Positions 1 through 64,000 of a stretch of DNA of 64,000 bases are shown here, in pieces. The first letter of the stretch is position 1; each line of letters starts with the position of its first letter. The stretch comes from an uncultured cyanobacterium (GTDB lineage Bacteria; Cyanobacteriota; Cyanobacteriia; CAKZMO01). Location: positions 736,001-800,000 of the forward strand of contig CAVRCJ010000003.1 of assembly GCA_963719515.1 (NCBI GenBank), in the 5' to 3' direction. The position numbers and the translations under genes are program-made. The notes beneath the pieces are model-generated. The model ran no database searches and was not told the origin of the DNA. It saw only the letters and a list, made by a program, of their open reading frames with translations.

Positions 1-330
1 CGTGGTGTGTACGTCGTGGCCGCAGGCGTGCATAATGCCGGACTGATGGGAGGTAAAGGCCAGGTCGGTTTTCTCTTGGATGGGCAGGGCATCCATGTCG
101 GTACGAATGGCCAGCCAGCGCTCGTCGTCTTGGCGGGCAATTTCACCAACGACGCCTGTCTTGCCCACTAGTTCTTGCACCTGCAGCCCGCAGGAAGACA
201 GCACCCCGGCGACGTAGGCAGCAGTTTTGTATTCCTGGCCGCTCAGCTCAGGATGGCTGTGAAGATGACGACGAATCTCGAGCAAGCGAGGGGTTAGGCC
301 ACTGGCAATGTCTTTTATTTGGGAGAGCAT
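1..330 (-). CDS. M20 family amidohydrolase, N-terminal part (runs off window start)
   Basis: Manual translation from ATG at 330: MLSQIKDIASGLTPRLLEIRRHLHSHPELSGQEYKTA...IRTDMDALPI...MHACGHDVHTT, typical M20/Ama motifs. Confidence 0.9.
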   Translation of the reverse strand, partial: MLSQIKDIASGLTPRLLEIRRHLHSHPELSGQEYKTAAYVAGVLSSCGLQVQELVGKTGVVGEIARQDDERWLAIRTDMDALPIQEKTDLAFTSHQSGIMHACGHDVHTT

Positions 331-1102
331 AGTGTGGAGTGAGACAACAGGGAAAATGTGGCGGCGGAGCCCTCGCGTTTGCGGGCGATCGCACATCATA
401 CCTCTATGATACGCAGAGCTTTTTGGGGTGCAACGCCGATCGGAAAATTGACTGATCCGCTGGCTTAGAAGTGATCTATAAAGTGAGCGCTGCCCATAAC
501 GTTGAGGGTCGTTGTCTGTCCCGTATAAAATGACACCTATGAAGATAGTGCAATCACTCTAGAAGCGTGAAGTAAGGATAAATAACTTATGAGGTTTGTA
601 AAGACTGCTTAGAGTTTAAGACACTGTCCATATACCTAAGAAAAAAAGCGGTTATAACCGCAGTATATTCATGAATTTATTACTGTGCCACGCTGGCACT
701 TTGCTTGAAAATTGGGTATGCATCGCTGCGAGACGCAGTTTCTGCGGTACAGGTGTCAATTTACAGCTTTTTCATATAAAGAGATGAACTTTATCTATTG
801 AAAGGTTTAGCCTGTTCAAGAACAGTTCCCTAATCTTTTCTGAGCTCTCTAGTTAAACCAGCCTTTTTCAAAAATCGTATGTCAAGATAAGCATTTAGAC
901 TGATGTCGATCCGAATTTACCGTTAATTTTCTATTGCTTAGGGTCACTCTTAAAAAGTAGATATGTAAATCAGCCCGCAAAATTGAAAATTTCGAAAAGT
1001 TATTAATTCTCTGAGCGTGCTTTGATCTGGAAACTCGACAATGGTTGAAGTTAGTTGACCCAAGCTGGAGGCAGTTTGGGCTTAGCTATGATTTCTGGAC
1101 TA

Positions 1103-1198
1103 CGGAGTGACTGTCTATCTCTACTCCAGTAGCCAATCTTCCATATCCAACGGAGTGACTGTGCATCTCTGCTCCAGTAGCCAATCTTCCATATCCAA
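1103..1198. repeat. 48-bp direct tandem repeat, 2 copies
   Basis: cggagtgactgtctatctctactccagtagccaatcttccatatccaa (1103-1150) repeated at 1151-1198 with 3 substitutions. Confidence 0.9.
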
Positions 1199-1547
1199 AA
1201 CACTAGTGCGGCAGCAATTCAGCATGCTCACGCTATTGTTCAAATTGAGCAATAGCTTTTCCGAAGATATCTTTTCAAAGCAGCTTTAATTTATATTTCT
1301 TTATTTACGCCTCTGCGAAGTTGACGTCTTCTACATCTAGCCCGGTGCGTATTGTCCGAAACTAGAACTGTAGAAGCTTCCTCTTAATCAAGCCGCTCTC
1401 TAAAGAGTAAGTGGCCATAAATGAATAACGCTGTGTGGAGGTTGAATCCACCGACGATGACCTCCAGCCGCCTTGTCATAGCTGAAAATTTAGCCGCATA
1501 GAAGAGTCGATTGTCTAGCTTACCTACTGTTTAGAGAGTAAAATCCA

Positions 1548-2489
1548 ATGGAATCTGCCAGAGAGAAAGGGCTGATAACTTCACATATCAAGGCACTTCG
1601 CCCTAAGCAATGGACGAAAAACCTAGTTGTCTATGCAGCACCCCTGTTTGCGTTTCAGCTCAATGTGTCGACCCTAACCAGGGCGACGATTGCATTCGCG
1701 CTATTTTGTAGCCTGTCCAGCTGCTTTTACTTAATTAACGACATTTTAGATGTCGAGTCAGACCGACGGCATCCCACAAAACGCTACCGCCCTATCGCGT
1801 CTGGTGCCGTTACCGTTCCAGTCGCAATAGGTATGGCCGTAGTGCTCTCGGTGGGCAGTCTATCTATAGGAACGTTGCTCTCTCCCTATTTGGGAGTTGT
1901 GCTCGCCTCCTATGCGCTGCTTCAAATTGCCTACAACCTGAAGCTAAAGCACACGGTCATCCTGGACGTCATTGCGATCGCCACCGGGTTTATTTTTCGC
2001 GCCTGTGCCGGAGCCACGGCCTCCGGCGTCGCCCTATCCCCCTGGTTTATCCTGTGCGTTGCAATGCTAGCGCTGTTTTTGGGCATCGAAAAGCGCAAGG
2101 CCGAGCTGCGCATATCGGAGATCAAGGGAAGCACGTCGCGGAAAGTGCTGTACCGGTATTCCCATTCCCTCTTGGGCCGGATGGAGAGCAGCGTGACGAC
2201 CGGCGCTATCATGTCCTACGCTCTGTGGAGTTCCGGACCTGTGGTCCATGGCGCAAGCACGTCGTGGATGCTGCTGAGTCTGCCCTTTGTCCTCTACGGC
2301 ATCTTCCGCTATCAGCTACTCAGCGATCCTGAAGAATCGGCAAGGCGACAGCGCGACACGGGCAGAGGGGGATCCACTGAGCGTCCCGAAGAAGTTTTGT
2401 TGACGGACCGGCCTACGGCGCTAACGGTTTTGGCTTGGAGTCTAACCGTATTTACCGTCTTACTGCTAGAGGCAAAGGGTATTTTTTAA
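1548..2489 (+). CDS. Decaprenyl-phosphate phosphoribosyltransferase (UbiA family, DPPR synthase type)
   Basis: LRPKQWTKN, YLINDILDVESDRRHPTKRYRPIASG, KRKAEL, RPEEVLL motifs; multiple TM helices. Confidence 0.9.
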   Translation: MESAREKGLITSHIKALRPKQWTKNLVVYAAPLFAFQLNVSTLTRATIAFALFCSLSSCFYLINDILDVESDRRHPTKRYRPIASGAVTVPVAIGMAVVLSVGSLSIGTLLSPYLGVVLASYALLQIAYNLKLKHTVILDVIAIATGFIFRACAGATASGVALSPWFILCVAMLALFLGIEKRKAELRISEIKGSTSRKVLYRYSHSLLGRMESSVTTGAIMSYALWSSGPVVHGASTSWMLLSLPFVLYGIFRYQLLSDPEESARRQRDTGRGGSTERPEEVLLTDRPTALTVLAWSLTVFTVLLLEAKGIF

Positions 2490-2545
2490 TATTGCTCAAT
2501 CGCCCGGGCCGTAATTTATCCAGATTGAAACTAACCGAGAACGCA

Positions 2546-3085
2546 ATGAGGATTTCATCAACACCATCATCCAGCCAGACTCACCCTTGCTTTCGGGTCC
2601 GGATGCACCGCGTTGCCGATATCGACATCGCGCGGCTAAAGGCTCAGGGTATTTTGGGTATTATCTTAGACCTGGACAACACCATTGTGTCGGAAGACGA
2701 CCAATACCTGTCTCCCCATGCCGAGGATTGGATAGAGTCGGCTCGTCAAGAAGGCTTCAAGCTTTTTCTACTCTCAAACGGCAAGCGAAAGCATCGCGTT
2801 GACTACTGGTCCCATCGACTCAACATGTCCGCGATTAGCCCAGCTCGGAAACCCCGCCCCGGCAGCTTTCGCCTGGCTCTTCGCAAGATGGGTTTGCGGC
2901 CACACCAGGTGGTGGTGGTGGGGGATAGCTTTCACACCGACGTCTGCGGAGCTCGAATCATCGGGAGCTCCTCTATTCAAATTTGTACGCTTCCTCATCC
3001 ACCGCGATGGTGGGAAAGCATAGCGGGGCGATGGCTACAGCAGCCCGACCCTGATCCTAAAAGTCTGTGGCGCTTCGAGTCCTAG
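2546..3085 (+). CDS. YqeG-family HAD IIIA phosphatase
   Basis: ILDLDNTI, LLSNG, ARKP, VVGDSFHTDV motifs; ATG 2546 preferred over the overlapping upstream start. Confidence 0.85.
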   Translation: MRISSTPSSSQTHPCFRVRMHRVADIDIARLKAQGILGIILDLDNTIVSEDDQYLSPHAEDWIESARQEGFKLFLLSNGKRKHRVDYWSHRLNMSAISPARKPRPGSFRLALRKMGLRPHQVVVVGDSFHTDVCGARIIGSSSIQICTLPHPPRWWESIAGRWLQQPDPDPKSLWRFES

Positions 3086-3162
3086 TTCGGACAGAAGTTT
3101 CCTTAAAGCCTGTGAATCCATAACTATCGATCGCTCAAGTCAACTGCTAGAGGTCTATCTCT

Positions 3163-3498
3163 ATGGCGTCGCAACTTCTATTCGGTGCACTGGTCGCTAC
3201 TACCGTCGGTCTCAATACACTAGCGCAGGTGCTTTTAAAGGCTGGGGCAGAACGCAACCCTTTAAATCCCTATTTGCTCGGAGGGGTGGTTGTCTATGGA
3301 CTCAGTACGCTGATCTACATCAGTGTCCTGAGCAAAGTCAACCTGTCTTTGGCCTATCCCCTGATTATCGGTCTCACCGTAGTCTTCACGACCTTGGCCG
3401 GTAGCCTTCTATTCAAGGAGCGCGTTGACCCCTCTAATTGGGTGGGCATCGGGCTCATGATCAGCGGCATCTGGGCGCTTACTTTAGGCAAAGGGTGA
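3163..3498 (+). CDS. Small SMR/EamA-like membrane protein (ArnE/ArnF-like flippase candidate)
   Basis: 111 aa, 4 TM, LSLAYP and FKERV motifs. Confidence 0.8.
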   Translation: MASQLLFGALVATTVGLNTLAQVLLKAGAERNPLNPYLLGGVVVYGLSTLIYISVLSKVNLSLAYPLIIGLTVVFTTLAGSLLFKERVDPSNWVGIGLMISGIWALTLGKG

Positions 3499-3631
3499 GC
3501 CAGCCTCTGTCTTTGGCTCCTCAGCACCTTGGATCTCTCACTCTTTGATTTCTCACATCAGCGGACTCTTGCATCACCAGCACGCTCGCCTTACCTTGCA
3601 CACTCTTATACATCCTTTCAAGGACCGATCT

Positions 3632-4945
3632 ATGGAAAGATCAAGAATCCGCCACGCTGTTATCTCCCCGCAATATCTGTGGGTAGCCGGGATTGCGATC
3701 GCTGTACGAGTTATTTGGGCAATCCTGGTCCCAGTCGTACCGGTGTCCGACAGCGCAGCTTACGACACATTTGCCCAAAACCTTGCGTTTTGTCAAAACT
3801 ATGGCTGGAACTGCACTGACCCTAGCGCTTACTGGCCTGTAGGAACCTCCTTTGCGTACTCGGTCCTATATCGCATTTTCGGGCATACCTACGAACCCGT
3901 GGTTTTTTTCAACATTATTGTTGGCGTCACCATCGTGGTGCTGAGCCAATATCTTGCTGAGCGCTGGTTTGGCGCAAAAGCAGGCATCATTGCGGGGTTA
4001 ATGCTGGCGCTGTGGGCTTGTCAGGTTCAGTTTACGACCACAGTCAACAGCGAGCTGTTATTTACGGCGCTATGGCTGGGGGCGTTAACCCTGTGGTGCC
4101 ATACGACAATCCCCTTTTTGCTGCGGACTGTCGGCACAGGCGTAATCCTTGCAGGAGCTTGCTACGTCAAGCCCGTGGCGCTGCTGATTCCGTTCTTGAT
4201 GATGCTAGTCAACTACGTGAGAGTTCGAGAGGTTTGGAAGAACCTGGCTGCAACCGCAATCATGATGGTGACAATCGGCTTGCTCATTGCCCCCTGGTCA
4301 ATGCGAAATACCCAGGCGTTTGGCCATTTTGTGCTGATCTCGACCAACGGCGGGGCGAATCTTTGGATGGGCAACAACCCCGAGTCTCAGGGAGGCTACA
4401 TGCCCCTGCCGCCCGATATTGAGCAGATGAACGAAGCCCTCCGCGATGACCACTTAAAGTCCCTGGCGATCGCTCACATCAAGGACCGCCCTGTGCTGTT
4501 CGTCAAGCGGTTAGGAAAACGTCTAATCGATACTCACGCCCGAGAAACCATCGGCGTGAGCTGGAACGAAACGCAAATCGTCGAGCGCTATGGGAAAACG
4601 GTCCTGCTGCTGATAAAGCTAACCACCCAGGTTTATTGGCTGGTGATGCTGGGGCTAGGGTTAGTTGGCGCAGTAATGCTCATTCGACAACAGGGTTGGC
4701 TTTTCGCGCTGTTTCATCCCACCATTTTGTTCTGGGGATACTTTGCCGCGATTCACGCGGTGATCGTATCGGGCGATCGCTACCACTTGCCCAGCGTTCC
4801 CATGATTGGAGTGCTCGCGGTGCTGCCGGTGGTGGCGTTATGGGAGCGATTCGAGTCTGAGCCTAACCGGCGTTCGGCTCAAACTTCGGCCCAGACCGTA
4901 AACTCATCTTCAAACGAAAATTCGGAACGAAGACTGCGAATTTAA
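3632..4945 (+). CDS. GT-C fold membrane glycosyltransferase (PMT/ArnT-like)
   Basis: Polytopic; SDSAAYD loop, YVKP, PWSMRN, STNGGANLWMGNNP, DRYHLP motifs. Confidence 0.8.
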   Translation: MERSRIRHAVISPQYLWVAGIAIAVRVIWAILVPVVPVSDSAAYDTFAQNLAFCQNYGWNCTDPSAYWPVGTSFAYSVLYRIFGHTYEPVVFFNIIVGVTIVVLSQYLAERWFGAKAGIIAGLMLALWACQVQFTTTVNSELLFTALWLGALTLWCHTTIPFLLRTVGTGVILAGACYVKPVALLIPFLMMLVNYVRVREVWKNLAATAIMMVTIGLLIAPWSMRNTQAFGHFVLISTNGGANLWMGNNPESQGGYMPLPPDIEQMNEALRDDHLKSLAIAHIKDRPVLFVKRLGKRLIDTHARETIGVSWNETQIVERYGKTVLLLIKLTTQVYWLVMLGLGLVGAVMLIRQQGWLFALFHPTILFWGYFAAIHAVIVSGDRYHLPSVPMIGVLAVLPVVALWERFESEPNRRSAQTSAQTVNSSSNENSERRLRI

Positions 4946-5014
4946 GGGCATTCTGCCGCCAGCGCAGGTGTCTCGGGGTGCAGTCAAATATTATATTTCA
5001 CAAGAGGTTTCAGC

Positions 5015-6010
5015 ATGACGGTTTCTACGGCTCCTCGCCTTTCCTCACAAGCTCCGCCCCTCGTTTCAAGCCGGCGGTTTCGTATCTTCTCTGGCTCTGC
5101 GAATATCGATTTGGCCAGCGATGTTGCCCGCTACCTCGGGCTCGACCTCAATTCCATCACCCGCAAGCGATTTGCCGATAACGAGATCTACGTTCAAATC
5201 GAGGAGTCTATACGAGGGTGCGACGTCTATCTGGTGCAGCCGACCTGCGCGCCCGTCAACGACTACCTGATGGAGCTGATGATCATGATCGATGCGTGCC
5301 GCCGCGCATCGGCGCGACAAATTACGGCGGTGATTCCCTACTACGGCTACTCTAGGTCAGACCGCAAAACCGCCAATCGTGAGTCTATCGCCGCGAAGCT
5401 CGCCGCCAACTTGATCACAAAGGCCGGGGCAGACCGCATCTTGGCTATGGACCTGCATTCGACTCAAATTCAGGGCTATTTTGATATTCCGATTGATCAC
5501 GTCCATGGGTCTCCCGTGCTGTTAGAGTACTTGCTCAACAAGCAGATTCCTAACGCCGTAGTGGTTTCCCCCGACATCGGCGGCGTCGCCCGCGCCCGCG
5601 CCTTTGCCAAGAAGCTCAACGACGCGCCGCTGGCCATCATTGACAAGCGGCGGCAGGCCCATAACGTTGCGGAAGCCATGAACGTAATTGGCGATGTCGC
5701 CGGGAAAGTGGCGATTGTGATCGACGACATGATTGACACGGCGGGAACGATTACCGAATGCGCGAAAGCCCTGCGGCGCGAGGGTGCGCTTCAGGTCTAC
5801 GCCTGCGCAACCCACGCAGTGCTCTCCGCCCCCGCAACCGAAAGGCTCTCTAACGGTCCGTTTGAAGAGGTTATTGTCACTAACACTATCCCTGTCTCAG
5901 AGGCCCAAAGGTTTCCGCAGCTGACCATTTTGTCTGTGGCAGACCTCCTTGGGGAAGCGATCTGTCGCGTCCACGAAGAGAATTCCCTGAGCAGCATGCT
6001 GGACGAGTAG
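5015..6010 (+). CDS. prs: Ribose-phosphate pyrophosphokinase
   Basis: IFSGSAN, DLHSTQIQGYFD, VSPDIGGVARA, IDDMIDTAGT. Confidence 0.95.
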   Translation: MTVSTAPRLSSQAPPLVSSRRFRIFSGSANIDLASDVARYLGLDLNSITRKRFADNEIYVQIEESIRGCDVYLVQPTCAPVNDYLMELMIMIDACRRASARQITAVIPYYGYSRSDRKTANRESIAAKLAANLITKAGADRILAMDLHSTQIQGYFDIPIDHVHGSPVLLEYLLNKQIPNAVVVSPDIGGVARARAFAKKLNDAPLAIIDKRRQAHNVAEAMNVIGDVAGKVAIVIDDMIDTAGTITECAKALRREGALQVYACATHAVLSAPATERLSNGPFEEVIVTNTIPVSEAQRFPQLTILSVADLLGEAICRVHEENSLSSMLDE

Positions 6011-6063
6011 CCGAGTTTGCTCCTCAAGCCCAGTACATAATTTCAGCACCGTTACTATCGAAC

Positions 6064-6093
6064 CCAGAGGTCTTACGAGGCCTCTGGTTTTTT
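6064..6093 (+). terminator. Rho-independent terminator after prs
   Basis: ccagaggtct-tacg-aggcctctgg followed by T6. Confidence 0.75.
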
Positions 6094-6273
6094 AAATAGG
6101 GAGCTTTCGAAGAAAAAACGTGCCCCAGCCCTGAAGCGGGAGCACGTAAGGTATAGAACCAAGCCTTCTATTGTTAGTACGCTGATCAGATGCGTTTGGA
6201 TCCACCAGTTTGGAAAAAAGAATCTGAACTGCGATCGCTTCCTCGCAGTAGGCCATCTCCCTAGCCTCATGTA

Positions 6274-9200
6274 CTAGTCTACGCCCTCAATCGGCGCAAA
6301 GCCCTGCCGCTGCACGTTCTCCGTCACCATGCGCGGCTCTAAGAACTGCAGCAGGTAGTCCGGCCCCCCCGCCTTAGAGCCCACCCCCGACAGCTTAAAG
6401 CCGCCGAAGGGCTGCCGCGCCACGATCGCCCCCGTGATGGAGCGGTTGATGTAGAGGTTGCCTACCTCGAAGTTTTGCCCGGCTCGCTCAATGTGAGAGG
6501 GGGTGCGGGAGTAGAGTCCGCCCGTGAGGGCGTAGTCGGTGCTGTTGGCAATGGCGATCGCCTCATCGAAGTTTTGGGCGCGAATCACCGAGAGCACCGG
6601 ACCGAAGATTTCTTCCTGGGCCACGACGGCGTCGGCAGCCACATCGGTAAAGATTACCGGACCCACGTAGTACCCTTCTGCCGGCGCGGCGCACTCCAGG
6701 GCTACCGTAGCCTCCTGCTTGCCGGTTTCGATGTATTCTTTGATGCGCTTCTGGGCGGCAGCGTCAATCACGGGTCCAACGGAGGTGCCCGGATCTGTGG
6801 CGTCCCCGACGTTGAGCGATCGCCCTGCCTCCACCAGCCGCTCCACAAAAGTGTCGTAGATGGGATCCAAGACGATGACGCGGGAGCAGGCCGAGCACTT
6901 CTGGCCGCTGTAGCCAAAGGCGGAGTAGACCACGCCCTGCACGGCCTGATCTAGGTCCGCGCTCTCATCCACAATGATGGCGTTCTTGCCCCCCATCTCG
7001 GCTACCACCCGCTTTAGGTGCTTTTGACCGGGCTGCAGCACGGCGGCGCTGGCATAGATCTGGCAGCCCACTTCGCGGGAGCCGGTAAATACAATCATGT
7101 GGACGTCGGGCGAGCTGACCAGATGCGCGCCGACGGTGGAGCCTTTGCCGGGCACATACTGGAACACGCCTGAGGGAATGCCTGCCTCTACCAAAATTTC
7201 CGTCAGCTTAGCGGCAATCACCGTTGTGGTCTCGGCAGGCTTCAGCAAGACGCAGTTGCCCGTCACCAGCGCCGCCACCGTCATGCCGGTGGGAATAGCC
7301 AGCGGGAAGTTCCAGGGGGAGATGACCACCACTAGGCCCCGGGGCTCGTAGCGATAGCGGTCTGTCTCCCCGGCCACGTCGTAGCTATAGCCTGTATCCA
7401 GACGCTCCATCTCGTCGGCGTAGTAGCGGCAAAAGTCGATGGCCTCTGACACCTCGGCGTCCGCCTGATGCAGGGGCTTGCCCCCCTCCACGACCATCCA
7501 GGCCGACAGCTCCGCCCGCCGGGCGTCCAGCCCCTCGCCTGCCTTTCGCAGGATGGCAGCTCGCTCGCTGGCCGGGGTGCGCCGCCAGCCCTCGAAAGCG
7601 GCCTTGGCAGCGGCGATCGCCTGGTCCGCCTGCTCCACGCTGATCAGCCCCACGGTGCCCACCACTTCATCGGGATGGCAGGGGTTGACGGAGTTGACGG
7701 AGCTGACGGTCTCGACGCGATCGCCGCCGACGAGGGGCCTGTAGGTTTGGCCGAGCTGCTGGCGCACGGTGGCCATGGCGCGGGCGGCCTCCTGTCGGAC
7801 AGCCTCTTCCGAGTAGTCGGTGTCGGGGGCGTTCTCAATTAGCGTATAGGGTGCGGAACGCGTTGCGGTATCATCCCCCGACTCATCGCCCGTTACAGGG
7901 GGCGCTAGCAGGTCGTCTACGGGCCGATTCTCCAGGCTCTGCCGCAAAAACGAGCTGTTGGCCGTATTTTCCAGCAGGCGACGAATTAGGTAGGCCATGC
8001 CGGGAATCAGGTCGCCGTAGGGGCAGTAGACCCGCACCCGGCAACCCTGAGCCACCAGCGCTCTGGCCAGCTTGTCCCCCATGCCGTAAAGCACCTGTAG
8101 CTCAAAGGCGCGGCTTGGAATATCCAGGGCGCGGGCGATCGCGATGGCGTGGGCCTGGGAGCGAACGTTGTGGCTGCCGATGGCGGCGTAGAGATGCTCG
8201 TGGTTTTCCAGCAGCCGCTGGGTCATGCGCTCGAAGTTGGCGTCGGTAGAGGACTTGTGGCGGTAGACGGGCTGGGGCCAGTGGTTCTGCCGGGCAGTGA
8301 TAGTCTCTTGGTCCCAGTAGGCTCCCTTCACCAGCCGCACGGTGATCGGATTCCCCCGCCCCTTGGCCCACTCAATCAGCTCCTGCAGATCTTCATCGCT
8401 GTCCCGTAGGTAGGCCTGCAGCGTCACCCCCACGTCGGTGCGATCGCGAAACTCCTCTTCCATCAGCAGGTCTTTGAGAATCGCCAGGGTGATGGCTTTG
8501 TACTCATACTGCTCCATGTCGAAATGCACCGCCGCCCCCAGTTCTTTGGCGCGGCGCAGCAGGGTGCGGGCGCGATCGCGCACCACGGCTTCGCTGCCCT
8601 TGGCGTCTAGCGGGTCGAACTGGGAGTAAAAGGCGGTGAGCTTTACCGACACCTGCACCTTGGGCAGCGCCCCACCCGCCTGGTCGATTTGCGGCACGGT
8701 TCCCCAGCGGCGGGAGGCCTCCACCAGCTGCTCCATCAGCTCTAGGTAGCGGTTGAGGTAGGACTGAGCTTCGGTTTCGGTAATCACCGCCTCACCAAGC
8801 AGGTCCACGGTGAAGGCCATCTTTTGCTTGCGCAGCTGCTCGATGGATTTGAGGGCCTGCTTCAGGGTCTCGCCGGAAATGTATTTGCGGGCTAGGGTTT
8901 CTACGGCAGTAGACACGGTGGTCGCCGCCACCTGCCCCGGCATAGAGTCGGGGCTGGCAAAATTGAGCAGGCCTTTGAGGGCGCTGGGCAGCTCCACAGC
9001 GGGGTCGCCCAAATACTCCTGCATGTGGCGGGCCACTTCTGCTTTACTCTTGAGGGCGGGTAAGCAGTCGATGAAGCGAAACATCTGCACCCGCAGCCCC
9101 GGATTGCCCATGGTCCAGTCCAGAAGCTTGTCGTCCCAGCGCATTTGGTCGCGCACCTGGCTGAGCAGCGATCGCTTTTCCTGAGTCGCCGATAGCAGTT

Positions 9201-9282
9201 CGCGGGCGATCGCCTGGGTCTCATTTTCGTACTCTAGCCCGGTCTGACGCTGATCGGATACAACCACGGGGTGCCACCTCAT
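6274..9282 (-). CDS. putA: Bifunctional proline dehydrogenase / P5C dehydrogenase
   Basis: VRLVKGAYWD, YLIRRLLEN, AEMGGKN, GQKCSACSR, QEEIFGP. Confidence 0.97.
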   Translation of the reverse strand: MRWHPVVVSDQRQTGLEYENETQAIARELLSATQEKRSLLSQVRDQMRWDDKLLDWTMGNPGLRVQMFRFIDCLPALKSKAEVARHMQEYLGDPAVELPSALKGLLNFASPDSMPGQVAATTVSTAVETLARKYISGETLKQALKSIEQLRKQKMAFTVDLLGEAVITETEAQSYLNRYLELMEQLVEASRRWGTVPQIDQAGGALPKVQVSVKLTAFYSQFDPLDAKGSEAVVRDRARTLLRRAKELGAAVHFDMEQYEYKAITLAILKDLLMEEEFRDRTDVGVTLQAYLRDSDEDLQELIEWAKGRGNPITVRLVKGAYWDQETITARQNHWPQPVYRHKSSTDANFERMTQRLLENHEHLYAAIGSHNVRSQAHAIAIARALDIPSRAFELQVLYGMGDKLARALVAQGCRVRVYCPYGDLIPGMAYLIRRLLENTANSSFLRQSLENRPVDDLLAPPVTGDESGDDTATRSAPYTLIENAPDTDYSEEAVRQEAARAMATVRQQLGQTYRPLVGGDRVETVSSVNSVNPCHPDEVVGTVGLISVEQADQAIAAAKAAFEGWRRTPASERAAILRKAGEGLDARRAELSAWMVVEGGKPLHQADAEVSEAIDFCRYYADEMERLDTGYSYDVAGETDRYRYEPRGLVVVISPWNFPLAIPTGMTVAALVTGNCVLLKPAETTTVIAAKLTEILVEAGIPSGVFQYVPGKGSTVGAHLVSSPDVHMIVFTGSREVGCQIYASAAVLQPGQKHLKRVVAEMGGKNAIIVDESADLDQAVQGVVYSAFGYSGQKCSACSRVIVLDPIYDTFVERLVEAGRSLNVGDATDPGTSVGPVIDAAAQKRIKEYIETGKQEATVALECAAPAEGYYVGPVIFTDVAADAVVAQEEIFGPVLSVIRAQNFDEAIAIANSTDYALTGGLYSRTPSHIERAGQNFEVGNLYINRSITGAIVARQPFGGFKLSGVGSKAGGPDYLLQFLEPRMVTENVQRQGFAPIEGVD

Positions 9283-9390
9283 TAGAGAATATGGCAGGCG
9301 CTAGGCTTGCCAAAAATATATTCTAGGGTATCTGGAGAGCGATAAATCGAGAGATATTTAGGCTTCACGTAACTTCGCGATCGCAGCTCA

Positions 9391-9446
9391 CCCATAGTCC
9401 GTCGCCCATAGTCCGTCGCCCATAATCCCTCGCCCATAATCCCTCG
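9391..9446. repeat. 14-bp tandem repeat x4 abutting a TATAAT box (9448-9453)
   Basis: cccatagtccgtcg x2 then cccataatccctcg x2. Confidence 0.9.
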
Positions 9447-9498
9447 CTATAATGCAGAGTATCGATAGCGGTACGGCTAAGCCCTCCTTCTGACTGTT

Positions 9499-9948
9499 AT
9501 GCAGAATCCTCCTTCGCTACAGGGCTGTCTGCAGAGCGTCCACCACGTCGCCCTCCACGTCAAGGATATGGCGGCGTCCTGCCGGTTCTACGGCGAGGTG
9601 CTGGGGCTGCATAAGCTCACCGGGGATGAGGTGCCAAAGACTTTGGTGAAGGCGGTCGCGGCAGGAGAGGTGACCAACTTCCGCCTGCCGGACGGCACGA
9701 TTTTGGATCTGTTTTGGAAGCCGGAGCTAGCGCCGCCTAACCCTGACCCAGCCCAGGAATTCACCCGTGCGGGGCATCTGGCTTTTGGCATTGCCCCTGA
9801 GGCGTTTGAGCAGGCGATCGCCGTTTTGCACCACCACAAGGTGCCCATCGACCACGGGCCGGTGAGCCGGCCAACGGGGCGGGGCATCTATTTCTATGAC
9901 CCCGATGGTTTTCTGCTAGAAATCCGCTGCGACCCACTGCCGTCGTGA
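9499..9948 (+). CDS. VOC/glyoxalase family protein
   Basis: VHHVALHVKD, FYGEVLGL, HLAF, YFYDPDGFLLEI. Confidence 0.9.
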   Translation: MQNPPSLQGCLQSVHHVALHVKDMAASCRFYGEVLGLHKLTGDEVPKTLVKAVAAGEVTNFRLPDGTILDLFWKPELAPPNPDPAQEFTRAGHLAFGIAPEAFEQAIAVLHHHKVPIDHGPVSRPTGRGIYFYDPDGFLLEIRCDPLPS

Positions 9949-10192
9949 GCCAAAAGCCTCTTGGTAATTGCCGATAGCAATGTCCTCAGAAAAATATCCG
10001 GCGACAGATCAGCGGTTTTTGCCTCTATGTAAATAGGGGCACAAGGATGAGAGGATATGTTCAAGCGTTGAGGTGAGCGCTTAACCGCTTTAATATACCC
10101 GCAGCTAATGTCAGCTTGAATACGACGGTAAGCGGCGATCGCGATTACCATCTCACCACGACACACCGTACACATCACTCTAGGAGGACAGG

Positions 10193-11806
10193 GTGTCCAA
10201 ACTCCGATCAGTATCGCTTGACGATATTTCCAAACAGTTTTTTAGGGCCGCCACTCGTCACTGGAGCACCGTCTGCCTGGGCACAGCGGCCCTGCTGATA
10301 GGGCCTGCTGCCCTAGTCGCCCGCGCCCAAGATTCAGGGGAAGCGCCGCCCTACGATTTTCAAGATGTCTTCTGGGCCTTCATCATCTTGGGATTTTTGG
10401 TGCTTTTAGGGCGGTGGGTGCGTCAGCAGGTTGGCCTCTTCCAGACCTTATTTTTGCCTAGCTCGATTGTGGCGGGGGCGATCGCTTTACTTTTGGGTCC
10501 GGGTGTTTTGGGGGCAATAGCCGGAGATGGCTTGCTGGGCAACGGCCTATTTCCCCAGCCCATTTTGGACGTGTGGTCCACAATTCCGGGCGTGTTTATC
10601 AACATCGTCTTCGCCACCATTTTCTTAGGGGAATTCATTCCGCCTCCAGGCGAAATTTGGCGGCGGGCCTCCCCCCAAGTGGCCTTTGGTCAGTCCATAG
10701 CCTGGGGCCAATACGTGGTGGGACTGCTGCTGGCTATCCTGGTGCTCGGCCCTGTGTTCGGCCTACCGCCGATGGCGGGCGCTCTGATTGAAATTGGCTT
10801 CGAGGGCGGCCACGGTACGGCGGCGGGCATGGCGGAGGTATTCAACGAGCTGGGCTTTGAGGAAGGGCCAGACTTAGCCATCGGCATGGCCACTGTGGGC
10901 ATTGTGACCGGTATTTTGGCCGGGGTAGCTCTGGCCAACTGGGGCCGTATGAAGGGTCACACCGCCGCTAGCCGCACAGACGAGTCAATCCCAGCAGATG
11001 CCCAGGACCGGATGCCGGTGGAGCAAGAGCGCCCCGAAATCACTGAGCGCCGTCAGCGCCACCTCGGCAGCCTGCTAGTGGACCCACTGACGCTGCAGTT
11101 TGGATTTGTGGGGGTGGCGATCGCCGTTGGCTGGGCCATCCTACAGCTGCTGACTTTGTTTGAGTCCGTCACCTGGAATCGCGGCGGCGAGGGACTAGAG
11201 GTGCTGGGCGGCATTCCGCTGTTTCCAATGGCGCTGGTGGGCGGCATTATTGTTCAGGTGCTTCTAGAGCGCTTCGACAAGCAGTATCTTGTCAGCCGCC
11301 CGCTCATGGTGCGCATCGGTGGGGTAGCGCTAGACGCAACGATTGTGGCAGCCCTGGCATCTATCAGTCTGGCGATTATCGGCCAAAATCTAGGCGCGTT
11401 TGCCACGCTGGCGATCGCCGGTATTATCTGGAACGTCCTTTGCTTCCTCTATCTCGCACCCCGCATGATTCCTACCCACTGGTTCGAGCGGGGCATAGGA
11501 GACATGGGCCAGTCTATGGGCGTAACGGCAACGGGCATCTTGCTGATGCGCATGGTAGACCCCAAGGACAAAACCGGGGCATTCGAGAGCTTTGGCTACA
11601 AGCAGCTGTTTTTTGAGCCCATTGTGGGAGGCGGCCTGTTTACTGGCGCGGCTCCGGTGCTGATCAACCGCTTTGGCCCTGTGGCGGTGCTGGCCCTGAC
11701 GGGAGCGCTGCTGGTGTTCTGGATTGTTTTTGGGTTCTGGAACTACAAGAAGATCACTAAAGCTATGGAAGCTGGTGAGGTTCGCGAGCCCGTGGCGGTG
11801 AAGTGA
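10193..11806 (+). CDS. gltS: Sodium/glutamate symporter (ESS family)
   Basis: GFEGGHGTAAG, GQSMGVTATG motifs; multiple TM; start position uncertain. Confidence 0.85.
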   Translation: MSKLRSVSLDDISKQFFRAATRHWSTVCLGTAALLIGPAALVARAQDSGEAPPYDFQDVFWAFIILGFLVLLGRWVRQQVGLFQTLFLPSSIVAGAIALLLGPGVLGAIAGDGLLGNGLFPQPILDVWSTIPGVFINIVFATIFLGEFIPPPGEIWRRASPQVAFGQSIAWGQYVVGLLLAILVLGPVFGLPPMAGALIEIGFEGGHGTAAGMAEVFNELGFEEGPDLAIGMATVGIVTGILAGVALANWGRMKGHTAASRTDESIPADAQDRMPVEQERPEITERRQRHLGSLLVDPLTLQFGFVGVAIAVGWAILQLLTLFESVTWNRGGEGLEVLGGIPLFPMALVGGIIVQVLLERFDKQYLVSRPLMVRIGGVALDATIVAALASISLAIIGQNLGAFATLAIAGIIWNVLCFLYLAPRMIPTHWFERGIGDMGQSMGVTATGILLMRMVDPKDKTGAFESFGYKQLFFEPIVGGGLFTGAAPVLINRFGPVAVLALTGALLVFWIVFGFWNYKKITKAMEAGEVREPVAVK

Positions 11807-11985
11807 TCGCGAATTCGCTGTTGGGGCGGGGGGGCTACGGCATCTGTACTCCAGCGGCGCGGCGTTGCGGTGTCGTTGGGCTAGAAGCTCAAAGGGTATA
11901 GCAAATGCCCTAAGTATTAGGACATTTGCGCGCCGCATTGCCTCTGCTGTGTAAAGGTCTGAGCCCACGGCACTGTCCTAAGCGC

Positions 11986-12009
11986 CTGACCCGCTGCGCA
12001 GCGGGTCAG
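11986..12009. repeat. Perfect palindrome between convergent genes (REP-like or terminator)
   Basis: ctgacccgctgcgcagcgggtcag. Confidence 0.6.
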
Positions 12010-12065
12010 CCTAGGAAAAAACTGCTAGTTTCTTAGAAGCAATCTGGCCAAAGCTATAAGTTTGC

Positions 12066-12821
12066 TCAGTTGACAGCAGCGTCAACGCAATAGAAAGCAA
12101 ACCGCAGCGGAGAGTCTGCCGTCTCCACCGCCACCGCCCCAACGTAGTCTACGGGCAAAGAAAGCTCCTTCAGCTCCCAGTGGCTGGCCTCGTCTGGCTT
12201 GCCCTGAACCGCCAAAAGAGCGGCGGGTTTCTCCGGCCTCAGCGTCACCTCTACCTGGCTTGGCGACAGCGATAGGCCAACCCCAACTGCCTTGAGATAG
12301 GCTTCTTTACGAGTCCAGGCCGTCAAAAACGCTCGGCGGTGGCCATCCGCCAGGCTAAAGAGCGCCCCCTGCTCTCGGGCAGTCAAGCAGTGCCGCGCCA
12401 TCTCCTGCCACGACAGGGTCCTGCGGACAAATTCCACATCCACCCCCACCTCGCGGCCCCGCGTAACGGCATACACCGCCAGCTCTTGAGAATGGGCTAG
12501 GTTAAACCTCAGGGCATCGCAATGCTGATCTAAGGCGGGTTTTCCGTGAGTGCCATAGCAAAACCGAATCTCCCTCGCCTGCCGCTTTAAGTAGCACCCC
12601 AGAATATTCCTCAGTACCCCGCGCGCCGCGACGTAGCGCTTCCGGTCCCGCTCAAAGTGAAAGCGATCGGCGCGTTGACGCTCATCTGGGCTAAGGCATC
12701 GTTCTAGCACCCGGTACGCTGCCGCATCTCGGCTCAGCCTGGTGCACCAGAGGTGGACATCGCGATCGCCCAAGGTGAGGTCGGCGGGTGGGGGAAGCCA
12801 GGGCTCGGGGTGGGTCGTCAT
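12066..12821 (-). CDS. Sfp/HetI-type 4'-phosphopantetheinyl transferase
   Basis: GKP, FNLAHS, VGVDVE, WTRKEAYLKAVG. Confidence 0.92.
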   Translation of the reverse strand: MTTHPEPWLPPPADLTLGDRDVHLWCTRLSRDAAAYRVLERCLSPDERQRADRFHFERDRKRYVAARGVLRNILGCYLKRQAREIRFCYGTHGKPALDQHCDALRFNLAHSQELAVYAVTRGREVGVDVEFVRRTLSWQEMARHCLTAREQGALFSLADGHRRAFLTAWTRKEAYLKAVGVGLSLSPSQVEVTLRPEKPAALLAVQGKPDEASHWELKELSLPVDYVGAVAVETADSPLRFAFYCVDAAVN

Positions 12822-12866
12822 GAATGGGGCTAGCTCTTGCTAAAGGCGATAGGGACTCTACCCCCG

Positions 12867-14564
12867 CTAAAGGCGATCGCTAATGACGCCGCGCACCGCC
12901 GAAATCGCCACCGTCCGGGGTGAGGCCAGGTAGTTTTGCGCCGAGGGGTCGCCGCTGCGGCCCTTAAAGTTGCGGTTCGTCGCGTAGATGCCCGCCTCGT
13001 GTTTTCCCAGCACCCCGCGTCCCGCGTTGATGCAGGCCCCGCAGCCTGATTTGAGCACCTGCGCCCCGGCCGCCTCCAGCCAGTCTAGGTAGCCCAGCGC
13101 CTTAGCCTGCTGCCGCACCTCTTGGGAGGCGGGCACCACAAACAGGCTTACCTCGGGGGCCACCCGCTGCCCCTTAATGGCGATCGCCGCCTCGGCCAAA
13201 TCGTGCAGCTTTCCCCCGGTGCAGGAGCCGACAAAGGCTCGGGTAATCGGTACGGCGTTCAGCTGACTCACCGGCACCACCTGGTCTGGCTTAGGGGGGC
13301 AGGCCACCTGGGGCTCTAGCTGGCTGAGGTCGAAGCGATAGTGCTGGGCGTACTGGGCCTCTGCGTCGGGCGGCACGACATCAAAAGGGGTAGAACTGCG
13401 CCCATCCACGTACCGCCGCGTCACCTCGTCCACCGCCATCAGCCCGCACACCGCTCCGCATTCCACCGCCATGTTCGCTAGCGTCATCCGCTCATCCATG
13501 GGCAGCTGCGCGATCGCCTCGCCGCAAAACTCCAGCACCTGACCCCGAGCCCCATCGCAGCCCAGCTGCCCCAGCAAAAACAGCATGATGTCCTTGGCGC
13601 TGAGGTGCGGCGGCAAGGTTCCCGACAGCTCAACGCTCAGCGTTGCCGGAACCCGCAGCCATAGGTCCCCCATGGCGAAGATGTTGGCCATATCTGTGGT
13701 GCCCACCCCCGTCGCAAAGCAGCCAAACGCGCCGTAGGTGCAGCTGTGGGAGTCGGTGCCCGCCACCACCATGCCGGGGCGAATGAAGCCGCGCTCGGGC
13801 AGCAGCACGTGGCAAATGCCCGCCGCCTCTCCTGGCGAGACCACATCCAGCAGGTGACAGCCCTGCCGCTGGGCAAACTCCACCATCTGCCGGTGCATTA
13901 AGGGGGCTCTGGGGTCGGGGCGAATGTCGTTAATCTGGATAAAGTGGTCGGCCACCAGGACCACCTTGTCAGGGTCCCAGACCCGCGCAGCTTCTCCGAA
14001 GTGCTGGTGAAACAGCTGCCCCACCGGACCGGCGATCGCGTCGTGAGACATGGCTAAATCCACCTGGGCAAAGACGACGTCTCCCGGCTGCAGGTAAGCG
14101 TTGCCCGAGGCGCGGGCCAGCAGCTTTTCGGCCATGGTCATCGGGCGGGCGGCGGTCGCCACTTTGGGAACGGAAATGCCTCCTCGGCGGCGCTGCTGGT
14201 TAAAGGGAATCAGCCCCCCTGCCTGGGTAATGGCCCCTACCACGGGATGAGACTGGGGCTGGTCAATAATCTCTAGCGGTAAGCCAATGTTGATGCTGTT
14301 GCGGTAGAAGATTTCGGCAAAAGACTGTGCCCGCACCAGCCGAATACCCGCGGCTTTGATGGCAACAGGGGCAAACTCTCGGCTAGAGCCGCAGCCAAAG
14401 TTGCGCCCCGCCTCGATGACGTCATACTGAGCTAGATTCCCTGCGCCGATTAGGTGCTCGAAGGCGTAGTGGGCTAGGTGGTCTAAGCTGTCGTTGGTGC
14501 CCCGCTGAGCGGGGATGATGTCGTCGGTGTTGATGTCGTCGCCGAGCGTGAGGATGCGGTTCAT
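12867..14564 (-). CDS. Fused LeuD-LeuC type aconitase-family dehydratase (isopropylmalate isomerase/homoaconitase-like)
   Basis: N-terminal DDINTDDIIP and NFGCGSSRE (small subunit), then TMAEKLL, GICH, DSHSC, GSCTGG, CGAC, NRNFKGR (large subunit). Confidence 0.9.
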   Translation of the reverse strand: MNRILTLGDDINTDDIIPAQRGTNDSLDHLAHYAFEHLIGAGNLAQYDVIEAGRNFGCGSSREFAPVAIKAAGIRLVRAQSFAEIFYRNSINIGLPLEIIDQPQSHPVVGAITQAGGLIPFNQQRRRGGISVPKVATAARPMTMAEKLLARASGNAYLQPGDVVFAQVDLAMSHDAIAGPVGQLFHQHFGEAARVWDPDKVVLVADHFIQINDIRPDPRAPLMHRQMVEFAQRQGCHLLDVVSPGEAAGICHVLLPERGFIRPGMVVAGTDSHSCTYGAFGCFATGVGTTDMANIFAMGDLWLRVPATLSVELSGTLPPHLSAKDIMLFLLGQLGCDGARGQVLEFCGEAIAQLPMDERMTLANMAVECGAVCGLMAVDEVTRRYVDGRSSTPFDVVPPDAEAQYAQHYRFDLSQLEPQVACPPKPDQVVPVSQLNAVPITRAFVGSCTGGKLHDLAEAAIAIKGQRVAPEVSLFVVPASQEVRQQAKALGYLDWLEAAGAQVLKSGCGACINAGRGVLGKHEAGIYATNRNFKGRSGDPSAQNYLASPRTVAISAVRGVISDRL

Positions 14565-14740
14565 AGGGGAGATAGATGAGTCACGGCTTCATAAGATCGC
14601 CCACTAAGGGCTAGCGCTCGCGCTAACGAAGGCGCTAGCTCTCGGTGGGAAGCGCTCAGTAGATTACAAGCTGCCGAGGGAAGTCCACGGAAACAGACTG
14701 CGGAGAGGCGTGCCGTTGCTCGAAATATAAGTCTGCACAT

Positions 14741-14793
14741 CTTAACCCGCTTGAGCGAGTCCCAGCTAGCGCCAACTCTCAGCTGCGGGCGGG
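14741..14793. repeat. REP-like hairpin element related to 23923-24068
   Basis: Reverse complement contains cccgcagctga...gctag...cgctcaagcgggttaag, matching cccgcggctga...gctag...cgctcaagcgggttaag at ~23926-23976. Confidence 0.65.
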
Positions 14794-14812
14794 ATAACAG
14801 CGAGACCAACAC

Positions 14813-16012
14813 CTAATCGTGAGTCAGACTGTTTCCCAAGCAGCCCAAATCTTGGGGCACATGCTCCGCAAGCAGCGCCGCCACCTCCTCCACTGAGAAG
14901 GAGCGCTTCTCTTCAAGGGCGATCGCCTTCACCATGGCCCTCAGCCGCTCGTACTGCGATCGCTCTAGCGGCTGGCCCAGGTGCTGCTCGAATAAGTACT
15001 GCAGGTTGCTGGCACCGCTGCACTTGCCAAACCAAATCTCCGGCTCACCATAGGAGAGCGCCGCATAGCTTTGGCGATCGCGCAGCAGAGAGCTGACGTG
15101 AATGCCAGATTCGTGGCGCTGCGCTTGGGGTGAGTAGGGCGGGTGGGGGCGCAGGTTGCGGATGTGCAGATAGTCGGTTACCCGGTCTAAAGCGTCGTAG
15201 TCGATGCCCGCCACCTCCCACCCAAATCGCGCCCGGAGCCCTCGCAACAGCTGCTCTAGCGCCACGTTTCCGGCCCGCTCCCCAATGCCCCCAAACGTCC
15301 CCGAAATCCCCAGGGCTCCGGCCCGCACGGCCTGGATAGCGTTCTCCAGCGCTAGCCCCATGTCGTTGTGAAAATGCACTCCGAGGGGGACTGACGTGTA
15401 CTCCAGCAGGTCATGAATCCAAACGAAGCTCTTTTCCGGCGTGAGGATACCGACGGTGTCGCAGAGCAACAGTTGGTCAATATAGGGGCCAAGGGCGTTG
15501 ATGCAGTCCACCAAAAAATGAAAGTCAGCGCGGCTGGCGTCCTCAGCGGCGAAGCAAACCCGCAGTCCCTGAGCGCGGGCGTAGCGCACGTGCTCCAGCG
15601 CGTTGTCTAGCATTCGCTGCCGCATGGCCTGAACCACAGCGGCGGGAATGGCATCGTCGATGGTCTTGCCTTTAAGGGCAGGGTCAGCGGCGATCGCGCT
15701 GTCTCTCAAGAACAAAAGGCGATCGGAAACAGCGTGAAAGAGAATCACCTGGCTGACCCCACAGCCTTTAGACTGGTCGATGGCGGCGCGCTTCATCAAC
15801 GTCGAGGCAGCCACCTGCCCTAACCCTGAGGTGACCAGACTGGTGACGAGCTGCGCTTCGCTGGAGTGGATGCCCGGCATTAGGGCAATTTGATGAACGC
15901 CGGTTTGGGCGATTAGGTCTGCTAAGGCCGCTTTGTCATCAATAAAAAGTCCAACTTGCTGTTCTCCATCACGCAGGGTTTCGTCGGAAATAAGTAAGTT
16001 GAGCGTCTCCAT
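14813..16012 (-). CDS. DRE-TIM acyl-CoA condensing enzyme (isopropylmalate/homocitrate synthase-like)
   Basis: DETLRDGEQ, AEDASR, CDTVG, HFHND, GIGERAGN, HESGIH. Confidence 0.85.
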   Translation of the reverse strand: METLNLLISDETLRDGEQQVGLFIDDKAALADLIAQTGVHQIALMPGIHSSEAQLVTSLVTSGLGQVAASTLMKRAAIDQSKGCGVSQVILFHAVSDRLLFLRDSAIAADPALKGKTIDDAIPAAVVQAMRQRMLDNALEHVRYARAQGLRVCFAAEDASRADFHFLVDCINALGPYIDQLLLCDTVGILTPEKSFVWIHDLLEYTSVPLGVHFHNDMGLALENAIQAVRAGALGISGTFGGIGERAGNVALEQLLRGLRARFGWEVAGIDYDALDRVTDYLHIRNLRPHPPYSPQAQRHESGIHVSSLLRDRQSYAALSYGEPEIWFGKCSGASNLQYLFEQHLGQPLERSQYERLRAMVKAIALEEKRSFSVEEVAALLAEHVPQDLGCLGNSLTHD

Positions 16013-16127
16013 CCGGCTATTGCAAAAGTGAACAGCGATACACAGCAGGCAGGGCCCGCGAGTCAGCCCAGATCAAGCTCCGTCGGGTGCGGGGCCCCGC
16101 TCATCATCGCACATGCTGCAGCGCTCG

Positions 16128-16873
16128 TCAGGGGGTTGTGGCATCTTCGAGAATGCGAAAGCTGCCGCTGCTGCCAACGCGATCGCCCGCGCGAATGCCG
16201 TTCGCCGTTGACCCCGAATAGTACCCCTGCCCCGCCAAACGCTGCACCACGATAGGACCGCCCTCCTAGAGGTGATCTGACCCGCGTGGACGGCGGCGGT
16301 GCAGAGAGAAGAGTCCTGGCTGTATGAGTCGCTCCCCCACACCGGCTCAGCTGACCCCGCAGGGCAGAAGTAGGCTTCGAGGGGGGACGGCTGCCGCCAG
16401 TTGGGGGCGGCGGTGGTGGCCCAGGTGATGGGGTGGAGTGGCAGATCGCCGAAGGCCGTGGGCAGCAGGTCAGCGACAAAATCTCGGGGGTTGGTGAAGG
16501 TGAAGCTAGCGGCGGTAGCGGCGCGACTGCTGGTGGAGATCTCGTTGCGATCGCTTCCCGTTACCGCGTCTCCCGGCAAGATGCGAATGGCGATCGCCCC
16601 GCCCTCCTCTAAGGTGATCAGGCCCGCGTGGACGGCGGCGCTGCAAACCGATGAGTTGCTGCTGTAGCGGTCGGTGCCCCAGGTGGGGGACGGGGTCCCG
16701 CTGGGCGGGCAGTAGAGGGTGACGTCTTCGCCGACGCGATTTTCGTAGGCGATCGCCCTATCTGACCAGGTGAGGGTGGGGATGCTGGGGGCAGCCGAAG
16801 CGGGCCGCGCGAGGCCCAGCAGAACGGCTAGAATCAGCGCTAGCGATCGTCCTAAGCCCGTGGTGATGCGCAT
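16128..16873 (-). pseudogene. Secreted tandem LCCL-domain protein with a frameshift at ~16270 (pseudogene or assembly error)
   Basis: Two CP..WG.D.YS..SS.C.AAVHAG repeats; the second continues in another frame as EGGPIVVQRLAGQGYYSGSTANGI...ATTP*. Confidence 0.75.
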
Positions 16874-16898
16874 CAGGGTTGGCCGCGCTGGGAATAGA

Positions 16899-19800
16899 CT
16901 ACGCATCAGGCCGCGTCTCCGGCATCATGCACTTGTCCGAATCACATCCGGCAGGCCCTGCCTCCAGCCGCTCACCCAAGTCGTAGCGGACCAGCGCTTT
17001 GTAGAAGTCGTCCACCGACCGCCGCTCACACACCTTGCCCATCAGCTGCTCGTACTGAGCTTTGTCGATGGGCTCAAAGGGTAGGCGGGGGAAGGTCTGA
17101 TGGTCATCGAAGCGGGACAGCAGCGCCGCCGACATGTAGCCTGCATCGGTTTCAATAGCCTGGTGAATTGCCTCCGCCAGCGGCTCTACTTCCGGCTCCC
17201 GCAGCTCGATGGTAGCGCTGGTGTTGTGGGTAGTGTAGTGCTGCTGCACCTGCATATAGAAGTCAAACTGAGCTAGGGCGGAGAATTGGCTAATATCGAT
17301 TTGATCTGCGCCCGGTAGGTTGGCCCAGCTCACCTCTGTGGGAATTTCCACCAGCCACTCGGTGCAGCGCGGGTCAAAGGGGTCATCTAGCAGCCGCCCC
17401 TGCTCGTCTTTGTCGGACTGGGCGGGCACGACGCTGTAACCGTAGTCGATGCAGGCTAAAGCTACCGGGTCGCTCTTTCCAAAGGTGATGCGGCGAATGA
17501 ACCGCTGGGCTTTGGGGGGGTGCCAGCCGGAGGAGGCCCCGGTGAGCAGGCTCTTGGTGCCCGCAGGCTGAACGGTGGTGCAGCGGTTGGGCCGCTTGAT
17601 GCCGTGGCGATCGCAGTAGTCCCATACGGTGGCGTGGACGATGTCGCGCCAGCGGTTGAGATACGCCTTCTCCTGCTGCTTGAACTCCAGCCCGCGCATG
17701 GTGTTGGGGCGACCTGCTTCCCACCACTGCAGCCATTCGACGCCAAACGCATGGACGAAGAAGTCAAACAGGCCGGTGAAGGAGACGCCGACGATGGGGT
17801 CCATCTCCCGCGATCGCCGGTAGCGCGGCTCTTGGAAGCGATGGTTGAGCAGGGCGGCGACGGAGAGGGCACCGGCTTTGAAGGCGGCTTCCTGCTCGTC
17901 GGGGTTGTCGGGGTTGAGCTGGTTGAGGTGGACTTCGGCCAAGTTGCAGTGGAAGTCTACGCCGATTATTTCGCCGCAGTTGTGGGCAACGAAGCCGTTG
18001 GCGTCAAAGCGAGCCGGGCCAGGGACGGTGCAGTCGTAAACCGGCTCGATACCGTCTGGTTCGACGCTGCTGACGCGCACTGCAAACTGACCGTGCTGAA
18101 GTCCGTAACGATAGCCTTGCATCAAAGACTCTAACTGCTGCTCCTTTTCGACTTCCGTAAAATGAATCAGCTTATCGAAGATGTAGACACTGTCATTGCT
18201 AATAACTAATTCGTATTGAACTTTATCTGCTTGAGATTGGGATCCGCGTAGAGAGCTTTGAAGCGAACGCTTATCTGTCAGAGGAAGGGTTTGGCAGATA
18301 GTAGATGCCATACCTAGACGTAGCAGCATACGCTGGACGGCTTTAAGAAATTCCAGATCGCTTTCAATAAGGCGAATACTAATGTCTTTGTGCTGCCGCT
18401 CTTGTACAAAGCCATCAACGTTAAACAACTCCTCTAAAAAGCCAAGATAGAAATCGTAGCTCGCTGACTCTATGGCGGGAGTAATAGTTTTTTGTCCGGA
18501 GTTGTTAATGCTGTAGCTCTTGGCCAATTCTTGGACGTTAATGGGAGGAGTTTGCGTGTATCCGTCCAGCTCATACCGTATGACGCTTTGGTACCCAGCG
18601 AGACTAAGCTTTTTCCTCATAAAGCTGCTTAGTAGCTTGCCTTCCTCTTTTGTACCTGATCCTTTCCAACCGCGAAAAGGGTCATGCTCGTGGATAAAGA
18701 CACGATTACCTGGGCGTAGCTCTCCGGCCTCGATCCACTCCTCATCCTCTTCTGTCCGAGTCCAGGATGTTGCCTTAAGAAGCTTATGATTCTCAGTGAG
18801 ACGAAGCTCGTAGCCCTCATTCGTTACTACCTTGACCACAGGCTTTTCGCCAGTGCAAAAGAAACCCTCTTCCGTAGTGCTGTGTAATTTGCCATCTACA
18901 TACACGTTTATAGAGCGTTGCTCATTTTTTAACTCACTCACCTGGCGAGCACCGTGCTCGGTATGGACCCAGGTATCCGCAGTAACGCAGGGATTGAGGC
19001 CATAGCGCTCCGTACGGTGCTTCAGCTCCTCAGCAGCTAAAGGCTCTACACCAGAGTTAGACGCCAGCTCCTGTAGGTAGGATTGAGCTGCTTCCGGAGA
19101 GCTGGTGTAGCGCTTCAGAAACTCAGCCTTCTCCTCAGGCGATCGCACCAAATCCACATTCGCCCGCGCGATCGCCTCTCCTGCCCATTGGATAGCGCCT
19201 TCCCCAGAGTAATACTGCTTGCGCACCGCCGCTTGGCATTCTTCTAGCGAGGGCTTGTGGTGAAACACGCGGGTATGGTTGGCCATGCGCAGCACGTCTC
19301 GCTCGGGGTCAATGCGCCAGCTCCCGTCTGCATCCTGTCCCCATAAATTATCCTTAGCTTGAGCCGCCTGATCGTCGTCGCTGCCAAACTGACGAATTCC
19401 CGCGCTGCGCCGAATATTCCCGGCAACAACACAAGCTGCCGCCTCATCAATCAACAGGCAGCATTCCACCGACGTCAGTTTCCGGCCCTGCGCCTTATTG
19501 AGAATATTGGCGCAGCGCTGGTAAAGCCTAGGCAGGCGCACAGGATTGGCCACGCCGCCGAATCCCTTTAGCTTCTCTCCCGCTGGCCGCACGTGGCTCA
19601 GGTCCACCGTGACGCTTATCTCGCCAGTAAACCGCTCATCGGTCGATAGCTCCAGCAGCGCTTGATACGACGACACCCAACCCTGACGGCTATCGCCCAC
19701 CCGAATGTGGACCTCGTGGTCATCGATTGAGACTTCGGTTTTCTCCTGGCGCTGCTCTGCCGGAACGGTGCCGATGTCGCTCTGCGTCACCACCTGCAGC

Positions 19801-20234
19801 AGATTGCGAGGACAGGGAATCAGGTTAATGTACTTGTGCTCTAGCACCGCTCCCGTGCCGCAGCCCATCATGGCTAGGTCCATCATTAGGCCAAAGGCCT
19901 GCCAGTCGATGACGTTGGTGCTGGTGCAGTTATAGGCCCCAGAAAAGTTCTCCGGCTTCTCTAGCCAAGCCGTGCCGCCCACCCACAGCCAGCGCCCCGA
20001 GGGCATCGCCTTAAGCTGCTGCTGCATCTGGCCCACTAGCTCGGCCTCGCGCTCCGAAAGCTGACCTAGCTTCACCAACCCAGTGAGAGTGCGATCGCAC
20101 ATTTGCCCCCAGGTTTCGCGGGTGGCGTCGGGGTCGCTGCCGCGGCGGCTGTAGGTCCTGTAGAAGACGGCGGGGGCTGCGGGAGCTGAAGCGGGAAAGC
20201 TTGCTTGACGGGACCGTTCGATGTTTTGAACCAC
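16899..20234 (-). CDS. nrdJ: Class II (adenosylcobalamin-dependent) ribonucleotide reductase, intein-containing
   Basis: PSGRWLW, AYNC, GNIRRSA, NP[intein]CGE, TTVQPAGTKS, C-terminal CDSDKC. Confidence 0.95.
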   Translation of the reverse strand: MVQNIERSRQASFPASAPAAPAVFYRTYSRRGSDPDATRETWGQMCDRTLTGLVKLGQLSEREAELVGQMQQQLKAMPSGRWLWVGGTAWLEKPENFSGAYNCTSTNVIDWQAFGLMMDLAMMGCGTGAVLEHKYINLIPCPRNLLQVVTQSDIGTVPAEQRQEKTEVSIDDHEVHIRVGDSRQGWVSSYQALLELSTDERFTGEISVTVDLSHVRPAGEKLKGFGGVANPVRLPRLYQRCANILNKAQGRKLTSVECCLLIDEAAACVVAGNIRRSAGIRQFGSDDDQAAQAKDNLWGQDADGSWRIDPERDVLRMANHTRVFHHKPSLEECQAAVRKQYYSGEGAIQWAGEAIARANVDLVRSPEEKAEFLKRYTSSPEAAQSYLQELASNSGVEPLAAEELKHRTERYGLNPCVTADTWVHTEHGARQVSELKNEQRSINVYVDGKLHSTTEEGFFCTGEKPVVKVVTNEGYELRLTENHKLLKATSWTRTEEDEEWIEAGELRPGNRVFIHEHDPFRGWKGSGTKEEGKLLSSFMRKKLSLAGYQSVIRYELDGYTQTPPINVQELAKSYSINNSGQKTITPAIESASYDFYLGFLEELFNVDGFVQERQHKDISIRLIESDLEFLKAVQRMLLRLGMASTICQTLPLTDKRSLQSSLRGSQSQADKVQYELVISNDSVYIFDKLIHFTEVEKEQQLESLMQGYRYGLQHGQFAVRVSSVEPDGIEPVYDCTVPGPARFDANGFVAHNCGEIIGVDFHCNLAEVHLNQLNPDNPDEQEAAFKAGALSVAALLNHRFQEPRYRRSREMDPIVGVSFTGLFDFFVHAFGVEWLQWWEAGRPNTMRGLEFKQQEKAYLNRWRDIVHATVWDYCDRHGIKRPNRCTTVQPAGTKSLLTGASSGWHPPKAQRFIRRITFGKSDPVALACIDYGYSVVPAQSDKDEQGRLLDDPFDPRCTEWLVEIPTEVSWANLPGADQIDISQFSALAQFDFYMQVQQHYTTHNTSATIELREPEVEPLAEAIHQAIETDAGYMSAALLSRFDDHQTFPRLPFEPIDKAQYEQLMGKVCERRSVDDFYKALVRYDLGERLEAGPAGCDSDKCMMPETRPDA
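17979..18989 (-). mobile_element. Intein (337 aa) with degenerate LAGLIDADG endonuclease
   Basis: Starts CVTADTWV, block B LRLTENHK, ends VYDCTV...NGFVAHN followed by C+1; FLEELFNVDG LAGLIDADG-like block; more AT-rich than exteins. Confidence 0.92.
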
Positions 20235-20253
20235 GGCGATTGACTCTAAGTTA

Positions 20254-20300
20254 ACTCTAGATGTAGCGTACTATTTTGAGATAACCACTATATTAAGCCA
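20254..20300. promoter_or_regulatory. Tandem NrdR boxes upstream of nrdJ
   Basis: actctagatgtagcgt (20254) and ccactatattaagcca (20285), 31 bp apart, resembling acaCwAtATaTwGtg. Confidence 0.65.
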
Positions 20301-20746
20301 TATGCCTTTGATGGGCAAGGAACTTTTTGTCCATTATCTATTGCACAATCTGGTACATCAGTTCTGAGGCCCATAGAGCCAAAACCGTACCCCTGCCAAC
20401 CAAGCCAGCGATCGCCTACGGCAAGGCGATCCGCTAGGAAAAACCCTGATAAACCTCGTCTAGCTCGAAAACCGTAGTTTTCTATCTGGCCCCGAAAAGA
20501 CGCCAGTTCAAGGGTTACAGCCTCTCAAGGTGTTCCCCTAAAACTCCAGGCCTCAACATGGATGCGGTTTAGTACACCAGAGCATCGTCAATTGAAAATA
20601 GGTCGGCGAGAAATTCGGTGAGACAATGCTCAATATCAAAACCTTTTCGATCATTGGGCATCATCCGCGCTTGGAACGGGCTGCACACCGCTTTACCTAG
20701 CAATTGCCCAGGCGATCGCTCCCATCTGTTAAATCACGGCCATAGA

Positions 20747-22843
20747 CTACGACAATAGAATGTCCTCACTCGAAACGCCGTACAGCTGACAGACTAGCTT
20801 ATCAATTTCGAAGTCTATTCTCTGCTGCGAGTCGCCCTGCGCGATGTGACCCCCCGTAGGGCGACTCAATAGCTGTCGCTGGCAGACCAGCTCGCGCAAG
20901 CGCTCAACTTCTGAAGGCGATTGGACCCAGACGTACTCTGGCGGCAGCGGCAGCGATCGCACCTGGGGTGGCCCTACCCGCAAGTAGCCCCCCTGAAGGG
21001 CATTGCCGCCAAATACCGCCTGAAAGTAGGCGGTCATCAGGGCGCTATTGAGCAATCCGAGCAAAACCGGGCCGATGACTGGAGCCTGGTCTGCATCGAG
21101 CAGGATGATCGTCGTAGACTTCCCCGCCATCAGCATGCCTGACTTATCCCAGACGCACTCTAGCTGCTGAGTAAGGCCGGCAACAATCAGCTTGGATGAG
21201 GCGGACTGTTGGTAGCGCTTGGGAAAGGCGCTCAACAGCTCAGCTTTTGCAATCACGGGTCGCCGGTAGCGATCGCCCAAGTAGCGTAAGGGTTTGGTGC
21301 CCCAGCCGTGGGTATAGCGATCGATGGTGCCGCTATTCACCACCTGAAACTCAGTAGGCTGGGACAGTTTGTGAATGAGATCGTAAATGAGGGGCTGCAG
21401 TCGGTAGGCTTCGGATACTGACGCAGCCCCCACCACCGTCGCGGCGCTGCTCAAGGTTGGATAAGTCTGGAGTTGGGAGAGCCAAGAGCGCTGACTCGGC
21501 GGGGAGAGACACCAGGGTTGGGAAGTGCGGAAGCGCTGGGGGCAGAGTCTATGGGCTTTGGCAGGCTTCGCTGGGGGAGCCATCACCTCATAGAGGACCG
21601 TATCGGTCTGGGAGGGGGCACGCTTTTGAAGCGTATAGACAAAGGGGTAGACCGCCGCCTGAAAACTCCCCACTCGGCTGTAGTCCCGCAGGTGGTATAG
21701 CCCGTACTGGCCCAGCAGCGATCGCGCTTCTGCCGCGTAATCCGCGCAAATAAGCTTATTGGGCACCACAAAGCTATGCCAGCCTCCCTCACCGCACAGC
21801 TCCAGCGCCCGCTCAATGAAAACGCAAAACAGATCCCAGTTGCCCTGCGCCGTCAGGTATCGTCGGCCCCGGGCCGATCTGCCGCGGCAGTAGGCGCGCC
21901 AGTGAGGAAGCTGAGCCACCATCGCCTCTGAGTCGAGGTAGGGGGGGTTGCCGAGCACAACGTCAAACTGAGTTTGCTGGAGGGGATAAGGGGCGAGGTC
22001 TAGGGCGATCGCCTCGAGAGGCCCCGAAGTATGTATAAGGGCATTGCCGCAGCGGATGGTTTGGCTGAGGCTGGTCAGACCATAGATGCGATCGCCGGTA
22101 TCATTCACATCCCAGAGCGATTTTGAGGGTTCACCGTTCGCAGCGGCCCCCCGGCCCCCAATGCTGGGGGAGCAGGATTCGAGGTTAGAAGTACTTGCCT
22201 CTGATGACAGCGAGCAGTCTGAGTTTGCCTGGGTTCCCTCAAATGTCGGGGCTGAGGGGTCCACGAGAGACCAAATACTACTCCGACATGTTCTACCAGC
22301 GGCGTTAACAGCATAGCCACGTTCTAGAACTGCCTTCGCCACCGCCAAACCCAGAGCCAATCGCGTCACCGCCACCGCATTGGGGTCAATATCGACGCCG
22401 GATAGCGCACCCAGCAGCCGTGCGTAGTCCTGTGGGAGCGAGGGTTGACAGCGCTGAACCAAATACCGGTAGGCTAAAACGAGAAAAATTCCGCCGCCGC
22501 AGGCCGGGTCGAGAACGGTGGGCGCGGTTGAGCCGCGGCAGGCTGGCGCTAGGGTGGCCTCCACCATGAACTGGGCGATCGCTTCTGGGGTGTAGTAGCT
22601 GCCCTGGCGCTTGCGGGTGGGGGTTGCTGTGGTGGAAGACGCCAGCTCGGCCTCGTAGGTTTGACCCAGCACGATGGGCAGCTGATGCAAGCCCGGCGAC
22701 AGAGACCAAGAGCGCTGCAGTATTGCCCAGAGGTCGATCGATACGTCGAGTTCAGCGGTGCATGCTGGGGCGATCGCGCTCCACCAGTGGCGCAGGTGCT
22801 CTAGGGTGAACGCTGCAGCAGGATCTACCATCAACGGAGCCAC
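20747..22843 (-). CDS. N6-adenine DNA methyltransferase (Eco57I/TaqI-like) with C-terminal TRD and no evident nuclease domain
   Basis: GSYYTP, VLDPACGGGIFL, GNPPY, LLGLLNS, IDKLVCQLYG. Confidence 0.85.
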   Translation of the reverse strand: MAPLMVDPAAAFTLEHLRHWWSAIAPACTAELDVSIDLWAILQRSWSLSPGLHQLPIVLGQTYEAELASSTTATPTRKRQGSYYTPEAIAQFMVEATLAPACRGSTAPTVLDPACGGGIFLVLAYRYLVQRCQPSLPQDYARLLGALSGVDIDPNAVAVTRLALGLAVAKAVLERGYAVNAAGRTCRSSIWSLVDPSAPTFEGTQANSDCSLSSEASTSNLESCSPSIGGRGAAANGEPSKSLWDVNDTGDRIYGLTSLSQTIRCGNALIHTSGPLEAIALDLAPYPLQQTQFDVVLGNPPYLDSEAMVAQLPHWRAYCRGRSARGRRYLTAQGNWDLFCVFIERALELCGEGGWHSFVVPNKLICADYAAEARSLLGQYGLYHLRDYSRVGSFQAAVYPFVYTLQKRAPSQTDTVLYEVMAPPAKPAKAHRLCPQRFRTSQPWCLSPPSQRSWLSQLQTYPTLSSAATVVGAASVSEAYRLQPLIYDLIHKLSQPTEFQVVNSGTIDRYTHGWGTKPLRYLGDRYRRPVIAKAELLSAFPKRYQQSASSKLIVAGLTQQLECVWDKSGMLMAGKSTTIILLDADQAPVIGPVLLGLLNSALMTAYFQAVFGGNALQGGYLRVGPPQVRSLPLPPEYVWVQSPSEVERLRELVCQRQLLSRPTGGHIAQGDSQQRIDFEIDKLVCQLYGVSSEDILLS
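22145..22262. repeat. Cyanobacterial double-hairpin dispersed repeat inserted in frame in the MTase
   Basis: ggccccccggcccccaatgctgggggag...ccctcaaatgtcggggctgagggg; translates as SPSIGGRGA within a low-complexity insert. Confidence 0.6.
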
Positions 22844-22883
22844 TGATATCGCGAAGGCCCCTTCGCCACGTGCTGTCTCAACG

Positions 22884-23042
22884 CTAAAACCTCTCCGCTA
22901 TCAGCGTAAAGCTGGGGAGCACTGCTTCCCCCGATGGCTCGATGGCGAGGTCGGGGTTATTGCAGCAGAGCTGGTAGAATTGCGCGTCGCTGAGGGGGCT
23001 GTGGGTGAGGTTAACTTTGAGGGGCAGGGTGGAGGTCATGGC
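22884..23042 (-). pseudogene. Uma2 (DUF820) endonuclease remnant with internal deletion
   Basis: N-terminal LSDAQFYQLCCNNPDLAIE joined directly to C-terminal SGEAVLPSFTL. Confidence 0.7.
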
Positions 23043-23102
23043 GTAGAGGCTCACCGTCAAGCTTTGGTTCATTATCAAAAATGGGTGACGTGGACTTGAA
23101 CC

Positions 23103-23136
23103 TGGCAAGGGTAAGGCATTGTCCCTGCCCTTGCCA
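23103..23136 (-). terminator. Hairpin downstream of the 23157-23522 ORF
   Basis: tggcaaggg...cccttgcca inverted repeat. Confidence 0.5.
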
Positions 23137-23156
23137 CCTTGAAAGCTAATAGGCGA

Positions 23157-23522
23157 TTAGCGCAGTGGGCGCTGCTGCACCAGGTAGCTCAGCACCTGCC
23201 CTTGGGCCGGGGTAATGCGAATCCCCTGCTCCGGCACCGTAATCAGCGGTGTCCACAGGCGGTGCTCCACATACTGCAGCACATGCAGCCGCTCAATGGC
23301 GTGGCGAACGCCTTCGGGAGAGCCGACTGATCAGATGGCGCAAGTACTCACATCCGGGAGCGGGGGAGGGTTCAACCAGGGTGGGGACACTCGGCTCTGC
23401 TTCCAGGAGGGAGGGAAGCCGCGTAGACGAGTCCGCTGCGAGCTGGTTCAGATTGGGCTGTTGCACAGCGAGCTGGGCGGCCTCTTGAATCAAGGGCAGC
23501 GAAGGGATATTGAATTGTCATG
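23157..23522 (-). pseudogene. Frameshifted homolog of the 50360-50668 hypothetical protein
   Basis: Reconstructed MTIQY/PSLPLIQEAA...EYLRHLI/VGSPEGVRHAIERLHVLQYVEHRLWTPLITVPEQGIRITPAQGQVLSYLVQQRPLR*, two +1 shifts. Confidence 0.8.
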
Positions 23523-23773
23523 AGGGACTCCGGTTTTGTGTTGTGTTGGAGTCCCCCAAAGAACCCGGACATTCCAGACGTTTTAGGGGTTCGGAATGAC
23601 TCAGGTACAATCGACGCAGGTCATCCGCACAGCTAACTCTGTCGTGGTGGCTCAGGGGCCACATGTTGCTGATCATCAACATGCGGCTCCGCCAGACCGA
23701 ATCTTTGGGAGACTAGAACCATGGGACACGGCTCTAGCCACACAGAATAGGTCATCTGCGTCTGCTATGGCAA
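23523..23773 (-). ncRNA. Putative structured leader RNA with promoter (copy 1)
   Basis: TTGCCA-18-TATTCT promoter; 5' hairpin; CCCAAAGA...TCTTTGGG closing stem enclosing three hairpins; same architecture as copy 2. Confidence 0.65.
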
Positions 23774-23922
23774 GAGGGCGGCTGATATTTCAGCAGTTCT
23801 CAGTTTGGCGGATGATGAGCAATCGACGAGCTGACTACGCTTTCAGCCCACCCGCAGATAAATGATGCTGTTGGCGAATAGGGGGTCAGATTCTTCATTA
23901 GAGTTTCAGCTTCGCTTTCACC

Positions 23923-24068
23923 CCACCCGCGGCTGAAGCGCGGGCTAGTAGAGGTCACCCGCTCAAGCGGGTTAAGCGCACTTCTAGCCTATGGTTTGAG
24001 CATCAATGCGTTTCTAGAGTCCGCTTTAGCGGACGGCGTTCGATAGCCCGCGCTTTTAGCTGCGGGCG
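23923..24068. repeat. REPIN-like inverted doublet of REP hairpins
   Basis: cccgcggctgaagcgcgggcta + cccgctcaagcggg ... gtccgctttagcggac + tagcccgcgcttttagctgcggg in inverted arrangement. Confidence 0.7.
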
Positions 24069-24084
24069 CTTGCTATATTCGCTC

Positions 24085-24400
24085 TGGCGGGAGTATTGGT
24101 CTACGCAGCGGCCTAAAGGGCATTCGCTGGCGAGAGTGGCGATCGCGCTCTGGCAAGTCTTGTGATGTCATGACCCTCCGGCTGTTGCTGATGGCTGAGT
24201 CATCTTTACTCGCAGGCGAGCGGCGTTTACGTTGTGGCGGGTGGGGGGGCACTCTCGCAAAAGGTCTGATGGCTCGCGGGTGAGTGATAATCACTGATTG
24301 CCGAGTAAAATTCACTCGCTCGTGAAGTTTGATTCTGCAGCGCGCTCCCTTTAAACGACGACAGCCAGCCGTGAGACCACGCGGGTGAGTCTGACGGACT
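24085..24400. repeat. Degenerate 21-nt periodic array
   Basis: gagt-like cores at 24134, 24155, 24197, 24218, 24239, then 24282, 24303, 24387 (multiples of 21 with a 1-nt slip at the G run). Confidence 0.55.
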
Positions 24401-24434
24401 GGCTGAACTGGGTAGATGCATTGGCGTTGAGGCG

Positions 24435-24911
24435 CTATGCCTCTTCGGTCTGAGGCTGACGGCGGCGACCGATGGCACGGAAGCGATCGCCCAAGGAATA
24501 GGCGACGCTCTTGAGTCCGGGTCGGCGTTTGGCGGCGGTTTTGACGTAGTCGTAGATGTTGAGGCTGGTGCCCATCAGCTCACTACCGACGGCGATTAGG
24601 GTGTCGTCGACCTGTTCGTTGAGCTGACCGAGCCGGGAACGGATGTCGCTGAGGTTCATGGCGAGCTGGTAGTCTTGGGCGTAGTCGCCCAGGTTGAAGC
24701 TGACGGGCAGGATGTCGGGGTTGGACTGGGCGGCTTGGAGGCTGTTGCTGACAAAGCCAAGGCTTTTGTCGCCCATTTTGAACAGGCGGCGGCGCTCTTG
24801 GGTGGTGAGGGCGATCAGGAAGGGGAGTTTGGTTTGAATGGTGGTGATGGCGTCGTGGATTTCGGCGAGGTCTTCGGGGGTGAGGGTGGCGTCGATGTTT
24901 TTGTAGGGCAT
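24435..24911 (-). CDS. Hypothetical alpha-helical protein (158 aa)
   Basis: Clean ORF with coding-like codon bias; LPFLIALTTQERRRLFKMGDKS, DDTLIAVGSE. Confidence 0.85.
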   Translation of the reverse strand: MPYKNIDATLTPEDLAEIHDAITTIQTKLPFLIALTTQERRRLFKMGDKSLGFVSNSLQAAQSNPDILPVSFNLGDYAQDYQLAMNLSDIRSRLGQLNEQVDDTLIAVGSELMGTSLNIYDYVKTAAKRRPGLKSVAYSLGDRFRAIGRRRQPQTEEA

Positions 24912-25143
24912 GGGTTTGCTCTTTGTGGTATTTGATACGTGGACGAGCTTAGGGTGCCCGGTGATAGGAGTGGCGGTGTTACGGGTTTGTGGAGATTTTG
25001 TGGAGTTGGGGGTGAAGGTTTTGGCTACGCTACTGAATCAGTGGCTATGATTGAAGACAGCGGTTTGCGTCTAGGAGTCTGCGATGCCTCAGCCGCCTCC
25101 TGGGAGGTTATCATCGAATTCTTAAGCGATCGATGGTTAGAGC

Positions 25144-27990
25144 ATGAATGCAGTCGAGATCGAAGAAGCCGTCTCCCAACTTGCCGAAGCGCCCTTCGAC
25201 GCAGAAGCATTCCCTTTTGCCTTCCTCGAAGCCTTCGGCAACAAGAAAACGACTATCAAAAAGCTTAAAAGCCGAAAAAATAGCTCTAATAAATCCGACC
25301 TGGGCGGCGTTCTCCAACGCAGTAATATTCACCTGAAGGTGTGCCCGGAAGGTGAGGTGACGGCTACGCTCGCCGCCCTGCGGGAGAGCCCCGCTACTGC
25401 GAAACATAAGGCAAAGCTTGTTCTGGCGACCGACGGCCAAACCTTGGAGGCAGAGAACCTCGCCGATGGTGAGACGGTCGCCTGTGACTACCCTGACTTC
25501 CACGACCATTTCGGCTTTTTCCTGCCGCTGGCGGGCATTACGACGGTCAAGCAGATTCGGGAGAATGCCTTCGACATCAAGGCGACGGGTCGCCTCAACC
25601 GCCTGTATGTGGAGCTGCTGAAGGAGAACCCAGACTGGGATACGGCGGAGCGTCGCCAGGAGATGAACCACTTTATGGCGCGGCTGATCTTCTGCTTCTT
25701 TGCGGAGGATACGAATATTTTCTACAGCGATAACCTGTTTACGGACACTGTTGCGCAGATGAGCGAGCGCGATTCTTCGAATACCCATGAGGTGCTAGCA
25801 GAAATTTTTCGGGCGATGAGCATTCCGGTGAAGGAGCGGGCAGCGGCGGGTATTCGCAGCTGGGCGAATGCATTTCCCTATGCGAATGGGGGGCTGTTTG
25901 GCTCTTATCCTAGCCCTCATCCCGTAGCCCCTCCCAAAGCGGGAGAAGGGGAACAAGAGACCATTTCTCCCCTCTCCCTATCTGGGAGAGGGGCCGGGGG
26001 TGAGGGCGTCCCTCGCTTCAGCCGCATCGCTCGCTCCTACCTGCTACACGTCGGCAATCTGGACTGGACCAAGATCAACCCCGACATCTTCGGCTCGATG
26101 ATTCAGGCGGTGGCGGATGACGAAGAGCGGGGGGCGCTGGGGATGCACTATACCAGCGTGCCAAACATCCTCAAGGTGCTAAATCCGCTGTTTTTAGATG
26201 ATTTGCGTGTCCAGCTAGAAGCGGCAGAGGACAATAGCCGCAAGCTGCTGAACCTGCGTAAGCGGATGGCCCGGATTCGGGTATTTGACCCGGCCTGTGG
26301 GTCGGGGAATTTTTTGGTGATCGCTTACAAGGAGATGAGGGCGATCGAGGCGGAAATTAATCAACGGCGGGGGGAGCCGGAGCGCGGGTCGGAGATTCCG
26401 CTAACGAATTTTCGGGGAATTGAGATTCGGCATTTTTCTTGTGAGGTGGCACGGCTGGCGCTGATTATTGCGGAGTATCAGTGTGATGTGCTGTATCGGG
26501 GGCAGCGGCTGGCACTGGCGGAGTTTTTGCCGCTGAAGGATGATAACTGGATTACCTGTGGGAATGCGCTAAGGCTGGATTGGTTGAGCGTTTGTCCGCC
26601 GACGGGGACGGAGGTGAGGGTGCAGGGGGAGGATTTGTTTAGCACCGTGCATGATGAGGCGGAGGTGGAGTTTGAGAATGAGGGGGGGGAGACATATATT
26701 TGTGGGAATCCGCCTTATAAAGGTAGTAACTGGCGTACAAAAGAGCAAACAGAGGATCTAGGCGCGCTATTTGTATCTAGAACGAAAACTTGGAAAGCAC
26801 TTGACTATGTATGCGGATGGATTCTAAAGGCCGCTGACTATAGTCAAACTACTACAACTGTAAGCGCTTTTGTTGCTACGAACTCAATCTGTCAAGGAGG
26901 ACAAGCATCAATTCTTTGGCCACTCATTCGCAAAAGTAGTCAAGAGATTTTCTTTGCCTATACGTCTTTCACATGGTCCAATTTGGCAAGTCACAATGCA
27001 GGAGTATCTGTAGTCATAGTTGGGTTGTCTAGCTTTCCTCTTAAAGGACGTAAGCTTTACGAGCTTGATAGTAGTGGTTCGCTTAGCGTAAAGAACGTTA
27101 AAAATATAAATGCTTATCTCATAAACGCTAAGAATGTCTTTGTCAAACCCATAAGAGAGCCTATTAGCTTTGATGCTGAAATCACTGATGGAAGTGGTGC
27201 ATTGGACAATGGATATCTGATACTTGATCGGAAGCAGCGAGATAGAATAGCTGATGAAAGCCATGGAGGATTTGCAAGATATATTCGTCCATGCATAGGT
27301 TCTGGAGAGCTCATAAAAGGTTCTCTTCGGTGGTGTATTTGGATTAAAGACGATGAGCTAGATAATGCTTTAAATAGCGAAGAAATTTCTCAGCGAATAG
27401 AGCAAGTCAGACAATACAGAAAAAACGGTGGAACACGGGCTCAGACAGCAGCTTGCCGCCCCCATAAATTTGCTTGGATCAATAAACGTAATACCTGTCA
27501 GATAGTTGTGCCAACAGTTTTTTCTGAGAATAGAAATTACGTTACCGCAGGATATTTAGACGACAACTACGTGATCAATAACAATGCCAGCATAATTCAA
27601 GAACCCGGCCTCTATGTCTTCTCTGTTGTTTCTTCAAGCATACATTTGTCCTGGGTGAGAGCCATTTCAGGAAGGCTTAGACAAGACATAAGATATACAT
27701 CCTCTACTTGCTACAATACCTTCCCTATCCCCACCCTCACCGAACAAAATAAAACCGACCTCACCCGCTGCGCCGAAGACATCCTCCTCGCCCGCGAACG
27801 CTACTTCCCCGCCACCATCGCCGACATGTACGACCCCGATCGCATGGACAGCGAGTTCCCCCTCGTCCGCCAAGCCCACGATCGCAACGACGAGGTGCTA
27901 GAGCGCATCTACATCGGTCGCCGCTTCAAGAATGATACGGAGCGGCTAGAAAAGCTGTTTGAGCTGTATACCAAGATGACCAGTAAGTGA
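25144..27990 (+). CDS. MmeI-like/YeeA-type N6-adenine DNA methyltransferase
   Basis: INPDIFGSM, GMHYTS, FDPACGSGNFL, GNPPY, YNTFP. Confidence 0.9.
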   Translation: MNAVEIEEAVSQLAEAPFDAEAFPFAFLEAFGNKKTTIKKLKSRKNSSNKSDLGGVLQRSNIHLKVCPEGEVTATLAALRESPATAKHKAKLVLATDGQTLEAENLADGETVACDYPDFHDHFGFFLPLAGITTVKQIRENAFDIKATGRLNRLYVELLKENPDWDTAERRQEMNHFMARLIFCFFAEDTNIFYSDNLFTDTVAQMSERDSSNTHEVLAEIFRAMSIPVKERAAAGIRSWANAFPYANGGLFGSYPSPHPVAPPKAGEGEQETISPLSLSGRGAGGEGVPRFSRIARSYLLHVGNLDWTKINPDIFGSMIQAVADDEERGALGMHYTSVPNILKVLNPLFLDDLRVQLEAAEDNSRKLLNLRKRMARIRVFDPACGSGNFLVIAYKEMRAIEAEINQRRGEPERGSEIPLTNFRGIEIRHFSCEVARLALIIAEYQCDVLYRGQRLALAEFLPLKDDNWITCGNALRLDWLSVCPPTGTEVRVQGEDLFSTVHDEAEVEFENEGGETYICGNPPYKGSNWRTKEQTEDLGALFVSRTKTWKALDYVCGWILKAADYSQTTTTVSAFVATNSICQGGQASILWPLIRKSSQEIFFAYTSFTWSNLASHNAGVSVVIVGLSSFPLKGRKLYELDSSGSLSVKNVKNINAYLINAKNVFVKPIREPISFDAEITDGSGALDNGYLILDRKQRDRIADESHGGFARYIRPCIGSGELIKGSLRWCIWIKDDELDNALNSEEISQRIEQVRQYRKNGGTRAQTAACRPHKFAWINKRNTCQIVVPTVFSENRNYVTAGYLDDNYVINNNASIIQEPGLYVFSVVSSSIHLSWVRAISGRLRQDIRYTSSTCYNTFPIPTLTEQNKTDLTRCAEDILLARERYFPATIADMYDPDRMDSEFPLVRQAHDRNDEVLERIYIGRRFKNDTERLEKLFELYTKMTSK
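25913..26008. repeat. Double-hairpin dispersed repeat inserted in frame in the MmeI-like MTase
   Basis: ccctcatccc...cctcccaaagcgggagaagggg...cccctctccctatctgggagaggggccgggggtgagggc; encodes PHPVAPPKAGEGEQETISPLSLSGRGAGGEG. Confidence 0.8.
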
Positions 27991-28057
27991 GCATTAAAAG
28001 AAATGTGTCAGCATCGCAAGTTTGCATCAGCCTCTCATCTACCAACACCTTCTCCCT

Positions 28058-28380
28058 GGGAGCATGTCACCTTTGTAAACTCCAAAGAGGCCCACTCTTC
28101 GAGAAGAGCAAAGCTCTACATCCCCCAGCCCCTTCTCCCAAACTATACGTGTTTAGCGCATGTGGAGAAGTTGCGTTACGCCTTGGTATTACCCCCTCTA
28201 GCTCCCCCTTGCCAAGGGGGAGAATTGAGCTTCCCCCCTTGGCAAGGGGGATTGAGGGGGGTGACTCCAAGACGCTAAACACATATCCCAAGCTTGGGAG
28301 AAGGGGAGTAGGAAGCTCAAGTCCCTCTCCCAATTTTGGGAGAGGGATTTAGGGTGAGGGCTCAAAAGTGACATACTCCT
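28058..28380. mobile_element. MITE with 18-bp imperfect terminal inverted repeats (outer)
   Basis: gggagcatgtcacctttg ... caaaagtgacatactcct (15/18 complementary). Confidence 0.7.
28145..28286. mobile_element. Nested MITE, 14-bp TIR, 8-bp target duplication
   Basis: atacgtgtttagcg ... cgctaaacacatat; flanked by cccaaact / cccaagct. Confidence 0.8.
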
Positions 28381-28501
28381 TTCTCTTCAAAAAAGGATAA
28401 GGGGAATTGGAAAAGCCTCACCCCCGCCCTGGAAGAGGTGTCTAGAGTGAGAGCAAAGAAATGCCGAAACTAAAAACTGAATCTACACCTGGAACTTCAA
28501 A

Positions 28502-28735
28502 ATGACTAAAGAACTAGACCGTATCACCGTCAATCCCCAAATATGTCTTGGTCAACCAACTATTCGAGGAATGCGCATCACAGTAGGCTTTATCCTCAAA
28601 TTGCTCGCTAGCCAGCTATCTGTTCAGGAAATTCTAACGTCTTACCCAGAGCTGGAAGAGGAAGACATTCGCCAGGCCCTCAACTACGCGGCCTGGGCAG
28701 TGTCTGACCGAATTGTGAGTTTCACTTCAGCATGA
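28502..28735 (+). CDS. DUF433 family antitoxin
   Basis: RITVNPQICLGQPTIRGMRITV...YPELEEEDIRQALNYA. Confidence 0.92.
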   Translation: MTKELDRITVNPQICLGQPTIRGMRITVGFILKLLASQLSVQEILTSYPELEEEDIRQALNYAAWAVSDRIVSFTSA

Positions 28736-29118
28736 CTAGCCTACGCTTGCTGGCCGATGTTCATATCTCACCCGTAACAATAGCCGATTTGAAGTCGCAG
28801 GGCTATGACATCGTACGCAGCACAGACCTGCTGCCCGCCACTGCTGCCGACATAGAAATCCTAGAGCTTGCCCGTGCGGAACGTAGAGTCGTGCTGACAC
28901 AAGACCTAGATTTCTCTATGCTGGTCGCTCTCAGTAGCTACGGGCTACCTAGCTTGGTCACACTACGGTTGTCATCTGCCAAACCCGATATTGTCACGCA
29001 AAAGCTTATAGAGGTTCTGCCTATGGTGGAAGCTGAGCTAATGAAGGGTTCAGCGGTCACAATTAGCGACGATTCCGTTCGCACTCGTCAGTTACCTATT
29101 CGCCGCAGTGACGCCTAG
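28732..29118 (+). CDS. DUF5615 PIN-like toxin
   Basis: LLADVHI, DIEILELA, VVLTQDLDF; ATGA overlap with DUF433. Confidence 0.88.
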   Translation: MTSLRLLADVHISPVTIADLKSQGYDIVRSTDLLPATAADIEILELARAERRVVLTQDLDFSMLVALSSYGLPSLVTLRLSSAKPDIVTQKLIEVLPMVEAELMKGSAVTISDDSVRTRQLPIRRSDA

Positions 29119-29148
29119 ACAACGATTTCAATCGCTATAGATCACCTT

Positions 29149-31233
29149 ATGAGTAAACCCAACGCCATCCCCGCCGTCTCCGTCACCTACGTCCAAGACG
29201 GGACCTCCACAAAATCCAACGCGCTGGGCATGCGCCCGATGCAGGAACGGGCCTACCAAAAGCGCGGCGAACAATACCTGCTGATTAAATCGCCCCCTGC
29301 CTCCGGTAAGAGCCGGGCGCTAATGTTCATTGCCCTCGACAAGCTAGAGAACCAGAGTGTCAAGCAGGCCATCGTCGTCGTTCCCGAAAAGTCCATTGGC
29401 TCTAGCTTCCACGACGAACCGCTGAGCGAGTTCGGGTTTTGGGCTGATTGGCATGTCGAACCCCGGTGGAACCTCTGCGATGCCCCCGGCGGCGACAACG
29501 GCGGGAAAGTCGATGCCGTGAAGACGTTCCTAGATAGCGACGCGAAGGCATTGGTCTGCACCCATGCCACCTTCCGGTTCGCCGTGGAAAAGTTCGGCGT
29601 TGCAGCCTTCGACGATCGCCTCATCGCCGTAGACGAATTTCACCACGTCTCCGCCAACCCTGATAACAAGCTGGGCGACTATATCCGTCAGCTCATGGCC
29701 CGCGAAAGGGCCCATATCGTCGCCATGACCGGCTCCTACTTTCGCGGCGACGCTGAAGCCGTACTGCACCCCGAAGATGAAGCCCGCTTCGATACCGTTA
29801 CCTACACCTACTACGAGCAGCTCAACGGCTACCAATACCTCAAGCAGCTCGACATCGGCTACTACTTTTATTCGGGTAGCTACACCGACGAAATCATGCA
29901 GGTGCTCAATCCGCATGAGAAGACCATCCTGCATATTCCCAACGTCAACTCCCGCGAAAGCACCAAAGACAAAATCCGCGAGGTAGAGCACATCATTGAT
30001 GAGCTGGGGGAATGGCTGGGCGCTGACCCTAACACCGGATTTCAGCGGGTTAAAACTGCTGACGGCACCGTGCTCAAGATTGCCGACCTCGTAGATGACG
30101 ACCCCAGCAAGCGGGACAAAGTCGCCGCCGCCCTCAAAGACCCTACTCAAAAGAACAACCGCGACCATGTTGACATCATCATTGCCCTTGGCATGGCCAA
30201 GGAAGGCTTTGACTGGATCTGGTGCGAGCATGCCCTGACGGTGGGCTACCGCTCTAGCCTGACGGAAATTGTGCAAATCATTGGCCGGGCCACCCGCGAT
30301 GCCCCCAACAAGACCCGCGCCCGGTTCACTAACTTAATTGCTGAACCCGACGCCACTGAAACAGTCGTCACCGAAGCCGTGAACGATACCCTCAAAGCGA
30401 TCGCCGCCAGCCTGCTGATGGAGCAAGTGCTTGCGCCCCGCTTTGAGTTTCGGCCTAAGCGCCGCGACAATGCGCCCACAGATGGCTACGACTACGGCGA
30501 GGATGGCTACGACCCGAGTGGGTGCAACGTGGGCGTCAACCCGAATACTGGCCAGATTCAAATTGAAATTAAGGGACTGGCTGAGCCCAAGAGCCCAGAG
30601 GCTGAGCGGATCTGCCGCGAAGACTTGACCGAACTCGTAACGGCCTTCGTGCAAGATAAGCCAACCATCGAGAAGGGCCTTTTTACAGAAAAAGAGGAGC
30701 TGGTGCCTGAAGAACTGACCCAGGTGCGTATGGGTAAAATTGTTCAAGAGAAATTTCCGGACCTAGGCAACGAAGATCAAGAAGCTATCCGCCAGCATGC
30801 GATCGCCGCGCTCAACCTAGTCCAGCAGGGTAAAAACGTAGTGGGCGAAGCGGCTGGAGCGTACAACGTCAATGCCGATGGCGGCGAGCCGACGAAGAAC
30901 ACGGCTTTGATTGATGGGATAAGAAAGTTTGCCCTCTCAGTCACCGACCTCGATATGGATCTAATCGATCGCATCAACCCCTTTGGTGAAGCCTACGCCA
31001 TCTTGGCAAAGACCATGAGCGAAGAGCGGCTGAAGCAGGTTGCTGCAGTAATCGCCGCTAAGCGAATTAGCCTCACCGTAGACGAAGCGAGAGAACTGGC
31101 CAGGCGGGCGGTACGATTTAAACAAGAGAAAGGCCGAGTCCCTTCCCTTACGGCCACTGACCCCTGGGAAAAACGCATGGCGGAAGGAATCACCTTCTTG
31201 CAGCGCAAGGTAAGAGAGGAGACTGATGGCTAA
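29149..31233 (+). CDS. YeeB-like SF2 helicase/ATPase
   Basis: SPPASGKS, DEFHH, MTGS, KEGFD, QIIGRATR. Confidence 0.9.
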   Translation: MSKPNAIPAVSVTYVQDGTSTKSNALGMRPMQERAYQKRGEQYLLIKSPPASGKSRALMFIALDKLENQSVKQAIVVVPEKSIGSSFHDEPLSEFGFWADWHVEPRWNLCDAPGGDNGGKVDAVKTFLDSDAKALVCTHATFRFAVEKFGVAAFDDRLIAVDEFHHVSANPDNKLGDYIRQLMARERAHIVAMTGSYFRGDAEAVLHPEDEARFDTVTYTYYEQLNGYQYLKQLDIGYYFYSGSYTDEIMQVLNPHEKTILHIPNVNSRESTKDKIREVEHIIDELGEWLGADPNTGFQRVKTADGTVLKIADLVDDDPSKRDKVAAALKDPTQKNNRDHVDIIIALGMAKEGFDWIWCEHALTVGYRSSLTEIVQIIGRATRDAPNKTRARFTNLIAEPDATETVVTEAVNDTLKAIAASLLMEQVLAPRFEFRPKRRDNAPTDGYDYGEDGYDPSGCNVGVNPNTGQIQIEIKGLAEPKSPEAERICREDLTELVTAFVQDKPTIEKGLFTEKEELVPEELTQVRMGKIVQEKFPDLGNEDQEAIRQHAIAALNLVQQGKNVVGEAAGAYNVNADGGEPTKNTALIDGIRKFALSVTDLDMDLIDRINPFGEAYAILAKTMSEERLKQVAAVIAAKRISLTVDEARELARRAVRFKQEKGRVPSLTATDPWEKRMAEGITFLQRKVREETDG

Positions 31234-32419
31234 GCACACCACTGACGCTGATCTGGACCTGCTCGCTGAACTAGGCGTGGATACTGCACCCACCCCCACT
31301 ATTAAGCGGTCCCAGAAAGAAGAACGAATCATTGCGGGCTTTGAGGAAATTGAGCGATTTGTAGAAGAGCACGGCCATTTCCCTCAGCATGGCGAGGACC
31401 GCGATATCTTTGAGCGCCTCTACGCCGTGCGTCTCGATCGCTTGCGAGAATTAGAGGACTGTCGCGAACTGTTGAAGCCGCTAGATTCGCGCGGGCTGCT
31501 AGAGGCCGATGCCGCCTTCGCTCTCCCCATAGGTGAAAATCTAGATGACGAAACGCTGCTCGCAGAACTGGGCGTTGATGCTACCTCAGAAAACGACGTC
31601 ACTCAGCTTACGCATGTTCGCTCCCGCCAGGAAATCAAAGCCGCTGAGGAAATCGCCCAGCGTAACCCCTGCAAAGACTTCGCCGAGTTTGAGCCTGTTT
31701 TTAAGCAAGTGCAGCAGGACTTGGACGCCGGAGTACGGCAAACGCTGAAGTATCAAGACAATGCAGCAATCAACACAGGTGACTTATTCATTCTGGATGG
31801 GCAAAAAGTATTGGTAGCCGACATGGGCGAGCCGTTCGTGAGCGACTATGGCCGCCAGGACCGTAGACTACGGGTGATTTACGACAACGCGACCGAGAGC
31901 GATTTACTATTGCGATCTCTCCAGAGAGCCTTAAATAAAGACAAAGCTAGTCGCCGAATTACTAAGACAGAGAACTTTGGTCCCCTGTTCTCCCATACTG
32001 AAGACGAAGACGACTTGGCAGCTGGTTGCATTTACGTGCTGCGCAGCCAGTCAGATGATCCATTCATTGCCAAGCATCGATCGATAATTCATAAGATTGG
32101 TGTAACTGGAGGTGATGTAAAAAAGCGAGTTGCCAATGCCAAAAATGACCCAACTTACCTACTCGCAGAGGTAGAAATTGTTACTACCTTCAAGCTATTT
32201 AACATCAACCGAAAGAAGCTTGAGGCCCTTCTTCATAAGGTTTTCGACAGCGCTCGACTAGATGTAGAATTATCCGATCGCTTTGGTGTACCCGTACAGC
32301 CAAGGGAATGGTTTCTTATCCCATTTGAGGTGATCGAGGAAGTGATTGAGAAAATAAAAGTAGGAACCCTCGATCAGTTTCGATACAGTCCGGAAACAGC
32401 AAGTCTTACGCGGCTGTAG
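31226..32419 (+). CDS. YeeC-like T5orf172/GIY-YIG nuclease
   Basis: GCIYVL, HKIGVT, KKRVANA, LEALLH, PREWF; overlaps helicase stop. Confidence 0.88.
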   Translation: MAKHTTDADLDLLAELGVDTAPTPTIKRSQKEERIIAGFEEIERFVEEHGHFPQHGEDRDIFERLYAVRLDRLRELEDCRELLKPLDSRGLLEADAAFALPIGENLDDETLLAELGVDATSENDVTQLTHVRSRQEIKAAEEIAQRNPCKDFAEFEPVFKQVQQDLDAGVRQTLKYQDNAAINTGDLFILDGQKVLVADMGEPFVSDYGRQDRRLRVIYDNATESDLLLRSLQRALNKDKASRRITKTENFGPLFSHTEDEDDLAAGCIYVLRSQSDDPFIAKHRSIIHKIGVTGGDVKKRVANAKNDPTYLLAEVEIVTTFKLFNINRKKLEALLHKVFDSARLDVELSDRFGVPVQPREWFLIPFEVIEEVIEKIKVGTLDQFRYSPETASLTRL

Positions 32420-32455
32420 TGCGACTCGATGAAATAAACCCTGAGAAACTGCAAA

Positions 32456-32968
32456 ATGCAAAAACAAAGCATAGACTCAATCAAGACGATATTCAAAGAC
32501 CGCCTCACCACCCTTGAGCACCTCCTAAAAACCGCTCAAACCCACTTCAACGGCGACGAATCATTCCTCGAAACCCGCCTCGCCCCCGACATGCTCCCCT
32601 TCGGCACCCAAATCGCCTTCACCTGCAACCAACCCCGCAGCTTCGCCCTGTGGTGCAGCGGCAACCCCATGGATAACCTCGATCCAAGCGTCACCTCCCT
32701 CGCCCAAGCCTACGACCACATCGCCAACACCAAAGCGCTGCTGACGAGCATCGACGCCGAAGACGACAAGCTAGAAGAGGTTGCGCGCATCGACCTCGGC
32801 CCCGGCACCTACTTAGAGCTGCCAGGACGCACCTACGTCAACGACTTCCTGATGCCAAACTTCTACTTTCATCTGGTGACGGCTTACGACATTCTTCGCA
32901 TGGCCGGCGTCCCCATCGGAAAACGGGACTACATGATGCATCTGGTGCCGTTCCTCAAGCAGGCGTAA
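32456..32968 (+). CDS. DUF1993 domain protein
   Basis: RLAPDMLP, PNFYFHLVTAYDILRMAGVPIGKRDY. Confidence 0.9.
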   Translation: MQKQSIDSIKTIFKDRLTTLEHLLKTAQTHFNGDESFLETRLAPDMLPFGTQIAFTCNQPRSFALWCSGNPMDNLDPSVTSLAQAYDHIANTKALLTSIDAEDDKLEEVARIDLGPGTYLELPGRTYVNDFLMPNFYFHLVTAYDILRMAGVPIGKRDYMMHLVPFLKQA

Positions 32969-33075
32969 CGCCTCCAGCTCCCATAGCACCGCCCTACGGC
33001 CAGCCTCCCTAACCTAGACGAGATTTATCTCAGCAACCGGCAATTCTCCGCTGGATAGGTTATTGCAAAACGTAT

Positions 33076-33732
33076 CTACTCGATTTTTATCTCAAGGGAA
33101 TAGTCGCTCACCGAACCTGCATTGGCCGCTGAGCCAGAGTGCGCCACCCGCACTCTATATTCTCCGTCTGCCGGCAGCGTCCCTCGCCAGCGCCACCCTT
33201 CAAACTGAGCGCTGCCCGGAGGCGTTATCGACTGCGATTCTGCCGCCGGTACCCCCTGAATATCGTCGGGCTGATACCCCTCATTTTCAATCACGATAAG
33301 TAGCGCCGGGCCGTCGCTGCGCATTGTCGCTTCTAGGATTTGTCCCGCAAACGCCTGCACAATGTAGTCGTGGAGGGCAAAGCCAGCAATGCTGCCGCTC
33401 ACCGCAGCGCTGCTTGCACCTGGGGCAAACCGGACGGTCTCAACCTTGTCAGCCTCCATTGCCGAGTTCGTCGCCGAGCTATTGTCGGCTGGCGCTGGGC
33501 TTTCGCTTTGCGGCTCGCTTCGAGCTGGCTCCGATGGCGGTGTCTGGCGCGGCTGCTCCGCTTCGGGCGAGGTCTCCCCGGTTGAAGCTTCGGGATTACC
33601 CGTTTGGGAGCGATCGCCATCGGTACGGGTTTCGGCTGCCGGAGGGCGAGCAGGGTCAGCAGGCGCGGGGCTGCGAGCGCAGGCCCCGGCAAGTAGAACT
33701 GCGAGTAGGGCGACAGCTGGTTTTACGGACAT
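33076..33732 (-). CDS. Lipoprotein with low-complexity linker and C-terminal beta domain (PPC-like)
   Basis: LAGAC lipobox-like signal; VRFAPGASSA...DY...LPADGEYRVRV. Confidence 0.7.
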   Translation of the reverse strand: MSVKPAVALLAVLLAGACARSPAPADPARPPAAETRTDGDRSQTGNPEASTGETSPEAEQPRQTPPSEPARSEPQSESPAPADNSSATNSAMEADKVETVRFAPGASSAAVSGSIAGFALHDYIVQAFAGQILEATMRSDGPALLIVIENEGYQPDDIQGVPAAESQSITPPGSAQFEGWRWRGTLPADGEYRVRVAHSGSAANAGSVSDYSLEIKIE

Positions 33733-33781
33733 GGTGATTGAGAACGAATGGGGCAGTGGGTAAATAAATCAATAACGGCGA

Positions 33782-34738
33782 CTAATCGCAGCGGACCAGC
33801 GTTTTTGGCTCGAACCCTTCAGATCTCCATTCCAGTCGGACACCGTCTTCAGCTGGCTCGATAAAATACTCAGCCGGGCTTGAACTCACCTCTGGTACCC
33901 CCTCCCGCTGATAATAGGTGGCGTCAATGACGTACCCATTCTCTTGAGGGATAACGCTGTTCACCGTCGCGTCGCCACCGTAAAAGTCGAGCTTGTCTGG
34001 GGAGATGGTCACCTCAGCCATTGATGTTCCCGGCTCCGAGCACTGCGCTTGAGTGGTATCAAAGGTGCCCAGCACGGCGTCCGGAAGCTGAGTGCTGTTT
34101 GGCGAGGCGGCGGCGGAACGAGAGCTGCAGTCAAAGGTTTTAGCGTCCCGATCAGCAATTTGGCGAGCGGCGACGTTCTGGCTAGGCTCAGCGTCGGCGG
34201 TGACCCAATCGACTAGGCAGCCGGGGTCTCCCTCCTGGCCAATTGTGAAAACGGCTAGCTCTGACGATTGGACGTTGGGGCTACCGCCCGATTCGAAGTT
34301 GTAGCGCAGGATAGCCGCCACCGGCTGACCGCCCTGAAGTCGCCACTCGACGGTATCGCCGATTGAGTTGAAGGGGCGATTTGCGGTCGTCCACTCGTCG
34401 TTGGGGACGCCCGCGTCGACGTCGAACCGAATGTCCGATTCGGTGACGTAGAGCGGGATGCCTTGGTACCCTTCACAGCGCAGCGCCATACCGCCGCTCT
34501 CTTCGTAGGTCTCTAGAACTTCGCAGTCCTCAAGGTTTAAATCGGTGTAGGCGCTTTCAATATCGTCAGCGTCGCTGGAGGCGTTGGCGTCGGCCTTCTG
34601 ATTTTTAGAGGGCGAAGTAGTTTCTGGAGTTTTAGGATCTGAGGCGGTGCTAGCGCGATCGCCCTGCCCTGAGCAGGCTGTGAGTAGCGCGGCGATGGTA
34701 ACGACGCTAAACAGCTTTTTGCTGATGCTTGTTTTCAC
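33782..34738 (-). CDS. Hypothetical lipoprotein
   Basis: LTAC lipobox after GTG 34738; the longer track ORF extends into the IS630 end. Confidence 0.7.
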   Translation of the reverse strand: MKTSISKKLFSVVTIAALLTACSGQGDRASTASDPKTPETTSPSKNQKADANASSDADDIESAYTDLNLEDCEVLETYEESGGMALRCEGYQGIPLYVTESDIRFDVDAGVPNDEWTTANRPFNSIGDTVEWRLQGGQPVAAILRYNFESGGSPNVQSSELAVFTIGQEGDPGCLVDWVTADAEPSQNVAARQIADRDAKTFDCSSRSAAASPNSTQLPDAVLGTFDTTQAQCSEPGTSMAEVTISPDKLDFYGGDATVNSVIPQENGYVIDATYYQREGVPEVSSSPAEYFIEPAEDGVRLEWRSEGFEPKTLVRCD

Positions 34739-34804
34739 GACTATGGAAGAATAAGCTGCTTTACAGCAGATGTACAAGAGCAGAAGAACTTTATCTGCTG
34801 AATG

Positions 34805-35997
34805 TAAGTAGTTCGGCCTTGAAAAGCTTAGCAACATGTAGTTCTATGAAGGAACAACTCTATCGTCAGTGGGAGGCATCATGTCATGGGCGCACGCTTA
34901 CGCATCTTCCTCAATCCTGAAGAGGATCGCACCTTATTTGAACTGCGCAAAGCCAAGACGGTTCCTCAAAGAGTCAAAGACCGAGCCCAAGCGGTTCGTT
35001 TGAGCCATCAGGGGATGTACGTGGAGAAGATAGCCGCTCACTTTGGCCAGAACGTGCAAACGGTGCGCCAGACGCTACGTCGGTGGCAGGAGAGAGGGTT
35101 AGGCGGGCTGTGGGATGGCCCTCACCCCGGTGCCAAGCGGCGATGGCAGAACGAGGATATGGAACATCTAGAATCATGCCTGAGGGAAGAGCCACGAACC
35201 TACAATAGTCGCCAGCTAGCGCAAAAGCTAGCAGAAGAGCGAGGAGTACAGTTGAGCGCAGACCATCTCAGACGGGTACTGGAAAAAAGGGGGTGATATG
35301 GAAGAGGACGCGCCACTCTCACCGCAACAAGCAAGACCCAGAGGAGAAGGCAAAGAAGCAAGCAGACTTGGATATGCTGGAGTGGGCAGCGGCGGCAGGG
35401 GATATTGACCTTTTCTACACGGATGAGTCTGGTTTCTGCCAGTGGATGCCCGTAGGTTACAGCTACTATTTCCGGGGTGAGCAGAAGCGGCAAGAGCAAA
35501 CGAAGCGAAAGGGCAGACGCGTCAGTATATTGGGGCTGCTCCAAGGAGGCATCAAGTTTGTCTATGCCTTAGTGATTGGTAGTTTCGACGCGCAGCGCTA
35601 CATCACCGTGATGGACGAGCAGGCTCGCCAGGCCCAAAAGGTGATGGAGAAAACCGGACGCATAAGAGTGATTGTGCAGGACAATGCTCCAATCCATACC
35701 TGTAAGCAGGTGCAGCAGAAACGAGCCCAGTGGGAATCACAGGGACTGTATCTGTTCTTCTTGCCCAAGTATTGCTCCGAGATGAATCCGATTGAGGGCG
35801 AGTGGCATCAGCTCAAGGCGCACGAACTTGCAGGGCAGATGTTCGAGGATGAATTAGATCTTTGCTATGCGGCCATCGATGGCATTGGTGCCAGAGCGCA
35901 GGCGGGCGGATATGAAGCACAGCGCTTTAGATTTCCCTCCAAACTGGACCCTTTACAATCCGTTGCATAGCTCAGCTTTTCTAGCCCTACCTACTTA
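34805..35997 (+). mobile_element. IS630-family insertion sequence
   Basis: Ends taagtagttcggccttgaaaagct / agcttttctagccctacctactta (20/24), TA at both ends. Confidence 0.9.
34886..35970 (+). CDS. IS630 transposase in two ORFs joined by a probable programmed -1 frameshift
   Basis: HTH ORF 34886-35296 and DDE ORF (DESG, QDNAPIH, PKYCSEMNPIE); slippery AAAAAAGGGGG at 35283-35293. Confidence 0.9.
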
Positions 35998-36019
35998 ACT
36001 TAGCTTGCACAGCGCTTCC

Positions 36020-37751
36020 CCCGGATATCTCACCAAGAGGTAGAAGTTGGGGTCAAAGAACTGCGAGAATGCAGATACCACAAAGCTTCTGGCAGCTTTA
36101 ACCTATGACCCCAACAATTACAGAGTGTAGCGGAAAACCCATCGTTGTAGATCGCATCGACAAGCGCAAGGTTGTCGTGGATTTTGATGGTGGGCACCTG
36201 AGCCACGACGGTGGGCTAGCGCTAGTGGCAGCAGTAGATCGCCACTTTGGCATCAGCGGTAAGTTTGCGGAGTGCTTCACGGACCACCGAGACCCATCAC
36301 GGGTGCAGCATAGCGTAGAGCATCTGTTGAGCCAGCGGCTGTATGGATTGGTGCAGGGATATGAGGATCTCAATGACCATGAGCAGTTGCGCCACGACCT
36401 GAGCTTCTGCGCGGCGGTTGGGAAGCTTGAGAGCAATCACGCCCGCTGCGCGCCGTTGTCAGGCAAGAGTACGCTGAATCGCTTCGAGGGCTCGCCGCAC
36501 TACGACAGCGAAAAGCCAGGGCGCTACGTGCGCATCAGCATGGACCGGGAGGCGATAGAGCAAACGTTTCTTGACCTATTTTTCCAGCTATCAGAGCCCA
36601 CTCCAAAGGAGCTGATATTGGACTTGGACGTAACCGATGATGCTACCCATGGCAACCAGATTGATAGCTTCTTCAATGGCTACTACCAGCATGAGTGCTA
36701 CGCGCCGCTGTTGATTTTCTGCGGACATCACCTGCTGGCGGCGCAACTGCGCCCTTCGAACGTGGACCCAGCTCAAGGCGCTTTGGAGCAGCTGCAGCGC
36801 ATCATTCCCAAGCTGCGTCTGCGCTGGCCTGAGGTGAGAATCATCGTGCGGGGCGACAGCGCCTATGGCCGAGAGGACATCATGAGCTGGTGCGAGGCGC
36901 AGCCAAGTGTGGACTATGTGCTGGGGCTAGCGGGCAATGGGGTTTTGGAGCGCATGAGCCAACCGCTTGAAGCCAAGGCTAAAGCTGAGTTCGAGCGCTG
37001 CGGTAGCGTCGAGCCTCCCTTGCCCACCACCGCTTGGTATCGTACCGTCTACTACCGCACCCAATCGTCTTGGACAAGGCGGCGGCGCGTGGTGAGCAAA
37101 ATCACCTACTCAGAGGCTGGCCCCAAGCGTCACTATGTCGTCACCTCGATTCCCGCGAGCCAGATGCTTCCTTCAGCGCTTCACCAAGACCTCTATTGCC
37201 CCAGGGGCGATATGGAGAATCGCATCAAGGAACACCAGCTTGCCCTGTTCAGCGACCGCACCTCTACCCATACCTTCGAGAGTAACCAGCTGCGGCTTTG
37301 GTTCTCTTCGATGGCCTATGTGCTCATGCATGCCCTTCGTCAGCATCTGCTCTATGGCACCGTCCTTGCCAAGGCTCAGCTGGGCACCATCCGCCTCAAG
37401 CTCCTCAAGCTCGCTGCCCATATTCGCTTATCCGTTAGGCGGGTTCACATTGCCCTTGCTTCCCATGAACCTTACCGTGACTTGCTCGAGCGGCTTTACT
37501 ACCGATTGAACCAGCTGCCTCGGCCAGGGTAGACCCCTTGAGCTACGTTGCTTATTAATCTCATAGCCTCTGGTGCCTTTGGCCTCGCTTCAGCCTGCCG
37601 ATTTTTTCCAAAAATCTCTGCCCTCTGCTCTCGGCGATCGCCTAGAGCGCATTTGTCGTCCCCACGGCCATTCCAGAATCAGCTCATTCTCACTAAGCTG
37701 TTACTATTGACACTCAGCTTCCCCCCTCAATTTGCTTGTGAGAAATCCGGG
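36020..37751 (+). mobile_element. IS1380-family insertion sequence
   Basis: TIR cccggatatctcac / gtgagaaatccggg; TTCC target duplication (36016-36019, 37752-37755). Confidence 0.9.
36105..37532 (+). CDS. IS1380 transposase
   Basis: FDGGHLSHDGG, GYEDLNDH, LDLDVT, RGDSAY, YCPRGDMENRIKE. Confidence 0.93.
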   Translation: MTPTITECSGKPIVVDRIDKRKVVVDFDGGHLSHDGGLALVAAVDRHFGISGKFAECFTDHRDPSRVQHSVEHLLSQRLYGLVQGYEDLNDHEQLRHDLSFCAAVGKLESNHARCAPLSGKSTLNRFEGSPHYDSEKPGRYVRISMDREAIEQTFLDLFFQLSEPTPKELILDLDVTDDATHGNQIDSFFNGYYQHECYAPLLIFCGHHLLAAQLRPSNVDPAQGALEQLQRIIPKLRLRWPEVRIIVRGDSAYGREDIMSWCEAQPSVDYVLGLAGNGVLERMSQPLEAKAKAEFERCGSVEPPLPTTAWYRTVYYRTQSSWTRRRRVVSKITYSEAGPKRHYVVTSIPASQMLPSALHQDLYCPRGDMENRIKEHQLALFSDRTSTHTFESNQLRLWFSSMAYVLMHALRQHLLYGTVLAKAQLGTIRLKLLKLAAHIRLSVRRVHIALASHEPYRDLLERLYYRLNQLPRPG

Positions 37752-37870
37752 TTCCCCCACCGGTTTTTAGGCCACTTTTTTAGTCGTCAGTTTGATGGCT
37801 GCGCGATCGCCCCATCTTTCGATGCTAAAATTGCCAGCTGCAATGTTGGCAGAGACAAAGCCAGAGAACC

Positions 37871-39571
37871 TTAAAAGTTAGACCTCCAAATATGAACACC
37901 ACGCTGTGCCAGCCGCCGCTGTCTAGACGCAATCGCATCGGCGGTCCACTCTTCAGCCGATATACGGTTTGTTAGGTTATAGACGCTTCTTGGATAGTAC
38001 TCACGCTTAATCGCGTAAGCTTGGTTACCGATTTCTCGATTTATAGGCGGTTCTAGCGGCGTTAGATTGCCAATGCGGTAAACTATTTCTTCAATCTGGC
38101 TGCCGCTAAAACACGTCCTCCAGTCTTCGCTTAGCGATTCAGGTAAGATATGCTCAATAGAAAACCCATCTTCACTGATATCTTCGCGGCCTGAGGCATC
38201 TATCTCAAGCTTCCAGAGAATATATCTTGCCAGCTTACGCTTTTGACCTTTTGTAGATATGGTAAGCAATGAAAAATCCTGTAAGAACTTTTCGTCAGAA
38301 ACATAAACTGGCCGCAGCCTCTCAAATACCTGCCTTGGGTAAGTTATCTCATCATTCGTAATTGCAATAGCGACTTTGTTGTAGAGTATCTCTAGCTCGT
38401 TTGGGTTTAGGCTGCTCACAATGTTGTAGCGGAAAGACAAGACGCAGACCAGTTTTAGCAAGCGAGTGAAATTTTCAGGCGCGAATCTTCCATAAGCGGC
38501 AAAGAGAGCTGGATAAGCCTGCTTGACTCGGAATAGTTCAAGTTCGCGAATATAGGGACGATTGCTTGGAGTGTCGCGCCAGAAATCATCATTAGAATTT
38601 CCAAGAGCGACAAACAGGCCGCTGTAGCCTTCAAGCTGGTCAAGTAGAGTGAAGGCCTGTTGTCCATTGGTCACGGCTTCTCGAACTGTCTTGAACAATC
38701 GCTCTCGTCTAACTCTAGTTTGCTGACGGCTTAAGTAATATCTTAAAAATTCAGGAAATTTCTCCATCTGAACGGTGCTAATAATCCTTCGCCATTGCCT
38801 TTGGGCTTCCTGCAAGTCGTCTGGGCCTTGAAATAGCGAAAATAAATAGTTTTTTAGCAAATCTGTTGAGCTGAGCTCCATTCCTCTGGCATTCAATGTT
38901 TCAAAGACGGTGTAAGCGTTCAACTCGTCCTCAATACTGATCTGAATGAAAAGCAGCCTTCGAGCAACTGTGTTGGTCAAGAATTCGGCCAGACCTTCGC
39001 CATCACTGACAACATCATGTAGATTTTCAAGCTGATTCGAAAAGTACTTAAAGGATTTCCAAAGTAGTTGATTTGATTTTGAAAGAGCGCGAATATTTAA
39101 TGGATTTCTAAGATTAATTAAGTTGCTTTGATAGAAATCATTATTGTTTTCATTTAGAATGATTTTACTCGAATAGCGAAGCGATCGCGGATCCTTATCG
39201 CTAAGATAAGTACGCTTTAAAATTTCTTGCCTTTCTTGATTCGCCTCTTTATGATTTTCACGCACTACAAGATTCTGTATTTTCTCGATTACGGCGATAG
39301 CAACGATACTCAGAGTGGCTAGTCTTTGCTGGCCGTCAATTACCGTAAAGTACTTGTCTGAAGTATCTGAGCTCTGCAAAACAATGGTGCCCATATAGTG
39401 GCTAGAGTCAGGCGTCTCGTAAATGGCCAAAATATCTTGCCAGAGATCTTCCCAGTACTCTTCTTTCCACGAGTAATCTCTTTGAAAAGGGGGGACTCGG
39501 TAAATCTTGCCATTGCCGATCAAATCGCCAAAGCTGGCAGTACGCGTGTCTAATAAGTTGTTTAGTGCCAT
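37871..39571 (-). CDS. DUF262-DUF1524 (GmrSD-like) modification-dependent nuclease
   Basis: FQRDYSW, IDGQQR, FETLNARG, SIEHILP, IGNLT. Confidence 0.9.
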   Translation of the reverse strand: MALNNLLDTRTASFGDLIGNGKIYRVPPFQRDYSWKEEYWEDLWQDILAIYETPDSSHYMGTIVLQSSDTSDKYFTVIDGQQRLATLSIVAIAVIEKIQNLVVRENHKEANQERQEILKRTYLSDKDPRSLRYSSKIILNENNNDFYQSNLINLRNPLNIRALSKSNQLLWKSFKYFSNQLENLHDVVSDGEGLAEFLTNTVARRLLFIQISIEDELNAYTVFETLNARGMELSSTDLLKNYLFSLFQGPDDLQEAQRQWRRIISTVQMEKFPEFLRYYLSRQQTRVRRERLFKTVREAVTNGQQAFTLLDQLEGYSGLFVALGNSNDDFWRDTPSNRPYIRELELFRVKQAYPALFAAYGRFAPENFTRLLKLVCVLSFRYNIVSSLNPNELEILYNKVAIAITNDEITYPRQVFERLRPVYVSDEKFLQDFSLLTISTKGQKRKLARYILWKLEIDASGREDISEDGFSIEHILPESLSEDWRTCFSGSQIEEIVYRIGNLTPLEPPINREIGNQAYAIKREYYPRSVYNLTNRISAEEWTADAIASRQRRLAQRGVHIWRSNF

Positions 39572-39729
39572 GGTCTTATTCTATGCACAGCTTCGCGATG
39601 ACTCGATTAGTCAAATTAACATAGGTACCGATAACCGACTGCCTCCTGTATCACCGACAGCTGCGTCTCTTCCTATAATGGAGTTTGCTAGGGATGTATC
39701 CCTACATACCTCCACCAGACGACCCGCCC

Positions 39730-41346
39730 ATGCCCCAAGACCTACAGCACGAGGTAGAGACCCGGCGCAACTTCGCCATCATCTCCCACCCCGACGCCGG
39801 AAAAACTACGCTCACCGAAAAGCTGCTGCTCTATGGAGGCGCTATCCACGAGGCCGGGGCCGTCAAAGCGCGGCGGGCCCAGCGCCACGCCACCTCAGAC
39901 TGGATGAAAATGGAGCAGCAGCGGGGCATCTCCATCACCTCCACCGTGCTGCAGTTTAGCTACGACGACTATCAGATCAACCTGCTAGACACCCCCGGCC
40001 ACCAGGACTTTAGCGAAGACACCTACCGCACCCTAGCCGCCGCCGACAACGCGGTGATGCTCGAAGACGCCGCTAAGGGCCTAGAGCCGCAGACCCGAAA
40101 GCTGTTCGAGGTCTGCCGGATGCGATCGCTGCCCATCTTCACCTTCTTCAACAAGATGGACCGTCCGGGCCGCGAGCCGCTGGAGCTGCTGGACGAGATT
40201 GAGCAGGAACTGGGGCTGCAGACCTACGCAGTCAACTGGCCCATCGGCATGGGGGACTACTTCAAAGGGGTGTTTGACCGGCGCAAGCGGCAGATTCACC
40301 TGTTTGAGCGGTCGGCCCACGGCACCCGCGAGGCCGCAGAGACGGTTATCGACCTGGGCGACCCGCGCATTGAAGAGCTGCTGGACAAAGACCTCTACTA
40401 CCAGATGAAGGAGGAGATCGAGCTGCTGGACGAGGTGGCTGCAGATCTAGACCTAGACCTGGTGCATCAAGGGAAGATGACCCCCGTGTTCTTCGGCAGC
40501 GCCATGACCAACTTCGGCGTGGAGCTGTTTCTAGAATCGTTCTTGGACTACGGCCTCAAGCCCACGCCCCACACCAGCAGCCAGGGCGAAATTCTCCCCA
40601 CCTACGACGACTTCACTGGCTTCGTCTTCAAGCTGCAGGCCAACATGGACCCCAAGCACCGCGATCGCGTCGCCTTTATTCGCGTGTGCTCCGGCAAGTT
40701 TGAGAAGGACATGGTGGTCAACCACGCCCGCACCGGCAAGCCCGTGCGCCTGTCCCACCCGCAAAAGCTGTTTGGCCAGGGACGCGAGTCACTGTCTGAG
40801 GCCTACCCCGGCGACGTCATCGGCCTCAACAACCCCGGCGTGTTTGCCATCGGCGACACCATCTACCAGGGCAAGCAGCTGGAGTACGAGGGCATCCCCT
40901 GCTTCTCACCAGAGCTGTTCGCCTTTTTGCGCAACCCCAACCCCTCTAAGTTCAAGCAGTTTCGCAAAGGCGTGAACGAGCTGCGGGAGGAGGGGGCCGT
41001 GCAGATTATGTATTCCACCGACGAGTCGAAGCGCGACCCGATTTTGGCGGCGGTGGGGCAGCTGCAGTTTGAGGTGGTGCAGTTCCGCCTGGAGAACGAG
41101 TACGGCGTGGAAACTCTAACGGAGATGCTGCCCCACAGCGTGGCCCGCTGGGTGACCGGCGGCTGGGAAGCCCTGGAGAAGGCGGGGCGACTGTTCAACA
41201 CCGCCACGGTGAAGGACAGCTGGGGCCGCCCGGTGCTGCTGTTCCGCAATGAGTGGAACTGCCGCCAAGTGGAGGGGGACCACCCGGAGCTGAAGCTGAG
41301 CAACACGGCTCCGGTGGTGTCGGGGCAGGAGCCCGACTCGCTGTAG
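39730..41346 (+). CDS. prfC: Peptide chain release factor 3
   Basis: [38 protein letters not shown]. Confidence 0.97.
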
Positions 41347-41354
41347 AGGCAGGC

Positions 41355-41726
41355 TTACTTCAGCGTCAGCGCCGCCACCGCCAAGCAGCCCCAGCCCACC
41401 AAAAACGCGACGCCCCCTAAGGGCGTTATGGCCCCCAGCACTTTGACGCCCGATAGGCTGAGGCCATAGAGACTGCCGGAAAACAGCGCCACCCCGACAA
41501 CAAAGGCAATGCCTGCCGCTGAGAGCCACAGGCTGGCCCCGTTGCGCAGCAGCAGCGCCACCAGCATCAGGGCTAAAGCGTGGTACATCTGGTAGCGGGC
41601 TCCCGTCTCAAAAATTTCTAGGGCGCGATCGCTGAGCTGCGCTTTGAGGGCATGGGAGGCAAACGCACCCCCCGCGACAGACAGGCCGCCCAATACAGCG
41701 GCGATCGCCAAAAAGAGTTGGGCCAT
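41355..41726 (-). CDS. DUF423 membrane protein
   Basis: GAFASH, YQMYH, FSGSLY, GAITPLGG. Confidence 0.92.
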   Translation of the reverse strand: MAQLFLAIAAVLGGLSVAGGAFASHALKAQLSDRALEIFETGARYQMYHALALMLVALLLRNGASLWLSAAGIAFVVGVALFSGSLYGLSLSGVKVLGAITPLGGVAFLVGWGCLAVAALTLK

Positions 41727-41774
41727 GGGTTATCCTCAATCTTGGTAACTTCGATTGTAAGGGGGCCAACCCAG

Positions 41775-42455
41775 ATGACCGCTACGACCGTCAAACTCTA
41801 CGAACTTGCGGGCGAGAGCGATGATTACCGCTTTAGCCCTTACTGCTGGCGGACACGGCTGGCACTGGCCCACAAAGGAATTGCGGTGGACTCCGTGCCC
41901 TGGCGGTTTACCGAGAAAGATGCGATCGCCTTCTCTGGTCAGGGCAAGGTGCCGGTGCTGGTGGATGGCGAATGCACCGTGAACGATTCGTGGGCGATCG
42001 CGGAATACCTGGATAACGCCTATCCTGAGAACTCGGTGTTAGGCAATTCAACAACTCAAGCCCTGTGCTACTTCATCAAATGCTGGGATGAAACCGCGTT
42101 GTCGAGAGCTTTAGTCCCGGTAATTCTACTGAATGTCTTTAACCATTTGCACCCCAAAGATAAAGCGTACTTCCGCGAAAGCCGAGAAGCGCAAATTGGT
42201 CAGTCTTTAGAGAGTTTTTCGGCAGACTTAGAGGCGAAGCTAGATCTATTTCGCAAGACCTTGTCCCCCGTACGGCGCACCCTACAAAATCAGCCCTTCA
42301 TCGCGGGTTCGGCCCCTAAATTTGCGGACCACATTGTTATGGCGCGACTACAAATGGCGCGCGTGACGTCGCCCCTGCCGCCAATTACCGAAGATGACCC
42401 TATATTTGACTGGCAGCAGCGGATGGTAGAGCGCTACCCTGTTCTCGAGCTTTAG
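41775..42455 (+). CDS. Glutathione S-transferase family (beta-etherase-like)
   Basis: FSPYCWRTRLALAHKG, GKVPVL, DSWAIAEYLD. Confidence 0.88.
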   Translation: MTATTVKLYELAGESDDYRFSPYCWRTRLALAHKGIAVDSVPWRFTEKDAIAFSGQGKVPVLVDGECTVNDSWAIAEYLDNAYPENSVLGNSTTQALCYFIKCWDETALSRALVPVILLNVFNHLHPKDKAYFRESREAQIGQSLESFSADLEAKLDLFRKTLSPVRRTLQNQPFIAGSAPKFADHIVMARLQMARVTSPLPPITEDDPIFDWQQRMVERYPVLEL

Positions 42456-42652
42456 CCCGCGTCCCGCCAAACCTAAAGCCCGAGCAGAAACTCAGGCGAT
42501 CGCCGTAAATCCCTGTCCTTTGGGCAGCCGTCGGCCTCTGTGACATTCAGGGGCTTTTTTTGCAGTCAAACTTGCGAATGTAAGCATTTATAGAGATTAG
42601 TTGCGAGGAAAATACGATACGTGACAACATGGTTAAAGTTACAGTCAAATCA

Positions 42653-42698
42653 AAATCTTTCTTAATTAACATTAATGATCGTTAATTAAGAATGATTT
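42653..42698. promoter_or_regulatory. 18-bp AT-rich inverted repeat upstream of the photosensor kinase
   Basis: aaatctttcttaattaac -10 nt- gttaattaagaatgattt (17/18). Confidence 0.55.
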
Positions 42699-42877
42699 AG
42701 TAACGAAACTGCCAAGGAGCTGGCCATAGGTAAACGGTGTCGGGGGATTGTCCTCCGGCGGGGGGCGAACCCTCAAGCAGCGTCGCGTTTATTTGTGGTC
42801 TTCGACTTAATTCTCAACCGAGTAAGGGTTAGAAATCACCGGAGTCTTGAATCGGCGATCGCTTCTGGAGCTTATCG

Positions 42878-45800
42878 ATGAACGTGCTGATTGTAGAAGA
42901 CGATCAAAATATAGCCTGTACTCTAGAGCATTTGTTCTCCAGCGCCTGTCGTGCTGTAGACGTTCTCTCTAGTGAGGAAGCGGGCAGGCTACAGCTCACG
43001 AGGGCCTTTGACTACAGCCTGATAGTGCTGGACGTCACGCTAGCCCAGCCCGATGGAATTAGCCTGTGTCAGCGGCTGCGGGCTCAAGGGTCTCAGGTGC
43101 CCATTTTGTTTTTGACCGGGCAAGCGGGAGACCACCTAAACCTCTCTTTCCCGAACACAGACAGGGATGACGCTATTGCCAAACCCTTCACGGCAGAGGA
43201 TCTGATGGCCCGGGCAAATGCCCTGCTTCACTCGGGAAAGGCGAAGCCACCTGCTGAAGCCGACGGGGCGCAGACTCTTTTAAGCAAGCTACAGGCGACT
43301 GAGACACAGCTGAGGCAGCAAACCGAACGCCTGCAGCTCGCCCAGGAAACCATCAAGGGAGAACGGCAGCGCTACCAAGCGCTTCAGCAGCGGGACCATC
43401 AAAGGCAGGTTTTATTTGACTACCTTGAAGCTGAGCGCCAGCAGGCGGAGAGTCACCGTCAGCAGCAGTGGGAGCGGGAGCGCCTAATTACCGAGATCAC
43501 GCGCTCAATTCGGGAGACGCTAGATCTAGAAAAGATTTTGCAGTCAGCGGCAGACCAAGTGCGCCATCTGCTGCAAACCGATCGGGTGGTTGTCTTCCGC
43601 CTCCAGGCCAACCAACAGGGCATTGTCGAATCTGAGTCGGTGGCCCCAGGTTGGCCCTCAATGCTGTCGACCATCATTCGAGACTCTTGCTTCAGTGAGC
43701 GCTATACCCAGCTGTATCGCCGAGGCCGGGTAAGTGCGATCGCGGATATATACAAGGCAGGCTTTAAAACCTGTCATGTCGACCTGCTCGAGACCTTTGA
43801 GATCCGGGCAAACTTGGTGGTTCCCATCTTGCAGGAGGACGCGCTGTGGGGCCTGCTGGTTGCGCACCAATGCTCAGCCCCCCGGCAGTGGGACCCCGAA
43901 CATACCCAGCTGCTGCTGCTGGCTGCGGCGCAGCTGGGTATCGCCATTCAGCAGGCTGAGCTTTATCAGCAGGCGCAGCGCGAACTCCTCGAACGCCGCC
44001 AGGCGCAGGCGGCCCTATTGGAGAGCGAGGAGCGGTTTCGCTCTCTGGCGGCCTTTGCCCCGGTTGGCATCTACCAAACCGACGTGGAAGGGCGCTGCCT
44101 CTACACCAATTCACGCTGGCAGGAAATCGCGGGGTTGTCCTTTGAGGAGAGCCTTGGGGAGGGCTGGGCGCGCGGCCTTCACCCTGACGATCGCCCCAAA
44201 GTTTTTGAGGCTTGGAATCATTTTGTTCACGAGGGGCAGCCATTTTCGCTAGAGTTTCGCTTTTTGAGCCCCCAAGGCGACGAGCGCTGGATGTATGGCT
44301 GCGCCACGGCGATATACTCAACGGCGGGGCAGGTGGTGGGCTATGTCGGGGTCAATGAAGATATCAGCGATCGCAAGCAGGCTGAGCGAAAGATCACAGA
44401 GCAGGCGGCCTTAATCGACATCGCGACGGACGCCATCTTTGTTCGCGACTTGGAAGATCGAATCGTATTTTGGAGCCAGGGGGCAGAGCGGCTGTACGGC
44501 TGGAGTGGTGACCAAGCCCTCGGGAAAATTGCCCACAAGCTATTTGGCAAAGCCGCAGAATCGATTATTGACTGCGTACTTGAGACCGTTATCAGCGAAG
44601 GCTACTGGCAAGGAGAGCTGACCCAAGGGACCCAATCAGGCGGCACCATTGTGGTGGAGAGCCGCTGGACCTTGATGAGAGATTCGGCGGGAGCGCCCCA
44701 GTCGCTCCTCGTGGTCAATACCGACATCACCGAGAAGAAGCAGCTGGAATCTCAGTTTTACAGGGCGCAGCGGTTAGAGAGCCTGGGCAGACTGGCCAGC
44801 GGTATCGCCCACGACCTCAACAATGTCCTCACTCCAGTTTTGGCGATCGCCCAACTCCTGCGGCTCACTCGGAAAAATTTAGACGCCGAAACCCAGGATC
44901 ATCTGGAATTGATCGAGCGGAGCGCCAAGCGGGGCGCTGCCATGGTCAAGCAAATTTTGACCTTTGCGCGGGGGAGCTACGAAGAGCCTGCTGCCGTTGC
45001 GCTACCGCCGCTGCTAGAAGAAGTGGCCACGATGGCCCGACAAAGTTTTCCCAGGGCCATCGAGATTCGCTGCGATTTTCCATCGTCAGAATCAAACGCG
45101 ATCAAAGCAGTCTGGGCCGACGCAACCCAGCTGCACCAGGTGTTTATGAACCTCTGCACCAATGCCCGGGACGCCATGCCCGACGGGGGGACGCTCACCC
45201 TCTCCGCTAGGCCGGTGGTGGTGGACCAAGCGATCGCTCGGGTAAACTTAGGCCTTGAGGTCGGAAGCTACGTTGTGGTTACCGTCACGGATACGGGGGT
45301 GGGCATTGCCTCCGAAGTGCGCGAGCGGATGTTTGAGCCCTTTTTTACAACCAAAGAGACGGGACAGGGGACGGGGTTGGGCCTGGCAACGACCCTCGGC
45401 ATCATCAAGCATTACGGCGGATTTTTGCAGGTCTTTAGCGAGGTGGGAAAAGGGACGCAAATTAAAGTTTATTTGCCTACCACCGAGCCCATATCGACAG
45501 AATCTAGCGCCCTACCGGAATCTACAAACGGAAATGGACGGTGCATTCTGGTGGTAGATGACGATGGTGTCGTCCAGCACAGCACGCGATCGCTTTTGGA
45601 AAACCACGGCTACACCACGGTGGGGGCCAGCGATGGGGTGGAGGCGATCGCCTACTACACCCAGCACAAAAGCAACGTCAAGGGCATTGTGATGGACGTG
45701 ATGATGCCGAATATGGGGGGCATCCCTTTGATCGAGGAGATCAGGGCTATTGACCCAACGGTCAAGATTATGGCGGTCAGCGGACTGGCGACAAACCTGG

Positions 45801-45895
45801 AGCCCGCGTTGGCCGCCGGGGCACACGTCTTTTTGACCAAGCCCTACGCGCTAGACAAGTTTTTGACCCAGCTCAGCAATTTGCTCCAAGACTAG
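42878..45895 (+). CDS. Hybrid histidine kinase REC-GAF(cyanobacteriochrome)-PAS-PAS-HisKA-HATPase-REC
   Basis: LLQTDRV, DSCF and CH in GAF; IAHDLNN; DTGVG, GTGLGL; terminal REC domains. Confidence 0.92.
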   Translation: MNVLIVEDDQNIACTLEHLFSSACRAVDVLSSEEAGRLQLTRAFDYSLIVLDVTLAQPDGISLCQRLRAQGSQVPILFLTGQAGDHLNLSFPNTDRDDAIAKPFTAEDLMARANALLHSGKAKPPAEADGAQTLLSKLQATETQLRQQTERLQLAQETIKGERQRYQALQQRDHQRQVLFDYLEAERQQAESHRQQQWERERLITEITRSIRETLDLEKILQSAADQVRHLLQTDRVVVFRLQANQQGIVESESVAPGWPSMLSTIIRDSCFSERYTQLYRRGRVSAIADIYKAGFKTCHVDLLETFEIRANLVVPILQEDALWGLLVAHQCSAPRQWDPEHTQLLLLAAAQLGIAIQQAELYQQAQRELLERRQAQAALLESEERFRSLAAFAPVGIYQTDVEGRCLYTNSRWQEIAGLSFEESLGEGWARGLHPDDRPKVFEAWNHFVHEGQPFSLEFRFLSPQGDERWMYGCATAIYSTAGQVVGYVGVNEDISDRKQAERKITEQAALIDIATDAIFVRDLEDRIVFWSQGAERLYGWSGDQALGKIAHKLFGKAAESIIDCVLETVISEGYWQGELTQGTQSGGTIVVESRWTLMRDSAGAPQSLLVVNTDITEKKQLESQFYRAQRLESLGRLASGIAHDLNNVLTPVLAIAQLLRLTRKNLDAETQDHLELIERSAKRGAAMVKQILTFARGSYEEPAAVALPPLLEEVATMARQSFPRAIEIRCDFPSSESNAIKAVWADATQLHQVFMNLCTNARDAMPDGGTLTLSARPVVVDQAIARVNLGLEVGSYVVVTVTDTGVGIASEVRERMFEPFFTTKETGQGTGLGLATTLGIIKHYGGFLQVFSEVGKGTQIKVYLPTTEPISTESSALPESTNGNGRCILVVDDDGVVQHSTRSLLENHGYTTVGASDGVEAIAYYTQHKSNVKGIVMDVMMPNMGGIPLIEEIRAIDPTVKIMAVSGLATNLEPALAAGAHVFLTKPYALDKFLTQLSNLLQD

Positions 45896-45904
45896 CTGAC
45901 ACTC

Positions 45905-47290
45905 TTAGCTTGCCGTCAGCGCCGCTTCAGTCAAGGCTGAGGCGGTAACCCTATGCTGTCGCTTCCAGCTCGCCAGATCTTCAAGGGCGCGATCGCGGTA
46001 CTGGCCGTAGCGCTCCTGCTTTTTGCGGACGCGCTGCGGCAGTTCTGGAATGATGCCAAAGTTGGGCGGCATGGGCTGGAAGTGCTTGGGTTCAGCGGCG
46101 CTGATGAATCCGAATAGCGCCCCCATCATGGTGGTGTGGGGCAGAGAGAGCGGCTGTTGCCCCCGCACCACCCGCGCTGCGTTGGTGCCCGCCAGCCAGC
46201 CGCCAGCCGACGCGGCGGTGTAGCCCTCCGTGCCCACCAGCTGCCCTGCCGCCAGCAGGGTAGGCCTGTTGTGAAACTGCAGCGCCGAAGAGAGGAGCTG
46301 GGGCGAATTGATGAAGGTGTTGCGGTGCATCACCCCCATGCGCACAAACTCAGCGTTCTCTAGACCCGGAATCAGGCGGAAAACTCGCTTTTGCTCCCCC
46401 CAGCGAAGATTCGTCTGAAAGCCCACCATGTTCCACAGCTGCCCTGCTTTATCTTCCTGGCGCAGCTGCACCACGGCATAGGGCCGCAGATGGCGGTTTT
46501 CGGGGGCGCTGAAGTCGCCAAGCCGGGCATCGAACAGGCCCACGGGCTTGAGCGGGCCATAGCGCATAGTGTCTTCGCCGCGACGGCCCATCTCTTCAAT
46601 CGGCAAGCAGCCCTCGAAAAATTTAGCGGTCTCCAGCTCGAAGTCCTTTAGCTCCGCCTGCTCCGCTCCGCAGAGCGCCTCTCGAAAGGTTCGGTACTGC
46701 TCCGGGGTCATGGGGCAGTTGAGGTAGGCCGCTTCGCCGCGATCGTAGCGGGAGGCGAGGAAGGCCACTTCGCGATCGATGCTGTCGCCCACCACGATGG
46801 GGCTGGCGGCGTCGAAGAAGCTCATGTACTCCAAGCCGGTGAACCGCTGCAGGTCTTCGGCCAGGCTTTGCGTGGTGAGCGGGCCGGTGGTGAGCACGAC
46901 GACACCATCATCGGGGATGCGATGAATTTCTCCGCGCCGCAGCTCGACAAGGGGATGGGCGGCCAGGGTACGGGTGAGTTCAGCACTAAACACCGCTCGG
47001 TCTACGGCTAGCGCTCCCCCCGCTGGGACCCGGTGCTCGTCGGCTTTGCCAATAACGATAGAGCCCAGCTGCCGCAGCTCTTCGTGGAGTAAGCCGGAAG
47101 CGCGATCGCTCGATTGGGCTCCGAAAGAGTTGCTGCACACCAGCTCCGCTAGGTGCTCGGTATGGTGGGCCGGGCTGAGGCGCTGGGGCCGCATTTCGTG
47201 CAGGACGACGGGGACGCCCGCTTGGGCTACCTGCCAGGCGGCTTCTGTTCCCGCAAGGCCACCGCCGATGACGTGAATGGGCTGCACCAT
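45905..47290 (-). CDS. trmFO: FADH2-oxidizing tRNA (uracil-54) methyltransferase
   Basis: [32 protein letters not shown]. Confidence 0.96.
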
Positions 47291-47410
47291 TTTCTCTATA
47301 TGCCTAGATAGTGACGTGACGGGATTCTCTCTGTTGGGCGACGAAAGCAGACCTGAAAACCCTGGACAATGGTTTTGGCTGTTCTTTCGTACACGTTAGC
47401 ACCCCCCATT

Positions 47411-48704
47411 ATGGCACTGTTCAAAATAGGCGATCGCGTTCCAGACTATGAAAATCAGTACCTCAATGGCAGAGCGGTCAAGGGTGTTGCCGTTTACGCT
47501 AATGATGAAAAAGTCGGCAGCGCTCACGACCTTTTAGTGGATGATGACGGTCGAATTCGCTATTTAGTCATCGACACTGGATTTTGGATTTTTGGGAAGA
47601 AAGTGCTGCTGCCCATTGGGCACTGCGAGGATGTAGCAGAGAGCGATCGCATCCACGCCAACGGGCTCACCGAAGCGCAGGTAGAAAATCTGCCGGCATA
47701 TTATGACGAGCTTGTAGTAGACGATGACTACGAAAAGCGGGTGCGCTCAGCTTACCGAACGGCGACGGCAGACCAACCTGCCTCTGAGAATGATCATAAT
47801 GACCCTATTGCGCCGGAGACTCACGAACGGGAGGCAGATGCAGACGCCACGGGGGATGATGGGTCTCGTCGGCTGCGTCTATATGAGGAGCGGCTTGTCG
47901 CGCACAAGCGTCGTCAGAAGACGGGCGAAGTTAAAGTGAGCAAGCGCGTCGTGACAGAGCAGGTTGAAGGCTCTGTGCCCCTGTATAAAGAGAAGATTAT
48001 TATCGAAATCGAGTCGTTTCCCGGCATGACCCAGGTCAACGTCGCGGGGAGGACGGTCGAGACGGGCAGTGGCGCCCGCGCCGATCTGTACGCTGACGAA
48101 CTCGAAATTCGCAAAGAAGCGGTGGTTCGCCAAGAGGTCACAATCCGCAAAGAGATCGACGAAGAGGTGGTGACCGTAAGCGACACCGTGCGGCGAGAAG
48201 AGATAGAGGTGTACCAAGAGGGCGTATCTGAGGTTGACGGTGTTGACCGTGAAGCCTCACAGACAAGGTCTAGCGCTTCCGAAGCACCCCCCGCTTCCCA
48301 GACGACGAGCAGCGCGCCTCAAAAAACGAGCAGCGCGCCCCATCGATCGACCACCGCGCCTCAAACCGCCTATTTAATCTTTAATCCGGCTGCGGGTCAG
48401 GGAGACCCCGAGCAAGAGCTTGGCGTGATTCGATCGGCGCTTGAGCCTGAGATGACGCTCAATATTCATGAGACAACGCCAGAGGTCGGTGCCGATCAGC
48501 TCGCGCATCAGGCTCTGGAGGCGGGTGCGGAAGCGGTCTTGGTGTCTGGCGGTGACGGGACGATCTCTTCCGCTGCCAACGCTGTGGTGGGCCGCGACGT
48601 CCCGCTCGGCATCATTTCCCGAGGAACCGCAAACGCCTTTGCTAATGCCTTAGGTCTGTCTGAAAATATTGAAGAGGCTTGCCAAACCATTCTTCGAGGC
48701 ACGA
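47411..48704 (+). pseudogene. PRC-barrel + DUF2382 fused to the N-terminal half of a YegS/DAGK-type lipid kinase, disrupted by an IS200/IS605 derivative
   Basis: RYLVIDTGFWIFGKKVLLP; RLYEERL; LIFNPAAGQG, SGGDGT, GTANAFA; homology stops at the element edge. Confidence 0.75.
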
Positions 48705-49096
48705 GTGACATCCTCCCGACGCTGACAGCAAGCTGTACAGCGCGGGCTTCCTCAGTGACTCCCAGCTATTGCCGAGACATATCCTGAGATAGGTTTATAC
48801 TCCGCCTGATGCCCCACGGCAGAGTTTTGAATTTTCATCTCCGCGAGGGAGGATACGCACTATGTGTCGCAGATACATTTGCAAACTGAGGAACGGGTAA
48901 CTTGCAGCTTTCGCCTACGGGCCCGTCACACTCTTTGCGGGGTGTATCACCTTGCTATCTCTATCATACCAACTGCTAGCCTCAGCGCTGAGCGCACTAT
49001 CCGCTGTGCATCATTTTGCGGGCGCACTTCGGCTAGCGCGACTCTCATCCCGACGCTCACCCTGACGGGTAGAGCGCGGGGCTTCCTGTCTAGTAG
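48705..49096 (-). mobile_element. Non-autonomous IS200/IS605-family element (no tnpA/tnpB)
   Basis: Two related subterminal hairpins ggaagccc(c)gcgct...agcgtcggga; right end reads GGAGGATGTCAC on minus strand; left boundary approximate. Confidence 0.75.
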
Positions 49097-49186
49097 CTAA
49101 CCATTTTTGCGCCGGACGAGGCTGCCCCGGAGCCTCGTGAAAGCATTGAGCAATTGCCGAACGCCAAGGTCAGGGAGAAGGCTTAA
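49097..49186 (+). pseudogene. Orphan C-terminal tail of the lipid kinase
   Basis: LTIFAPDEAAPEPRESIEQLPNAKVREKA* resembles the C-terminus of cyanobacterial YegS-family proteins (from memory). Confidence 0.5.
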
Positions 49187-49295
49187 CAGCTGACGTTTTG
49201 GGCGCTTTGGGTTCAGCCCAGGCGATGTTGCTGTAGACCGTAACCCAGCTGTTTGCCCAATGAGTATTGCGTGAAGGCCACGATCGCTTTTGGGC

Positions 49296-50276
49296 CTAAG
49301 CCACTCCAGCCTTGAACACCCGGCCAATGACCTCTTCCACCGGGGGGTCCGTCACGGTTAAATCCACCACCGCCAGCTCCGCCAGCAGGCGGGCCACCGT
49401 CTCCGTGAGGCGATCGCGCCGTACGATAAACCGGGCCACGCAGCCGTCTAGCGACTCTAGCTCTCCGTAGGGCTGCAGCTGCGCCGACTCGCAGCCCTGC
49501 GCCAGCTCTACTTTCACCGCCCGGTAGGGAGCAAAGCGCTCTAGCAGGTCGTTCAGCCCGCCGTCGTAGATCAGCTCCCCCTCATAAATCAGCATGACGC
49601 GATCGCAGAGCGCCGTGATGTCGGCCATGTAGTGGCTGGTCAGCAGCACCGTCGCGCCGTACTGCTGGTTGTACTGCCTCAAAAAGTCCCGCACGCTGGA
49701 CTGGGCGTTGACGTCGAGACCGAGAGTGGGTTCATCCAAAAACAGCACCTTGGGGTGGTGCAGCAGGGCCGCCAGCAGCTCGGCCTTCATCCGCTCTCCT
49801 AGGGAGAGCTTGCGTACCGGCTGGTTGAGCTTTTCCCCTAAGTCGAGCAGTTCCGTCAGCTCCCCGAGCCGCCTGCGAAACTCGCCGTCGGGAATGTCGT
49901 AAATGGCGGCGTTGATGCGCAAGGAGTCTAGGGTGGGCAAGTCCCAAATCAGCTGCTGCTTTTGCCCCATCACTAGGGTGATGTTGTGCAAGAAGCTGGG
50001 GGTGCGGCGGAAGGGCACCTGGCCCGCCACCTGCACCTGGCCTCCGGAGGGATGAATGAGCCCGGTGAGCATTTTGAGCGTGGTGGTTTTGCCTGCGCCG
50101 TTGGGGCCGAGGAAGCCCACCACTTCCCCCGGCTCGATGGAAAAGGTGACCTGCTTGACGGCCTGTACCTGGCGATAGCGGCGCTTGAAAAAGTGGGATA
50201 GGGTGCCCTTTAAGCCCGGATCTTTGATGGGGACGGGGTAGGTTTTGCTGAGCTGGTGGGCCTCGATGATGGCCAT
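49296..50276 (-). CDS. ABC-2 type transporter ATP-binding protein
   Basis: GPNGAGKTT, LSLGERMK, FLDEPT, SH. Confidence 0.92.
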   Translation of the reverse strand: MAIIEAHQLSKTYPVPIKDPGLKGTLSHFFKRRYRQVQAVKQVTFSIEPGEVVGFLGPNGAGKTTTLKMLTGLIHPSGGQVQVAGQVPFRRTPSFLHNITLVMGQKQQLIWDLPTLDSLRINAAIYDIPDGEFRRRLGELTELLDLGEKLNQPVRKLSLGERMKAELLAALLHHPKVLFLDEPTLGLDVNAQSSVRDFLRQYNQQYGATVLLTSHYMADITALCDRVMLIYEGELIYDGGLNDLLERFAPYRAVKVELAQGCESAQLQPYGELESLDGCVARFIVRRDRLTETVARLLAELAVVDLTVTDPPVEEVIGRVFKAGVA

Positions 50277-50359
50277 GGTGATGCCTTCCGGGAGGGGGTA
50301 TTTATGATCATAGCCCCCTGCCGTTGGCGTCTCTCCGGAGGGGACCCTGGACATTTTGG

Positions 50360-50668
50360 CTAGCGGGCTATCTCTAGGGAGCGCAGCCGCATCAAGTAAA
50401 ACAGCACCTGCCCCTGACTCTGGGTGATGTGAACGCCGCTGGGGCCAATCTCAATAGGGCCGGTCCACCTGACTGGCTCGACATAGCGCTTCAGGTGCAG
50501 CCGGTAGATGGTTTCGCGGACGCCTTCAGGGGAGCCGATGAGGATGTGGCGGACAACTTCGCTGCTGGGGCCAGGGTCGGGGGGGGTGAGCAGGGTGGGA
50601 GCGGCCTCTGTGGCCAGCATGTCAGGTGCGGCCTCGGGTTGAGGCAGCTCAGGATATAGAAATGTCAT
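50360..50668 (-). CDS. Cyanobacterial small hypothetical protein (RH..IGSPEGV..I..LH family)
   Basis: Intact ORF; clear paralog at 23157-23522. Confidence 0.85.
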   Translation of the reverse strand: MTFLYPELPQPEAAPDMLATEAAPTLLTPPDPGPSSEVVRHILIGSPEGVRETIYRLHLKRYVEPVRWTGPIEIGPSGVHITQSQGQVLFYLMRLRSLEIAR

Positions 50669-50921
50669 GGGTTTTCTCTCTTTTTTATGGGGTAAGAAAA
50701 CCCAAAAATAAGGTCGTGCCTTGTTTTGGGCGGCTGAGGTGGCTGCAGATATTGGATAATACCTGCAGCTCGAAGACAGCTATGTCCTGTCCAAGGGTCA
50801 GGGTGCGATCGCCACCGCTAATGGCGATCGCACCCGTTTGACCAAATTTTTGGGGTTAGCAAGCTGCATCGGACTACAGCTTCTAGCAGATGAGTGTAGC
50901 GCCTTAGGGGATGAGAGGCAA
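50669..50921 (-). ncRNA. Putative structured leader RNA with promoter (copy 2)
   Basis: TTGCCT-17-TACACT promoter; 5' hairpin; CCCAAAAAT...ATTTTTGGG closing stem enclosing three hairpins. Confidence 0.65.
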
Positions 50922-51139
50922 GCGTCAGGTCGTGAAATCAGCGCTCATTTTGAAAAATGCAGGCAACGAACCGTCTGGCTACGCTATCACCCTCGCCACA
51001 GGCAAACGCTAAAGCGATCGCGGTCGTCGCTTGGCGTAGCTATTGCTCTCTTTTAAATCCAGGCACATCGACAGATGATGCAATAGTTTCAACAGCGATA
51101 TCGTTGATCTGACCTGTCGCATTCACCCTCTCATCACCT

Positions 51140-51643
51140 ATGACATTTAGCGAAAAAATCAGTCAGTCTAGCAAACAACCCAGCGACCCCCGCAATCAGG
51201 AGCAGGTTACCCCGGCTGAATCGCCCGCCAACGGCAATCTGGCTACGCCCGTCAACTCGTCTAACTTTTCTAAGACTCTTATTAATAATATGCCTGCCTA
51301 CCGCGAGGGGTTGTCTATTACCCGTCGGGGTCTGGAAGTGGGGCTTACCCATGGGTTAATCATCTATGCGCCTTTCGCTAAGCTCGGTCCCCTGCGGGAT
51401 ACCGACATTGCCAATGCGGTGGGGCTGCTCTCTAGCGTTGGGCTAACCATCATTCTCACGGTGACGCTGCTGCTCTATGCCGTCAGCAATCCGCCTGCCC
51501 CGATTCAAACGATTACTACGCCTAATCCTCCTAACGCAATGGCCACCAGCGAGGGCTGGAAGGACTATGCCAAGGGATTCTGCATCGGCAGCTTTATTGG
51601 GATTGCGATCGCCTACGCAGTGGTGACCCTGCTCGGTCTCTAG
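51140..51643 (+). CDS. psaL: Photosystem I subunit XI (PsaL) paralog
   Basis: GNLATPVNSS, NMPAYREGLS..RRGLEVGLTHG, KLGPLRDT. Confidence 0.92.
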   Translation: MTFSEKISQSSKQPSDPRNQEQVTPAESPANGNLATPVNSSNFSKTLINNMPAYREGLSITRRGLEVGLTHGLIIYAPFAKLGPLRDTDIANAVGLLSSVGLTIILTVTLLLYAVSNPPAPIQTITTPNPPNAMATSEGWKDYAKGFCIGSFIGIAIAYAVVTLLGL

Positions 51644-51699
51644 AGCGTCTGCTGCTTTATCCGCAGCTTATCGCCGTCTGCAGTCTTTGCGGGCGGCGA

Positions 51700-51898
51700 T
51701 CCTTTTTTTGTGTAGATGGTCGCGCATTTTTTCTTGTAGCGCGGCCAGGCTATCGGCGGCGGAGCGCAGCTCAATGACGAAGTCGGGGGCGATGGGGGGA
51801 AAGGTTCCGCGCTGCTGCGGGGTGAGGGCCTCCCAGCGGCGGCGCTTTACCCCAAGCGGCATCGGGGGAGCGGTTGGCACCGTGGTGATGGCGGTCAT
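51700..51898 (-). pseudogene. Uma2 (DUF820) endonuclease fragment
   Basis: RWEALTPQQRGTFPPIAPDFVIELRS..DSL..LQEKM. Confidence 0.8.
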
Positions 51899-52228
51899 GG
51901 CTTGCTTTGGGGTGGGCCTTGCCCTTGCGAAATCTATGTTTATTATCGCCTGTGCGATCGCCTCCGGGGTGTTTGCGGATCTAGATCTGCGGCTAGATGA
52001 TGTGATGCCGTAGGGGCGTTCGCGTAGCGTAGCCGAAGGCTTGATCGCGATCGTAAGATAAGGAGCTTGCGGCTACGCTATCTCCGCTACCTTCTGGCTA
52101 CACCGCTGCGGTTGAACAGCCATTTGTCAATGCCTCGGCGATCGGTAGCCCCGATTAGCATTTGGGGGCGGTTTGGCTAAGCTATGAGGGTAAATGCTGT
52201 CTATTGGCACTCCTGCTAAGCGCTGTGG

Positions 52229-52444
52229 CTAAGCGCCTCTAGCTTGCTCGAAGGCCTGAATTTTGTGAGTAAGGCTTTCTACCGTCTCGCCAACAAACAG
52301 GCTATTTCGGTGCGCTAGAGTGTCGCCGCCATCGCTCCACCAGCGGCTGACAACGACGACCATTTGGGATGGCGTCATTGTTCGACTGAGAATTTTCATT
52401 GCTTCCAAGACAACGGCCTGCTCGTCAGGGAGTGAGATGTTCAT
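52229..52444 (-). CDS. Small probable antitoxin
   Basis: 71 aa, 4-nt overlap with the end of the PIN gene. Confidence 0.65.
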   Translation of the reverse strand: MNISLPDEQAVVLEAMKILSRTMTPSQMVVVVSRWWSDGGDTLAHRNSLFVGETVESLTHKIQAFEQARGA

Positions 52445-52884
52445 TCGGGTGCCTCGGTAAGTTCTAGAACAAAGCTAACCGGATTCATCGCTTTGATTGG
52501 GCCTTTATAGCGACGCAGTAGCCGATCATCACAAGCGAGAAATGCATAACATCTGGCTTCTTCAGCAGAAGCGATATGAAGAGCATCAAGGGGCTTTATC
52601 CCTTCCTGTTCTAGCATTTTAGCTCTTTGGGTGATGTCATCTTTGAGAGGCTGGCAGGTTTGCGCGAGCCGCAAGCACTCGGTAACTCAGCTTTGACGGA
52701 CCTGACTAGAGTTTCGACTATTTTCGTAATCTAGTACGGGCGAGCTGACAAGCTCTAAGCGATTGTCCTCAACTAATTGCAGTATTGTTCGCAGCGCTTG
52801 GGTTTCGAGAATTATCCTGGCTTGGGTTTGATCATCAAATGGTCGGTTGAAGACGCTGGTATCTATATAAATTCGTGTTGACAA
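52441..52884 (-). pseudogene. PIN-domain toxin with an in-frame TGA at 52687-52689
   Basis: IYIDTSVFNRPFDDQ...QS*VTECLRLA...DALHIASA...CDD, both halves in the same frame. Confidence 0.85.
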
Positions 52885-53016
52885 GTCCCAACCCCTAGTC
52901 ACTCCGTTGTCTTAGCTGCCTTTTAGGGTTCCCTACCGTGCAGCGATTGGAACAAAACAGAGACAAGTAAGAGCTCGCTTTAGCCCGCTCTATACTAAAC
53001 TACATTGTGGGTTCTA

Positions 53017-53523
53017 CTACTTCAAGCGATCAATTTGGTCTTGGATTCGCTTAGCATCCATCGGGAAAACTTGTAAGAAGTATTCAAGCGCTTCGTTCAA
53101 CCGTTTCAGACCCCCAGTCATATCGCCATAGTAGGTTGCTTTTAGATTTCCAATGTATTCAAGAGCAAATGCTCTACCATATCTATTTCCTTCTTGTTCG
53201 TAAATGCTCTCAGCCTCAGAAAACAAGGAGATTGCTTCGTCCAGGCAGCCACACTCAAGCTTGATCCTACCAGCGTTAAAGAAGATGTTTGCTCTCTTTT
53301 CAAGATCTTCGTGCTTTTGCGCAAGGGATATAGCATCTTCAGATAGTTTTAGAGCTTCTCTGCCTCTGTCGAAAGGAGATCTATCTTGATCTTGAAGTAC
53401 TAGTAACCCGAGTTCTACCATAGCTGACGCGGAATTTGGTTTGTCCTGACTTGCTCGATCCAGTAATATACTTTCTCTACATAGTTCGATTGCTTCTTTT
53501 ATTTGACCTAGACTTTCCTTCAA
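53017..53523 (-). CDS. TPR tail, out-of-frame continuation of the CHAT-STAND gene
   Basis: TPR-like helices; removing one A at 53535-53538 gives ...AAILQSLSGLKESLGQIKEAI... Confidence 0.7.
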   Translation of the reverse strand: MKESLGQIKEAIELCRESILLDRASQDKPNSASAMVELGLLVLQDQDRSPFDRGREALKLSEDAISLAQKHEDLEKRANIFFNAGRIKLECGCLDEAISLFSEAESIYEQEGNRYGRAFALEYIGNLKATYYGDMTGGLKRLNEALEYFLQVFPMDAKRIQDQIDRLK

Positions 53524-55990
53524 GCCCGAAAGACTTTTGGAGAATAGCAGCCTTTTCTGATATGCTGCGAGAGCTCTTTAGAGCCATTCTATAATGGACA
53601 GCAGCAGCGCTGAATCCACCTAATTGAACTTCAGCATAAGCACGCCTACTATATATGTCACTATCATTGCTTATCTTAAGAGTATTAGAGCATAAAAAGA
53701 GGGCTTCTCTAAACAAGCCCCTATAAAACCATCGATTGGTTAACATTTTCGTAACTGCTACAGCATACTCTTCTATTTCTAAAAATAATGCCATTCGATG
53801 AATTTCTAAAAGCTTTCCTTCTGTAGTCTGACTTGCTTTTAATACCCAAGATTCATACAAAATTTTAACAGCAGGCTTACATACTTTCTCAATATCTTCA
53901 TAAGGCTTTAAGGGTAATATTTTTGGCACTCGCAGCGAAGCGTCTACCGAAAGCTCTAATAAACCTAAGGATATACATCGATCAATAATATCCGCTTCGA
54001 TTTTAAGAACTTTACATACTTCAAGAGCTACTTCTGCTGGTACTGAGATCTGAAAGACTATCAAGCATGAAAGCAAAGATTCAATTGAGCCATGGAGGCA
54101 TGACAGTAGAGGCTCGCTTATTATTTGATTTCGTAGATTTATAGCAATAGATTCTAACTGAGGCGCAGAAGTATATATCTCCTGCGCCAGCTTTTCTAAT
54201 AGAAAAGGATTACCATCTGCCAGCTCTAGCACTTGCTTTAGTAAAACATCATTCACGCTGGAATTCGCTTCAAAACACTTCAGACGGCTGCACTTTTTTC
54301 GTAGGTCCGCCCCCGCAAACGCATCCAGCGGCTGCTTATGAAACCACCGCCACCCGCTAAACTCAAAGTCGTAGCGGCTGGTCAAAATTAGCTTGTGGGG
54401 CGCATAGGTTTCCTCAATCGCCCACAGCAAATCTCGCAGCGGCTCCACCGCCCAAGGCCGCAGCACATAGCCCCCGCCCCGCGCTTCCAAATTCTGCTCA
54501 AAGTCATCCAGCACCAGCAAAAAGGGCTTTGCCCCCGCCTCCTGCAGTTGCTCAAACACCCCCCGCAGCCGGTACTTCAGCGCCTCATCAGGGTTTTTAA
54601 GGCGATCGCGCAGCGCCTGATCGTCCACGCCATCCGCCAGCGCCGCCGCCAGCTTCGCCGCGTCCACCCGCCCCGAAATCACGATTCGCTTAAAGTCCGG
54701 GAGGCGATCGCACAGCCGCGCCGCCAGGCTGCTCTTGCCCAAGCCCCCCATGCCGTGCACCAGCACGCCTATCTTCTCCGGGTCTTTCAGCGCTCTAAGA
54801 CAGCGCTGAAGCTGCCGCCGCCGCCCCACAAAGCCCTCGCGCCCCGGCACCTTGATCTGCTTAGTCTTCGGGTCCAAAAATTCAGTGGTGACAGTGGGCT
54901 TCGGCGCTCGCTTCCAGCCCCGCGTCCGGGGCGAGGTCACCAACTCACCGGGTAATCGCTGCCCCACATACAGCCGCAGCAGATACCAGTCCCGCCGCTC
55001 CTGCTTGATCATCTCCTGCACCGTTTCCGCCAGTGCCGAGGTCAGCGATCGCCCCCGCGACAGCTCGGTATGCAGCCTGGCCGCTGCCGCCGTAGCGTCC
55101 GTATCCAGCACCGTTTGCCCCCAGCCCAGCACCGCCGCTGCGCCGCAGGTCAAAAGCTGCTCCGCCATCGAGGGCACCGCCCCCGCATTGCCCGCCTGTC
55201 CCGTGCGGCAGCCAGATACAAACACCAGCTTTGGCAGCGGCAGGCGCAGGCTTTTGGCAATCTCTTCTGGGGCCGCATAGTGGGCCAACCCCTCCGCCGT
55301 CTCCGTCATAAACCGGGGCTCCCCGTCTTTCAGCGTGGCGTGCCCCGTTAGGTGGGCCACATCAAAATAGCCCTTGCCGCCGTCTCTGCCATAGTCATCC
55401 ACGGTCTGCTGCAGCTCCTCCAGGTTGCCGGTCTCTTCCACCACCAGCTCCACCGAGGACCGCGCCGCCGCTGCCAGAATTTCCCCCTCCTCCTGCTCAT
55501 AGTCCAGCACCGGCTCCACCCCCTCCGGCGAGGTCGCCATAAATAGCACCCGCAGCGCCCGATTCTGCGGGTCAGGGTCCACCGTCAGCCGCCCCACACT
55601 ATCCGACGACGCCCACCGCACCGGCACCACCGCAGGCAGCCGCTGCACCAAAAACTGCGCCCCATCGTGCAGCACCTCCCAAGGCAGGTGGGCCAGCCGC
55701 TCCGCCGTAGCGATCGCCAGCACAATTTCTTCGCCAGGGTGCTGGGTCAGTTTGGTCGCTAGCCAGCGCTGGTCACCGTCTAGCCAGTCATAGAGCCGCT
55801 GCCCTGTTTCCGTCAGCTCTTCCTGAAATCGCTGAGAAACGTAGTGATTGGTCTCTGCCTGGTCCACCAGGTCCTGAATCTCGGAGAGCTGCAGCGATCG
55901 CTCATCGTAGTCATTGGGGTTGTCCCCAAAGCAGCGCAGTTCGACAGTTTCGCCGCTGACGGCTTTGAGGTCGAGGTGGAGGATAGCCAT
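53477..55990 (-). CDS. CHAT (caspase-like) protease - STAND NTPase - TPR protein, frameshifted near the C-terminus
   Basis: LPWE, HLTGH, VSGCRTG; FVGR, GMGGLGKS, LVLDDFE, TSR, GNP. Confidence 0.88.
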   Translation of the reverse strand: MAILHLDLKAVSGETVELRCFGDNPNDYDERSLQLSEIQDLVDQAETNHYVSQRFQEELTETGQRLYDWLDGDQRWLATKLTQHPGEEIVLAIATAERLAHLPWEVLHDGAQFLVQRLPAVVPVRWASSDSVGRLTVDPDPQNRALRVLFMATSPEGVEPVLDYEQEEGEILAAAARSSVELVVEETGNLEELQQTVDDYGRDGGKGYFDVAHLTGHATLKDGEPRFMTETAEGLAHYAAPEEIAKSLRLPLPKLVFVSGCRTGQAGNAGAVPSMAEQLLTCGAAAVLGWGQTVLDTDATAAAARLHTELSRGRSLTSALAETVQEMIKQERRDWYLLRLYVGQRLPGELVTSPRTRGWKRAPKPTVTTEFLDPKTKQIKVPGREGFVGRRRQLQRCLRALKDPEKIGVLVHGMGGLGKSSLAARLCDRLPDFKRIVISGRVDAAKLAAALADGVDDQALRDRLKNPDEALKYRLRGVFEQLQEAGAKPFLLVLDDFEQNLEARGGGYVLRPWAVEPLRDLLWAIEETYAPHKLILTSRYDFEFSGWRWFHKQPLDAFAGADLRKKCSRLKCFEANSSVNDVLLKQVLELADGNPFLLEKLAQEIYTSAPQLESIAINLRNQIISEPLLSCLHGSIESLLSCLIVFQISVPAEVALEVCKVLKIEADIIDRCISLGLLELSVDASLRVPKILPLKPYEDIEKVCKPAVKILYESWVLKASQTTEGKLLEIHRMALFLEIEEYAVAVTKMLTNRWFYRGLFREALFLCSNTLKISNDSDIYSRRAYAEVQLGGFSAAAVHYRMALKSSRSISEKAAILQKSFGLEGKSRSNKRSNRTM

Positions 55991-55995
55991 GGGTG

Positions 55996-56328
55996 CTAGG
56001 CGTCTAAAATTTTCTGAATCTGCTCAACGGTGGCGTCCTTTAGCAGCAGACGCCTGCCGTTGCGGCCCACGAGCATTGCTTTTTCAACTCGGGCCGGGGC
56101 GCTGGGCGATCGCGCTTTGCGAGCGGCCTGATACCACTGGTAAAGCTTCTCAGCAATGGTCAGCGTCCCGCCTACAATCCCCACAATGGTGGCAATGGCG
56201 ACTAAGATGCCTTCCTTCTCGTCTTCACCCTCCACCTCATACCCGCCGGAGAGGCCATCGATAGCCAGCATCTCCTCGGTGGCGGCAACGGCGTCGCTGC
56301 CCTGAATTTCAATCAAAATATCGGCCAT
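55996..56328 (-). CDS. Small single-hydrophobic-helix protein immediately upstream of the CHAT-STAND gene
   Basis: 110 aa, acidic loop then GILVAIATIVGIVGGTLTIA..LYQW; 5-nt gap to next gene. Confidence 0.8.
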   Translation of the reverse strand: MADILIEIQGSDAVAATEEMLAIDGLSGGYEVEGEDEKEGILVAIATIVGIVGGTLTIAEKLYQWYQAARKARSPSAPARVEKAMLVGRNGRRLLLKDATVEQIQKILDA

Positions 56329-56566
56329 AGGTTACGACGCAACAGCCCGCTGCAGAATGGATATACGCCTGTTATATCATCTGCCTAAAAAAAGAGGGCA
56401 ATAGTGCTCTGGGACTGGTCTGCGACCAAGAAGTAGGCGTTCTAAGTTTTCTACAACAGCCAGATAGCGACTGCGAACCGCCTCAAACCATCTAGAGCAG
56501 CGCAGCCCTCTCAAATCGCGATCGCTACACCATGCACAATCTGGGCTCATCGGCGCTTCAGCGTCA

Positions 56567-56650
56567 TCAACAGCGACACCTGAGCTATCAACCCCCACAC
56601 CTGAAGCATCAACTACCACCCTCAAGAGGCCAGTCACCGCATCTAAAGTG
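56567..56650. repeat. Degenerate 21-bp tandem repeat
   Basis: catcaacagcgacacctgagc / tatcaacccccacacctgaag / catcaactaccaccctcaaga. Confidence 0.7.
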
Positions 56651-56692
56651 CCGTCGAAACGGCCATCTCCCGGATCTACTCTTAGGCGACTC

Positions 56693-57871
56693 TTAGGCGA
56701 CAGTCAAAGGCCGGTCTCCAGAGACCATCGGGGCCCCCTCTTCCCGAACCGGCTGATACAGCGTATCCCGCTGCTGGGCCGGACGCCCAATAGAGGCGAT
56801 CGCCCCCTGCAGCTGCTCCGCCGTCATGCAGGTGCCCCCCTTCGCCCCCGCCATGGTGGTAATGTGCTCCTCCATCAGCGTGCCGCCAATGTCATTACAG
56901 CCCCACTGCAGGGCTTCCGTGGCCCCCTCTAGCCCCAGCTTCACCCAGCTGGGCTGGTGGTTGACAATCCACTCGCCCAAAAATAGCCGCGCCACCGCCA
57001 TCAGTTTCAGGGCGTCGGCTAAAACGGGCTGATCGCGGCCTACCCGCCGCCGCAGGGGTTTCGGCGCTTCTTGGCCCACAAAGGGCAGGACGATAAATTC
57101 GGTGATGCCCACCTCCCCACGCGCTTCGGCCCGCTGCTGCAGCGATCGCAGCTGGGCCAAGTGCTGCACCTGCTGCAGCGGCGTCTCGATGTGGCCTGAG
57201 AGGATGGTGCTGGTGGTGGGCATGCCCCGGCGGTGGGCCGTCTCTACCACTTCGAGCCAGGTGGCCGCGTTAATCTTCTCGGGGCACAGCACCCGGCGCA
57301 CCTCGTCGTCGAGCACTTCCGCCGCCGTCCCCGGCATCGAGCCCACCCCGGCCTCCTGCATGGCCCCAATCACCGCGTCATAGCTCAGCCCGTCTTCTCG
57401 GGCAATAAACTGCACCTCTTGCGGGGAGAAGGCGTGCAGGTGCAGCGCGGGAAACTGAGTTTTGATGACTTCAATGAGATGGGTATAGTACTGCAGCGAG
57501 GTGCCGTCCCGCTTCGCGCCGACGTGCAGGCCCCCCTGCATGCAGATCTCCGTTGCCCCCACCGCCACCGCGTCTGCCGCCTTGCTGAGGATAGTCGCCT
57601 CATCTAGCCAGTAGGCCCCCTCGCTGCCCTCGTCCCGCCGAAAGGCGCAGAAGCTACAGTGCTGCTCGCAGATGTTGGTGAAGTTGATGTTGCGGTTAAT
57701 GACGTAGGTCACCGTATCGCCCACCAGCCGCCGTCGCAGCTGGTCCGCCGCCTGCTGAATGGCGGCCACCGCCTCCGGGTCAGTCTGGCTCAGCAGCAGA
57801 ACGCCGTCGGCCTCTTGTAGCGGTTGGCCAGAGAGGGCCTTTGCAATTGCGGTGTCAAGTCCCGAACTCAT
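56693..57871 (-). CDS. cofH: FO (8-hydroxy-5-deazaflavin) synthase subunit 2, radical SAM
   Basis: [45 protein letters not shown]. Confidence 0.93.
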
Positions 57872-58115
57872 AGCGAATTTTAATCAAATCTTATACCGCT
57901 CAGTGTAACGGCTTTTGACGGTAGGCAGAGGCGATCGCGCTGCCAACCCCCCGACGCCTCGCGTCACAGACTATATTTGTTCCACTGTAAGAGGCGCGGT
58001 CGGTGCCCTCTAACGCCTCCCAACGCCTTTCATCACGATTAGCAACACCGCCCTAACGCGCTGCCCCCAAACGCTGATAAGTTAAGGAGCAGCGTACTGA
58101 CGTTAGGACGACACC

Positions 58116-59795
58116 ATGCCACCACGCCGCAATATCGCCCTTGTTATCGCTGGAGGGGCATCGCTGGGAAGCTACGAAGCGGGGGTCATGACGGAGCTGC
58201 TGTATGCCTTGGAGTACCTCAACCGCACCCGCAAGCCCGATGAGCCCGAATATGTGATCGACGTGATTACCGGGGGGTCAGCTGGGGCGCTAACGGCGGC
58301 GCTGGTCGCTCGCATCATCATGTACGATGTCAAGCTGCGATCGCGGCTGTACGAGGCCTGGGTGGAGCGCATTGATATCGTTGAGCTCATGCGACAGGCT
58401 CCGGACAACGCCATATTGTCTAAAGAGGTGATTCACAAGCTGACCCACGAGCTGATTGTTGAGGGCTCTGGGGATGCCGCTAGCCGAAGTGACGTAGCAT
58501 CCTATGCTCCCCGCAGACTGCGTCTGGGCCTCACCCTCAGCAACATGAACGGCATCGACTATGCGCTGCCTGCCCTGTCGTCTGCCATGGCGACGGGGCG
58601 ACGGTTTATAACAACGCTGTTCTCCGACACGGCCCAGTTTGAGGTTTCCGAGCGCAATATTCTGAACTCGGAAATGTGGGCTGAAATTGTGGAGGCGGCG
58701 ATCGCCAGCAGCAGCTTTCCCATTGCCTTTCAGCCCGAAGCAGTGAATCGACGCCCCGCAGACTACCCCAACTCGCTGCTGTCCCAGGGCACCTCAGCTT
58801 TTTTCCCGCCCCCCAACGAAGACGGGCAGAGCGATCGCCCAATGACGTTTCTAGACGGCGGCATTTTCAACAATGAGCCGCTGCAGGAGGCGATTCGGCT
58901 CGCTCGGGATATAGACGGCGGCATTCCCAACCCCGATCGCCTATTTCTGCTGATTGACCCTTCTATCAACGTGTCCAGCTTCGAGGCCGATATCGACGCC
59001 AAGGCCCCTCTAGAGAACCACGTTAGCCGCCTGATTGAGATGATTTTCAACCAGGGGCAGGCGATCGAGTGGCTGCGGCAGGCCTACCTCAAAAACACTG
59101 AAATCGCCTGGCGAGACGAGCTGGTCAAGGGAATTACCTTCCTGGTGCGCACGTCCGACATCGACAGTAATGCTCAGTTCGTGGAGGGGCTACAGCAGCT
59201 GGCCCAGCGGGTGATTCGAGAAAAAAGCCAGATTGCGGAAGAAGATTTGCAGCCTGCTTTAGAAGACCTGCTCAAGTCGATAGAAGACCGCTTTCCGAAA
59301 GAGTACGCCAGCTTGGAGTCAGCCACAAGAAGTGATCAAAAGCAGCTCGTGTTTCGTAATTTGGTTTTCATCCTCAATACCGTAGCGAACTTAGAAGATA
59401 AGTCCATCCTGCGATTCTCGGTGATTGGCTCAACGGCAGGGCAGACCGCCGGCGATCAGATCAGCGGGTTTGGCGGCTTTTTCAACCAAGAGTGGCGACA
59501 GTATGACTACAAGCAAGGGCGAATCGAGGCCCATGCTCGCTTGACGGAGATTTTAGTCACCGCTTACCCCAAAGAGCAGGTCAACGGGCGCACCAGCGAC
59601 GATTACCGCATCGAAGAAGACTTTTCCAACGTCACCCTCAGCGACGCCAATCGCCGCTTGAGGGTGACCATTCGCGACACCATCCTCGATCGCCTCTCTA
59701 AGGTCGTGGGCAATACGCTAAAAATTCCCGCCTCGGGCTGGCTGGTGACGCAGATCATCCTCCGCCGCCGCGTCAGCGAACTGTTGGAGCTATGA
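58116..59795 (+). CDS. Patatin-like phospholipase
   Basis: GGASLG, GGSAG, ASSSFP, DGG. Confidence 0.88.
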   Translation: MPPRRNIALVIAGGASLGSYEAGVMTELLYALEYLNRTRKPDEPEYVIDVITGGSAGALTAALVARIIMYDVKLRSRLYEAWVERIDIVELMRQAPDNAILSKEVIHKLTHELIVEGSGDAASRSDVASYAPRRLRLGLTLSNMNGIDYALPALSSAMATGRRFITTLFSDTAQFEVSERNILNSEMWAEIVEAAIASSSFPIAFQPEAVNRRPADYPNSLLSQGTSAFFPPPNEDGQSDRPMTFLDGGIFNNEPLQEAIRLARDIDGGIPNPDRLFLLIDPSINVSSFEADIDAKAPLENHVSRLIEMIFNQGQAIEWLRQAYLKNTEIAWRDELVKGITFLVRTSDIDSNAQFVEGLQQLAQRVIREKSQIAEEDLQPALEDLLKSIEDRFPKEYASLESATRSDQKQLVFRNLVFILNTVANLEDKSILRFSVIGSTAGQTAGDQISGFGGFFNQEWRQYDYKQGRIEAHARLTEILVTAYPKEQVNGRTSDDYRIEEDFSNVTLSDANRRLRVTIRDTILDRLSKVVGNTLKIPASGWLVTQIILRRRVSELLEL

Positions 59796-59931
59796 GTCAC
59801 GGCGCTAGGGCTCATGACAGAAGAAAGAATTTAGCGAGAGGCCCTGTACAATTAGGCCGTCGGCGTTGAGCAAAGAAATGTTACATTGTGAGATGTCTCT
59901 GACACACTGACGACTAAATTGGGTAACTCTC

Positions 59932-60429
59932 ATGGGCTTTGTTCAACGGTTGCTGACGCTCCTGCTAGTCGGGGCGATCGCCTTAGGCACTTCATTCTCT
60001 CCGGCACTGGCGGCCAGCTCTAGCGTCATTAAGCTACAAGATGACACCGGCTTGACGAAGGACTACGCCGGTAAAACCCTAGTCCAGGCCGAATTTTACA
60101 ACGACGATTTAGCGGGAGCTGACTTTAGCAAAGCCGATCTTCGGGGAGCCGTATTTAACGGAACCCAGCTCAAGAACGCCAACTTTCGCGGCGCGAACCT
60201 CAGCGACGGGGTCTCTTACCTGAGCGATATGTCAGGGGCCGATTTCAGCGACGCAATTCTCGAGTCCGCCATGCTGATGAAGACTAATCTCAAAGACGTC
60301 ACGATTGACGGGGCTGACTTTAGCCTAACGGTATTGGACCGGCTGCAGCAGCGCCAGCTCTGTGCGATCGCTAGCGGCACTAACTCCACAACTGGCGTAG
60401 ATACCAAAGAATCTCTAGAGTGCCGATAA
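59932..60429 (+). CDS. Pentapeptide repeat protein (exported/lumenal)
   Basis: Signal peptide, A(D/N)L/F repeats, C-terminal LC..ASGTN..TGVDT.ESLEC. Confidence 0.92.
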   Translation: MGFVQRLLTLLLVGAIALGTSFSPALAASSSVIKLQDDTGLTKDYAGKTLVQAEFYNDDLAGADFSKADLRGAVFNGTQLKNANFRGANLSDGVSYLSDMSGADFSDAILESAMLMKTNLKDVTIDGADFSLTVLDRLQQRQLCAIASGTNSTTGVDTKESLECR

Positions 60430-60499
60430 GGGCCGCGTCGCGGTAGGGATATAGCGCCGCCCTATTTTCAGGGGCGCTCACCCTGCCCCCGCCATACCC

Positions 60500-62131
60500 C
60501 TAAAACCGGAATGTCGCCCGCAGGGTCCCCATCACGAAGTCGTCATTAGCGTTGTTTTGGTCCGGGGCCGTAATCCAAATGACCCCCGGCGTGATGGCGA
60601 TACTGTCGGTAATCTGGTGGCGGTAAAATGCCTCCACATGGACCGACGTGTCGTTCTCTAGCGCCAGGGTCGCTACCGATTCCCCCGCCAAGTAAGGCTC
60701 CACGCCCACCGTAATTCCCCCCAGGTTTCCCTCCGCCAGCAGGTCGGGGAAAGATAGCCCCAGCCCGTAGTACCAAATTTCACCGTCCCCCTGCTCTAGA
60801 AAAATAGCGTCGGTAAAGCCCCCAAAGGCGTTGATAGCAAACCGGGAACTAGGTTGAAAAAACGCCTGCAGCCCGTAGGAGTTGGTGACGACGGGCGACC
60901 CCAAGGCAACATGGCTACCGCTCGCAGCTGTCGTACCCACAAAAAACTCGTCTCCAAAGCCGGAGTCAAAGATAAAGTTGTCTGACGTATGGTAGCCGTG
61001 AACGTAGGTCACCCCCAGCTTAAGGCGATCGCTTGGGGCAAAGGTAAGCTGTCCCAGCGCCGCATAGTCGCCGTTAAAGAGGCCGCTACCGCCGTCAGGG
61101 CTTACGGCCTCGTCTGCCAAATAGCCTCCCGTCAGCACCAGCTCCCGGTCGGGGGTTAGCGCCAGGTTGATAGCCGCCCCAGCGCCGCCGCCAATTCGGT
61201 AGATAGGGCTGCGCTGGCCGAAGGTGGAGATTGCCCCCTGCCCGCCGTCCCCATCGTCGAGATAGTCGTTGAAGGTGCTAAATACATAGTCGTCATGCCG
61301 TCCCCGGACCCCAGAGACGTAGACTTCAAGGCGATCGCCCAAGGGAAAGGTGTAGGACAGCCGGTCTACCTCGAAGTCGTTGTCGGTATTCCCACCCACG
61401 CGCTGAGCGAGGGAACCCTCAGCGGTTGAGGCGTCTAGGCCCTCTAGGGGAGCGGGGCGAGTGAAAGGCTCAACGCTGCCCGCCGCAAGACGGGTCACCA
61501 GGGCATCTTCACCGGTAAAGCTGGTGACCAGGTTCAGCCGAACGCGATCGCGAAAGACTGTGTTGTCGCTGCTGTCCTCAGAATCACCGAAGGCAACATC
61601 GTCCCCGCCAAAGCGATCGCTAACGTCAAAAATCACTTCCCCCCGCAGCTTAGTCGTGGTGGAAAACTGATTGGCCTCCAGCTCGGCAGCCTGTGCTTCC
61701 AAGGTGGTGCTGCGCCGCCGCAGGGCCGACAGCTCTGCGCCAAACTCACCCTGCAGTCGCTGCAAAGTCTGAATATCTTCGCGGCTAATGAGGTTTGTTT
61801 CGATCAACTCGCTAATCTGCTCGAGGCAGGCGTTCAGCCCCGCCGCAAACTCATAGCGGCTCATGGCGGTGCCGCCGCGATAGGTGCCGTCGGGATACCC
61901 TGCAACGCAGCCGTAGCGGGCCACCAGCGACTCCAGCGCCCCGTAGGCCCAGTCGGTAGGCTGCACGTCCCGCAGCTCTGAGACGGCGGTGACCTGAGAG
62001 AGCGAATCGCTCTCTAAATCGCCGCCGCTTGCCTGGGCTGGGGTAGACAGCAGAATGAACCCGAGTACTAGAGGTAGCGGCCAGGGTTGAATCTTTTGGA
62101 AGGGGGATACTCCAAAAAAGCAGCTTGCCAT
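60500..62131 (-). CDS. SLH-domain / OprB-type outer membrane porin
   Basis: DVQPTDWAY, YGCVAGYPDG, RYEFAAGL, FSTTTKL, terminal TFRF. Confidence 0.93.
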   Translation of the reverse strand: MASCFFGVSPFQKIQPWPLPLVLGFILLSTPAQASGGDLESDSLSQVTAVSELRDVQPTDWAYGALESLVARYGCVAGYPDGTYRGGTAMSRYEFAAGLNACLEQISELIETNLISREDIQTLQRLQGEFGAELSALRRRSTTLEAQAAELEANQFSTTTKLRGEVIFDVSDRFGGDDVAFGDSEDSSDNTVFRDRVRLNLVTSFTGEDALVTRLAAGSVEPFTRPAPLEGLDASTAEGSLAQRVGGNTDNDFEVDRLSYTFPLGDRLEVYVSGVRGRHDDYVFSTFNDYLDDGDGGQGAISTFGQRSPIYRIGGGAGAAINLALTPDRELVLTGGYLADEAVSPDGGSGLFNGDYAALGQLTFAPSDRLKLGVTYVHGYHTSDNFIFDSGFGDEFFVGTTAASGSHVALGSPVVTNSYGLQAFFQPSSRFAINAFGGFTDAIFLEQGDGEIWYYGLGLSFPDLLAEGNLGGITVGVEPYLAGESVATLALENDTSVHVEAFYRHQITDSIAITPGVIWITAPDQNNANDDFVMGTLRATFRF

Positions 62132-62276
62132 TGCAGGGTCTCCGTCCCACTCAACAGAACTTGCTATAAAACCGTACTACAGAACAGCCCCCATCGCCCG
62201 CAGCGGCGGTTTCGCAGATCCAGTCTTAGCCTTCCTGAACGGCCCCAAAGTCCTTGAGTGATCCCATCAGCGTCCG

Positions 62277-62333
62277 CTTGCGGGGCTACACTTGCGGGGC
62301 TATGGCTGCGGAGCCTATGGCTGCAGGGCTACA
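62277..62333. repeat. ~14-bp tandem repeat x4
   Basis: cttgcggggctaca cttgcggggctatg gctgcggagcctatg gctgcagggctaca. Confidence 0.7.
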
Positions 62334-63150
62334 GGTTTCCAGTGGCGGCGATCGCGGCCGCTACGGCCTGCTGTCGCCGCTGCTGATCGGCCCAGATGCT
62401 CTCTAAGGTATTGCCCAATCCCGGCGCGTTCCACTGGTTGGTCTCGGGGTCGATATAGGCGTAGACGCGAGCCTGCAGCACTGCCTCCGACCCCGTATAC
62501 CCCAAATCGTGGGCTTCCTTAAGCCGATCTAAATATCCCTCGGGGCTGAGGGCCGCGAGCGGGGCCTGATTGGCTAAATCCAGCGCGTTGAGCTGCTCTT
62601 CTACCCCCCAAGGCACGTCAATGCGCTCGGCCCACTGGTGCAGCTCGGCCCCCTGCCGCCGCAGCCGCCGCATCTGCTTGATGTCGGCCTCTTCGGGAGA
62701 CGCTGCCCCGTGCTGGTAAGAAAATGTCCCCTGGTTCCAAGCGCCGTTACCGGGGTCTACATGACCGAAGTAGGCCGAGGTCTTTTCGCCCGTTGGGAGG
62801 CGAGTGCCCTCCGCCGCTCCTACGGCCTTAGCCACGACGGAATCGGTCTCTCCCGCAAACAGCTTTTCTAGCTCAGGCGGCAGAACCACAGGAGTCGCGG
62901 AGCCGCTGTGGGGTCTGATCACGCGGCGGAGACCGGCGCCGATATCCGGGAGCCCAAAGTTCAAGGCTCCGCCTGGATCAAACCAGCTCGCAGGCTTAAA
63001 AGGGGCGGGCTGGGCGATCGCCGTCGGGGGCGACTGCAGCTGGACCTGCTCATCGCGGCCATTTCCCAGCGCCGTCGCAATGCCTGTAAAAATGACCAAC
63101 CCCAGCAGCCAGGGCGGCAGAATCGCTTTCTGTCGTTGAAGATTGTGCAT
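62329..63150 (-). CDS. Membrane-anchored hypothetical protein
   Basis: N-terminal TM; GAAEGTR, GHVDPGNG, DLANQAP, WNAPGLGN. Confidence 0.75.
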   Translation of the reverse strand: MHNLQRQKAILPPWLLGLVIFTGIATALGNGRDEQVQLQSPPTAIAQPAPFKPASWFDPGGALNFGLPDIGAGLRRVIRPHSGSATPVVLPPELEKLFAGETDSVVAKAVGAAEGTRLPTGEKTSAYFGHVDPGNGAWNQGTFSYQHGAASPEEADIKQMRRLRRQGAELHQWAERIDVPWGVEEQLNALDLANQAPLAALSPEGYLDRLKEAHDLGYTGSEAVLQARVYAYIDPETNQWNAPGLGNTLESIWADQQRRQQAVAAAIAATGNL

Positions 63151-63235
63151 AGTTAAACTTCACTGTTTAAGGCTTTGGGACAATGGGGGGGGCATTTAGA
63201 TTACAGGGCGAGGGAACCCCAGGACTCGGATCAGA

Positions 63236-63721
63236 CTAAGGCGTCAAAAATCGGGTGAGCAGATCGCTTGACGGCTCTACCATGGCCCAAGTGCCGTCCG
63301 GCTGCTTGCGCAGCGCCGCAAAGTGCAGCGTTGAACCACTGCCAATGCGATCGCCCGCCAGCAATTCGCCGCTGCGTAGCCGACGTAGGCCGCACAAGCG
63401 GGCCAGATAGGCGGGCAGGTCTGGACTAGAGAAAATGGCGCAGCCCTGTCCATCAGGCTGCAGGCGACCGCTAAAGGGAGCATACACGCTGCCGCCGCCG
63501 AGGTCGATAGAGACATCTCCCAAGCCGGCAACGATCTGACGGTCGGCGACTATCGTACCGGGCTGGAGCTGCCACTGCTGCTGAATGGGGGGCTGCGGGG
63601 CGATCGCTACCGGAGACTGGCAGGCCGCTCCCATCAGCCACAGGAGTCCCCCCAGCGCATAGCGAGGGAGCCGGCGGCACAGCCCTTTAAAGGCGATCGC
63701 CCTAGTCATTAGGAAACTTAA
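63236..63721 (-). CDS. Hypothetical exported protein with a degenerate M23-like core
   Basis: VYAPFSG, GDRIG, LHFAALR; start uncertain. Confidence 0.65.
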   Translation of the reverse strand, partial: LSFLMTRAIAFKGLCRRLPRYALGGLLWLMGAACQSPVAIAPQPPIQQQWQLQPGTIVADRQIVAGLGDVSIDLGGGSVYAPFSGRLQPDGQGCAIFSSPDLPAYLARLCGLRRLRSGELLAGDRIGSGSTLHFAALRKQPDGTWAMVEPSSDLLTRFLTP

Positions 63722-64000
63722 AATCGTAGCCCGCATATTCCTCCCCTTCATACAAAATGATTACCCAAGTCTTCGCATCGAACGCCAGCGGGTAAGCCTC
63801 CCGCTCTGCCTGAACGCCAGCCCTCACCTCGAGGGGGGAGAGCGCGCAGTAAGGTTCGCCTATGGCCTGCCGGACGGCTGCCTTCGAGCTCCGTTCAGGA
63901 ATCGCCATCAGGCTCGCCAGCTGCTCTCGGGATAAAAAGGCCTCGGTCTGAGCAACAGATTGGCATACCGTACTCTTTACCGCAGGCTGCCGAATGCTGC
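63702..64000 (-). CDS. Hypothetical protein, C-terminal part (runs off window end)
   Basis: Open frame ending EREAYPLAFD..WVIILYEGEEYAGYDF. Confidence 0.7.
   Translation of the reverse strand, partial: SIRQPAVKSTVCQSVAQTEAFLSREQLASLMAIPERSSKAAVRQAIGEPYCALSPLEVRAGVQAEREAYPLAFDAKTWVIILYEGEEYAGYDFKFPND

Follow-up and report, generated by a model that had tools for sequence, protein, structure and literature searches.

The structured leader RNA that was first noted at two places on the minus strand of a 64,000-nucleotide stretch of DNA from an uncultured cyanobacterium (here called the window) proves far more widespread than first noted, the window holding just two of the roughly 50 copies that the genome carries. 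Compensatory changes preserve its fold both inside genera and between them, and the RNA is found on the same strand directly before a member of one family of small proteins. We propose that these RNAs are structured 5′ leaders that act in cis and form an undescribed family with a factor-bound junction, the preferred factor being the basic domain of the family's own protein; as a whole, this statement is given about an even chance of being correct. Judged from the sequence, the role of the leader is probably the control of translation of the downstream protein. Structured leaders are known as a kind, while the fold, the partner protein and the fifty-fold amplification are new.

By direct reading, copy B occupies the minus strand at 50921-50669 and copy A at 23773-23522, and the motifs match the first reading. 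The named motifs, the 5′ hairpin, the closing stem and the second hairpin at the ATG described in the earlier note on this DNA are all present in both copies. The parts of the two copies are listed below with the basis of each assignment.

50916..50921, minus strand: copy B -35 box TTGCCT (direct reading)
50893..50898, minus strand: copy B -10 box TACACT, 17 nt after the -35 box (direct reading)
50857..50885, minus strand: copy B P1, the 5′-terminal hairpin (fold)
50840..50854, minus strand: copy B closing stem, 5′ strand CCCAAAAATTTGGTC (fold and inverted repeat)
50801..50835, minus strand: copy B P2, long hairpin containing the palindrome GCGATCGC (fold and inverted repeat)
50774..50792, minus strand: copy B P3, hairpin GACAG/CTGTC after the conserved single-stranded CCTGACCC (fold)
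50742..50769, minus strand: copy B P4, variable hairpin with a conserved AUU in the loop (fold)
50716..50745, minus strand: copy B P5 region, weakly paired in copy B (alignment reading)
50701..50715, minus strand: copy B closing stem, 3′ strand GACCTTATTTTTGGG (fold and inverted repeat)
50669..50703, minus strand: copy B P6, GGGTTTTCT...AGAAAACCC with an A-rich loop, ending at the ATG (fold)
50360..50668, minus strand: copy B ORF of 102 aa (translation and homologs)
23744..23773, minus strand: copy A promoter TTGCCA-18-TATTCT (direct reading and consensus scan)
23711..23739, minus strand: copy A P1 (fold)
23697..23709, minus strand: copy A closing stem, 5′ strand CCCAAAGATTCGG (fold and inverted repeat)
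23648..23694, minus strand: copy A P2 (fold)
23629..23642, minus strand: copy A P3 (fold)
23569..23628, minus strand: copy A P4 and P5, with two putative competing pairings of GTCATTCC in the copy A subfamily (fold; reading)
23555..23568, minus strand: copy A closing stem, 3′ strand CCGGGTTCTTTGGG (fold and inverted repeat)
23522..23555, minus strand: copy A P6, GGGACTCC...GGAGTCCC with GGAG in the 3′ arm, ending 2 nt before the ATG (fold)
23157..23521, minus strand: copy A family ORF, broken into three frames (comparison with the nearest paralog)

From 5′ to 3′ the fold consists of P1, a closing stem of about 13 bp around a five-way junction (P2-P5) and P6 abutting the ATG, with a leader length of about 225 nt and a junction core of about 155 nt. 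Both copies carry a GCTAGA-type 5′ hairpin followed by CCCAAA(A/G)ATT(T/C)GGTC, the long hairpin, CCTGA(C/G)CC and GACAG...CTGT. The motif CCC.AAAAC from the first reading was likewise found in both window copies but did not hold as a feature of the family. The closing stems of the two copies (CCCAAAAAT/ATTTTTGGG and CCCAAAGA/TCTTTGGG) were independently recovered as inverted repeats, closing stem and P2 being detected in this way by a model-independent tool. The z scores of the fold were -7.3 for copy B and -4.6 for copy A, with none of 200 shuffled sequences being as good. The pairwise identity of the copies amounted to 73% of aligned columns, and a covariance-model search of the window returned exactly these two full-length copies.

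The sigma70-like promoters that had been proposed for both leaders (TTGCCA-18-TATTCT and TTGCCT-17-TACACT) were read in both copies, and the TTG and TA...T within their hexamers proved near-invariant in the paralogs. Among 41 aligned paralog leaders the TTG of the -35 box was kept in 41, 40 and 40, and the T, A and final T of the -10 box in 41, 40 and 41, with a -35/-10 spacing of 17-18 nt in 39. A consensus promoter scan lists the promoter of copy A only, not that of copy B. For copy B, the RNA start is predicted near 50886-50889. The hexamer CAAATG, immediately before the -10 box, is a further conserved element of the spacer in most of the 41 copies and lies within 23750-23775 and 50899-50921 (minus strand) of the window; it is a possible operator or sigma-specific element.

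The extent of the family in the genome was assessed with the protein and with the RNA. Using the 102-aa ORF of copy B, 46 places were found at E <= 1.2e-12 and, by tblastn, 51 segments at E <= 1e-5, while nhmmer with the two window leaders located 45 leader places. A covariance model of the leader, R1 (226 positions, 55 pairs), was built from 41 leaders of the genome and gave 67 matches to it at E <= 0.01. These comprise 44 full-length matches at 138-180 bits, six full-length ones at 27-48 bits, one at 56 bits that is interrupted by the insertion of a multicopy element, one that is truncated at the 5′ end, and 15 short opposite-strand matches on the palindromic P2. For the 44 strong and the six weaker full-length copies, the end of the model falls on the ATG of a family ORF, apart from one of the six weak copies, which is without an ORF at the expected place; the other five precede a distant branch of the protein (MTYD...LRLIAIG..AV...LH..GYA...WSQ). 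An intact paralog on contig 3 (697851-698057) has no leader, the best score there being 5.4 bits with filters off. The copies are homologous from a point no more than about 20 nt away from the -35 box up to the stop codon; any two of them are 65-88% identical, and some younger pairs share 300 nt more upstream.

Several observations concern individual loci. The weak leaders (27-48 bits) and their proteins (MTYD..., LRLIAIG...WSQ...VMRILTKR) form a branch labelled type C, with loci at C10:849091-849280, C8:27701-27891, C11:217421-217641, C9:3851-4051 and C10:562229-562432. The type C copy on contig 8 is the one lacking an ORF at the expected place, and type C promoters have CAAAAC where other copies have the spacer CAAATG. 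In the family copy at C1:181053-181900, some 445 nt from its start, a segment intervenes that has 98% identity to four or more other genomic places and is presumably an insertion sequence.

Conservation of the fold was evaluated by counting pairs and double changes at the 55 pairs of R1, the control being the same count with the 3′ partners slid by 1-3 columns. With 29 sequences aligned to the model, of which 27 came from other genomes, 87.8% of the cells paired, compared with 35-49% in the slid controls, and double changes occurred in 40 of the 55 pairs, compared with 9-14 (score 0.34 versus 0.04-0.09). With 82 sequences the corresponding values were 88.8% versus 37-48% of cells and 47 versus 16-28 pairs (score 0.42 versus 0.07-0.11); the alignments behind these pair counts were fitted to the model. 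The case for a conserved fold is carried by the slid controls and by the changes between genera. A naive all-against-all covariation scan for pseudoknots yielded 281 column pairs with at least 85% pairing, of which 26 are in the model, and was swamped because paralog subfamilies make many unrelated columns co-vary and thereby inflate covariation.

Double changes were found in all seven helices of the 82 sequences. The closing stem, for which the earlier note had described covariation between the two copies, has 13 pairs that are 93.4% paired, nine of them with double changes, and its compensation is exemplified by UCGG/CCGG, UUGG/CCAA and CUAG/CUGG. The upper seven pairs of P1 are 93.7% paired and all seven show double changes, as do all six model pairs of P6. 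In P2, 13 of 14 pairs have double changes and some positions show four or five pair types. The five pairs of P3 are 94.8% paired, with an A-U to U-A swap in 20 of 81 sequences (ACAG/CUGU versus ACUG/CAGU). P5 has seven pairs (89.5% paired, five with double changes); it reads GCCATCCC/GGGATGGC in most paralogs and GCCGCCC/GGGCGGC in other genera, an example of covariation being GCCAUCCC/GGGAUGGC versus GCCGCCC/GGGCGGC. P4 is a hairpin in every subfamily read, but its sequence differs by subfamily and its columns do not align, and it therefore stands outside the pair counts. Unpaired bases kept in at least 90% of the 82 sequences are the C before P2, the CU after P2, the AU in the P4 loop and the G before P5. 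The fold is thus kept through compensating mutations in related cyanobacteria, and the leader is therefore a real RNA element.

The view that the family is undescribed was borne out by the searches. Rfam 15 gave no match in the whole window at gathering scores and only chance matches on other strands or at other places in the two leader regions at E<=10, and the RNA of seven loci from other genera matched nothing in Rfam at E<=0.1. Full-text literature searches found no description of this RNA. A cyanobacterial RNA-structure screen is reported to have covered only regions beside 931 KEGG gene groups (PMC12873609); these groups would not include this protein family. No likeness to tRNA or to the phage RNAs named in the earlier note was found. 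ARAGORN gave no tRNA or tmRNA gene in the window, and the resemblance to the phage P4 CI and P1 c4 immunity RNAs was not reflected in any Rfam match at E<=10 in either region. What is shared with the latter is a structured RNA near a promoter, but here there is no prophage context and no phage tblastn match to the protein. A mimic of 5S rRNA, suggested by CCATCCCGAAC, was likewise rejected: the best local match was an 11-nt identity with the genome's own 5S rRNA, most of 50 leaders compared with that rRNA had z below 2, and RF00001 gave no match.

The protein and the RNA differ in their distribution among other cyanobacteria. A family profile of 26 proteins matched 46 of 401 sampled genomes of the phylum (24 of 156 genera), and R1 matched 10 of 151 (6 of 80 genera), both counts including the own genome, so that the RNA was found in 9 of 150 others; in the R1 search, no more than 15 candidates were scored for each genome. 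R1 was present in all five genomes of one genus, with at least 13 copies in one complete genome, and gave no match in 17 genomes of one family nor in 50 of another. Outside the own genome, 24 of 26 R1 matches are followed by a family ORF at the ATG of the model, and one of the other two runs off a contig end. For the Elainellaceae/Leptolyngbyaceae assemblies, the RNA was upstream of the protein match at 10 of the 11 loci examined (12 found). Moreover, loci are syntenic between species of another genus. Ten further protein-bearing genomes were searched; R1 matched two (19 and 9 copies) and at its sensitivity none of the remaining eight. Upstream of homologs on two Nostocales plasmids R1 found nothing, and the region upstream of the Anabaena variabilis plasmid homolog had a fold z of -2.1 and no R1 match. 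The RNA thus goes with one large branch of the protein and not with all of it; because distant homologs, at the sensitivity of R1, and one paralog of the own genome are without the RNA, the protein does not need it.

Two further observations were made on these genomes. Distant homologs of the protein lie on Nostocales plasmids, one of them on Trichormus variabilis ATCC 29413 plasmid D (25134-25433) and others on a further 12 plasmid records; the plasmid D homolog sits between parG and a replication-related gene, with an upstream gap of 495 nt that is without this RNA. In one other genome, four matches (e.g. C95:61830-61982) cover just the junction core, at model positions 35-190, and lack P1 and P6; a family ORF follows about 130 nt downstream of at least one of them.

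The protein encoded downstream belongs, as first proposed, to an uncharacterised family of small proteins of about 100 aa, with about fifty paralogs and no Pfam or NCBIfam family. The 39 intact paralogs have 91-158 aa and start with MT(F/I)(L/Q)YP. Their N-terminal part is variable, acidic and rich in proline (pI 4.2, 18% Pro), and their C-terminal domain of 60 residues is basic (pI 10.4) with the motif RH.(I/L)IGSP.GV...I..LH...Y.E...W; in copy B this domain reads RHILIGSPEGVRETIYRLH...W.... The ORFs are kept open, with dN/dS of 0.53 overall, 0.46 in the C-domain and 0.67 before it. Some paralogs carry a 13-residue insert, GCVGPSGPVEDSH, before the RH motif that is absent in close relatives (e.g. 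C1:327214-327579 and C18:20899-21261).

Neither Pfam, NCBIfam nor PHROGs holds a family for the small protein, PADLOC assigned none to five family proteins at E<=1, and a PDB sequence search gave no match below E 0.5. A profile search of 1.84 billion representatives returned 258 proteins at E <= 0.001, nearly all of 60-160 aa; a match of 2131 aa was a repetitive coiled-coil protein and was taken as spurious. The homologs in the databases are labelled hypothetical and come from Microcoleus, Lyngbya, Leptolyngbya, Scytonema, Brasilonema and Mastigocladopsis, while close relatives of the protein are labelled Elainellaceae. A first structure model had a pLDDT of 54.5. With 100 sequences, AlphaFold2 reached a mean pLDDT of 71.1, about 90 at residues 40-80, with one clear helix at 47-59. 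Foldseek with the predicted model gave nothing, the best VIA Z being 2.3 and without a structural neighbour, and the ESM Atlas contained only unnamed cyanobacterial clusters. In the model with a pLDDT of 71, no recognisable RNA-binding fold was found.

The hairpin next to the start codon was described in the earlier note as an alternative to the closing stem that covers the ribosome-binding site. As an alternative it was not supported. P6 shares at most three G with the closing stem (three in copy B, one in copy A, where there is a run of five G), and both coexist in predicted folds: among the minimum-energy folds of 41 leaders, 37 contained P6 and 21 the closing stem (at least 6 of 13 pairs), while 19 contained both. 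Since 19 of the 21 predicted folds with a closing stem also hold P6, the two appear there as neighbours rather than alternatives. In both window copies, an 18-nt inverted repeat would allow a longer helix of the P1 3′ arm and closing stem against the closing stem and the P6 5′ arm, in which the P1 3′ arm and the P6 5′ arm are consumed. This extended helix was rejected as a family feature, pairing 53.9% of cells family-wide compared with 51-61% for slid controls, and is confined to the subfamily of copy A. Switching is, on these folds, a conjecture.

The masking of the ribosome-binding site was upheld in part. The Shine-Dalgarno sequence lies inside P6 in most lineages, the 3′ arm carrying GGAG, AGGA or GAGA-type motifs, and the unpaired probability at positions -14 to -5 had a median of means of 0.33 in 81 leaders and values of 0.01-0.1 in one other genus. 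Another genus differs in all five genomes sampled: there the P6 hairpin (GGGTTTTTC/GAAAACCC) is short, and AGGAG is free behind it (unpaired 0.43-0.76). Masking is not universal because AGGAG lies free in this genus; masking by P6 is plausible from the folding in the present genome and is not a family rule. Terminator-like sites were not found on the minus strand of either leader region. In-frame coding through P6 (peptides such as LGFLT..RKP) was considered and rejected: the distance from GGG to ATG is 32, 33, 34 or 35 nt among close copies, and due to this out-of-frame spacing there is no coding upstream of the ATG.

In the mechanism that we prefer, each unit would be a self-contained gene with its own promoter, a leader of about 225 nt and an ORF of about 90-130 aa, and the conserved promoter suggests that the leader is transcribed as the 5′ leader of each family gene. 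The five-way-junction domain would serve as the binding site of a trans factor whose occupancy may alter the degree to which the ribosome-binding site is hidden by P6 and the closing stem next to it, and translation of the whole set of paralogs would then be controlled in common. The preferred factor is the basic domain of the family itself, which would provide feedback and cross-talk among paralogs by analogy with ribosomal-protein leaders; the chief alternative would be a small ligand. P1, located at the extreme 5′ end, would probably also guard the mRNA from 5′-end-dependent decay. Leaders of ribosomal-protein operons are structured, end at the ribosome-binding site of a gene for a small basic protein and mediate feedback by the product. 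The present leader resembles them in its structure and in ending at the ribosome-binding site of such a gene, feedback being the working model, and differs from them in that its protein is without a known RNA-binding fold and that the likeness to rRNA is only the 11-nt 5S identity in some copies.

A second explanation, which we regard as rather unlikely, is a new class of riboswitch in which a small molecule or ion would bind the junction as its aptamer, with P6 as expression platform and the approximately 50 genes as one regulon under control of the ligand. Size and complexity point in this direction, with five helices, a core of about 155 nt and the conserved C, CU, AU and G of the junction, as do the strong covariation and the fixed 5′-UTR position between promoter and ATG. 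The lysine riboswitch likewise has a five-way junction with a closing stem and four hairpins in about 150-180 nt; the present RNA shares the closing stem and the four hairpins at one junction but has no match to it in sequence or model (Rfam), and its downstream genes are unrelated. The glutamine riboswitch (glnA RNA, RF01739), whose ligand is known, precedes small regulatory proteins in cyanobacteria and is thus similarly a cyanobacterial leader RNA before a small protein gene, but it is much smaller, has one or few copies and, as RF01739, gave no match here. The yjdF motif RNA is reported to be a large conserved leader almost exclusively before one protein family of unknown function (PMC4793209), and the exclusive tie of a conserved leader fold to such a family is shared by the present element, whereas the fold differs (no Rfam match) and the copy number is about 50 per genome. 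Against a riboswitch stand the failure to find a conserved mutually exclusive structure in 41 folds and in the family-wide helix test, the lack of a terminator after the leader, the free ribosome-binding site in one genus and the downstream genes, which suggest no metabolite. Moreover, we know of no riboswitch class with about 50 copies before one non-enzyme family.

The RNA might also be more than a regulator of one gene. It is unlikely, and suggested only tentatively, that RNA and basic protein are a dedicated pair of undescribed kind whose copies constitute a network with cross-talk, or else an addiction- or defence-like system. The module would then consist of the promoter, a junction RNA of 190 nt and a basic domain of 60 residues with an acidic tail, the RNA being partner or antagonist of the protein, and the approximately 50 diverged copies in some filamentous cyanobacteria would reflect something other than simple feedback on one gene. 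Quite unlikely is the related explanation that the RNA is its own product, i.e. a stable RNA, cleaved from the ORF or terminating ahead of it, that acts in trans or makes up a particle together with the basic protein, in a selfish, addiction- or defence-like module. It would agree with the architecture of the RNA, which is kept across genera though the proteins share only a core of about 35 aa, with the fast evolution of the protein (dN/dS 0.53) and with the neighbourhood, in which many genes are accessory (restriction-modification, PIN, Uma2, transposases and integrase).

Copies with broken ORFs bear on the same question. Relative to its nearest paralog (85-91% identical), the ORF of copy A has two 1-nt insertions that split it into three frames and is either a pseudogene or an assembly error, and its leader still scores 164.6 bits. 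Three other copies combine a broken ORF with a high-scoring leader (contig 10 near 637988, contig 7 near 55286 and contig 11 near 453771), and the leaders of all four score 146-170 bits, which hints at a role independent of the ORF. These copies may simply be young, because they are still 95% like intact paralogs in the C-domain; their identity profiles are mosaic. Further points against a free RNA are that neither tandem RNA repeats nor a terminator between RNA and ORF were found and that PADLOC and PHROGs gave no match to the family, and phages and plasmids none to the window protein. In type III toxin-antitoxin loci (ToxIN), a small protein gene is preceded by an RNA gene that consists of tandem repeats and has a terminator behind it. 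The location of the RNA directly upstream of a small protein gene and the many loci per genome are alike, but a type III system was rejected by its defining features, tandem repeats and terminator, both of which are missing here (no tandem repeat with a score of at least 30 at 50300-51000). As to a toxin of the ToxN/AbiQ endoribonuclease type, five family proteins gave no PADLOC family at E<=1, and the fold comparison was uninformative.

A 5′ structure that only stabilises the mRNA or enhances translation, with no sensing, is improbable. P1 begins at the predicted 5′ end and the A/C-rich loops of P6 could be ribosome standby sites, but for stabilisation a single 5′ hairpin would suffice, and the conserved five-way junction with its invariant bases asks for more.

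With respect to genomic context, no conserved neighbour gene was found across the family loci, the picking of ORFs being crude in one comparison. Copy B is adjoined by the PsaL gene and is followed on the same strand, within about 75 nt, by a gene for an ABC-transporter ATPase with which its ORF may be co-transcribed, judging by this spacing; this arrangement is not a family trait. Judged by their translations, the large ORFs flanking copy A at 20747-22843 (minus strand) and 25144-27990 (plus strand) read like N6-adenine DNA methyltransferase or type IIG restriction-modification proteins, and an ORF of 1111 aa at 16899-20234 (minus strand) reads like a ribonucleotide reductase with an intein-like insert. 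At 47369-48787 (plus strand), a protein of 472 aa combines PRC-barrel, DUF2382 and diacylglycerol-kinase catalytic domains. A search for terminal inverted repeats found only internal stems, and tblastn of the window protein against phages and plasmids gave no match. Because the copies are diverged (65-88%), dispersed, without terminal repeats and syntenic in another genus, they represent a gene family and not an active mobile element. A MITE- or IS-like transposed repeat with an incidental fold is highly improbable, as the about 50 dispersed copies and their sharp common boundaries would suggest it, but the divergence and synteny of the copies, the lack of terminal inverted repeats and of a transposase, the compensatory changes and the coincidence of the boundaries with promoter and stop codon stand against it.

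Bacterial RNAs that are large, rich in junctions, strongly covarying and outside every known family are seldom found, and most have proved to be sensors, ribozymes or scaffolds of ribonucleoprotein particles. The leader and its protein offer several points of access. The about 50 diverged paralogs, together with 1 to at least 19 copies in other genera, supply compensatory variation for modelling, and the genera with few copies (probably Microcoleus-like, by their names) are suited to genetics. Moreover, the RNA opens a way into a protein family with at least 258 clusters, which all sources label 'hypothetical'. Should the RNA be a ligand sensor, it would constitute a new riboswitch class with a regulon of 50 genes; if it binds its own product, the protein would contain a new RNA-binding domain.
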